Below are positions 1 through 64,000 of a DNA stretch of 64,000 nt, piece by piece. A model generated the notes under the pieces. It ran no database searches, had not been told where the DNA came from, and saw nothing but the letters and a program-made list of their open reading frames with translations. Every line of letters begins with the position of its first letter. Position 1 is the stretch's first letter. The translations under genes were made by a program, and so were the position numbers. Source of the stretch: Selaginella moellendorffii (taxonomy: Eukaryota > Plantae > Lycopodiophyta); assembly GCF_000143415.4 (NCBI RefSeq), contig NW_003314288.1, positions 1,855,515-1,919,514 of the forward strand. Reading direction: 5' to 3'.

Positions 1-11731: not shown

Positions 11732-12418
11732 CTACATTGGCACCAACACAAACTCGCCAACCCCACTCGGATCAACGTCGCGAACCTTGTAAGAAATGCT
11801 ATGCGTAGGATCGTACACGATCCAGAACTTGGGAGCATACCCAAGCAGCACGCCGCAGTGCGGTATGCACTCAAGATCAAACTTGCCATTGTAGATGGGC
11901 AGCGTGTTTTGCGCAATCTCCTTCTCGACAAGCACACGGGGCGGCCCAACGCAGCGCAGGCTCGTCACAACCGGATGCTTGGCTACAAGCTGCATGAGCA
12001 CATCCCTCGTCACAGACTTAAGCTTCAGAATGGAGCCTTTATGAACTCGAACGCTGCTCGAGAAATCCTTGGATAGAACGAGAAGTTCCCCTCTTTTCCC
12101 CGGCTGCTGGCCCAGACTGAGCTTAGGAGCTTTGAGCATAGACATGGCTCGAGCACATATTTTGATGGCTCTCACCCAGGTTGATCTGTTCTTGAAAGTT
12201 TCTCCTGAAAGGCTGGCAAAGACGCCGAGGAGGAGGCTACTCCAGTCGATTTGGGGTTGATAGTCACTTCTTTCCGGCATAAAAGTCACTGTCGATGTAG
12301 ATTCAGTCATTGCCACAAGCTCGGGTTCCTCCCGCCACCCGAAGCCACATATCTTTGGCCTCCGCGACACCATAAGATCAGGGGCTGGTCCTAATCCTTT
12401 ACACAGAACGCTACCCAT
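11732..12418 (-). CDS. Hypothetical 228-aa protein with papain (C1A)-like fold signatures, catalytic Cys apparently absent
   Basis: Intronless ORF. GFGWREEP, Q..DWS, LMQLVAKHPV and IYNG...HCGVLLGY..FWIVYD occur in the order of papain motifs. The fold call is by eye only. Confidence 0.55.
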   Translation of the reverse strand: MGSVLCKGLGPAPDLMVSRRPKICGFGWREEPELVAMTESTSTVTFMPERSDYQPQIDWSSLLLGVFASLSGETFKNRSTWVRAIKICARAMSMLKAPKLSLGQQPGKRGELLVLSKDFSSSVRVHKGSILKLKSVTRDVLMQLVAKHPVVTSLRCVGPPRVLVEKEIAQNTLPIYNGKFDLECIPHCGVLLGYAPKFWIVYDPTHSISYKVRDVDPSGVGEFVLVPM

Positions 12419-12625
12419 TTTACTTTGCTGGAACAATAAACCTCTTCGTTTTATAGCCACGTTAGAAAAGGGTTGACCTTTTTTTTACTATTTTTTTTGC
12501 CACATTTAAGCGCTTTGACACTGCCATTTGTCTGCCATCGAGGAGCTAGTTTTAGTTTTGTATTGCATGAGAAATTTTTGTATTTAACAAAACATAGAAA
12601 CAAATCAAAGCCAACAAGGGCTCTA

Positions 12626-13075
12626 ATGAGAGACACAGAGCTTTGGATGGTGGCCGTATTGGGTCTAGCAACATTGGAACTTAATGTCGAGGTTGTGTGA
12701 GTGATCACTTACTTCTCTAATGGTTTATATCGCTTGTATAATAGATGTGATTCATCACCATCTTCATCTTTCCAGGGTGTTTGTAGTAGCTACGAGCAAT
12801 CTTGCTGGAGCATCCGTTACCTTCACACCACACTTTATGCCGTTTGTAGCGCCTACAACGACAGATACAGAGACACATCCCTGGACCTCAATCTTTGCTT
12901 CTCCAACGATCAGGGCGCGCTCAAGTGGCACCCCATGGGCCACTTTGTGGAGAACTGCTATGGAACCGGGAGACTGGAGAACACCAAGTTGATTGCCTAT
13001 TGCAACAAGCAAGAGATCTCCGTGGACGTAACCAAACATGTTGCTAACCAGAATGGAGTCTTGACTTGCTGCTAG
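12626..13075 (+). CDS. Cyanovirin-N homologue (CVNH) lectin 1; exons 12626-12691 and 12776-13075
   Basis: Signal-peptide exon, then YEQSC..IRY..TTLYAVC, TSLDLNLCFSNDQGALKW, FVENC, VDVTKHVANQNGVL: the two-fold CVNH repeat. Confidence 0.88.
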
Positions 13076-13317
13076 AGAAACACTCATAGATATATCTAAA
13101 CAATTTGCATTGCCAGCCCAATGAAAGGGATGATTTAAATCACAGCTCGGATGTTTCTACCATTGATCGAGGTTTATTTGCCAAAGACAATTTAGCCACT
13201 GTATAGTGGTGTTTGCTTACTGCCATTTGGCAAACACAAAATGAGCTTCGTTTGAGTATTTAGTAACACGGCATTTGCCTTTGGGGGACGAAAGAAGCGA
13301 GAGAACTCTTACAAGGT

Positions 13318-13755
13318 ATGAGGCGAGGAGAAAGGGCAGGAGTTTGGGTCGTGGCGGCGCTGGTGCTCACATTGATCAAACCATCTCACATCGAGGTTTG
13401 CAAACTTTGAAGGATTTCTTTCAAGAGTTTGTGTGGAGCAACTTGACGCTCTTGGCAGGCAATTTGCTCTGGTTACCCAAAATCTTGCTCGCAAATCCGC
13501 TACATTGGCACCACGCTCCACGGGATGTGCGAATCGTATGATGAGGGTACCAAGAAGACGTCGCTGGATCTCAACCTGTGCTTCTCCAACGATCAAGGCC
13601 AGCTCAAGTGGCACCCGATAGGCCAATTTGCGAAGAGCTGCTCCCCCGGAAGATTGCTAGAAACCAATCTGTATACCACCTGCAACAAGCGTTCGCTTGA
13701 GGTGGATGTGAACAAACACGTTGCTAACCAGAATGGAGTTCTAGTTTGCTGCTAA
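13318..13755 (+). CDS. Cyanovirin-N homologue (CVNH) lectin 2; exons 13318-13395 and 13459-13755
   Basis: Tandem paralogue with the same phase-0 intron after the signal peptide; TSLDLNLCFSNDQGQLKW, HVANQNGVLVCC. Confidence 0.88.
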
Positions 13756-14256
13756 AACCATGTATAATAGATACGCCGCCCAAGCTGTATTGATTGATCA
13801 ATGTTTCTCTTTGGCGAAGATAATCCTTTCGTTTATATTTCCTATGCTGCTATTCCTTAAGTTTTCGAATGAGAGAGACGATCTGTACAAAGAAACAGTG
13901 ATAAAGATAAAACTACAGCTTGCGTATTTTAATATTAGTATTTGTTTAGCATTATTAACCAAATCTTAAAATCGAGAATTTTCTCACACACCGAGAAGTT
14001 TCCTTGGAGAAGATAGGAAGATAGGAAGGAAGGTTCCCATAAGCAAAAGGATCGATCCTCGAAAAAAAGAGGGGATTTTGACAGGGCCTGCATCTGGTGC
14101 GAAGCAACAGTGTAGGCCCACTAAGCGCGAAAGAGATTTCTATAGCACAAAACCGAGCCACGCCCATCTCACACGGACGATTCCACTCGGTTCACTCACA
14201 TATCTGTTAGCAACATAGATCTGGAGAAACACTAGAGATGATGAAGCTTTTGCCTG

Positions 14257-14442
14257 TCACGAAGAGCAGCATGAAGACGACGGTGGCAGCAGTGAGCCGA
14301 TTGAAGTGATGAGCGACGCCACCACTTCCTTCTTCACCTCGCCACGCTTTGGAGGGAGGGGCTTCTTCTTCGCCGCCTTGAGAACATCCTCGCGCTGGAC
14401 CCCCTGTGCACTAGTCTTCGCCGCATTCTTCTTGTCGTCCAT
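14257..14442 (-). CDS. Small (61 aa) plant protein with LPPKRGxVK motif
   Basis: MDDKKNAAK...KKKPLPPKRGEVKKEVVASLITSI resembles, from memory, a conserved uncharacterised plant small-protein motif (LPPKRGQIK). Confidence 0.6.
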   Translation of the reverse strand: MDDKKNAAKTSAQGVQREDVLKAAKKKPLPPKRGEVKKEVVASLITSIGSLLPPSSSCCSS

Positions 14443-14774
14443 GGCGAGTAGACTCGAGTCGAGCGCACGCAAGAAGGCCGAGAAACCCCCCTTGCAACAC
14501 TGGTGCTCTTCTTTTCCTCCTAGAGCGATGGAAAAACCACTGTGCGGGCTTTACCTAGCAAAGGTAAGCCTGCAAAACCACAGCTGAGTCACTGTAGCAA
14601 TGGTTACGAGGAGGAATTTACCATGGTCCCACATTAAAACGAGCAGAGGCTTCTTTAGAAAGCCAAGCTTGAGTTGCAGGCGCTTCAACCATCTTAAGTG
14701 CCTGAGACAAGAAAATACGGCATTACAGAGAAGCCAAACAGCTTAGATTTGTTTTACCTGCAGCACAGCCAGCA

Positions 14775-17700
14775 TCATTGACTCGTGATCTTATCGTCCG
14801 TTTTGCTCCTGCGAATAACAGTCGGAACTCCAAAGCAGACGGGCGATGCTCCAATCAAGTATGGAAGTCTGCACGCTTCCCTGCCGGCTTCGATGCTGGG
14901 ACCGATGCAAACTTCTTCCCATTCTTCGGTCGTAGATAAACTGTCGTCCACCTCCTGTACTGCCTTCGACGAACTTCTACCCCTTCTTGGGGCCTTCACC
15001 GGCGTCTTGATCTTTGGTTTCGAGGCCCCTTCGTTTGCACAGCTCTCTAGCCATCTCTGGAGCACAGCTCTGCTAAACCTGTCGATGTCTCCATCAGTCA
15101 CGTCCCACAGGTTTGCTATAGCCAAAGGACAACTAGCCATGAGGTAAGATAGCGGCACTCCAACTGGTTCGTAGTCTCCCCTTGCGGAGAAACGACCACT
15201 ACTACATCCCATCAGAAGCGATGCTGGACACTGTACAAGCTTGCGCATGTGCTTCTCAGGAAAATATTGGTCACCTGAAATAATGTGTTACTCGCATTTA
15301 AAAGAAAAAACATAAAAGTTACCACTGCCATGTCCGAGATAAACGAACATGTCATGCTGCTGAAATCCTTCCAAATACTCGTCAAGCGTAGGGACCTGGC
15401 CTGTTTTACCCTGAAAGATAATGGTGTAAACCGTTAAGAGCGTAAGAAAATCCAGTTACCTCCCAGCCTTTTTGGCGCCTAAACCATTCCTCAAAAGCCG
15501 ACTGTGTGCTTTCTAAATCACCTCCAGGATTTAACAGGTAAAATGTACTATGAGGATTGACGGCTGGTCTGGATGCTCCTCTAATGGCGTTTCTTCTCGC
15601 CTTTCCATTTAGTTGTAGACGCCCCAAGCCATTACAAACGTCGAGCTCCAACAATGAATATCTATGGTGGATGAAAACGGCTTTTATGCTTCCTAGCGAA
15701 GGCATGCGATATGTTTCAAGTTTTCGCATGACCGGAAGGCTTTCCCATGGTAAGGCCTGCGAAAAGACGTGTTAGAAGTGAAAAACGTTGCAGACACAAA
15801 GTTACCTGCAATTTACCATCAAGGACAAGTTCAACGGGCTCCCTCTCAATATCCAGCTCCTTGTTGGTTGCCGATAGAAATGAAGAACGAAATGCTTCCG
15901 CTGCTTTCTCAATCAATAATTCCTCCCTTTCTCCAAGGTTATGATCCCAACCCAGAATAAAAGCGATACCTTGGCGGAGCTGCTCAGCTTCTAGTGAGCC
16001 AACTGCTTGCAGCAATAACTTTACCAGCGCTTCCTCAGGTACTTTACATGCTTTCAATTGCCCAAGGAAACTCTTGGACTTCAAAGTTCGGCACAGCTCC
16101 TTGGACTTTTTGCGAAGGGCTTCTGAAACAGAGGATCGAGCAGGTTCTCCCAGCAGCAGACATTTCCAGAATCCAAGCCAGCTGTTTTCTATGTTTCTGC
16201 AGAAAAGACAAATATAAAATAAATAAAAATAAAATAAAAAATAAAAAATAAAAAACGTCAGACCTTAGACATGAAGCCAGTCGTGTATCTAGCTCAGTTC
16301 TCCATTTCCACCACTGGTTTTTTTCTTCTGGAGTAGATACTGGTAGTAGACGAGACGTAGATTGACGGCTTTCATCTAGAATAGAGGCCAGTTCTCCCAT
16401 AAAGGCTCTAACTAGAGCATCGGATTCTAAGACGCTTTTGTGCCTCCATCTGCTTTCAGGTGCTTGGCGAACTTCAAAACCAGTACGATTAGCACAGCCT
16501 ATGGGGAGGATGGTAACCACGACATCGCCTCCGATGCGAGAGATAAGTAGCCATGCGGCAATAGGATCTTTACCAATTTGCTCCAAAATAAAAGAGAACT
16601 CTTGCTCGAGTAAGCTGATGCAGCATATAGTTGCGGAAGGCAATCCGTCCATAAGCGCCTTAAACTCGGCCCTCAGATCAAATGATCCTTCTTGTACCAC
16701 TCTAGCCAAAGATTAAAACCACGAGCTTAGGAAATTCCATATACAGATCGAGATTGCCCACCTCAGTGCTTTTCTCATTTCTTTTATACACGTTCGAGCA
16801 TCAGCCTGGACAGTATTTCAGTATAAACCAACACAATAAAGCAAATAAGCACCTGTTGCGATTTAGAGTCGAGTACTAGAAGGTGTTGCTGGCGACTCAT
16901 CGATCCTATGGATGCTTGGTGAAAATAGGCGGCTAACTCCTTCGTCTCATGGTTGCTATTATTCGTAGCAAGCATTAAAAAGTGAAGGATTGCTAAAAGT
17001 TGGCACACCTGAGTTCAAAACAAATTGGAGCATGTCCTGCATTAAAAGAAATAGATGCATACCTTTTTAGACAAAACAGAAGCCGTAATACTCAAGAAAA
17101 AGGCGCGGTACAACCAAGTGCATGGCATAGACAAAAATTCGTCACTAACTCTGCAACCAGAAATAAGATATCGGCAAGGAGATAATATGTACAAACCTTT
17201 GAGCACACCCTTCCCACAAACGAAGTAAGCTCCAGTTATACAGCAAGTTCGCTTCCTCTAGGGGGAACAAGCTTGCGTTGATGCTAGCATGGGAGCTCTG
17301 CTCAGAGGTTTCGACTTCTACATTAATAAGCTGTCTCGCTTGCAGGTAGCTCTCTTCTGCCTTGAGGACGTCTCGTAGCTGAAACCGACAGCTGCCTACA
17401 AACAGGAAAAGTGTTAAACAACGCACAAGGAAGTACAAACCCACCTTGTTCGATAAACAGCTTCGCGGCCAAACACCGACTATGATATTCCCACTTGTAG
17501 CGCGTCCAGGCTGACAACGTAGTGTCTCTCAGACGGAACTTTCTGTACCCTCCATGAGAGGCATGCTTGAACTCCTCCAAGACTTCCCGCAAGAAAGGCA
17601 ACTCGGTCAAAGCTTCTATCGCAAATTCGTAGTGCATCAGAGCAATGTCCAGTTTGGTTTTGGTGCAAATGTTCCCTCCGTCCAGCTTTGGAGAGTGCCG

Positions 17701-20700
17701 AGCGAGATCCCCAAACCGCAGTTTAAGGAGACATTTTTCCATCGTAATGCAGCCGGCACAAACATTGCCACTATTCAGCTCTTCCAGCATTTTCTCAGCA
17801 TCCTTTAAACCTTCCTCGGCATGTTCCCACATGTGCTGCTTCCTGTGCACTTCACCTGTAACACAAACAAAAATACTTTTGTTGTGGAAGAACTGTTCTA
17901 ACGTACCTAAAGCAGAAGTAAAACGTATACAAGAAAAAGTTAGATTTTGAGCCTTCGCCAACCAAAGTCCCTCGCGAAAGCTTCTCTCAGCTTCGTCAGA
18001 GAATCCTAGTTTTTCATGCAAAGAACCGACCTGAAAACAGAGTAGAGTGAAACAATCATTAAAAACGTAAATGTAAGTACCTGCATCAGACTTTCTAAAT
18101 AATCACCAAGGATGTGCCATTGACTGAATTCGTAGCACGTATTACGGCTGAGCAACGATGGCCATGAAAGGACTGCAGAAGGACCGACTGCCTCGACTTT
18201 GCTTTTTGAAGTGCTATGACTCACATCCTTGGACACCAAGAAGGTACGATTTAGAAGCTTCAGCCGCAATTGAAGGCTTTCGGTTGCAAGTTTGATAGCC
18301 TAGATTCCATTTAATAGTTAGCGACTATAAACATGACGCACACGTACCATTTCCAAGTCCCCTCTTTGCATAAATACTTCAGCCAAATAGAACTGTAACC
18401 TTGATAAGTGTACACGCTCCCGAAAACTCTGGCAAATCAAAGATAAGTCAGGCATCACTTATAAACAATAAGAGTTTGACAACACTTACATTCGGTGTAC
18501 CACGAGCCAATGTGAGAGCCGCGTCAGTTTCCAACAAATGTTGTTGAGAAAATGCGGACAAATCTTCACTGAGGACTAGCTTTACTGCTGCCGCAAGTGA
18601 ATCGGTAGTTTTCCCAAAATCGTACAAAACGTCCATTTTCTGTCCAAACTTCGTCTGCAGGATAGCTTCGAAGTCCGACGATAGGGGAACAAGACAAAGA
18701 ACATGGCTGGTACGCGTATTTTCCCAAACTGAAGAACTCTGTGATTCATACCAGTACGAAATGAATTCGAATATTAATAATTGTATCTCATTTTGTAGAC
18801 TCGTCAGTGCCTGCCATTTTGTTGCTTTGAAATATATATATAAATTTGAAGACCTTACCTTCAAAGACAACAAATCTGCCATGCTCCTCAATAAAAATAA
18901 AATTGATTCTTTGGTCATCCTATAAGATGCTCCAGCGTTTGCTCCAGTTCTTAGATATCCCAGAAACTTTCTCCAGGCTTTAACTGCTGACGTCAAATCC
19001 GCAACATATTCCTGAAACAAGAACACTTGGTGTAAAATATGCCACAAAGCCCATGTTCACACCTCCGACGAAGAATCTGCCTCCTGAGAACAATGTGCCC
19101 GAAGACAATATGCAACAGCACAAAGGTAGTTCGTTTCTACTTTCTCTTCTTCCCCTGTCCTTATAGCATTTTCCTGTCAACGTAAGTATTAGCATTTATC
19201 GTCCAAAAAAGAAAAAAGAAAAAAAGAAAGGACTTACAGAAAGTAGCAAAGCCTTCGATAGGAGAGCGATAACAGTTCCAAGATTCTGCATTCCTTTCTT
19301 CCGTGCAAAGCGACCTTTCTCTATCAAAACTCTTGAAAGTTCAAGAGGACAAGATCCACCATTGTAGACCTCATCAGCAAGAAAACTGATGAGTTCCTCC
19401 TTAACTTGGTCTATCCCATGTTTTTCTGTATCATCAAGAGCCAGTAATTGCTGCCAAGAGCTTTTAACACGTTAAATCATAACCTCAAATCCTTTACCCC
19501 TTCAAGAATTAGCCCCAGCGATGCAGCAGGCGCAGGTGGCTGCAGATCACATAAAGAGCCGTACAAGCAGCATAGTTCTGGTGCGAATTCAAGGGTAACC
19601 TGTACATATTTCAGGATATTCAGAAAGAGCTCAGAAACATCCAAACATACCTTGCACCAGAGCTTCAATACACTTTGAGGACTTTCAAGCTTGAACCCCT
19701 GGCTATGAACCCTTAGCCAGTAAACCAGCGAGTTTCGAAGAACTTCTATTCCATAGTCGGTATCACTGTTTCGTACCAAACAGTCGACGTACGCCGAAGT
19801 TTTTACGCAAGCTTCCGAAACAGCCTCAACAACCGGAACAGCAGACATCATCGACAGGAAATCCACCCTGATCCAAGCACCGTCATGAGCCAATTTGAGA
19901 GGCCTGCATGCCTGAATACAGGAAGTCAGGTATTCAGATCATAGTAAGTATTACCAAGTCATACTCCTTCTTGTTGTATAACTGCACTCCCATATTATAT
20001 GTAACTGAAATTAGCCCCCGAAGCTCATCTGATGGCATGCTACTGTTTAGCATAAGGTTCTGAATTTTCAAGGCGCTTTCCTTGAAAAAGCAGATGATCA
20101 AAGTCAGAAAACCACAAGTCATCAGCTTACATACCTCCAACATCTCTTCACTAACCAAATGTAGCTGCATATTATAAAAGAAAGACATAGCTTGTAACTC
20201 ACATGACTGAAAAGTAGCCTTTACCTCTACTTTGGACCGTAGACTGGCGATTACAAACAAGCAAATATCTAACGCAACATTTTCCTGAACAGTGGGACTC
20301 GAGCAAAATTTACGAGCAACCTGCAGTGAGATACCTCATTAACCGATTACGTTAATAGATGGCAAGTACCTTAAGATACTGATCGACCTGGGACGAGATA
20401 CTGCACCAAACCAGAGCAATTGTGCAAAAACTGTAAAGAAGTTCGGCTTCAATTGCACTCCTCGCTATCAGAATCGTAGTGGACCTGTACAACGCCTTGA
20501 AAACGGCGTCTCTTTGCGCTCCCTGGTCCTTGGAATCCATAACACTGCATCCAAAGGCCAACAAAGTGTTCCCAAGACCATCTTAAGAAAAAACGTAGCC
20601 TACCTCAGCCATGGCTCTAGTTGGCGAGGAAGACGAGCCAAACTCTCCAAAACGCCGATGTCTCGTTCGCCACTTTCGACGGTGTATAGTATCAAGTCCG

Positions 20701-21328
20701 TGGCCACTCCGACCACTAGAGCTGGCAAACCAGGAACCATGTCCTCGGAGCTCTTCGGAGTGGGCAAAACCAGCTTGTCAGATTGGTTCTTGGAGTTCTT
20801 CGCATTCTTCCGGCCCTTCTCATCCTTGGCCGAAGAAAACACTCGAGCGTTGAGGCTCGCTAGTATTTTCCTACACTCCGCGGCAGCTTCCCCGTACCTC
20901 TTCCACGACACCAATCGACGCACAAACCCGTATCTCTGCAGCTCGATCTCGATGATCCCGCTAGCAAGCCAGGGCCTTAAACTGTCCAGTGACTCCAAAG
21001 CCACACCCACGACTCCAAAGAGATCGCCTCCCCGCTGATACCCCATCGTGTCCCCTTCCGCTGGAATCTTCTTCAGCTCAGCACTACACAGCTTGAGCAA
21101 GCGCCCGAGGAAAGGAACAACCCTCTTCGCTCGCGCATGGCCCTCACTGTCCTTGGAATTCTTCGCGTTGGATTCTAAGTAGCATCGGACCTGATCCGAG
21201 AGCCCGGCGATGGACTCCGAGCTGGAAATGCGAGCCAGAATACCTTCCTCGGAGATCGCAATGGAGGATATTGCTGCTGGCGCTGCTGCTCGCCCCTTCC
21301 TCGCGGTTCCCCGGGCAGCCGGCGCCAT
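14775..21328 (-). CDS. ESP1: Separase (peptidase C50), multi-exon
   Basis: C-terminal motifs WWKWRTELD, YRMPSLGS, FYLLNPGGDL, FVYLGHGSG (catalytic His), SLLMGCSSG (catalytic Cys), ANLWDVTDGDIDRF and LIGASPVCFGVP; long helical N-terminal region. Confidence 0.95.
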
Positions 21329-21387
21329 AGCTAAGAACCCTAGATCCTGTCCAAGCGGGAAATTCGAAACACCACATTCTAGGGTTT

Positions 21388-22296
21388 ATGTTGAGGCGAT
21401 TGATCCACGGTGATTCTTGCCCAGGGGCGAGGATCCGGAAGAAGACGAATGCATCGGCGGAGGAGATCTACTACTACGGCCTGCTCCAGCTCGCGATGCT
21501 GCGATTGACGATGGCGACGCGCTACCACTTCTCGCGAGCGTGCGCCATGGCGGGCGTGGAGCTGGAGGCGCTGCTGCTGGCGCTGGGCATGCCTAGGTTA
21601 GTCATGGATCGGTCCAGGAAGACGGCGGAGGATTGCATCCACTACTCGGAGATGTATCACAGATCGAGCGCGATCGTCCGGCTGGACGAGAGCGACGAAT
21701 CCAGGATGAGATCTTCGGTGGTCGAGAGCTCCTCTCCTCCAGCGCTGGATGGGAGCCTTCTACTCTTTCTCCGGAAGAGGGTGAAGGGGCGGCTGTTCCA
21801 CTACATGAGATCTTCCAGGGACTCGCGGGTAGACAAAGCGATACTGACCAGCGCGAGATCTTTCGGGCTTAGAACAGTCTTCTGGGTGGAATCGAGCTTC
21901 TTCTCGCGAGAGGGCGATGGCGAAGAGTTGATCCGGGACGCTAGAACCATCGCTCGCAATCAGGAATTCCTGGACGAGTCCTACTCGGGCTGCCAGCATT
22001 TCCAGGCCTTGCTCCAGCGGCTGCCCCCTGAGGAGAAACTCCCGGACGTCACGTTTGATCCTCGCAACCGTGGCTCCGGCTTCTACACCGAGATCTTGGG
22101 GACGGTGATACCAGCCGCAAACACGGTGGCCGAGTCGGGTGGCCTGGGCAAGTTCGGCCTCGTCGCGCTCTACACGTTCCAGCTCAAGCAGCTCGAAGAA
22201 CTTCTCCGTCGAAAACTGGCAGAGGAGACCGCGGATGATCAAATGCGTGACGCTCCAACTCAAGATCAGGTCCAAGGCTTTTCTACTCGGGTGTGA
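21388..22296 (+). CDS. Hypothetical protein (302 aa), intronless, divergent from separase
   Basis: Long ATG-initiated ORF with GC-rich codon usage like neighbouring genes; no recognisable domain. Confidence 0.55.
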   Translation: MLRRLIHGDSCPGARIRKKTNASAEEIYYYGLLQLAMLRLTMATRYHFSRACAMAGVELEALLLALGMPRLVMDRSRKTAEDCIHYSEMYHRSSAIVRLDESDESRMRSSVVESSSPPALDGSLLLFLRKRVKGRLFHYMRSSRDSRVDKAILTSARSFGLRTVFWVESSFFSREGDGEELIRDARTIARNQEFLDESYSGCQHFQALLQRLPPEEKLPDVTFDPRNRGSGFYTEILGTVIPAANTVAESGGLGKFGLVALYTFQLKQLEELLRRKLAEETADDQMRDAPTQDQVQGFSTRV

Positions 22297-24369
22297 ACTT
22301 CACCAACACTCCAAAACTTTGCTCTCCGTCTCTTTGCTCTTCGAGGACTTTCTCCAACTCTCACGCACAGGCGTTGCTCCAAAAGTAAAAATGGGAATGT
22401 ATAAAGGTTCAAAGGGTGGGTGAATTTAATTTGGTTTATAAAGTATACTAGATAGCACGAACTGCTGAAATTACTAAATGAGAAGTACCGAATAATTTCA
22501 TCCTTCGATGTGGGAAATAAGCAAGGCCCTTCAGATGTGTGCGACCTTCTGCCGGAACCAGCGAACTAGTTTGCGCCACTGCCAAGAAGCCGCTCTCCTT
22601 TTTTGAAAATATCAAGTAGTGCAAGCAGCTACGCCGGATTGGAAGTAATTGCGATCTAGTTCAGGAGGTCTAAGTCTAGCTGTGGGGGTTCGGGGAAGTA
22701 GCATTGCTTTGCTCCTTGTCCAGGCGAGTGATCACCTACTCCATCTTTCTTTTTCCACTTCTTTCCTTTAATTCCAAGGAGTGGTCAGCGGTAAAATGGT
22801 GCGTCACCGAGGTAACACAGTTCTATAACTAGCTTTTTACTTTCTACCACATATTCATAGTTCAAAAACGAAAACTAATGTCTAAGGCAAAGCAAGCAAG
22901 CCAAAGATACCTGAGAAGCCAAGAAGTGCATAACATTAGCTAAAATTGTAAAGAGTAAAGCACAGGAAAGGAGCAAAGCGACAACTAGCAAATGAGAGAG
23001 TATGACATCGACAAAGCACAATAAGAGTCACAAGATGAAGAATCCAATGGTTTACAAGGCTTCTGATGATCTTGATGAGCAACCAAGCAAGAAACTAAAG
23101 CAAAACAAGGAGCAATGTAAGTACTTTCAATTTTAAACTACTTTAGATGAATGATTCTAACTAGTTTGTCATCTATATGTTGAGTAGAACAAGACATTAA
23201 GGTAGTGACCAAGGACAAAGAAGACAACAAGATTTCTATCAAAGAGAAGGAAAGAGTTAAAGAAGTTGATGTTCAAGCTTTCACCAATAACCCCAAGGAA
23301 TCAACTTAATGCAACAAACATCAACCTTAGAAATGTGAAAGCAAGAAGCAATGAAGTGGCTAATGATATGATGAACCTTTTTTGGGGTATAGAGGAAAAA
23401 AAATAGTAAACAAGCTTACTTCAAGTTTGATTAGGTGTGGGAGGAGCAATAAATTCCAAATTTAATACATTTGAACTAACTACTTTACAGGAATATGAAG
23501 TTGAACAACAACTAAATGACAATTGTTGTTGCTAGGGGGTATGTGAAGGAATTACTTGGTGAGCAAGTCAAATGGCAAGCATTTCAGGATACTACGAAGA
23601 AAAAATTGTAATGGATGTTCAGGTAAAGAAAGGAAGAAGTTGATAAAGAGGGTAAGTTCAAAATTGATTATTTATGGTCACTATGATAGGTCAACACTTT
23701 AAGCAAAAATGATAGGATAAAGCATTTAAGGTAAAATTTTATCGTCTTACAATATAGATAAACTCATTAATATTTTTTGTATATAGGATGATGAGAAGCA
23801 ATAGGAAGCAAAAAGAATAGGAAGGCCAGGAGGAAGCATTTGCAAAGCAAAAGGAGCTTGATGAACAAACTATTATAAACTAGGAGCATTTAAATGCAAT
23901 AATATCCTACAAAGATCAAATCTTAATTTCAAGTAGGTACTTTTCTAAAGTAGTTGATTTTTATATAATTTTGATTTTTGGTAGACAATGGCTTTCAAGG
24001 AAATCAATAGGTAATATCTTTAGAAGAATCCTTAACACAGGTCAAAACAAACTTTATGGTTATTAAAAAAGCCTAAGTAAAGTTCACAACTATAACAATA
24101 ACCTCCTTGTAAGCTATGTTGCAATATTAAACAATTTATTAAAAATTGAAATGCCACAGCTGAATGAAGTTGCATATATTAAATTTCTCACGAGGTAAAT
24201 TACTATAACATCATTATAAGTACTTTTAAAACCATTTAGAATCCAAGACCTTAAACCCTAAACCCATGAATGTCCAATATGTATGATTTTAATTTTAATA
24301 ATAGAAATATACCTTGTTTAAGATTATATTATATTTTGATAAGCCACTAATCAATATGCCATTTGCTTT

Positions 24370-24490
24370 AATCCCTCACCCCTTTAAACCCAATTTAAAA
24401 AAGGGTAATTATTTGATGAAATAGCTTTTAATGGTTATTTTATCCATTAAAGTTCTAGGTGATAGTATATTAAATTTCATGTGAACTATA
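24370..24490 (-). repeat. Degenerate relic of the TRIM LTR family seen at 300-461
   Basis: CCCTTTAAACCCAATTTAAAAAAGGGTAATTATTTGATGAAATAGCTTTTAATGGTTATTTTATCC...GGTGATAGTATAT matches the reverse complement of the TRIM LTR with substitutions and deletions. Confidence 0.7.
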
Positions 24491-25744
24491 TCGGTTATAT
24501 TACCCTATAACTTCTCTTTGTCACTATCTTGTATACAAACTAGATGAGTGAGTTTCTGAATCTATGCTAATTCTTTAATTACTTGATGTAAGCAACCAAA
24601 GGGAACAACTCGAAAGACGATCCATATAAGTTCAAATATAGAAGGAATAAAAATGCACCCTTTTTTCCAATTGGTTAATGATCTTGGGATATTTAGGGTT
24701 AAATGTCCTTGGGTTTACGAAGTTGGGTGACCTCTTGGGAAATCTAAATTTAAGAGTTCACACTTGAATTTCATCATAAATTTGACCTCATAAATCAATT
24801 CCTTCACCTAATATGCTTGTAGGTTATTGATTTATAATGATAACAGCTCCAGCTCTAGTTCTCCTATAGGACCCTACACCATTTTATTTAATTCTAGTCA
24901 TAGAAAGAGATAAGAAGAGTTTTTCACCAAAAACTACTCTAATGACTATGGTTGGGATAGTCTCTCAAACCTAAAGGTGTTTGTACAAAATCAAGAGCTT
25001 AAAGTTATCCAATGCTTGTAAAACAAATGTCTTCAATTGCGCTCGCTTACTATAGCAATATAGCTACTGCCATAAGAGCCAACTTCTCACATATTAAAAC
25101 TCAATATAAAACTTGAAAATTGAATTGATTTTGCACACTCTGTAAAAATGGAGAGATCTTACTGATTCCTAGCTGGGGCATCCTACAAAGATGAGTGGAA
25201 GAGATGCAAGCACGCTCTAAAATTCTATAATGCCTATATGAAGCACATGAAGTGACACTAGCAATGAATGGTGAATGGTGGTGTGTTTTCAGTCGTTTCA
25301 GATTGATTATACGCTATGGTTTGCAGGTGGAATGAAAAATCTCAAACAAAACATCCACACATGGTTTTTTGTGTTCCTTTGGGCACATAATATACCAACA
25401 TATTATAGAATATATGCTGCTTGGAACTCACTGTTGGGAGCTTACAGCAAACACTCTCACCCTGCTCATCGGAAATGAATAGCAGTTTTCTTTAGTTCTT
25501 TCTCCAAAATCTTGCAAATTATAGTGCTCAATGGTTGGCCTTTAATGGTGCAAATGGCAGCAACTAGTGCTCATGCTTGGTCTCACTGCTTGCTTCTATG
25601 GCCTCTCATGCTTGGTCATGCACTAAATCATTCTGAGGATGGTGGTGAAACCATGGTTATCCACGTTAAGGTGTTAACATTATTCTGCCATTAGAGCTTT
25701 AGGTTGCCCCCTTTATTTGCTCAATCTATTGCTCCTCTTTCTCT

Positions 25745-25844
25745 NNNNNNNNNNNNNNNNNNNNNNNNNNNNNNNNNNNNNNNNNNNNNNNNNNNNNNNN
25801 NNNNNNNNNNNNNNNNNNNNNNNNNNNNNNNNNNNNNNNNNNNN
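25745..25844. other. Assembly gap (100 N)
   Basis: Run of N characters. Confidence 1.
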
Positions 25845-26559
25845 CATCACAATGGAGCTAAAGAAAATTTGGAAAGGAGGCTTGTGGCAAACTTCCAACT
25901 CATATTTGCTTCACATCCAACCAAAGCTAGAGTACACCAGCAAAAACTCTCAAGGATCCCCTATTTATCGTGCCAAAGCATTGCTGCTCACAACAATAGA
26001 ATCACCCTAGACTCACATGCATTACAATTGTTGAACCCTTGCCTTCCCCCTTGGGCCAGTCACCTGGCTGCCTAAATATCCATAATATATAACTAACAAC
26101 CATGGCTAAGCTTATTATAGTTAAGTTGGATTCAAATGGTTTATGAATGGCTGCTGGAATATATAATAAATTGCTATGTGTTGCATGTAGCAATGCTTAA
26201 TTTGTTTAATAGTAGTGTTATTCTTATTTATTAATCCAATTGATCAAATAAATTTTACAATTATAACCATGTTTGTAATTTATAAAAACAAGATTAATCT
26301 TATTGCATATCAACCATTAGATGATAGAATAAAAAATAATATACTAGAAAGGGTTTAAGAAAATTTATAAATTATAAATATGTTTATAAATTATAAATAA
26401 AAGATTAATCTAAATAAATAACAACCGTTAAATGGTAAAATATTCTAGTACCATCTCAATCCGGTTTACTTAAGCAAACAAAAAATGAAGAGCTAGTTAA
26501 ATATTTATAATCTAACTTCTTTTGAACTATATAGGGTTTCGTAGTTTTAGGAAATGGAT

Positions 26560-27445
26560 TCAAGGTGCCTTTTGACGTGCTCCATTTTTATTAAATGGAA
26601 TTTAGGCTATCAAATAAATAAGCTTCAATTGCGTCCTTTTTGGTGTCGAAGGATGTGAGCCATAGCACTTTTAAAATTTCTTCTGCAGTGCTTGCGTGGG
26701 TCAGCCGTAATACGTGCTTCAGGTCTTTAGGTGATTATTTAGAAAGTCTATATTGAAGTTTCTATTTTCAGGTCGGTTCTTTGCATGAAAAACTAGATTT
26801 TCTGTCAACGTTTTGGAGAGATTGTCAGCGGTTTGAGTTATGTTGTTGCTTCCTATGCACTTCATGGAACAAAAACATAAATACTTTTTTGTGGAAGAAA
26901 CTGTTCTAAGCAGACGAAAAACGCATACAAGAAAAAGTCGCCAGCTCACGAAAGTTTCTGTCAGCTTCGTCAGAGAATCCGGGGGAAGGTTTAAATAATG
27001 TTGAGAAAATGCAGGGAATAGCGGCAATTGCCGGCTACATTGTGATGGAAAAATGTCTCCGGAAACCACAGCCGGGGAATCTCGCTCCCGAGGCAAAACC
27101 AAACTGGACATTGCACTACGAGCTTTGACTGAGTTGCCTTTTCTTAGCATGCTTTCTCATGGAGGTGAAGAAACTTTCGTTTGATAGGCACTATGTTCTC
27201 AGCCTGGACGCGCTACAAGTGGGAATACCATGGCCGTGAAACTATTTATCGAACAAGATGGGTTTATACCTTTTTTTTAACACTTAAGTTCGTTCGTAAG
27301 GCAGAAGAGAGCTACCTGCAATTATCAATATAGAAGTTGTTATCTCTGAGCAGAGCTCCCATGCTAGCTTGTTCCCACTAGAGGAAGGAACTTTCTGTAT
27401 AGCTGGAGCTTACTTTGTTTATGGGAAGGGTGTGCACACAATGTT
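26560..27445 (+). pseudogene. Rearranged, deletion-riddled partial copy of separase (source about 17200-18400)
   Basis: Blocks match the reverse complement of 18320->17200, e.g. TTTTCAGGTCGGTTCTTTGCATGAAAAACTAG and GCCTGGACGCGCTACAAGTGGGAATA, including intron sequence. Segment about 26841-26980 is inverted. Confidence 0.9.
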
Positions 27446-28061
27446 TGCACTACAGCCTCATGTCCGATGCGTGCATTCTGCCTGTACTGGCGAACGAATT
27501 TGCGCAAGCCGCTGTCCTCCAGATCCAAGCTTTGTGAAGATATCAAGTTTTGCAAGCTGCTATGTCGGACAGATCTCCCTGAAACGAGGCTGCACAAACT
27601 GTGTCAAATATTATTCTTAAAGATACATCTGTAAACACTAAAAGTTCAGTCATAAACAAGCCTGGAACATATTGAAATTAATGAGGTTGAAGCCGTAAGA
27701 GATTTCTTTTATAAAACGATCAAATTATAATATTTTTCTGCGCATTGGACGTTGGTTTGTTTGTTTATTTAAATATTATCTGCATGTAAATAATTTTAAA
27801 AAATATTAATTATACTCGTTGACTTCTTCTTACATCTTTACGAAAAGAACATGTTAGATATTTTACAATGCTCCATGGGGCCTTCTACATTGTTAGTGAC
27901 ATTGAGTATCAGATCAACCGATCATTTGGGTAACCCGAAATTTCAATCCAGAATATACCTTTCAGTTTTGAATTTAAAATGAGATGGAGCCTGAGTGTTT
28001 GCCTAGGTCGTACTCTGTGTTCTCTCTTCTCTGTTCTATTCTGGGGCCTTCGAAGCTACAC

Positions 28062-28283
28062 ATGGCTGGATTCAGGAACTGCGGCCTCCAGCTTAGCGTG
28101 GTTCTCTTAGTGCTTATGGTCCTGCTCACATGGCCAATTGCAGATGGTGCTCATGCTCCTGCTCCAGGTCCCCAAATTCACCATGCTCCAGGTCCCATGA
28201 GCGCAGGACTTGCAGAATGCGCGCCCTCTTGGATCAGTATTGCTGTGGTTCTGATGGGTTTTGCGGTTATGCGAATTGCCTGA
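28062..28283 (+). CDS. Arabinogalactan peptide (AG-peptide), putative GPI anchor
   Basis: Signal peptide, short AHAPAPGP...HAPGPMS core, SAG omega-like site and hydrophobic C-terminus; 73 aa. Confidence 0.8.
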   Translation: MAGFRNCGLQLSVVLLVLMVLLTWPIADGAHAPAPGPQIHHAPGPMSAGLAECAPSWISIAVVLMGFAVMRIA

Positions 28284-28793
28284 AGGAGAAGCCTGTAAAG
28301 CTCTGTGTGTTCTGTAACGATTGATACTGCTATTGTGTGCATTTGCCAATAAATAGATCGAGCCGAGCGCTCTTCTTGCAGCTGTAAATCTCAGTCTTGT
28401 TAGTCAATGCATGCAAGGCACATGGTGAAAAGATGAGCGTTCCTTGTGTTGAAGTTGATGACTAAGTCTCAGCAGGATATTCGCTCACCTTCATAAAGTT
28501 GAGCGAATATCGCTCACCTTCACAAGGTTGCTCTCAGGAATCTGGTAGAAGAATTGTTGCAACTCTGTGCGAGTCTTCTAGATGAGTGGCTTTGACCTAC
28601 TTGTGATCTACTAGAGGGACACTTTGCATCCTAGGGCCCATGCTGAGGACCAAAAACAAAACTATATAGCTGTCATGCGTGATATTACGTCTAAACCTGC
28701 TCTAAACTTCCAGTGGGAAATTTGGAAAAAAGGTTGACTGGTCCTTCTAAAAGTCCTTCTAGGGCTTTTCACTTTTAACGAATGAAGTGAAAG

Positions 28794-30037
28794 GATTGCC
28801 CATATCTCGACACGGTCAAGCAGCAGGCACTGGATTTTGATTTCGAGGGGTGTTGCTCGGTCTCCCTGTCCAAGCAAAATGTCTATGGATGCCTGGTTTG
28901 CAGCAAATACTTCCAGGGGAGAGGACCAAACACCCATGCCTACATGCACAGCCTTGAAGCTAGCCACCATATCTTCATCAACCTGGAGAGTGAGAAAGTC
29001 TACTGCCTCCCTAAGGGATATGAGGTTGACGACCCAATGCTAAATGACATTTGATGTGTTCTAAATCCTAGGTTTGAAAGTTGGCAGCTCTTGCAAATTG
29101 ATAGTAACAACTTGTGGAATAAGGTTTGGATGGTTATTCATTTCAGCGAAGTTTAAATAATATCAATAACACCAATTATGCCAATGTTATTACGAAAATA
29201 ATACCACTCTGAGATTTCTTCCTGGTCCAAGAGAATTGCATAAGCTTTACTACGTCCCGGCTTGTCCACACCTTTGGTGAGTTGACAAGGAGGATCTGGA
29301 ACATGAGGAGCTTCAAGTGTCACATAAGTCCCCACGAGTTCATGCAAGCGGTAGCGGTTTGGCATTGGGAAGCCCTCAGATCCTGTGCGCTTCTGGCTCC
29401 TGGACGCCCTCCACAGAGATCTCGGCGGCACCAAGATCCCCAACAGCAGCATCGTCTTCCAGTGCTTCCAAGGCGAGCTCGAAGAGACCACGGTGATCCC
29501 GACCAGAACTCACAAGCCGGAGGTTCGTTGCGTACCATTTCTAGGCCTCGGACTCGACTTGCCACCGCCACCGCTGTTCAAGGATCCAATACAGGGGAAA
29601 ATCATCCCACGAGTCCCACTCGCGACGCTCTTGAGGAAGTTTGATGGAGAGACCGTGACCGATTGTCTGAGGCCACAGCCAGCACAGAAGCGCTACCGGG
29701 TGACAAGGCTAGCAATGAACCTCTTGCTCCATATGGGACGTTTCGCCACCAAGAAGTTCGAAAATTGCAAGAGGATACCTCATCAACTTTCCAGAGAAGA
29801 ACTTGGAGCTGAGAGACCAAATCCCACTGCCTGATCGTCACAGTGGATCGAAGTATGACCTCGTTGCCACCCGATGGCACAGCCATGTCCGGTTCGTATC
29901 GAGCTCTTGTCCACAGCAAATGCGAGGGTGCGTGGTACCAGATCCAAGACCTGTGTCTGGAAAGTATACTGCCGCAACTAGTTGCGTTGTTCGAGCCTTA
30001 CATGCAGATCTACGAGCAGCAACCAGTCCCAAGTTAG
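28794..30037 (+). pseudogene. USP39/Sad1 (U4/U6.U5 tri-snRNP-associated protein 2) pseudogene
   Basis: DCPYLDTV..LDFDFE..CSVSLS..NVYGCLVCSKYFQGRG ZnF-UBP, SPHEFMQAV, LDLPPPPLFKD and WYQIQDL...YMQIYEQ; several stops, frameshifts and deletions; no introns seen. Confidence 0.9.
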
Positions 30038-30136
30038 GTGATGTTGTAAACTGTCTCAAACCTTGATAACATTTTTGTACTGCTTCTTCTGTACCGATGA
30101 ATGAGCATAGCTGTGTTGATCCAGCCCAAGGCAGCT

Positions 30137-31860
30137 TCACATATCCCAAAACTTTGAGCTCTCTGATCCGGCAGCTTGGTCCGTGGATTCCGTGCAGTTC
30201 GAAAAATCTCTGTATGAGAGGAGCCGCGTGGTGCTTGATGAGGTTGCGATTGCAAGTCTGGGACCTTGACTTGCTAGAGCGGTCGTGCAAGACCCCTGGT
30301 CGAAGCTTGATACCAGAGTCCCATGGTTAGAATCCCAGACGTTTACCACAGTGTCGTCGGGGCCTGCAGTGACAACTTTAACGTCGTCAAGGTGAAGGAA
30401 GTGCACGGGGCTGTCGTGGCCGCAGAGTTCTGCGAGAGCCTGATGGTTGCTTCTAGTGTCCCATAGCTTGCAAGTCCTTGAAAAGAAAAATCAAACTTCT
30501 GAATTAATTTCGGTTGATTGATACCTGTCGTTGCCTCCAGTGCACAGAAGCTTTCCTGAAGAAGATAGCGCAGTAGCACAGATTCCACCGGGGTGATCAA
30601 TCGTCGCAACAGTTTTCATCGTTCTTAGATCAAGCGCTGCAACGGTAGAGCCTCCTGAAGCGTAGCAAATGGACTGGAACGACTTGAGACTCGTCAAGGA
30701 AGCGGGACCTTTGGCAGCTCCAACGCAAGTTGCCGTATTTGTGTCCCATACTCGCAGCTGTGACGCAAATTTAGCCATGAAAGAGCACATTTTTTTTGCT
30801 CACCTTTGAGTCTTTGGCTCCACTAACCATGATACAAGGATTGTGCCTGGAAAAGAAAAAGACAAAAAGAATCGTGAAACGATTGTCAAGAATCAACATT
30901 CTTACCCAGCTACTGCCAAGTCTTTAATATATGATTCGTGACCATATAACGTTGTTAGTAATGGTGTTCGGCCGCCATTGAAATTCCATAGTTTCACAGT
31001 GCTGTCCATGCCACCGGAAGCAATTACCGTTGCTTGTCCAAGAAGCCTGTCTGCAATAACGCTGACCCCATCAGAGTGACCTCTAAGAGTTCTCAAGCTT
31101 CGACCCTGTGTGTTTGAAGTGATACAAGGAAAGACAATCGAGGAAAAAAAAAGATACCTTTCCCCATATACGAATGGTATGATCAGCACTGCATGTAGCT
31201 AAAATGTTGTCTCCAATGAAGTAATTGCGAAGTCCACCTACAGGAAATAATCTGAGCCATGACAAAGAATTAAAACTAGAAAGGAAAAACAACGTGACGA
31301 TCAACTACACACCTCATGCAGTTAATTCTGGCGCTATGATCATTGAGAACTTTCAACCCAGATGAACTGAGCATTACAACTAGAACTTCCGAGCCCTGAG
31401 GAGAAAAGTGGAAACCAAAGGTTTTTAAAGAAGTGCAAAGTTGCGCCTTACTCGAGCTGCTACAATGGCATCTTCGTGGATCAAAATCTGCTTGACCATC
31501 GTCGGTAGCGAAAGTTTCCACTCGAAAGGATCCCTGAATCGAAACTGCTGACACGCAATGAGCCTGCCGAGGTAATCATCTCTTCCACCGAGAAACTCAA
31601 ACAATCCGGAAGTAGTTTGCTTGGCCGGCCAGCGGATTCTAGATGGAAGAAAGCTAGGATAAGCTAGAATTCGTCTAAGATAAGCTACAATTCGCTGCTT
31701 ACCGGCATTGGCGTTCCCAAAGGGGATCGGCGTAGGCGATTTGTCGAAGGCGCTTGCATGACATCGCCAAATGTGAGAGATCTCTGAGATCGAGCGACCC
31801 CGCGCAGAGCAATAGAGGGTCCGAGGGAAGATCCAAAAGCTCAGTGGGAGACGACTCCAT
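30137..31860 (-). CDS. F-box/WD40-repeat protein, multi-exon
   Basis: N-terminal F-box (LLDLPSDPLLLCAGSLDLRDLSHLAMSCKRLRQIA); WD40 repeats (LRGHSDGV...SGGMDSTVKLWN, LYGHESY, TAGPDDTVVNVWD). Confidence 0.9.
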
Positions 31861-32049
31861 TGAAGGGCAAAACCCTAATCAGACATGGTGTGATAAGGGT
31901 TTCTAGATACTACCCAATGTGTGCGCGACGCGTGGCTTTGGCGGGCAAGGGTTGGCGCGTAACTGCTAATTGAAAAAAAGAAATCAGGGTTTCCGTTAAA
32001 GATTTTAGCTGGAGCTGAGAGCTAGGGCTCGTCCAACGCTGCCGCGGCG

Positions 32050-35000
32050 ATGGCCAGGCGCTTGAGCGCCGGGGTGTTTGAGGCCGCCTCCAAGGCCGTG
32101 TCCAAGCTCACGGAGCGGTAAGATTTCCATTCCAAGAGAATGTAGCTTAGCGATTTGGTGTTCTTGGGGGCAGTGCACCAGATCCGGAGGAAGATCCGGA
32201 TTTCCTAGCTCGAAATCCCCGATGGGAAGATCAACTCCCTCCCATTCATGGTGTCGGGAAGCCACAGGATGACAAAGCGCAATCTACTGCCGCCTTGCTA
32301 GCTGCGCTCGAGAATCTTCCACGCGCTCCCGAGTCCTTGCCGAGGAAGAATTGGAAGAAGGCTTACAAGGCAGTCAAGCGCATACTGGTTTGTATCAGCT
32401 CAACTTTTTTGTTTCTTTCATCCATTCTTATTATTTCTTTGTTTCAGCTCATAAGAAGGAAGGCGAGAAGGAGTGCTGTAGGCACTGGAGCTCGGATGGA
32501 GGGTCATGCTCTAGGGTTTTGGAGTCCTTACAGCTCTGTTCGCCTCAATCTCTTCATGTTTCTTCACTGCCAGTACGTTACTGCTCGCGTTTTCTTGTTG
32601 GTGGTTGCTTACACTGTTTGCAGAAAAGCGGAATACTTCCTCTGCTTTCTCATATTTTCACATATCATAGTGCTGATTTTCCAAGTAAAGGTCGGGCACA
32701 GAGGTGAAAGGTGGACGGAAATACGAGACTTCAACCTCGATTTTCTGGATGGGTTTATTACCGCACTTTACACGTACGTCTAAGCGACTGAAGACTTAGC
32801 GTTATTGTGTGATTTCCTACAGGTTGGAGATGGCTTTGAAGATTTGCTGTCTGGGGCTTTACCAGAAAAGCCACTGCTACCTTCGGAATCCGTATAACAG
32901 GCTTGATTTTGCGGTCGTTGTCGACTCCTGGTACTTGCAACTTCTCTTCCTTTTCCTTTCCACAAGCATGCTTTAGTATTATCCGAGTTACAGGATTCAT
33001 ATCATTGTTAGAGGCATAACTGGAAAGGACTTCTTTGCACGAGTTGCAGTTTTCCGTGCATTTCGAGGCCTCCTCGCATTGAAGCATATCACCTTTTTCG
33101 CGGATGTCATTGTATGCTGCCGTTTTGTGTACATGTCAGCTTCATCGATGATGTAATAGCTAGCAATTGTGTTTTTTTCTTGTTCTTTACAGTCTATCAT
33201 GGCAGCCGTTAAGAGGAGTGTTGGCCCGCTTCAAAATGTCATACTGCTGACATTCTTTATGCTGGTCTTTTACGCGCTACTTGGGACTCAGTTTTTGCAA
33301 AAAACTATGTCTCAAAGGTATAAGAGTTTTGATGAAGTCCATTTCATGAAAGCTGTCTTGTAGGTGCTTGCGGACAACCGATTTACGGCTATCATATCCA
33401 GAACGCTTCTGTGACAAGAAGGTCATTGATGGATACATCTGCCCTTCTAATCAGAAGTGTAAGGTGAGGTTTGGAATGCTCCCAAGCTGTCACTTATAAC
33501 GTTGTCTTTACAGGTATACGGAAATCCTAACTTTGGATGTACAAGTTTTGATTACCTCTGGTGGTCTCTACTTACTATGTTTCAGGTTTGTTTCTGTTTA
33601 TGGAGAAAGGAATTTTCAGTTGGTATTCCAAAGTAAATGATTTACTTACAGTAAACATTTTCAGATCGTATCCTTGGAGGGATGGAGCCTCATTATGTAC
33701 CGCGTGAAGGATGCCGAAGGAGAACGAGCTAGTAATATCTTCGACTTGCCGGGTTTAGCTATGCTAATACTTGCAATGCAGATTCATATTTTATGACCTT
33801 AGTAGTCATTGGCACGTATTTTCTTTGCAACGTGTTCATTGCGGGAATAAGTGGCGTTTTCCTTCGGGTCAGGGCAGAACATCAGGCATGGTTCTTTTGT
33901 ATTGTTTATGTCTTTCTAATTCGTCTTCGTATAGGCGCTTTTGAAAAAATCTCGTAAAAACCAGACTTCCTTTTACAATGCAACGGTGATGGCTGATATA
34001 CTCAAGGACGATATTATAAAAGACGAAGCGAATATGAAGTGGCATTTACGTATTCTGAACAGATCCAAGAAAGTCAAAAGGAGTGTCTTCCGAGCTTTAA
34101 GTCGTACTCAGTCATCTATGAGAGATGCTTTTCATGCTACTTCGTTCCGTATGAGCCGGATAGGCTCAGAACGATATAACCGGTCGTTAAGTCGAAGCGT
34201 AACGATGGGAGTTAGAGCAGCCGCATCTATCTCTGAACAATCTCGTGCCATCGTACAACATCCAAGTTTTGACTGGGGGGTGCTGTTGGCTGTTACAGTT
34301 AACGCGGTTGTTTTATGTTTGTACAGGTATGGCATGTCGAAGGATCTCTTATATATACTCTGTATCCACATTGCTGTTTGCTTCTTGCTTTTCACTTTGC
34401 TGGCCCTTAACTTGACAACTTTAGATGGCATTCAAGCTGTGCTTCTTGTCACTTTTGCCGCCGAGTTGCTACTGCGATTTCTTGCTTTCGGCCCGCCCAC
34501 ATTTTACGAGGACAGTACGTGACGTTCACATTCTCCGTGCCTCAGTGTTTGATCTTGATTGTGGTTGCAGAGATGAACATGGTAGATCTGTTTGTTGTAG
34601 CGGTCTCTGCTGGAGCTCTGGTTTCACGAGCGTATCCAAATATCAGCGCGTTTCGAATTATGCGATGGTTCTACCTGTCAAAGAAATACGTTGACAAGCA
34701 TCCTTCCGTTGTGGTGAGTTTTCTGACCTGGGGTGTGCATTTGACTGTTTTTTGTGACGTTCTAGGCCACTTGCATAAGCGCTGTTGGCTCACTGGTTGG
34801 CGTATTCTTTTTCTATGTGCTTGTTATAGTTATAATGTCTATCATAAGCATGGAACTGTTTAGCGGTCAGTATTATAAGTTTGCGGATGGCTATCCTCGT
34901 GCACACCACGATTCTATGCTCCAGACTATGCTTCTGTGGTTCTCGGTAACCACCGCTGAAGGCTGGCCGAATCAAATGTGGAACTCCATGCGACCCGGGG

Positions 35001-38000
35001 TGCTATATAAGTACGTTGCCTTGATCACTTGTAGTCAAATTCTTATGAGTGTTGTTTATGTGCAGCGGAGTGGCGCCCTTTCTTTACGTTTTCTACTTCG
35101 TTTTAACAGTCCATATTATTATGAACCTCATCATTGCCGTTCTACTGGAGAAAAACGAGCTTACAGACAACCAGAAGAAGCAAATACAAAGGGTACGTCG
35201 GCTCAAGCTCTTGACAAAGACGTATTCTGTGACATTTTCCTGCAGACAGAGCACATGAGGTTGATCAGGCGCATGCAAAGCAGAGTTTTCACGAGAAGTG
35301 GAAGCTGGGTTGTTGGTGCGGTCGAAGGAATGAAAACAGGTCTTGGAAATCTGGCGTATCGAGTTTTAAGCATGAACGTTAGACCTGTGAAAACGCAAAG
35401 CAAGAAGCAAAAACATCGTTCTCGACGCAAGGACCGGGACTCTGGCAAAGGACAGGATAATCTGGAGGCAGTGTCTACTGCAGCTGCAGAGCAAACCAGT
35501 GCCAGCTCGACTGAGCCGCAAAGACGACGCAGCCGGAATTCTCAGATTTTGCAAGCTTCTGGATTTCCCCCTAACATTGGAGAGAAGCGAGGGTCGAGAA
35601 CTGCACTTGAGGATGCTGTGTTAACTCTTGCCGACATCACTAAGCCTCCGTCCTTCAAATCTCCCAGCTTGCTTCTTAGCAGAGACATGAGCAGAAAAGG
35701 CTCGGGTAAAAGGCAGTCGTTCCAGTTATCGGACTATGAAGAGCTTGAAAAGAACATCGACAGCATCGAAAGGCCATGGTACCTGCATGAAGGCTCTCTT
35801 CTCTTGTTCGGAGAGAAGAGTCACCTGAGAAAGCATTGCAAAGCTATCGTCGAGAGCAAGTGGTGGGAATGGTTTTCTATAGCTTGGGTTGGCATAGGTA
35901 CGTGGATTGTCATCGAGATGCGGGCAACTGGGGAGCCGGTATTTGCACCCACTGCTATCAAAGTGCTGCACAAGCTTGTGCTTGTGGTAAGAGTCAAGCT
36001 ATATGTCTTCATTACTTAGACTCGAGTTGCAGGTTTTCATGCTGGAGCTGCTGCTCAAGGTTATAGCCAACGGTTTTATGTTCTCGCCGGATGCCGTCCT
36101 AAACGACCCGTACAACATCCTCGATATTTTCATTGTTATCATCGACGCGGTCAATCTTGCCACCTGGGGTGAGAAATCCAGAAGAGCTGTTCATGCCTTG
36201 ACGGCATTGCGGCCATTCCGCTTCATCAGTAGGATAAGTGGACTGCGCTCCTTAATGTCCAACCTGGTCAAGACGCTTCCTGCCATCATCGCTGTGCTGC
36301 TATTCACATTTATGCTCTTCGTGACTTTCGGCTCCATCGGGATCCAGCTCTTTCGAGGTCGTCTCTACTTTTGCAACGACAGCAGAATATCTCATCGAGC
36401 CTATTGCACCGGGCACTACTACAACAATGTTGGCGTTTACTCTCCGCGGGCCTGGGTAAATCCGAACTTCCACTTTGACGACATTGGTAATGCTTTTCTC
36501 TCTTTATTCGTCTGCTCTACCTTCGACAATTGGGTAACGAATTGGCTGTATCCAGCAATGGATATTGTTGGTGAAAACAAGCAGCCGCAACGGGACAACA
36601 GCCCGGCTTATGCCTTGTACTTCGTGGCGTTCTGCGTTTGCGGAGGATTTTTTATCATCAGGGTGTTCATCGGAGTTTTTATAAACGAGTTTGGAAAGAA
36701 TTCTGGGTCGCTGCTCTTGACGGAGAGGCAGAAGCTATGGCGGGACATGAACCGTATTATTCAGAAGCTAAAACCAGGGGCACTGCCACGACCACCGAAG
36801 AACTATATCAGAAAGCTGTGCTTCTATGCGATCCGGAACCGGCATTACCAGAACACTATGATTGTTTGCCTTCTTGGTTACTCTGGACTCTTGGCTACGA
36901 ACTATGCCGGCCAGCCAGCGTATGTATCCAATCGCCGCCAGAAAGCTCATTGCGCGCTCACTGCGTATTTTTTGATGGAGTCATTGACCAAGTTTCTCGG
37001 CGACGAGGTATAAAGCTGCGTGTTTTGTTTTTCTTTCTCATGAAACGTTGTTTTATTGCTGGTTTTGCAGTTTAGAGTTTACAGATACGAGTATTCAAGA
37101 CACATAGAGGCTGTGATTTCCATCTTAGCAGGGGCGGGATTGATGGGATTGAAGGGAACACCCAGGGGTTATGTTGGCCGGTTTGCTTACATTGCTCGGG
37201 TGTTTTGCATCATTCCTCACGTACCAAGAGCTCGGGTCATTATGAGAGTGATGTTCATATGCTGCCCGACTATAGGAGAGATCATGGCTCTTCTGGGGAT
37301 TTTCCTCTTCTTGTTCGCTGGAATCGGTTTCCAGATGTTCAGCCAAGTCGCGGATGGAGCTTGTATTGGTCCGCTGGTTAACTTCAAAACCTTTGTGAAT
37401 TCCTTCATTACCGTGTTTCAAGTAAGTTCGTTTGCATTTTAGTTCTGCTCGTGATTAGCTAATGCTTGTTTCATAGGTAACGACGCTTGACAACTGGTCG
37501 TGCATTATGGCCGACGCGATGCTGGGTACTCCAAAATGTACCGATGGCAACACCATGCTGAAGAACGACTGTGGTTATCCTTTTGCGGGAGTGATATACT
37601 TCGTCTGCTTGATCGTGGTGGCAAGCCACATCTTCATGAACCTGTTTGTAGCCGTGATTCTCGATGCCATCACTTTTGGATTGGTGAACGAGAATTCAAT
37701 GGTGACGCCGGAGCACCTTCTCGCGTTTAAGTCTCTATGGGCTGAATTGCCTTTCGATCCCGAGTAAGCATTTTACTTCGTTGATCAGGCTTCTCACTTT
37801 ACTTTGAGCAGGGCCACGGGTTATATTGGCATGCACAAGCTACGGCGTTTCGTAAACTCTCTAGGAATTCCTCTGGGACGTCGCTACAATGCCACCGTTC
37901 AATGGTGATCTAAACACTCATGTCAAGCTTCTCACTCTCCTACTCCCATTTCAGGTACCTGAGGATCGAGTTCGAGGTCATGAGCTTCCGGGTTCCAAAC

Positions 38001-38381
38001 AAAGGGATTCCTTTCAAGCAGCTGCTAGAAACTTTGACGCTGTACAAGATCGGACCCACAGTTAAGCCTTTTCGTTTCATGGTTCTCGTGGCTTGAGTGT
38101 TTCTCAACAATGCACAGGGTCTACCGCTCACTTTACGCATCGAAAGAGAGAAGCGCATCCAAGACGTGTATATCCGCGGCGCGACCACGAAAGTCCAGGC
38201 ACTTGTGCGGGGATTTCTAGTAAGGAGGCGAGCTGCCCGGGCTAGAGGAGAAGAATTTGAGGGAGGATTGCCGTTGCTCAAAGACGATCAAAGCGGTGGA
38301 AACGAAGAACCGCAACAAGATGAACAGCAAGAACAGCAACTAAGAAGCAAATCCATGCTCGTGGAAGAAGAAGGAAGTTAG
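32050..38381 (+). CDS. Four-domain (4x6TM) cation channel alpha subunit, Cav/Nav/NALCN superfamily, pore E-E-D-D
   Basis: Four P-loops (SLEGW, TAEGW, TFDNW, TLDNW); NPNFGCTSFD, WVNPNFHFDDIGNAFLSLF, MNLFVAVILD, an EF-hand-like segment and IQ motif VQALVRGFLVRR. Start inferred at ATG 32050 with intron 32118-32173. Confidence 0.92.
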
Positions 38382-38473
38382 CTTAAATCCGGGAAGTTAA
38401 CATATGGCGTTTAGCTTATATTTCCTTTAATGCGAAGTAAAAGCCCTAAAAACAGAGGAATGATGGCTAGGGC

Positions 38474-41400
38474 ATGAGCATTCGGGCATGGCGGGCGAAA
38501 TCCTTGCAGCACGGTAGCGCCGCATCGCTGGGAGAGGCCGCATTGCTGGAAATCCAGCGCCTCGCAGCGATTCATCGAGAGGGTAAGCAGCAGCAGGATC
38601 GAAATCTTCATGGCGAGCAGGAGATCAAAGATCATGCGAACCGCATCCGGCAGTGCGGGCGAGCCGGAGATCTGGCCGAGGCCGAGCGGGTTCACGCCGC
38701 GGTGCTGCGATCCGGGCTCGGCGGCGATCGCTTCCTCTCCAATCTCTTGGTGGAGATGTACGGCAGGTGCGGCGGCGTGGAGGGCTCCCGTACGGCGTTC
38801 GATGCCATTGAGTCCCCAAACGTCTACTCGTGGACGCTGCTCATCGCGGCATATGCCCGCAATGGGCATCACAGGGAGGCCATAGAGGCGCTGAGGAGAA
38901 TGGATCTGGATGGAGTAGAGGCCGATACTTTCACTTACTCCACCATTTTCAACATGATCTCGCGCAAGGAGATGCTGCCCCAGGCAAGGTGGCTCCACGA
39001 GAGAGTCTCGACGTCTTTGGAGCTTGGGTTGAACAGAGATATCTTCCTGGGAACTGCCATCGTCAACATGTATGGGAAATGTGGCAGCATACACGACGCC
39101 GAAGAGATCTTCTTTCGGATGGAGCACAGGGACGTGGTGGCCTGGAACGCGATGCTCTCGGCCTATGCTCACAACGGGTACGAGCTCGAGGCGGCCAAAC
39201 TGTTCCAGGAGATGGAACACGAGGGAGTCAAGGCGGACAGGGTGGTTTTTGTGAGCCTTCTCGAGGCTTGCTCTAAGCTGGGGGACTTGGAGCAAGGGAA
39301 GGTGGTGCACGGGCGCGTGACCGAGCTCGGGTTTGAGGCCGAGGACGTTCTCGGGCACGCGCTGGTGAACTTATACGGGAAGTGTGGAGCGCTGGAGGAA
39401 GCGAGGTCGCTTTTTGGTAAGATTGTTTCTAAGAATGTGGTGTCGTGGAACGTCTTGATAACGGCCTATCTGCAGAACGGGCTCGTGGAGGATGCACTCA
39501 AGCTCTTCACAGAGATGGCGCTGGATGGGACCAGACCCGACGACGTGACCTTCAACAATCTCGTCAACTTGTGCACGGGGGTGGTGAGCTTAGAACAAGC
39601 CAGGATTCTCCACCGGCGATTGATCGAGAGTGAGATCCACGTAGACGCTGTAATGAGGAACGCCGTCATGAATCTCTACGTGAAAGCTGGGAGTTTGGAA
39701 GATGCCAGGGCCGAGTTCTATCGCATGGAAGTCAGGGACGTGGTTTCGTGGACGCTCATGCTTTCGACATACTCGCAGTCTGGATACGTAGACGAAGCAT
39801 TCAAGCTGTTTCATCAGATGGACCTTGAAGGCATTGAGGCCGATGCCGTCACCTACATTGCAGTTCTCGACGCCTGTGATTGCTCCGAGCTCCTGGAGCA
39901 AGGCCGGAGAGTGCGCGCTCGAGCAGCTCAGTCAGCTTTTCATGAAGATGTTGCTGTCAGCACTTCGCTCGTCAACATGTATGGGAAGTGCGGAAGCTTA
40001 GTCGAAGCCAAGACATTGTTCGACGGGATGAGCTTTAGGAACGAGTTATCATGGAACGCAATGGTGAGAGTTCTCGGGTTTAACGGGCAGAGCAGCGAGG
40101 CCTTTCGAGTCTATCGGGTGATGCAGCTAGAAGGGGTCAAGCCAGACTCGACTACGTTACTCATCCTCCTCGACGCTTGCAAAGATTTGTCACAGGGCCG
40201 GATGGTCCACTCCAAGATCATCGAATGTGGATTCGATCGGGACAAAGGTGTCCCGCACACGCTTGTGATCATGTACGGGAAGCATGGAGATCTAGAAGAA
40301 GCCAACCAAGTGTTTCGGAAAAGTGTCCTGGATTGCGGAAAGGATCTAGCCAGCTTATGGAACGCTTTCATCGTAGCTCACACACACAACGGCCAGACCG
40401 AACAAGCAGCTCAGCTTCTTCACAGCATGGACCTCCAGGGCGTAAGACTCAACAAGTTCAGCTACGTTGCTCTGCTCGACGCATGCTCGACGTTACAACA
40501 GGTGGAGCAGCTCCACTTACGACTGCTTGCGGAAGGATTGGAGGCAGATCAAGAGATTGGCAACACACTCATCACCTCGTATGGCCAGTGTGGTAACATA
40601 GACGCTTCAAGAGCCGTCTTCACGGGAATGGAGTGCAAGAACGTGATTTCCTGGACTTCTTCCATTGTAGCTCACGCAACCAACGGACAGGCTAGCCAGG
40701 CGATGGGGCTGCTTCATCAAATGCATCTAGAAGGCGTTCATCCAAACAAAGTCACTTTGCTGGGCTTGATCGATGCGTGCGTGAGCCTGGCAGCAGCAGT
40801 GGACAAAAACGAGAGAAGTATCGTCATACCGGAGTATGTTCTATCTGTGGCCAGCAGATTCGAGTCGACTATCGTTCTAGAGACTGCGCTGCTCAACATG
40901 CACGCCAAGTGTGGCAACGTAGAGGAAGCCGAGAGGATTTTTTTTGAGAAGATGGCCGATGGGGAAAGGGACTCTATCGCATGGAATGCCATGGTTTCTG
41001 CCTATGCTACCAACGGACACGGCCTGGAGGCGATTGAAGTAGTGCGAAGGATGGACTTGGAAGGGATAAAGCTGCACAGAGTCACCTTTCTGGGCCTGCT
41101 GGACGCCATTGCTGGAGTGGGAGACATCACGATGGTGAAGCAGACACACGCAAGGCTGACCGAGGCAGGAGTTCTTCCCAGCCTCGCACTAGAGAACAGT
41201 CTCATAGCTGCTTATGGACGTTGCGGGAGTGTGGAGGATGCAAAGTCTGTTTTCAAGGGTATCTCGTGCAACAAGGATTCCGTCTCCTGGGGCGCTCTCA
41301 TCGTGGCTCTCTCCCAAAACTGGCAGGCTTCTCCGGCACTAGAGCTCCTCAAGAGCATGGACTTGGAAGGGGTCAAGGCAGGAAAGGTGGCGCTGCTGAG

Positions 41401-42118
41401 AATGGTGGAGTCGTGTGCGCTGCTGGGAGCTCTTGCTCACGGCAAATCTCTCCACACTCGCATCCTCCGCTCGGGCTTCCAGGCGGAAGAGGTCCTCGCC
41501 AACGCACTCATCGCCATGTACGGGAAGTGCGGCTGCCTGGAGACCGCCAGGAAGCTCTTCGAAGACGAGCTCCAGACGCCTGATCCCGGTGGTAGAACCA
41601 GGAAGAACAACGTAGTAACTTGGACGACGATGGTCACCATCTACACGTCCGCTGGCCACCCCAGTGAAGCGCTGGAGCTCTTCTACGGCATGGTGTTGCA
41701 AGGCGTCCTTCCCACGTCGGTAACGCTCACCAGCATTCTCAGCGGCTGCAGCCACGCCGGCCTCGTCGGCCAGGGGATCCGCTACTTTGCGTGCATGGTG
41801 GAAGATCACGGCGTCACTCCCACGGCGGATCACATGAACTGCCTTGTAGACTTGCTGGGACGAGCAGGCTGGCTCCGGGAGGCCGAGGACTTGATCAGGA
41901 AGATGCCGGCGGGAGACCCTCTAACTTGGAAGGTCCTCCTGGGAGCTTGTAGGCTCCATGGAGACTTGGAGAGAGGCACAAACGCAGCGCGGAAGGCATC
42001 AAACTTCCTTGACCACTGCGATTCGTCGCCTTACGTGTTGCTGAGCAACATGTACCTGGAGAAGGATCCACAAAGCTTGACAAACTGCGAATCGTCCGGA
42101 CTAGTTCCAACTTCATGA
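38474..42118 (+). CDS. PLS-class pentatricopeptide repeat protein with C-terminal E domain, no DYW; intronless, 1214 aa
   Basis: Repeated MYGKCGSxxxA / VVSWNxM PLS triplets; ACSHAG-like GCSHAG, CLVDLLGRAG, WKVLLGACRLHG and YVLLSNMY. Confidence 0.96.
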   Translation: MSIRAWRAKSLQHGSAASLGEAALLEIQRLAAIHREGKQQQDRNLHGEQEIKDHANRIRQCGRAGDLAEAERVHAAVLRSGLGGDRFLSNLLVEMYGRCGGVEGSRTAFDAIESPNVYSWTLLIAAYARNGHHREAIEALRRMDLDGVEADTFTYSTIFNMISRKEMLPQARWLHERVSTSLELGLNRDIFLGTAIVNMYGKCGSIHDAEEIFFRMEHRDVVAWNAMLSAYAHNGYELEAAKLFQEMEHEGVKADRVVFVSLLEACSKLGDLEQGKVVHGRVTELGFEAEDVLGHALVNLYGKCGALEEARSLFGKIVSKNVVSWNVLITAYLQNGLVEDALKLFTEMALDGTRPDDVTFNNLVNLCTGVVSLEQARILHRRLIESEIHVDAVMRNAVMNLYVKAGSLEDARAEFYRMEVRDVVSWTLMLSTYSQSGYVDEAFKLFHQMDLEGIEADAVTYIAVLDACDCSELLEQGRRVRARAAQSAFHEDVAVSTSLVNMYGKCGSLVEAKTLFDGMSFRNELSWNAMVRVLGFNGQSSEAFRVYRVMQLEGVKPDSTTLLILLDACKDLSQGRMVHSKIIECGFDRDKGVPHTLVIMYGKHGDLEEANQVFRKSVLDCGKDLASLWNAFIVAHTHNGQTEQAAQLLHSMDLQGVRLNKFSYVALLDACSTLQQVEQLHLRLLAEGLEADQEIGNTLITSYGQCGNIDASRAVFTGMECKNVISWTSSIVAHATNGQASQAMGLLHQMHLEGVHPNKVTLLGLIDACVSLAAAVDKNERSIVIPEYVLSVASRFESTIVLETALLNMHAKCGNVEEAERIFFEKMADGERDSIAWNAMVSAYATNGHGLEAIEVVRRMDLEGIKLHRVTFLGLLDAIAGVGDITMVKQTHARLTEAGVLPSLALENSLIAAYGRCGSVEDAKSVFKGISCNKDSVSWGALIVALSQNWQASPALELLKSMDLEGVKAGKVALLRMVESCALLGALAHGKSLHTRILRSGFQAEEVLANALIAMYGKCGCLETARKLFEDELQTPDPGGRTRKNNVVTWTTMVTIYTSAGHPSEALELFYGMVLQGVLPTSVTLTSILSGCSHAGLVGQGIRYFACMVEDHGVTPTADHMNCLVDLLGRAGWLREAEDLIRKMPAGDPLTWKVLLGACRLHGDLERGTNAARKASNFLDHCDSSPYVLLSNMYLEKDPQSLTNCESSGLVPTS

Positions 42119-42192
42119 TCGATCACGCAGGTACTAGTTCCAACTTCATGATCGATCGCACAGGTACTCGTTTTAACTTCGTGATCGAAGGT
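42100..42192. repeat. Tandem repeat, about 3 x 33 bp, overlapping the PPR stop codon
   Basis: Unit ACTAGTTCCAACTTCATGATCGATCACGCAGGT at 42100 and 42133, degenerate at 42166. Confidence 0.85.
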
Positions 42193-42334
42193 ACTTATGT
42201 TGGTAACTGTGTGATTAACGGTTTTTCCAAGCTTGACAAACAGCTCCGTGTTCTTGGTATGTTTCAAATTTGTGTTCTATTATTTCTGATATAGATTTTA
42301 CTTTATGTACCCAGCACAGCAGCTATGAGCAGCA

Positions 42335-43694
42335 TCAAGGATCGGCATGGCCAGCCATTTCCTCGTCGCTGGACGCGTAATCCTCATCAGTCACTTCCGC
42401 GTCGCTGCTCTCTTCGGGGTGAGCTGCCGTATCCTCTGACTTTGCATATCTTTCGCAGTACTCTGATCAAAACGCACGAAATACTTTGGCCAGGCCAAAC
42501 AAGAAGGGAGTCCATCGCTCTTACCTTTAACTTTCTGGTCGTAGCGATCTCTGTCCCTCATCATCAACGCGGCCGCTTCACCATTGAGTGGATCTGTGGG
42601 GTTGGGATAGAGTAGCAACTGAGGTAGAAACACCTCAAACACGTTGATCAAATCTACACAAACCATAATACCAAAGAACTTTCAGAGCTTGAAACTTGCG
42701 AGCAAATCATCGTTACCAAACATTGGGCTCCACGTTTGGTTGATCACGTCCAAGCACACGGAGCCGGACCTGGAAGCAAAGCATCGATAAGATGAGCTCC
42801 AAAGAGAGAACCGAAAGACCGAAAAAAAGAGAGAGAAAAAAGGAAAGAGAACGAAAAGAAATGGGAGATTTCAGGCAGGCATACATCTCGTCCACATTGG
42901 GGTGAAATATCCTGTTCACAAAACCGATGGATGGAGATTTATACGGGTAAGCCTCTGGAAGTTCGACACGAACCTTCCAAGTCCCCGTTTGATATGGACC
43001 TGTTGGAAACGAAACAGGATTAGAACCATGCCACAGCCCGGGGAGTTGAAAAAGAGATGCAGAAGCAACGAAATTCACTCTATCTACGTGATACGTGACA
43101 CCACAAGGGAAGAAAAACAAAAGAGAAAAACTCCCGGCCAAGTGACAATGGCTTAGATTTTTACGTGTTTTAGCTTTGAGAGGTGGACACCTGGCGTTTT
43201 TGGAGCTCTTCTCGAGGACCCGCACCAAGAAGTGCTGGCATTCTTTTTTGTGTCCATGGCTATGAATCTGGAAGAGCGAACAAAAAATGGCAACTCAACT
43301 CGAGGGCAGTTCTCCTACAGATCCAATCCAAGGCAAAAACAAGAAGAAATCTCTCTTTCAAACAAGCCGAGAGACACAGAGGCACGAAAACCACAGGGAG
43401 ACAAGAGGAAGAGAAGAGGGCAGTGTGGAGGACTTACTATCCCGAGGTCCATGGAACTCCACATTAAACTCGTTCATCCCATCGTTTACCATCTCCACCT
43501 TGTAGTCACTCATCATCCTGGAAAGAGGAATGGGAAGCAAAAAGAAGAAGCAATGAATTAGCAGAGAGGAAGAAAGCGAAGAAAGAGAGGTTTTTCATAG
43601 CCACTGGAGAGCGAAGAAGGAATTGAAATTCGAGAGGAGGCGAGACTCACAGTTTCATCACATCCATTTCGCGGCGCTTGCTCGGGGAAGACAT
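42335..43694 (-). CDS. Ubiquitin-conjugating enzyme E2 (plant UBC4/5/6, UBE2H-like)
   Basis: [47 protein letters not shown] and [15 protein letters not shown]; acidic tail. Confidence 0.96.
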
Positions 43695-44075
43695 TCTCGC
43701 CTGCGCTGCTGCTGCTGCTGCCCTGCCCTGCCCTGCCGCCCCGCCGCTCAGCGATGGAGAGCCGAGGAACCCACCAAGATCGAGGACGCCCTAAATCTCA
43801 TCTAGCGAGTGACAACATCCACGCCAAGGGAATGGGATAGCCGCTGTGCCAAAGCAAACAGTGACTGTCGCGACTGGAGAATCGGAACCCTAGAATGCTG
43901 GTGGACAGCCTAGCCCTAGGCCACCACGCTCGAGGCTTGGCAGCCGTCGGATGCCGATCTGCGCCCCTTCAGCGTGGCCCTTGATTCCGCCAGCTCGGCA
44001 GGAATATCCTTCGTTATGAATCTTAACGGTAAGTAACGGTTTCCCGCGGGAAAATATCCCCTGTTCTTGCGAGCT

Positions 44076-45317
44076 ATGGCGGTCGACAAGGGCAAGAAGA
44101 AGGCGGCAGCTGGGACGAAGAAATCGTCGGCCGAGGGGAAGAAATCTACCGCAAAATCGTCGAAAAATGCGGCGGCCACGCAGAAGAGCAAAAAGGCCGC
44201 TACCTCCGCGAGCAAGACGAAGACCAAACTGAAGAAAGCGGTGGAGAGCAGCGAGGAGGAGACGAGCACTGCGACGGAGGAGCGTGTATCAGATCAAGGC
44301 AGCGCAGGCGACGAGCCAGCAGCTGGAACGAAGCCAGGATCTTCAACTCCCGGCGGCGCTCTCGCAGTGCCTCCCCAATCCGGCCTCATGGGAGGACTGA
44401 GTGGAATTCGAGGCATCAGGCCGCAAGTGCCGATGATGATGGTCCCCCCAAGGCTGGGAGCGATGCAGCAGGGAATGATGATGCCGCAGCAGCAGCCTGG
44501 GATGATGATGGCGATGAGATTCCCGGGAATGACGATGATGAACCGCTCGCCTCCGGTGATGATGAATCCATTCCAGCAGCAATTCAATCGCGGAGGAGCC
44601 ACCATGATGGGAATGGGATTGCAACAGCAGCCGCGCGGAATGCCAGGCTTCTCACAACAATTTCCTCAGCAGCAATCTTACAACATGGTCTCCCCGCAGG
44701 CTTTCTTCTCTTCTTCGTCGTCGCCATTCGAGGCACAAGCTTACTCTCCCTGGAACTATAAAAATCCATCTTGGGCTTGGCAACAACAGCCATCGTGGCC
44801 CAGCAATTCCAATTGGAACAATCAAACATCCTGGCCAGAGCAGCAATCCAGTTCCTCGCAACCTTACGACCAACAACAACAGCAGCAATCTTGGTGGGAT
44901 CAGGCTCCCCATCAAACCTCTTCGTGGAGCCAGCACTCCCAGCAGCCCCAGCAATCCTTGAGCCAACAGTACTACGATTCCTCGGCCCAATCGTCCCCAC
45001 CTTCTTACGACTACTACAACCAATACCACTCCGATCCACAGAACTACTACCAGCAGCAGCAGCAGCCGGAGGACTATTACAATGCTGCTAGCTACGATCA
45101 ATCCACGAGCTACGATCATCAATACCACAATCCTTACGATCCCTCGACCTCGCAAGCTCCAGAGTATAGCTATGATCATCAGCGTTGGCCGAGCGAGTAC
45201 TACGGCGGTCAGAGCCAAAGCTGGCCGCAACGAGGCGATCATTACCACCCAAACTGGAGCTACGGCCGTCGCAAGAACCTATACTCCTGGCCGCCACGCT
45301 GGAACCCAAAGCGATAA
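44076..45317 (+). CDS. Intronless low-complexity protein: K-rich N-terminus, M/P/G/Q-rich middle, Q/S/Y/W-rich prion-like C-terminus
   Basis: 413-aa ORF with strong compositional zoning; no folded domain recognised. Confidence 0.7.
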   Translation: MAVDKGKKKAAAGTKKSSAEGKKSTAKSSKNAAATQKSKKAATSASKTKTKLKKAVESSEEETSTATEERVSDQGSAGDEPAAGTKPGSSTPGGALAVPPQSGLMGGLSGIRGIRPQVPMMMVPPRLGAMQQGMMMPQQQPGMMMAMRFPGMTMMNRSPPVMMNPFQQQFNRGGATMMGMGLQQQPRGMPGFSQQFPQQQSYNMVSPQAFFSSSSSPFEAQAYSPWNYKNPSWAWQQQPSWPSNSNWNNQTSWPEQQSSSSQPYDQQQQQQSWWDQAPHQTSSWSQHSQQPQQSLSQQYYDSSAQSSPPSYDYYNQYHSDPQNYYQQQQQPEDYYNAASYDQSTSYDHQYHNPYDPSTSQAPEYSYDHQRWPSEYYGGQSQSWPQRGDHYHPNWSYGRRKNLYSWPPRWNPKR

Positions 45318-47671
45318 AAATGTAGGTTTAAACTTCATGTTGGAAAATAGTTATAAATGTATAGTTTTTACAAATAAATTCTAGTATAAGAGCTAGTTGT
45401 TTTACACATAGTAAAGGAAATGGTAGCTTTTTCAATGATTTTTTTGTGGAGTTTGCCATGTCATTGAGTTTGTTTGTGCCTTCTCACTAAATAAGTTCTT
45501 TAATTCAAGTTTTAACATTGTTTTTATTCAGAAAATTTTTAGTTGATTTTAGTGATAATGCTCATATTGCTTATCCAGATAGTATTGATCTTCCTAAAGG
45601 TAAAGCAAACATGCATGTTAAATAATTAATAATCTTGGTTATTTTAATATTAATCTTGCATCACATTTAAATTTTAATTTCTGTTTTATTAGGTTTGAAA
45701 TTCTTCCAAAAAATATAATGGTAAATACTTTCAATTTTTAATATTTTTATTCGACTTGATTTTAATCCCGACCGCCAAATAGTATTTAGTTTGTTCCCAT
45801 CCTTTGACTTTTGAGTGTTTTCACATCCTCATTTTTATAAACAACTTTAATGGCGCACCTTGGGTATTCTTTATCATTAATACTCGAGAAAGAAGCCTTT
45901 AGTTCTTTATAAGATAACTTTAAAAATTTAAAATAGAAAATAATTCATGAAATACATCTTATACCACTTAGTCCAACTATAATAATACTGTATCTAAAAG
46001 TAAAATATTAATTAAAACTTTTATAAAATAAAAGTTCATTAATAGAAATATTAATGAATGTTCCCTCATTTCATTTAAATTTTTTCTTTATTTATTAATA
46101 TATATTGTTAATGTAATTTTTTCTAAAAAAAATATTAAATATTAAATTTACAACTATATCACTTGCATTGTACTATACAAATGAAAAAGAGTATGCATTT
46201 ATAATTTAACAATATGTATAAGCATACAACAATATAGTTTAAACTTTCACAAACTTGAGAATTTGTTTGAAAAATGCTCAATTTATTATGAAGATGTTTT
46301 ATAAACTTATGGTGAATATTCATAACAATTTATAAAATTATGTTTAGTATAATTTATATTATGTATTTATTTATTATTGTTGTTTTTTTATAAATAAGTT
46401 TTACTGATTTAAATAATATTTTTAAAATGTTAGTCCTGAGAAAAAAATTAAATGGAATTTATTAAATTAATGCATTTCATAGTATAGTGGTGGATTGAAA
46501 TTGCAACTTTCTGATGAAAATCATAGTTACAATTTTGGATCATCCCATGCTTTATTTTGTGTGATGAGATATTTTTAGTGAGCATTAACTAATTAGTATT
46601 ACTCTTTGTTAATTTTTTACTAAGAATATGATTTAATTGTTTTCTAAACAAATTTAAAATTTAAATGAATGATTTTAACACATGGAATGAATATACAAAT
46701 GTATTTCTAAATCTTCATATTTTATACATTTTTATAGCTTTCTAGCACTAGCACATCTAGCAATTAGATAGATATCCAAAACTTTTCTTTTTATCGTCAC
46801 AAGCTCTACTGGCAACTTCTTCCAAAACAAACTTCTAATATAATCTCAACATAATGATATCACTATGGAGAATTATCTTACATCTATTAGTACCATCAAG
46901 TATATATTTTACCTAGTACTTCTTTGGATTTTGCCCCTTCTTATATCATCAATGTAGTGATGTAGCATCAAAGAGTCTTTCAGGCAAACCAAAATTGTAA
47001 GAAATACTTCAAAGTTAGCAAGCTTTTCTCCAAGAAACGAGGACAAGACCTTCAAATGTACCTCCATTGGGAACTTTAATCTCAGGCTTGACAAGCTTGA
47101 ATTCTCTGCAAAATCTGTCCAGCATGAAGATCTGCATTCCCTGGCCAACTGCATAGTAGTATGAAGTTTCTCTCGTTTCTTATGGAGACAAAAGATCTTG
47201 CATCTCAAGGAGCTTTCTCGCTGTTTATTGTTGGAAACAAAGTGATGTTTCCCTGGGAGGAATCGATTTCCAGCAGCAGTTGTTGGGAAAGCCTTCATGC
47301 GTTAGCTTGGAAGTTGGAATCACTCGCCTTCCAGATTGGCTCGAGCCAAATATATGATGTTCTCGCTTTCTTTTCATGAGCATGGCTGTAATCGCAGAAA
47401 ACGCATACCAAAAAATAAAAAACAAAGAAAAAAAAACTGGGGGTAAGATCCACCCGAGGGTGGGATGCCTTAACCACATCTATGTGTTCAAACCCGAAGG
47501 TTATTCCCGTCCTTGTCGAGGGAGATGCCAAACATCTCTCCATTCTACGAACACGAAAGATTTGACCTACACTGCCTTTTTATATGGTGGCATTTCCATG
47601 CGCTTGGGCATGTGGGATAAGTTCGCAAAGCCCTAGCCTGCCACGTCAGCTAGGGCGAGGGTTTTGGGCTC

Positions 47672-49265
47672 ATGGAGGGAGCAGCCAAGGCGTCGCGGGC
47701 GGGCAGCAAGCGCGCTCGCTTCACGTACGAGGAGCCGGATCCAGACGACGACGATGAGGACGATCAGTAAGTCTCGGTCCCAGCGCTCATTCCAGTGATT
47801 GTTCTCCTCTCTCAATCCCTTCTTTCTCAGGCCCAGGAAGCTGAAATTTCCTAAAGGAAAGAAGAGCGATGTCTTCGAGCGTGGCGGCGTCGATGAGGAG
47901 GAGGACGATGGCGATCCACGCCCGCGCAGTGCACGCATTGCCGCGACCGAGCGGGCGATGCGGCGGAGCGTCATGGCGGAGCAGCTCAGAACCGCGGAAG
48001 ATACTTCCAATCTCCATGATTTCAGCCAAGCCGAGGAGAGCTTCGAGGTACGCGTCCCAAAAGAGCGTTTTTCCTTTTTTTTGCGATCTTCTTCCAACTA
48101 ACTCTTTGAGCTCCAGAATGACGATGATGCTGTCAAGTTGGAGCCATTCAACTTAAATGCGGAGAGAAGGGATGGCTTCTTTGACGATGATGGCCATTAT
48201 GTGGAGTACGCGACCAAGTTCGAGGCTCGGGTATGTGAGAAATCTCTTCTCCTGGCTTCTTCTTTGAGTGTGATTTCCTTTTTGACTCCTCTCTTCCAGG
48301 ACGCTTGGCTGGACAGTGCGGAGGTAGACACCCGGTTCGCGGCCAAACACCTCGCGAGAAAAGATAAAGAGGCTGCCGAGCACGACATTTCTCCTCGAGA
48401 TATCGGGCTCATGAAGAAGCGGATTGCGGACGCGCTGGAGCCTGGAGAAACGGTGCTTGTTTTTTCTTGTTCGGCATTTTCATGCTTGGTGGTGGCATTC
48501 TATTTTCTTGGGTATGTCACTCACGCTAGCATTTTTATATTTTTTCTTTTCAACTGGATGCCTGCATATATGCTTGTCCCTAGTGTAGTCATCTCGGTGG
48601 ATCTCATTTATGAAGGCTCTCTTTGCAGGTCCTGGAGGCACTGAGACGACTTAGAGGGTCCACGAAAGAAGGGAATCGACGAGGCAAGCTAACCGGGCCC
48701 GCGAAGATCGCCTTCGACCAGCTTACAGAAGATGCAATGAAGCTGATGGACATCGGTGAATCAGGTTTGTCGCCTCAAAAGCCTCGTCTCCAACTCTTCT
48801 AATCTTTGCTCAAAATTCTTCCAGACGTCTACGACAAGGTGCAAGAGAAGTTTCGACGAGAAGCAGGTGAATCAATCCTCCAGAGCTTGCTCTCTGCGTG
48901 TTTACGGACTTCTTCGCTTGCAGATGCTGTGCTACAAGAGGAAGTAGATATCTTCTCGGATGAACCTCAAGCGTCAGAGCCTGGCGAGGCGGATGCCACT
49001 GGATATGTCTACGATGGATCCTCCGGGTATGAGACCTCTCGACAAGAGCAAGCATTCATATCGTTCTAAGCCGCGGCTTTGACAACGCAGATACTACTAC
49101 AACGCCGAGACGGGATACTACTACGACCCGAGCTCGGGCCTGTTTTGTAGCGCGGCATCCGGCCAGTGGTAAGCTCCATTTTTCTCTCTGGACTGGAGCT
49201 TGAATCGAGTCTCTTCCAGGTTTAAGTTCGATGAAGCAACGAATGCGTATGTAGAGGCGGTTTGA
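47672..49265 (+). CDS. CD2BP2/LIN1 (U5-52K)-like protein with C-terminal OCRE-type repeat
   Basis: KFPKGKK, EPFNLNAERRDGFFDDDGHYVEY, DAWLDS, LEPGETVLEALRRL, FDQLTEDAMKL and GYVYDGSSGYYYNAETGYYYDPSSG. Confidence 0.88.
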
Positions 49266-49416
49266 TCAGCTTGTAAAAAAGAACCATAAGAAATACAAGA
49301 ATGGTTTCGAGTCGAACAGAACGTTCACTATAAAAGTTAAGCTCGGCAGTCCAAAACTTTCACTATAACGCTAATCCTCGCAAAATATGCTCGTTTCTCA
49401 AACCTTGCAAACCTTC

Positions 49417-52400
49417 TTAGATGTAAAACATGGTGTTCCGGATCTTCTCGTGCATCGGAGGAAGCGGCCGCACTGGTCCAGAGGGAACTCGTCGAGCAGC
49501 ACGCCTCCCTCCACGAGAACCACCAGCAGGACCACCTCCGGCGTCCGACCCTCCCCCACTCGCCGTCGTTGGAGGCGTGGAGCCCTCGGGATCCACCCAA
49601 GCCTGCGCTCGCTGTGCTGCCAAGTGAGCGTAATAGCACGGTGGAACTGCGAGAGAAGTTATCGTTTTTGCATCGAAAGAGACAAGCTTCGGACTTACCA
49701 TACGAAACAGCTCGGGTGCAGCGAGAGTAGAGGTAGCAGAGGTCGTGCGTGAACTGCTGGATCTCGTTAGCAGTAAACCCATTCTCGTCTTTGAGGACGT
49801 GGTAGTGCACGGGCCGGCTAGTCCCCTGCACAGTGCCGCAGGCAAGTTTAAGAATGAGAAATCACTGTGGGGATTTCTTGGGAGTACCTTGATTCCCTGG
49901 TGGCTGCAAAGGTAGAAGTCGAAGTTTGTCGGATGGCACACGACTTTATCGACGATTGTCCCCGGGCTGATGTTCTGGTTTTTCCCAGTTGGCTTCGTGG
50001 CTGGGAAAAAACAGGTATGGTGTCTCTTTTGCACCACTATGAACGTGATCTTGGGACCCTTTGATGGTTGCTTGGACCGCTTTTCAGCCTGCTCCGGAGG
50101 CCCACCGCTCCAGCCTAGAGCGGAACAAGCCTGCGACGTGCCAAGATTTTAGACACCCGATCGAAGTCAAAATGTTTACAAACTTACTCGCTGAAGCGAC
50201 TCGTATTCGCTACGAAGCACAGCTTCGAACTGTCCTTCGCTTACTCCGTCTCTGGAATGTTAATGTAAGCTTCTAAATCCCGACCATTTCCTTTTGTTAC
50301 CTGTAATAAATTATACGCTCAGGGATAAAGTTCGTCCGGTGATGGAATGCCATCAACATCTCCCTGTTGCAAAGAAAAACAGAAAAACAATGTTAATGCA
50401 CCACACCGTAAGAACACACTTACTTGAAAATGCCACCACTGACACTACGGCCCTGCTCGTCAACGTTCTCCCAGAACAGGTCGTCCAACATCTCCTGTCG
50501 CGAAGGCTGACTTCTCACGACCGTCGCATACTGCGCAAACCCGGGCCAATCCATACTCGCCACAACCTGGATGTTCTTTATGTCAGTGAGAGCATCCATC
50601 TTTATATCGTTACGTACCGCTGCCATTGAGCACCCTGTTTCCTCCCCAGCACGAGGATGAGAAACGTCCGCACCGATTATCAGAGTTGGCGAGTCTGCTA
50701 CCGGCTTGCATTTCTTCAGATCTTGCGCACATATAACTGCGTTTTTCCCTCCGAACTGTCGAAACCTCGTCAATAGCCAACGAAAGAAAACATTTCGCAT
50801 AATACCTTGGCATTGATTTTTAAAATAAGGTTTGCGAGGTAGCGAGGATCACACTTCCTAATTTTACCCTCCTGCGCGCATTGAGTTATGACGCCAAGTT
50901 CAAGCTCGCATAAGCGCTTGATAGTCACTGTGAAGAAGGAAGAAGTGTTCACTGAACATGAATCACAGTCACCGCAAATCTTACCATAAAATGGCTTGTG
51001 TTCACGATCTGGTAGAATGCACACGAGCAGCTGGAGCTCGATATTCCGCTCCGCAAGTTTTTTCACGGAAGACCGTATCGCTTCGTCCACCGTCTGTGGA
51101 ACAGTCACCACCAGCGGAGGCATTACGACATTCACGTCCAAGCCCTGTAAAAGAAGCATTAAGAAAAGCTAGTAAAAGAAGAATTCTGCAGACGTACCAC
51201 TCCATAAGAAAGACATGCTGACGAGAGCTGCTGTGCTATCCTTTGAAGGTCATTTTCTCTCACACGGTTAGAGCAGCTAATAATGCCCCAATGTTTGATC
51301 TCCCGCCCTTCAACCATTTTCTGCACGCATTCATCTGCGTCATGAATAGCACAATCTTCCCAATTGCTTGCACCTTGTTTATCATGTTCCACGTCCCATC
51401 GCGGGGACAAATTTCACCATTTCCATACTTCACCTGCACTTACGAATTTTTATTTGTCTACTTCACGAGGTCTGCTAGTAAACCCAACCTTTGGAGGATT
51501 AAGAACTCGAGCTGGAACTCTAGTCCAGTTAGGATTGATTTCCACTCCGAACTCTTTGGCGTGATCTTCACTTTGTTTTTTCAGATTTAAGCAGGCCTGG
51601 ACAAAAACGTTTGTCGAGGTAGAAATGAAGCTGCCCAAACCTGTTGTGTGGCGTTCACGCGTTGCTCAGGTAGGCAGCATGTCATTGCAGAGAGCCCCTT
51701 TCTCTGGTCGTCATTCACCCTTCTGGTAAAATTCTGGCCCTTAACGAGTCGGCAGAGCTGCCCAACAACAATGGATTACTCGTCAAACAGCAGAAGGATA
51801 GGCAAACCTCGAGCGGGATATACTTTTTCCGATCACCGGATCCTTGCTCCACAGCAGGAAACCCCCCAAAAGCCAGGTTTAAACCATAAGTTTGCCGAAA
51901 ATAATCGGCTACAGAAACTTGCATGCCATTCATATTAAAGCTTTACAAAAACGACGTTAGCGAAGAACACGAACTTGAAAGCAGGGGGCACTTACTTCAA
52001 AGTTTCCAGTGGCTGTCGCGTCAAGCTCACAATCTTGAGTTTTCGTTTGGTCTTGCAGTGACTTGTTTCCACCTTGAGGCCTTTCACCAGCTTCTTCATC
52101 TACACAAAAGATCGCTTTGCTTAGGAAAAGCACATTCTAAGATGAAGGAAAAAAAAGAAAGAAAGAGAAATCTCAACCTTGACGCGGTAAGTGTCGCCCT
52201 GTGCATCCTGCCGACGCATGTTACGATCCAGATCGCGAGGATCGGCACCAAAAGACCGGCTCACAAACTCCACCAGAGTCTGCCCCTCCTTGATAAACGC
52301 ATTCCCGGTCATGTCTGCGAGAAGAAAAAATAAAGAATAAAAGAACGCAACCTGGAAACTCTGGAAACTCGTACCAATGTTAAGGACGAGCAAATTGTCC

Positions 52401-53190
52401 TGTGCTGGACGGATGGACATATAGAAGCCTTGCCACGCGACGAGGCCCCCTCCAAGATCCTTGTTTCCCAGGTTAGGGGAGAAGAAAGACCGACCACCAG
52501 GAACAAGGCTGCATTGAGTTCCACCCTTTTAGACAAAGAAAGAAGGAAGAACAAGAGCGAGCGTTCTTACTTCTTCGAGTTCGTAGCACACTCCCTCAAG
52601 ACGAGATCCATGACTTGGATCGTGTCGTGTGGGCAAACAGTGGTTCTCCCGCCTAGAAAATTCGCGAGCGAGCCCAAATTCGGCCTCGAGGCAAGCCGCA
52701 GTGTGACACGAAAGTCTGTGTCTCTCCTGGCAACATACATTGCTCGAAATCAGCACAAACGAGAGAAAAAGCCTCGAAATCTTGCCTCCTTCTTCCACTA
52801 TCGTCGACATCCCCGAGCTTCACGTCCAGCTCTAGGCTATCGCCGATCGATTTCGCCGTGTAGAGGCTCTTCTCTCCATCGTAGACCGGCAAGCACTGGA
52901 TCTTCTCATTCTTGTACTGCTCGATCATGGCCTGGATGATGGCTCGCTTGAATCCCGCGGGAACATCGGGGGTCACAACCACCTGGAATCGCAAGAACCA
53001 GCGGCAAGGACGCGAAATAAGCAAGGAGAGAAGGATCGATCGAGCAAGAACCTACATCGTAGTGGAAAACATTCCTCGTCTTGTCGAAGCGCACCCAGAA
53101 ATTATTGGCCAGCACCGTCGTCCCCGTTCCCGCGGTGCCATAGCCCGGCCGGCGCGCGAGGATCACCGTCGTCGGAGCTCCCTCCGCCAT
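49417..53190 (-). CDS. AGO: Argonaute protein, multi-exon, DEDH tetrad intact
   Basis: [18 protein letters not shown] (VSVADYF..Y..YIPLELC), [49 protein letters not shown] and [10 protein letters not shown]. Confidence 0.96.
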
Positions 53191-53495
53191 AGCTCTCGCC
53201 TTCTCTCCACACACAACGAAAGAAACCCCTCGCCAATTGGAAAAATGGGAAGGCTGGGATTGGACGGCTGGGATGGAAGGAGGGAGATCTAACGGCTGGA
53301 ATGTCAACAGTTAAGAAGATGGTAAGTGCTGACGGCTATAGGGCGTACTGTTGGATCGTGAGTAGCACATTTAGCTTTCTAGGCTAGTCGATTGGTTTTA
53401 ATCATGGCGATCGATCTAAGCGACTGCTTTGATTGGAGTATATCATTCATAAGTTTGATTACTTTGTACTAATAAAATTCCTCACTAATTCATTC

Positions 53496-56046
53496 TTAAG
53501 CATTCGTCCATTCTAAATGCAAGTGAAGCTTTCCAGCCGCTCGAGGAGAAAGCGTCACTACTTCGTAGTATGATCTCTCGGTGAGAACTTTGGAGAGTGT
53601 AAGCGCACAACTTCCCATAAAATCCTGGAAAGAAAACTTGTTAGATCCATGGAGCTCTAAGTTTTTCTATGGAAGATCCACCTTTCCAAACACATCGCGG
53701 TCCCAAACTTCCACCACAACCATATCGTTCCTCGCGTCCTCCACGGGGAATTGAAACCTTTGGTTCCACTCCGGATTGAGCGTCTTGCGCATCACCTGGA
53801 AGAAAGTTCTCTAAAACTTTAGAACACCCCTCAAGAACAAGCTCTAACACCACTTACGCTGGTCTTTTGCATCTTCGCTTTGCTTCCTTTCATGTAAATC
53901 ACCACATATGGATCCGACTTGCCATTGAAATCCTTGGCCACCAAGTTCTCCCCTCGAATCACCGTCACGCCCAGCGTTCCACTAGCAGCTAGCTGATCGT
54001 CGCCCGAGGACAAGACTCGATAGTGCACGGCAGCCGGCTTGATGAAGCTCTTGGATGAAAGCTTTGATGCCAAAGAGGAAGCTCGCCTGTGGTGCTGGAC
54101 GCCATTTACGAGCGGTGTTCTTGGTGTTTGTGACTTTGTACCACCTTCCGGCCGTGAATCCACGTCTAGCGGCATGTAAAGAAGCTCGAGCTGGACCTGT
54201 TGTCATTGGAATGCTAAATGGAAAGAAAGAAGAGCTTGCATGAAGTTTACCTGGCCTCTATACTTGTTTTCCTTCTTGTTGCCGAGATCCTTGACGAGTG
54301 GAAGCCAGTACTCGGTTAAGCTCCCCGGCTGTAGCTCTCTCACCGGCACTTGAGTCGATCCGATTAGCTCCGAGGCCTGGACGCTGTCTTCGTCGAAAAT
54401 GTGAACAAACAGCTTCTGCGTTGCCGGATCTTCTATTTCAAACTCAAAAACTTCGTTCCATACCGGGTTCAGGTCGTTATCCTGCAAAGTTTTCAAAGAT
54501 TCATGAAGAAAAAAAATTCGTAAGACTTCCTTACGATTGTTTTGGTTCTTTTTCTCCGGGCCGGTATGGGACGGATAAAGAGCTGCGCGAAAGGATCGGA
54601 TTTTCCAAACAAGTCCATGTTGAGCAAGTCTTTCGCTTGTACCACCTTGACAACTAGTCTTCCACACGTACGGAGTTGGAGATCACTGTTATACGGCACC
54701 AAGAAATCTGTGTCGAGTGAAGTTCATGAAAGATGCGTGAGTTACCTATAGTCACCCGCGAGAATTGGCACAACTTGCCGCATTGGCCAGAGGAACGAGT
54801 CCGTCACCGCCGTTCTTATCATTCCCTATAGATTATACGTTCATGGGAGAAAAAACAAGGAGTAGAGAGCAAACACAACGCTTACATCGATTGCTCCTGC
54901 AAGCACTGGAAATGCTTTGATGTCTCCGCCGATAAACTTGAGCTTGAAATCAAGTTTTTTCTGGCAACAATGAACAGCACTCTCAGCAAAAAGATGGGAG
55001 AAAAATCACTGCTAACCTGTTCACGCAGCGAGTACATAATGGCTCCAAAGCACGGGAAAGTATCGACTAGAGGCTTGAGAACAACGCGAAAGACACCAGT
55101 TACTCCAATGTCCTTCACCTTTTTTTGTGTTTTCCATAGAAGTTTGACAAACATGAGCGGAAAAATGCTTAAGATTTTCAACGCGCGCTACCTGTACTGG
55201 TGGGAGCGACACTCCAAGCATGGTTTTCACGCCAAGTATAATGCTGGGATTCCCATCCCACTGCAGCTCCATCTCCAACACGATCTCATCGTCGGTTGTT
55301 TCCACCTTTTGTATGCCTGCACAAAAGAAAACAAGAAAAAGGCTCCACAAAGTCACTCCACTTTCAAAAGTTTGTGGCAAGGAACTGTGATTCTTGGACC
55401 TACAAACTGTGGCGCGACAGTGCCGAGCGTGAACTTTTGGAACTTGAGAGAAGAAATAACCGGGGGTTTGTATTGCTCCAGTATGGGTTCCACGATAACT
55501 CTAGTGAGCTCCGAGGTTGCCTGTTAAACAAAATCACGAGAACTTGAGACTTGTTTTTCTAAAAAAAATAAAAATTTTTCTCGACGAACCTGATCTATGA
55601 ATGGCCACATCTTCCGGAGCTCGTAGTTTAGCCACGACACCTATAGAAAAAGAAAGAAAAGAAGGCGGTGTTACTTAATAGAGAAGAAAACCAACCGGTG
55701 TTACTTAACAGAGAAGAATTGTTAGCGAGGAAGAAACACTAGAGGCTTTAACTGAACCTTGTCATACTGGGTGAAGAGGACCCACTGCGGTAAAGACTGC
55801 TTGCTAAAGAGCTTCCTCACATCCTCCACGCTTAGTTGCGAGAATGCCGCCGTGGAGACCGCCTGCCGCGAGGAAGCAAAATTTGGGATGATTGGAGAAG
55901 GCTCTAGAATGCAGAGAAAACGAAAGAAGAGGAGCACTCACCAGTTTCCTGCGAGCTTGGGATCGCTGGTTCTCGCAGAGAACGAAGGCGATCGTCAGCG
56001 CTAGGCCGAGAAGAAGCCCCAAAACGAAGCCAATCACCAGGCCCAT
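53496..56046 (-). CDS. Plant synaptotagmin (SYT4/5-like: TM-SMP-C2-C2)
   Basis: N-terminal TM; SMP (WLNYELRKMWPFID, KFTLGTVAPQF); C2A (GKSDPFA, DNDLNPVWNE); C2B (GKSDPYV, LNPEWNQ). Confidence 0.94.
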
Positions 56047-56355
56047 GATGTAGCACCATCCACGGATTCGATCCGCGAAAATCGATCGAGAAAAGCGGGA
56101 GTGACCACTTTAATTCCTGATACCCTCCTCTTTCTCTTCACTGGCCGCTCTCTACTACTACGCTACCTTTGAGAGAAAAAATTGGATCCTGGATTGGATG
56201 AATCGAAGCTGCCGCCCTTCCCACCGTGACGTGGTAATCTTCGTTCCGCACATGGAATATTCCGGGGAATGATTCTTTCCGGTACGGTACTTTTAAACCT
56301 TCGATTGTACCATTTCCTTTTATCGAAGTGGAACGTTTTCGCATTGTTTGCTCGA

Positions 56356-56855
56356 TCATTCTTCTCGAGTGATTGGCTCCAGCGTCACCACCTCGAGGAT
56401 CTCCCCGTCGCTCCAATGCAGCGCCTTGAGATCAGCCGCGGGATCGACGGCGGCGCCCTTGATCTCGGAAGAATCGAGTGTGGAGCGGAAGAGACTTATC
56501 ATCTTCGTGTTCTTCAGGGCTTCGAGCATCTGGACCTACCAAGGAAGAAATAAAGATCGATCAAAAACCAAATCAAAGCAAGCACGATTGTTGGAAAAGA
56601 AATGTAGCACCACGCCCCACTACCTTGGTCCGGAAGACGGTAGCGCTGCGTACTCCATGCATCCTGAGCACCTGATCGACGATCCAATTTGGGATCAAAG
56701 ATTGAAGAAAAACCCATCCAATCGAGTGGATCCATCCAAATTACCTCTTCCAGGCTCTTGGTAAGAATCCCCTTTGTGAGCATCTCCTCCTCCGGAAGCT
56801 GCGACTGCCGAAACAGCGAAGTGTACTCCTCTGTGGTGACGCTCGACAGCGCCAT
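56356..56855 (-). CDS. Small conserved plant protein of unknown function, 3 exons
   Basis: Spliced product MALSSVTTEEYTSLF...LEE|VLRMHG...|VQMLEAL..MISLFRSTL...DLKALHW matches, from memory, an uncharacterised plant family (EEY..MHG..RSTL..DL..L.W). Confidence 0.65.
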
Positions 56856-58088
56856 AGCCGCCGCCGCCGCCTTCACCCTTCTTGTAATTCTTAAGTGGAA
56901 TCTAAACTAACCTTCACATAGTTTTAATAACCTTTCTTCCAGTATTTGGATAAAAGGAACCTTGAGTTTTAAATTTAAATTCTTGACAAAGAATATTTTA
57001 CTTTTATTACTTGTAGGTTGGTAGAGGTAAAAAATACCATAGGAACAGTAAAGTATATTTCATTATGGCAAGGGTAAAAACTTTCTTTCTTGTTATGTCA
57101 AACAATCAATGAGGCAAACTTTTAGGTTGGAGAGGTATTTCCTTCATAATATTTAAGTTCTCAACTAAAGAATCAATTGAAAATGTTTCACCAATATGTA
57201 TTGGCAAACAAAGTGAGTTGCTATTAATTTCTCAAGATGATCCTCAAAATCAGAGTTTAATGCATTGAATTTTGTCATAAAGGCAAGTTTCATTTTTTTC
57301 TTATAAATAACAAGCATGTAGGGCTTCAACATCTTTATAGTACCAAATATATATAAGATAAGTAAAATAATCAAGAACAATAGGGAAAAGTAAAACATTG
57401 CACAAAGGTATAATTGTGGTGTCATACTCCAAACATACTTTCAAATCAGGCCTCAAAATTACACCTTTTAAAGCTGTTTAACTTGCTAGATTCTAATTTA
57501 GCCTACTATTTGAATGATAAGTCACCTTGCACTAAAGTACAAAAATATTTTAGCCCTATGACTTATAAGGCAAAGAAAATTTGTATATTGTAGTATGAAT
57601 AATATTTTACCAAATAGTATTAAAAATATCTTAAGAATATCCTAGTGTTTAACCACGGATTAGGTCTAGCATAGATGGGTAAGCAATGATAGCAACAACA
57701 ATATGGGATTAAAATATTTATCACTACTACTACTAAGATGGAGAAAAGAAAGATATATCAACAAAATATGGCAATCCATAATTCACTTTTTGATGAAAGA
57801 CCTAAAATTAGATTAAAGGATGAACAGCAGAAGAAGAAGTTAATATTTCAAATAGTCAAAAGAATAAAACATTCAAAACTCAATTTTACTTAAGTATATT
57901 ATATGGTGGATACTAAAGACAAGCAGAAGATGAAATGTACAACATCTGTATATGCTAGAAAGGATAATCCTTTTGGTAAAAATGGTTATTTTACTCTTCA
58001 AAAACCAACTTTGAAAAAGAATAACAATTCCAAACAACATCAATTAAATATAACTATTTGGAAAGTAAAGAAAAAAAAGGGCTATCTA

Positions 58089-58392
58089 TGTCAGGAATCC
58101 CCCAATTCTTGCCACATTCCTGACTCTCACCGAATTCCTGACATGCAGACCACATTCATGATTCTCGAGACACTTCCCTATTATGTGGCACCTCCTCAAC
58201 CTCAGCTATATTTAGGCCGTCCTCGATCCAAGAGTGGTGGAGCTTCATTAACCTATAGTATATATAGATTAGCCTTGTTCCATTTCTCCACAATCTGAAT
58301 CAATGCCAATTTAAAGCCTCTTCTTTGTTTCCACTAGCTTTTCTCTTTGTCTTTTGCATTTTCCAATCTTGATCTTGTTGGGGGTCTTGACA
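58089..58392 (+). repeat. 5' LTR
   Basis: Direct repeat of 63219-63596; TATATATA at 58259-58266. Confidence 0.95.
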
Positions 58393-59435
58393 GTTTAATT
58401 CAGATTATGCTTTTTGCTTTTGTTTTAGCTCGTTTCGATTATTTGATTGCCTTTGTCTTTTATTCCTTTTTTTTTTCCTTTCTTCTTGCCGATGGAGTCT
58501 CCAAGCCATCCTGATTTCTTTGCCGAAGTCCTTGCAAAAATCCAGTCTAAGAATACCGAGCTGAAGGCGACCCTTCTTCGCATGCAGCAGGAGCTTGCTT
58601 CACTTTCGGCTCAAGGATCCAACAAAGTTTCTGAACCGAAGGTGAGTTTCCCGGCGAAACTTTCAGGCAAGCATTTGGAGCTTCGCAGATTTTTGAACCA
58701 AATGGAGCTGATCTTTGCACTTCAACATCGGCAGTACCCCACTCCCGAGTCTCAAATTGGCGCGATTGGGACGTTGCTTGAAGGTGCAGCTTTGTCATGG
58801 TTTTCTCCTCTTCTGGAGAAGAGCATGAAAGTGGTCGTGGTTCCGGAGCTGATGGATCTTCAATTGTTCAAAGAGAAGCTCGAAGCATGTTTTGGCGAGA
58901 CGGATCGGGTTCGGGCTGCTACCACAAAGATGAGACATCTCTCTTAGGGGTCTCGTCCTGCCTCAATCTACGCTACAGAGTTCCAACTCCTTGCCTTGGA
59001 CACTCAGTGGGATGAGCGGGCCCTGATTGACCAATTTCGTTTCGGCCTCAACAACGGTGTCAAGGATTTGTTGCTCACCATGGAGGATCCCAAGGACTTA
59101 TCGGACGCCATCAACAAAGCTGTTCGATGTGACAATCGTCTCTTTGAACGTCGTCAGGAAAGTCGCTGCGCCGCTGTTTTTCCGTCCCAGACTTAGGAAT
59201 CCCAGCTTGAGCCTTCGGGGCATACTCCTGAACCCACTGCTCCGGTCCCGATGGATATTTCTGGTACTCCCCAACTCATTAGAGGGAAGTTGAGTCCTGC
59301 TGAGAAGCAATGTCGAATATCTCATAATCTTTGCCTCTACTGTGCTGATCCTAATCACAAAGCAGCTGTGTGTCCTAAGAAGCCTCCTCGACTGCTCGAG
59401 TTCACTCTGCCTCAAAGTCCACCTCTATTGCAGTT

Positions 59436-59480
59436 GGGAAACGACCCTGTCCAAACAGAGTAAGAGCTGTCTGTTTGGAC
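59436..59480 (+). promoter_or_regulatory. -1 programmed ribosomal frameshift signal (gag-pol)
   Basis: G GGA AAC in gag phase, 6-nt spacer, perfect 11-bp stem GTCCAAACAGA/TCTGTTTGGAC; the -1 frame is the protease frame. Confidence 0.85.
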
Positions 59481-62400
59481 TCCCCGAATAAAAATCACTT
59501 TTCTTCTTTATCAAACTCCTCACCACCTTTCATCAAAGCCACCACCAATTCCCGCAACTTCCGCGTCTAATGTCTTCTTTCTTTCATCGGACAATCAGGA
59601 CTCAAGGCTTTGGCGCTACTGGACTCGGGTGCAACTTCCTGCTTCATGGACACGGACTTTGCTGCCCGACATCACGTTCCTCTTTCTCCTACCATATGGG
59701 ATCTGAGGGTTGAAGGCATCGGCGGGCATTTTGTGTCTCCATCTTCTGGACTTAGGGAAACGTTGCCCGTTCGAGTACACATCGGATCCACCGTCACCGA
59801 TATCGCCTTCAACATCATCAATAGCAAGTCCTCCTCTGTGGTGCTCGGTCTTCCTTGGTTTCAACTACATCAGCCTCAGATTTGTTGGAAGGAATTACAG
59901 CTCATCTCTCCCACATCACCATCTCCCACGGCTTCCCCTACTATTCATCGAGTCCGAATTAGGAAAAGTTCCCTAAACTTAAATCGGGGTTCTGTTCCTG
60001 ACTCTACGAAGTTTTCACCCTCTTCTTTTTCCTCTCTTCCATCTTACACTGGATAGTATCCTCATTTCATCATTCCATTTAGTCGTACACCTCCTCCTAT
60101 CTCCACAATCACTATGAAAGAACTCCTTCATGAAGAACCTATTTTCCTTTTTGCTTTGCATGTTTTTCCTGTCAGTCTTCCTGAGAAGTATCATGATTTT
60201 GGGGATGTGTTTGACAAGAAAAAAGCTAGTGTACTACTTGTTCATTGGCCTTATGACTGTCCCATTGATTTACAGGAAGGAGCGTCACCTCCGTGAGGGC
60301 CTATCTATGGGTTATCCCCGTCCGAGCTTAAAGCCCACAAAGAGTACGTGGATGAGAACCTTGCTTCGGGGTACATTTAGCATTCGTAGTCCCCAGCTGG
60401 AGCGCCTGTCTTCTTTGTCAAGAAGAAGGATGGGAGTTTGCGGCTAGTCATCGATTACCGAGGTTTGAACAAAGTGACTGTTCGGAACCGTTATCCGCTG
60501 CCCCTGATCTCGGACCTGTTGGAACGCCTCGGCGGTGCCCGCTTCTTCACCAAGATTGATCTCCGTGGCGCATACAACCTGATCCGGATCCGGCTTGGTG
60601 ATGAATGGAAGACTGCATTCCGAACTCGCTATGGCCACTTCGAGTACACTGTCATGCCATTTGGCTTGACAAATGCTCCAGCAGTTTTCCAACACATGGC
60701 GAACAATGTCTTTCGGGAGTTTCTTGATCAGATGGTGATCGTCTACCTTGATGACATCCTCATCTACTCAAAAACTCAGGAGGAGCACGACGAACACGTA
60801 CACAAGGTGCTGGCAAAGCTGCGTGAATACGGCCTATACGCGAAGCTTGAGAAATGTTCCTTCGATCAGCAATCTGTGGAGTTCCTTGGGTACATTGTCA
60901 CTCCTGAGGGTATCACAATGGATCCTGCCAAAGTCAAGACTATTCTCGAGTGGGAGCCTCCACAATCAATGTCGGACGTTCAGGTTTTCCTTGGCTTCGC
61001 CAATTTCTACCGCAAATTCATTGATCACTACTCTAATATTGTCCTTCCTCTCACGCATCTCACTCGTAAGGATGTTCCCTTCTCTTGGTCTGCTGTTGCG
61101 TAGCACGCCTTCGACACACTCAAGGTAGCCTTCAGTTCTACTCCCATTTTGATCCATGCTGATTCCTCACAACCTTTCTTCATTGAGGCATATGCCTCCG
61201 ACTTTGCCATTGGTGCTGTGTTGTCTCAACTTGGAGCGGATCAAGAACTTCATCCGGTCGCTTTCCATTCTCAAAAATTTCAGCCTGCGGAGATCAATTA
61301 CGAAATCCACTACAAGGAGCTCCTTGCCATCGTGGATTCCTTTGGAGAGTGGCGCCATTTCTTGGAGGGGGCGGGCCATCAAACAACAGTCTGGACGGAT
61401 CACAAAAATCTCGAGGACTTTGCCACTTCCCGAGTTTTAAGCTGTCGTCAAGCAAGGTGGGCACAATTCTTGAGTCGGTTTAACTTTGTTATCAAGTACA
61501 GACCTGGAAAGCTTCAAGGCCTTCCTGATGCTCTTTCAAGGCGCTCCTATCTCAGTCTCAGGCCTGGTAATGCTGCCTTCGATCAACAAGATCAAGTTAT
61601 CCTCGGTCCTGATCGGCTTCAAGTTATGGCAATTTCCCTGGCCCCGCAGGACTCCTCTTTGATGGATGCAATCAGAAACGATCTTCAATCTGATGATCTC
61701 GCCAGCGACATTTTCCCCCATCTTCAGGCTGGACACTCTGTGACTCCCGATTGCCGGCAATTTGACGAGTTCGAGTTCTTAGATGGCTTATTATACCGTG
61801 GGGAGCAACTTTACGTTCCTGAAGGTGATGCTCGAAGGTTGGTCCTGATGGCGTGCCACGATAGCCCGATTGCTGGTCACTTCGGCATTGCGAAAACCTA
61901 TGAGCTAGTTGCACGGGACTTTTGGTGGCCTCACATGGACAACTACATCAAAGCTTTTGTTACCTCCTGTGACACTTGCGCCTGGAATAAGGTACCTCGC
62001 CACCTTCCTTCAGGTTTGCTTCGTTCCCTTCCGGTCCCTTCAGGTCCTTGGGAATCCATCTCCATGGATTTCTTGAGTGATCTTCCGAGTTCTGAAGGCT
62101 TCAATAGCATTTTAGTCGTGGTGGATCGCTTCACAAAGATGGCGCACTTCTTGCCATGTACCAAGGAGTTTTCGGGGAGGACATGGCAAAACTGGTATTC
62201 AGGAAATTTTCCAACTTCATGGGATTCCTACAGATGTGGTTTCGGGTCGGGGGCCTCAGTTCATCTCTCATTTCTGGAAACGGTTTTTGTAGCTGCTTGG
62301 AGTGAAGGCCAACCTCTCTTCGGCGTATCATCCTCAAACTGATGGGCAGTCCGAGCGAACGATTCAGACGTTGGAACAATTCTTGAGGTGCTTCATCAAC

Positions 62401-63218
62401 TATCATCCGGATAACTGGTTCGATATCCTTCCCCTTGCTAAGTTCTCCTATAACAACTCTGTTCACTCCTTTCTTCGAATTTCCCCCTTCTTTGCAAACT
62501 CTGGCCGAAATCCCCGATTCAATCTCTCACTTTCTTCTCCATCCGAATCCTCTCATTCAAATCCTCGCTCTAAGGCATTTGTCTCCAACCTCCAAGAAAT
62601 CCACAACTCCATCTCCTTCCACCTCCATCGTGCTCAGGAATCTCACAAAACATTTGCCAATGTCCATCGTCAGGATTGTCCCCCTTACAATATCGGGGAT
62701 AAAGTCTGGCTCCTCAGGCGAAATATCTCCACCACCAGGCCCTGTCCAAAACTTGATTTCAAACGCCTCGGTCCTTTCCCTATCACTGCCATCATTAATC
62801 CTGTCACTTATCGCCTTACACTTCCCTCCTCATATCAAATTCACCCTGTTTTTCATTCCTCTCTCCTTGAGCCTTATATTCCTAGTCCTATTCCCGATTG
62901 GGTCATTCCTCCACCTCCACCAGTGCAGCTCAAGGATGGGTCTGAGTACGAGGTTCAGGACATCCTTGATTCCAAGATTTCACGGTCTAAACTCTACTAT
63001 CTGGTCGACTGGAAGGGTAACGGGCCTGAAGAACGTACTTGGGAACCTACAGACAACCTAATTCATTCTCCTGACCTTGTTCAGGACTTCCACCGCTGCT
63101 ATCCTTCTCGTCCCAGTCCTCATTCTTTTTCTCCATCTCCCATCCCTCGCCGCTCATCTCATCCTCCTCGTCGTTCTCATTCACATCCTCGTTCCACTCG
63201 TTTTTGAGGAGGGGGTGC

Positions 63219-63596
63219 TGTTAGGAATCCCCCAATTCTTGCCACATTCCTGACTCTCACCGGATTCCTGACCTGCAGACCACATTCCTGATTTTCAAGA
63301 CACTTCCCTATTCCTGACTCTCAAGACACTTCCCTATTTCCGACTCTCTGATTTCCTGTACGATTCCTGAGTCTCAAGCCACATTCTTGATATTGATGTG
63401 GCGCCTCCTCAACCTCAGCTATATTTAGGCCGTCCTTGATCCAAGAGTAGTGGAGCTTCATCAACCTATAGTATATATAGGTTAGCCTTGTTCCATTTCT
63501 TCACAATCTGAATCAACGCCAATCTAAAGCCTCTTCTTTGTTTCCACTAGCTTTTCTCTTTGTCTTTTGCATTTTCCAGTCTTGATCTTATTGACA
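63219..63596 (+). repeat. 3' LTR
   Basis: Direct repeat of the 5' LTR with extra ATTCCTGACTCTC-type subrepeats. Confidence 0.95.
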
Positions 63597-64000
63597 ATCT
63601 ATCCCTAAATGTGTTATTGCTTAAGAGGATTAATATAAAAACAGATTGATTTCTTTAATACAACACACATACTTTATTGTGAAGAAGAGATTGCCTTTAA
63701 AAAACTATAAATATTTATGAATTTAGTAGGTTTACAGAAATGCTATAAAATATCAAACTTATGTGAATTCTATGAGTGGGAAAGAGTTTATAAAATATAT
63801 AAATAATGTGCTATAAAAAAATATTTTTCAAGATATTCAAGCTAGCCCTTACTTTTCTATCATAGTGGATGCTAGTATTAATAGAAGTTTAGAAAGTTAA
63901 CTTATCATATACATCTATGTAAGAAGAAGAAAAAATCTAAATAAGATTTACTTTATATAATTGATAATAATTGAATATATTTTTGCTATAGTAAATATAA

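Follow-up and report, generated by a model that had tools for sequence, protein, structure and literature searches.

The window analysed here, a 64,000-nucleotide stretch of Selaginella moellendorffii DNA, carries on its forward strand an intact gene (32050..38381) whose product is a predicted four-repeat (4 x 6TM) cation channel. The four-domain channel features at this locus go far beyond chance, and the gene belongs to a clade which was vertically inherited from the land-plant ancestor and is distinct from the animal Cav1/2, Cav3 and Nav channels. We consider it rather probable that the locus encodes a functional pore subunit which admits Ca2+ through an EEDD filter, most likely for the use of sperm flagella or chemotaxis.

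The gene model was obtained by spliced protein-to-genome alignment with the paralogue P0002 as query, and intron 16 was corrected from RNA joints. It comprises 23 exons with a coding sequence of 5100 nt (1699 aa), which runs from the ATG at 32050 to the final base of the stop codon at 38381.

32050-32117, 32174-32387, 32448-32572, 32624-32773, 32823-32930, 32994-33111, 33193-33317, 33364-33463, 33514-33585, 33665-33731, 33782-33885, 33935-34361 (+): exons 1-12, by spliced alignment
34425-34514, 34571-34713, 34766-35010, 35066-35192, 35246-35986, 36033-37007, 37071-37421, 37477-37763, 37812-37904, 37955-38060, 38118-38381 (+): exons 13-23, by spliced alignment
33886..33934 (+): the sole GC-AG intron; a 49-nt joint in run X1, its placement ambiguous by 4 nt, fits GC..AG

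The initial annotation had seen no inactivating lesion in the exons, and indeed the 1699-aa frame is unbroken, with zero stops and zero frameshifts. All 22 exon junctions are seamless and indel-free when compared with paralogues and orthologues, and the introns (46-81 nt) are of the Selaginella type. Pfam Ion_trans matches fall on exons of each repeat (36003-37010 at E 2e-38), the full-length paralogues show four Ion_trans stretches, and the 1699-aa model aligns end to end with relatives of 1700-2000 aa. The RefSeq model of the locus, XP_024536113.1, is named as a sodium channel and is shortened to 1102 aa because introns were retained in it. As it is at odds with the RNA joints at introns 12, 15 and 16, this model is wrong, being both truncated and misnamed.

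Of the 22 introns, 11 have RNA support: transcript contigs or raw reads show them as joints or as loose ends. Expression is very low, near-silent in the sampled libraries, whose tissue of origin is unstated: two raw RNA libraries of 9.2 million records each yielded 8 and 3 reads on the gene. Moreover, two transcript contigs are mis-spliced.

32994..33111 (+): exon 6, which carries the domain I S4; one transcript contig omits it (run X1, joint 32929>33192)
33732..33781 (+): intron 10, left unspliced in one transcript contig (X1 record 3 continuous across 33659-33883), leading to a premature stop

By computation, the form without exon 6 is frame-shifted and runs into a stop at its codon 241. The read counts, the two splicing defects, the 1102-aa length of the RefSeq model and the possible redundancy among about three to four Selaginella paralogues would all fit a decaying copy that is residually transcribed and gives no working protein. 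However, the allele on the second haplotype (L003) is likewise intact, with its frame and all 44 of 44 splice sites preserved, all hallmark residues are conserved, and the short RefSeq model is a matter of the retained introns that the RNA joints contradict. Between the window gene and L003, the allele pair on which the estimate of constraint rests, 34 synonymous differences stand against 19 non-synonymous ones, corresponding to a dN/dS of about 0.16-0.22, and dS is near the divergence of the introns. A decaying or non-functional copy is thus quite improbable.

The four pore loops had been read in the initial annotation as an E-E-D-D filter, and each motif and filter codon was found exactly at the position given there.

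33671..33685 (+): pore loop I, SLEGW, filter E codon GAG at 33677 (sequence, alignment)
34952..34966 (+): pore loop II, TAEGW, filter E codon GAA at 34958, the next residue being G and not the beacon D (sequence, alignment)
36519..36533 (+): pore loop III, TFDNW, filter D codon GAC at 36525 (sequence, alignment)
37483..37497 (+): pore loop IV, TLDNW, filter D codon GAC at 37489 (sequence, alignment)

Each of the four repeats has a pore loop with a filter residue and a conserved Trp two positions on. Among plant orthologues in which all four pore loops are present the filter is E-E-D-D throughout, with the exception of E-D-D-D in Ceratopteris. The all-acidic ring of the four loops would bind and pass Ca2+. 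An HFS+1 'beacon' aspartate is, however, present in every Ca2+-selective Cav, and Cav3 channels 'always' have the one in domain II (PMC10120453), whereas the HFS+1 residues of the window gene are G, G, N and N in domains I-IV, none of them acidic, and the domain II position in the other plant members of the alignment is S, G, N or otherwise D-less. Strict Ca2+ selectivity is therefore not assured, and the pore would probably also pass monovalent cations, with block by Ca2+. Judged from its residues, the channel is likely to be Ca2+-permeable, as had been proposed from the DNA at the outset; the missing beacon aspartate speaks against its being Ca2+-selective.

The S4 helices and the regulatory regions are distributed as follows.

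33034..33090 (+): domain I S4, in-register charges R-R-L-K (alignment with Cav3, Cav1, Nav)
34639..34692 (+): domain II S4, R-R-Y-K (alignment with Cav3, Cav1, Nav)
36177..36248 (+): domain III S4, R-H-T-R-R(-R) (alignment with Cav3, Cav1, Nav)
36711..36767 (+): III-IV linker, LLLT and then ERQKLWRDMNRIIQK, a Nav-like 'inactivation gate' motif of a hydrophobic triplet plus T
37170..37244 (+): domain IV S4, charge-depleted, with two in-register arginines and C, P where Cav3 has K, K (alignment)
37717..38054 (+): EF-hand-like C-terminal region past IVS6 (aa 1531-1610), spanning two introns and conserved among plant orthologues
38193..38231 (+): IQ calmodulin-binding motif VQALVRGFLVRRR in the last exon (Pfam IQ 20.4 bits, cut-off 20.3)

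At least three in-register charges are kept in each S4 of domains I-III and two in that of domain IV, which is charge-poor in lycophytes only, Marchantia keeping four charges there. Since domains I-III retain these charges, some voltage dependence would be expected. The 'inactivation gate' motif of the III-IV linker, defined as in PMC5824947, could serve as an inactivation particle; LLLT is conserved, and the linker core TERQ..RD.NR.IQ is invariant across a 10-sequence alignment of the plant relatives (A1). The EF-hand-like region and the IQ motif announced by the initial annotation are both present. PDB matches to Nav and Cav run on through the former, for which an allele of paralogue B (P0178) gives a sub-threshold Pfam GPHH match, and the latter includes a textbook IQ motif, VQALVRGFLVR, at aa 1638. 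The pattern IQxxxRGxxxR is common to Selaginella, Diphasiastrum, Marchantia, Riccia and a metagenomic sister clade of the plant channels. Together, these two elements would bind calmodulin and thereby provide Ca2+ feedback.

The sister clade itself has the filter EEDE, and its 79-kb metagenomic contig is gene-dense and intron-free and holds no diagnostic neighbour gene.

For comparison with known channels, 168 long sequences were aligned with MAFFT FFT-NS-2; the resulting trees are unrooted and were built from a set lacking NALCN and Chlamydomonas CAV2 sequences. The plant channels form a clade with a support of 100, whose branching mirrors the species tree, i.e. bryophytes, then lycophytes, then ferns plus Ginkgo. 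This congruence bears on the suggestion that the locus is contaminating or horizontally acquired DNA of an alga or protist, for which one could cite the reviews that describe such channels as missing from land plants (PMC5824947, PMC6259924, PMC11085791). The gene is, however, flanked by a WD40 gene on one side and a gene for a 1214-aa PPR protein on the other, on megabase scaffolds of both haplotypes, and its introns are of 46-81 nt; given these facts and the match of gene tree and species tree, a foreign origin is excluded for practical purposes.

The EEDD filter raises the question of whether the gene is a true Cav3 (T-type) orthologue that has its filter in common with Cav3 by inheritance. 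In the PDB, the domain III exon finds Cav3, Cav1 and Nav chains of known structure at E 1e-67 to 1e-40, the best scores being those of Cav3.2 and Cav3.3, and insect Cav3 sequences were the best-scoring animal matches in a word-limited profile search. Four domains, the filter and the lack of an AID for the beta subunit are indeed shared with Cav3; an AID-like pattern was seen only in P0059, P0070, P0072 and P0184, all of the animal Cav1-type group, and not in plant channels. Over the full length, however, Cav3 scores in the PDB lie below those of Cav2, Cav1 and Nav (330-340 bits for Cav1/2 and Nav), and the plant channels differ from Cav3 in lacking the domain II HFS+1 aspartate and in having a C-terminal IQ motif, the hydrophobic LLLT linker motif and fewer S4 charges. 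Furthermore, the trees contain a split with an SH-aLRT support of 100, under LG+G4 as well as LG+C20, between a side with the land-plant channels and Cch1 and a side with Cav1, Cav3 and Nav. A clade uniting plants, sister clade and Cav3 is rejected by the AU test (p 0.0185, lnL difference 88). Cav3 orthology is therefore disfavoured and in our view very improbable, and the Cav3 likeness pointed out in the initial annotation is not one of kinship. Of the phylogeny that had been called for there, placement relative to Cav, Nav and Cch1 was obtained.

With Cav1/Cav2 and Nav the plant channels have in common the highest full-length similarity as well as the EF-hand-like region with IQ motif, and their III-IV linker resembles the inactivation-gate region of Nav. 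Their filter, however, is neither EEEE/EDEE nor DEKA, and in the trees the main split separates them from these animal channels. Tetradesmus, the one chlorophyte among the named sequences, has the filter S-E-N-D and is found across this split from the plant clade; no search yielded a CAV2 sequence of the flagellar Chlamydomonas type.

The position on the Cch1 side, for which FastTree gives a value of 0.975, suggests another reading, namely that of a Cch1/NALCN-like channel, Ca2+-permeable or of the leak type, which responds to voltage weakly or not at all and has a role in general Ca2+ homeostasis or stress signalling that is not specific to sperm, possibly with a Mid1/FAM155-like partner. In the literature NALCN is the sister of Cch1, and an S4 poor in Arg/Lys is a criterion for both (PMC5824947), one which the domain IV S4 of the window gene would fit; transcripts are also detectable, at a low level, in libraries of unstated tissue. 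The plant clade, however, is not sister to Cch1 in this tree lacking NALCN. The Cch1 side also holds several protist channels, and the plant clade shares that side with fungal Cch1 in an unrooted tree. Cch1 has the filter N-E-E-E, S4 helices much more depleted than those of plants, where one is charge-poor and domains I-III keep at least three charges, and no IQ motif in the sequences examined, whereas the filter of NALCN contains a lysine (PMC5824947). NALCN is also the most distant of the solved relatives, with 238 bits against the 330-340 bits of Cav1/2 and Nav. In addition, a housekeeping role leaves the loss of the gene in plants without flagella unexplained. Taken together, we regard a Cch1/NALCN-like function as unlikely, albeit as a reading to be taken seriously.

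The favoured reading, a Ca2+-entry channel of motile sperm, draws on the distribution of the family. Remote searches, with window exons or RefSeq paralogues as queries, gave orthologues in Diphasiastrum, two ferns (Ceratopteris and Adiantum), Ginkgo, Marchantia, where the single orthologue is Mp2g23520, and Riccia. The named plant matches were limited to Marchantia, Riccia (two species), Selaginella, Diphasiastrum, Ceratopteris, Adiantum and Ginkgo, plus the flagellate alga Mesostigma. No conifer, member of the Gnetales or angiosperm was present among these named matches, in accordance with published surveys, the two together being the basis for their absence. The occurrence in a plant with flagellated sperm, to which the initial annotation had pointed, is borne out, and the plant orthologues recovered come from liverworts, lycophytes, ferns and Ginkgo alone.

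From this distribution, control of flagellar beating or of spermatozoid chemotaxis by Ca2+ entry would be the most likely role. Such a role would account both for the fact that plants with motile sperm have kept the gene and for the very low expression, in part unproductive, seen in the libraries sampled. More tentatively, we suggest as a possibility that land plants as a whole never lost four-domain channels: a single ancient channel lineage from the Cch1 side and not from the Cav side, with its EEDD filter, IQ motif and Nav-like linker motif, would have been kept as a flagellar Ca2+-entry channel in every lineage with swimming sperm, including Ginkgo, and conifers, Gnetales and angiosperms would have lost it along with their flagella.

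The same idea of a four-domain channel retained in a land plant with flagellated sperm is found in Brunet and Arendt (2016), who noted that loss of Nav/Cav tracks loss of flagella, found none in seed plants, and gave a Physcomitrella Nav/Cav candidate, identified by reciprocal BLAST, in the legend of their Fig. 6 without sequence analysis (PMC4685582). This candidate was not recovered in the present searches. Beyond that study, our analysis brings in liverworts, lycophytes and ferns as well as Ginkgo, a seed plant, and describes gene structure, filter, motifs and phylogeny. A distribution of the same type, tied to motile sperm, is reported for the streptophyte adenylyl cyclase/phosphodiesterase CAPE, a protein family unrelated to the channel, for which tissue-specific expression is reported and a role in spermatogenesis and sperm motility is proposed (PMC8115329, PMC5159850).

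The initial annotation had anticipated that homologues may already be catalogued, and this is the case to the extent of automatic RefSeq models and the Physcomitrella candidate (PMC4685582). The identifiers Mp2g23520, Mapoly0069s0001 and Gb_09885 and the XP accessions are not mentioned in the main texts searched, nor do they appear in the supplements of preprints on Marchantia and Physcomitrella reproduction. Matches to 'Cav' in papers on plant reproduction turned out to be the words 'cavity' and 'caviar' and not channels.

According to reviews and dedicated surveys as recent as 2024-2025, four-domain Cav/Nav-type channels do not occur in embryophytes (PMC5824947, PMC6259924, PMC6509283, PMC11085791), and this supposed absence has been taken as the reason for the lack of fast Na+/Ca2+ excitability in plants. 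Because the idea was known (Brunet and Arendt 2016) and gene models are public, our result is a correction and an extension instead of a finding of a new kind. With a conserved and constrained clade present in liverworts, lycophytes, ferns and Ginkgo, the view that such channels are absent from land plants is corrected, and the clade provides a concrete candidate for the Ca2+ channel that may control sperm motility or chemotaxis in plants.

Our analysis confirmed that the four-domain cation channel gene at 32050-38381 (+ strand) is real, intact and under constraint. The gene model was built with a self-written protein-to-genome spliced aligner, using the full-length Selaginella paralogue P0002 as a guide. 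Its 23 exons begin with the ATG at 32050 and end with the stop codon at 38379-38381; the coding sequence of 5100 nt encodes 1699 aa. Intron length is 46-81 nt, and all introns follow the GT-AG rule except for a single GC-AG intron (intron 11, 33886-33934). All 22 exon junctions are free of indels when compared with three paralogues, Diphasiastrum, Ceratopteris and Marchantia.

The RNA data sets X1 and X2 are runs stored as contigs, and they are regarded as transcript assemblies because splice joints are present in them. Together with the raw RNA-seq runs X7 and X8 they confirmed introns 1, 2, 3, 4, 7, 9, 11, 12, 15, 16 and 22, including the GC-AG intron; for introns 1 and 12 this evidence is a loose end matching the adjacent exon, and no covering record was listed for the remaining introns. 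Intron 16 was shifted by four bases, to 35193-35245, according to the RNA joints. Expression is very low, at 8 and 3 reads in runs of 9.2 million records each. In one transcript contig exon 6 (32994-33111), which encodes IS4, is skipped, and the resulting frameshift creates a stop at codon 241 of the skipped form; one retains intron 10 (33732-33781), which also leads to a stop. Both events may reflect noise at a weakly expressed locus or else a regulated, unproductive mode of splicing in tissues other than male ones.

The domain III exon, used as query in an exhaustive HMMER search, retrieved XP_024536113.1 from S. moellendorffii, a protein of 1102 aa that carries the name 'sodium channel protein type 9 subunit alpha-like'. 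Its exons are 100% identical to the window in tblastn, and it is therefore the RefSeq model of this locus. It is a mis-model spanning 33989-37767: its start at 33989 falls within the I-II linker, introns 12, 15 and 16 are kept as coding sequence, the IIS5-coding part of exon 15 is left out, and its end lies within intron 20. Domain I, IIS5, IIS6 and the C-terminus are therefore missing from it. At 34766-36016 an open frame of 417 codons runs through two introns and an exon that is truly read in another frame, and this probably misled the automatic annotation. Both of these introns are spliced according to the RNA joints.

A second-haplotype allele, whose RefSeq model is P0180, is found on scaffold GL377569.1 of GCA_000143415.2. 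The two haplotypes are 98.04% identical over 13 kb of DNA and have the WD40 gene upstream and the PPR gene downstream in common:

about 30900-31860, - strand: upstream gene; ORF 30902-31189 is WD40-repeat-like by eye
38474-42118, + strand: intron-less PPR gene, 1214 aa, starting 92 bases past the channel stop codon

At the syntenic place of the other haplotype (1227-3874 of stretch L003) a 637-aa WD40 beta-propeller gene was called. By eye only, an F-box-like N-terminus was also noted. The PPR protein showed a Pfam E motif match just below threshold (27.0 bits, cut-off 27.3). When the window exons were projected onto the allele, the 1699-aa frame remained intact and every splice site was kept; the initial annotation had noticed no inactivating lesion in the exons it traced, and both haplotypes agree with this. 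The coding sequences differ at 53 positions, 34 synonymous and 19 non-synonymous (dN 0.0047-0.0052, dS 0.024-0.030, dN/dS 0.16-0.22), and the introns at 28 of 1232 sites, which is near dS. This low dN/dS, together with an intron divergence close to dS, indicates purifying selection on the coding sequence.

The pore loops are SLEGW (domain I, filter codon GAG at 33677), TAEGW (domain II, GAA at 34958), TFDNW (domain III, GAC at 36525) and TLDNW (domain IV, GAC at 37489), exactly where the initial annotation had placed them, and the IQ motif that it had proposed was recovered as a Pfam match in the last exon. Ion_trans matches were found in the translated exons (E 2e-38 for 36003-37010); four Ion_trans stretches and an IQ motif exceeded the threshold in P0175 and P0002, the full-length paralogues. 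P0178, a partial allele of paralogue B (P0175), has a sub-threshold GPHH match. The C-terminus of P0175 (residues about 1550-1700) contains three to five tandem IQ-type motifs, compared with one in the window gene.

Among solved chains, the domain III exon matched Cav3.2 (E 7e-67) and Cav3.3 (2e-63) best, followed by Cav1, Cav2, Nav and NALCN. With full-length P0175 as query, Cav2.2, Nav1.5 and Cav1.2 scored about equally (340-332 bits), Cav3 reached 294 and NALCN was lowest with 238. A FastTree analysis of 168 sequences supported the land plants with 1.0 and, also with 1.0, their grouping with an intron-free clade from metagenomes whose filter is E-E-D-E. This clade (P0006, P0068/P0208, P0075, P0092) contains the closest non-plant relatives and carries a C-terminal IQ motif. 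Its genes lie on gene-dense metagenome contigs of up to 79 kb, possibly from a small green alga:

L001, 10001-14830: intron-free E-E-D-E clade gene
L002, 5878-10707: intron-free E-E-D-E clade gene

In an IQ-TREE analysis of 54 sequences, one split had an SH-aLRT of 100 under both LG+G4 and LG+C20+F+G4. On one side it places animal Cav1 (P0059, identified via PDB), Cav3 (P0063, P0065, P0261), arthropod Nav, Tetradesmus and Paramecium, and on the other fungal Cch1, several Discoba, Picozoa, Phytophthora, Mesostigma, the E-E-D-E clade and the land plants; branching within this second side was not resolved. A clade uniting the plants, their sister clade and Cav3 was rejected by the AU test (p 0.0185). 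Hence, the likeness to animal Cav3 on which the initial annotation drew does not reflect kinship, and the gene is not a T-type channel. In this unrooted tree, in which Cch1 but not NALCN is represented, the plant channels can be placed on the Cch1 side but not assigned to NALCN/Cch1.

The E-E-D-D filter is shared by the four genes of Selaginella, the two of Diphasiastrum and that of Marchantia, and is replaced by E-D-D-D in Ceratopteris; Ginkgo and Riccia are compatible over the sequence available. Such a ring of acidic residues speaks for binding and permeation of Ca2+. The residues directly following the filter residues (HFS+1) are G, G, N and N, and no plant member has an acidic residue there. 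All Ca2+-selective four-domain channels are reported to carry an aspartate at HFS+1 of domain II or IV, whose neutralisation renders Cav channels Na+-permeable (PMC10120453). Judged from these residues, Ca2+ selectivity may be low. The S4 charges are R-R-L-K in domain I, R-R-Y-K in domain II and R-H-T-R-R in domain III. Depletion of S4 charges was confirmed for domain IV alone, which has just two in-register arginines, with C and P in place of the lysines of Cav3, whereas the Marchantia orthologue has kept four charges there. In a 10-sequence alignment the III-IV linker shows LLLT followed by a block invariant across the plant relatives. LLLT fits the hydrophobic-triplet-plus-T 'Nav-like inactivation gate', a motif inferred to be ancestral which does not guarantee fast inactivation (PMC5824947). 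IQxxxRGxxxR is conserved in plants and the E-E-D-E clade and was not found in the Cch1 sequences examined, and the motif comparison revealed no AID, the beta-subunit site of Cav1/Cav2, in the plant channels. Overall, the window channel seems to have changed little from the inferred ancestral four-domain channel, apart from D replacing E in domains III and IV and an apparently weakened domain IV voltage sensor.

Three more loci of this family are present in Selaginella: P0175 (75% identical), P0002 together with its allele P0152 (63%), and P0174 (63%). The searches recovered orthologues from Diphasiastrum complanatum (two genes), the ferns Ceratopteris richardii (two genes) and Adiantum nelumboides, Ginkgo biloba (Gb_09885, partial) and the liverworts Marchantia polymorpha (Mp2g23520), Riccia fluitans and R. 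sorocarpa; the plant clade further includes three unnamed transcript fragments. Conifers, Gnetum and angiosperms were absent from the named matches of word-indexed, not genome-by-genome, searches with 8000 candidates scored each. When rooted on the sister clade, a tree of the plant sequences alone agrees with the species phylogeny: it separates bryophytes from vascular plants and, within the latter, lycophytes from ferns plus Ginkgo, and it places the origin of the four Selaginella genes after their lineage had parted from Lycopodiaceae. A more distant relative is encoded by the streptophyte flagellate Mesostigma. This protein, P0253 from M. viride, is unusually long (3088 aa) and is the best-scoring streptophyte-alga match to the plant profile; it lies on the same side of the tree as the land plants and is not resolved as their sister.

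Surveys and reviews describe embryophytes as lacking four-domain channels (PMC4030171, PMC6509283, PMC11085791, PMC6259924), and an explicit search in embryophytes 'did not reveal' any (PMC5824947). In the legend to their Figure 6, Brunet & Arendt 2016 (PMC4685582) mention a putative Nav/Cav in Physcomitrella, based on reciprocal BLAST, and none in seed plants, with the embryophyte loss following that of flagella. The suspicion that homologues in seed-free plants had already been catalogued is thus borne out by this candidate and by the existence of XP_024536113.1. Our literature search turned up no publication dealing with the Selaginella, Marchantia, fern or Ginkgo genes. The window gene is therefore an undescribed member, and indeed represents an undescribed land-plant clade, of a known channel superfamily, which contradicts the widely repeated statement of its absence from embryophytes and was foreshadowed by one 2016 figure legend. 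Ca2+ selectivity, voltage gating and action in sperm are putative properties of the channel; because of the distribution among plants, a role in sperm is the best available hypothesis, for which Marchantia would provide an easy test bed.
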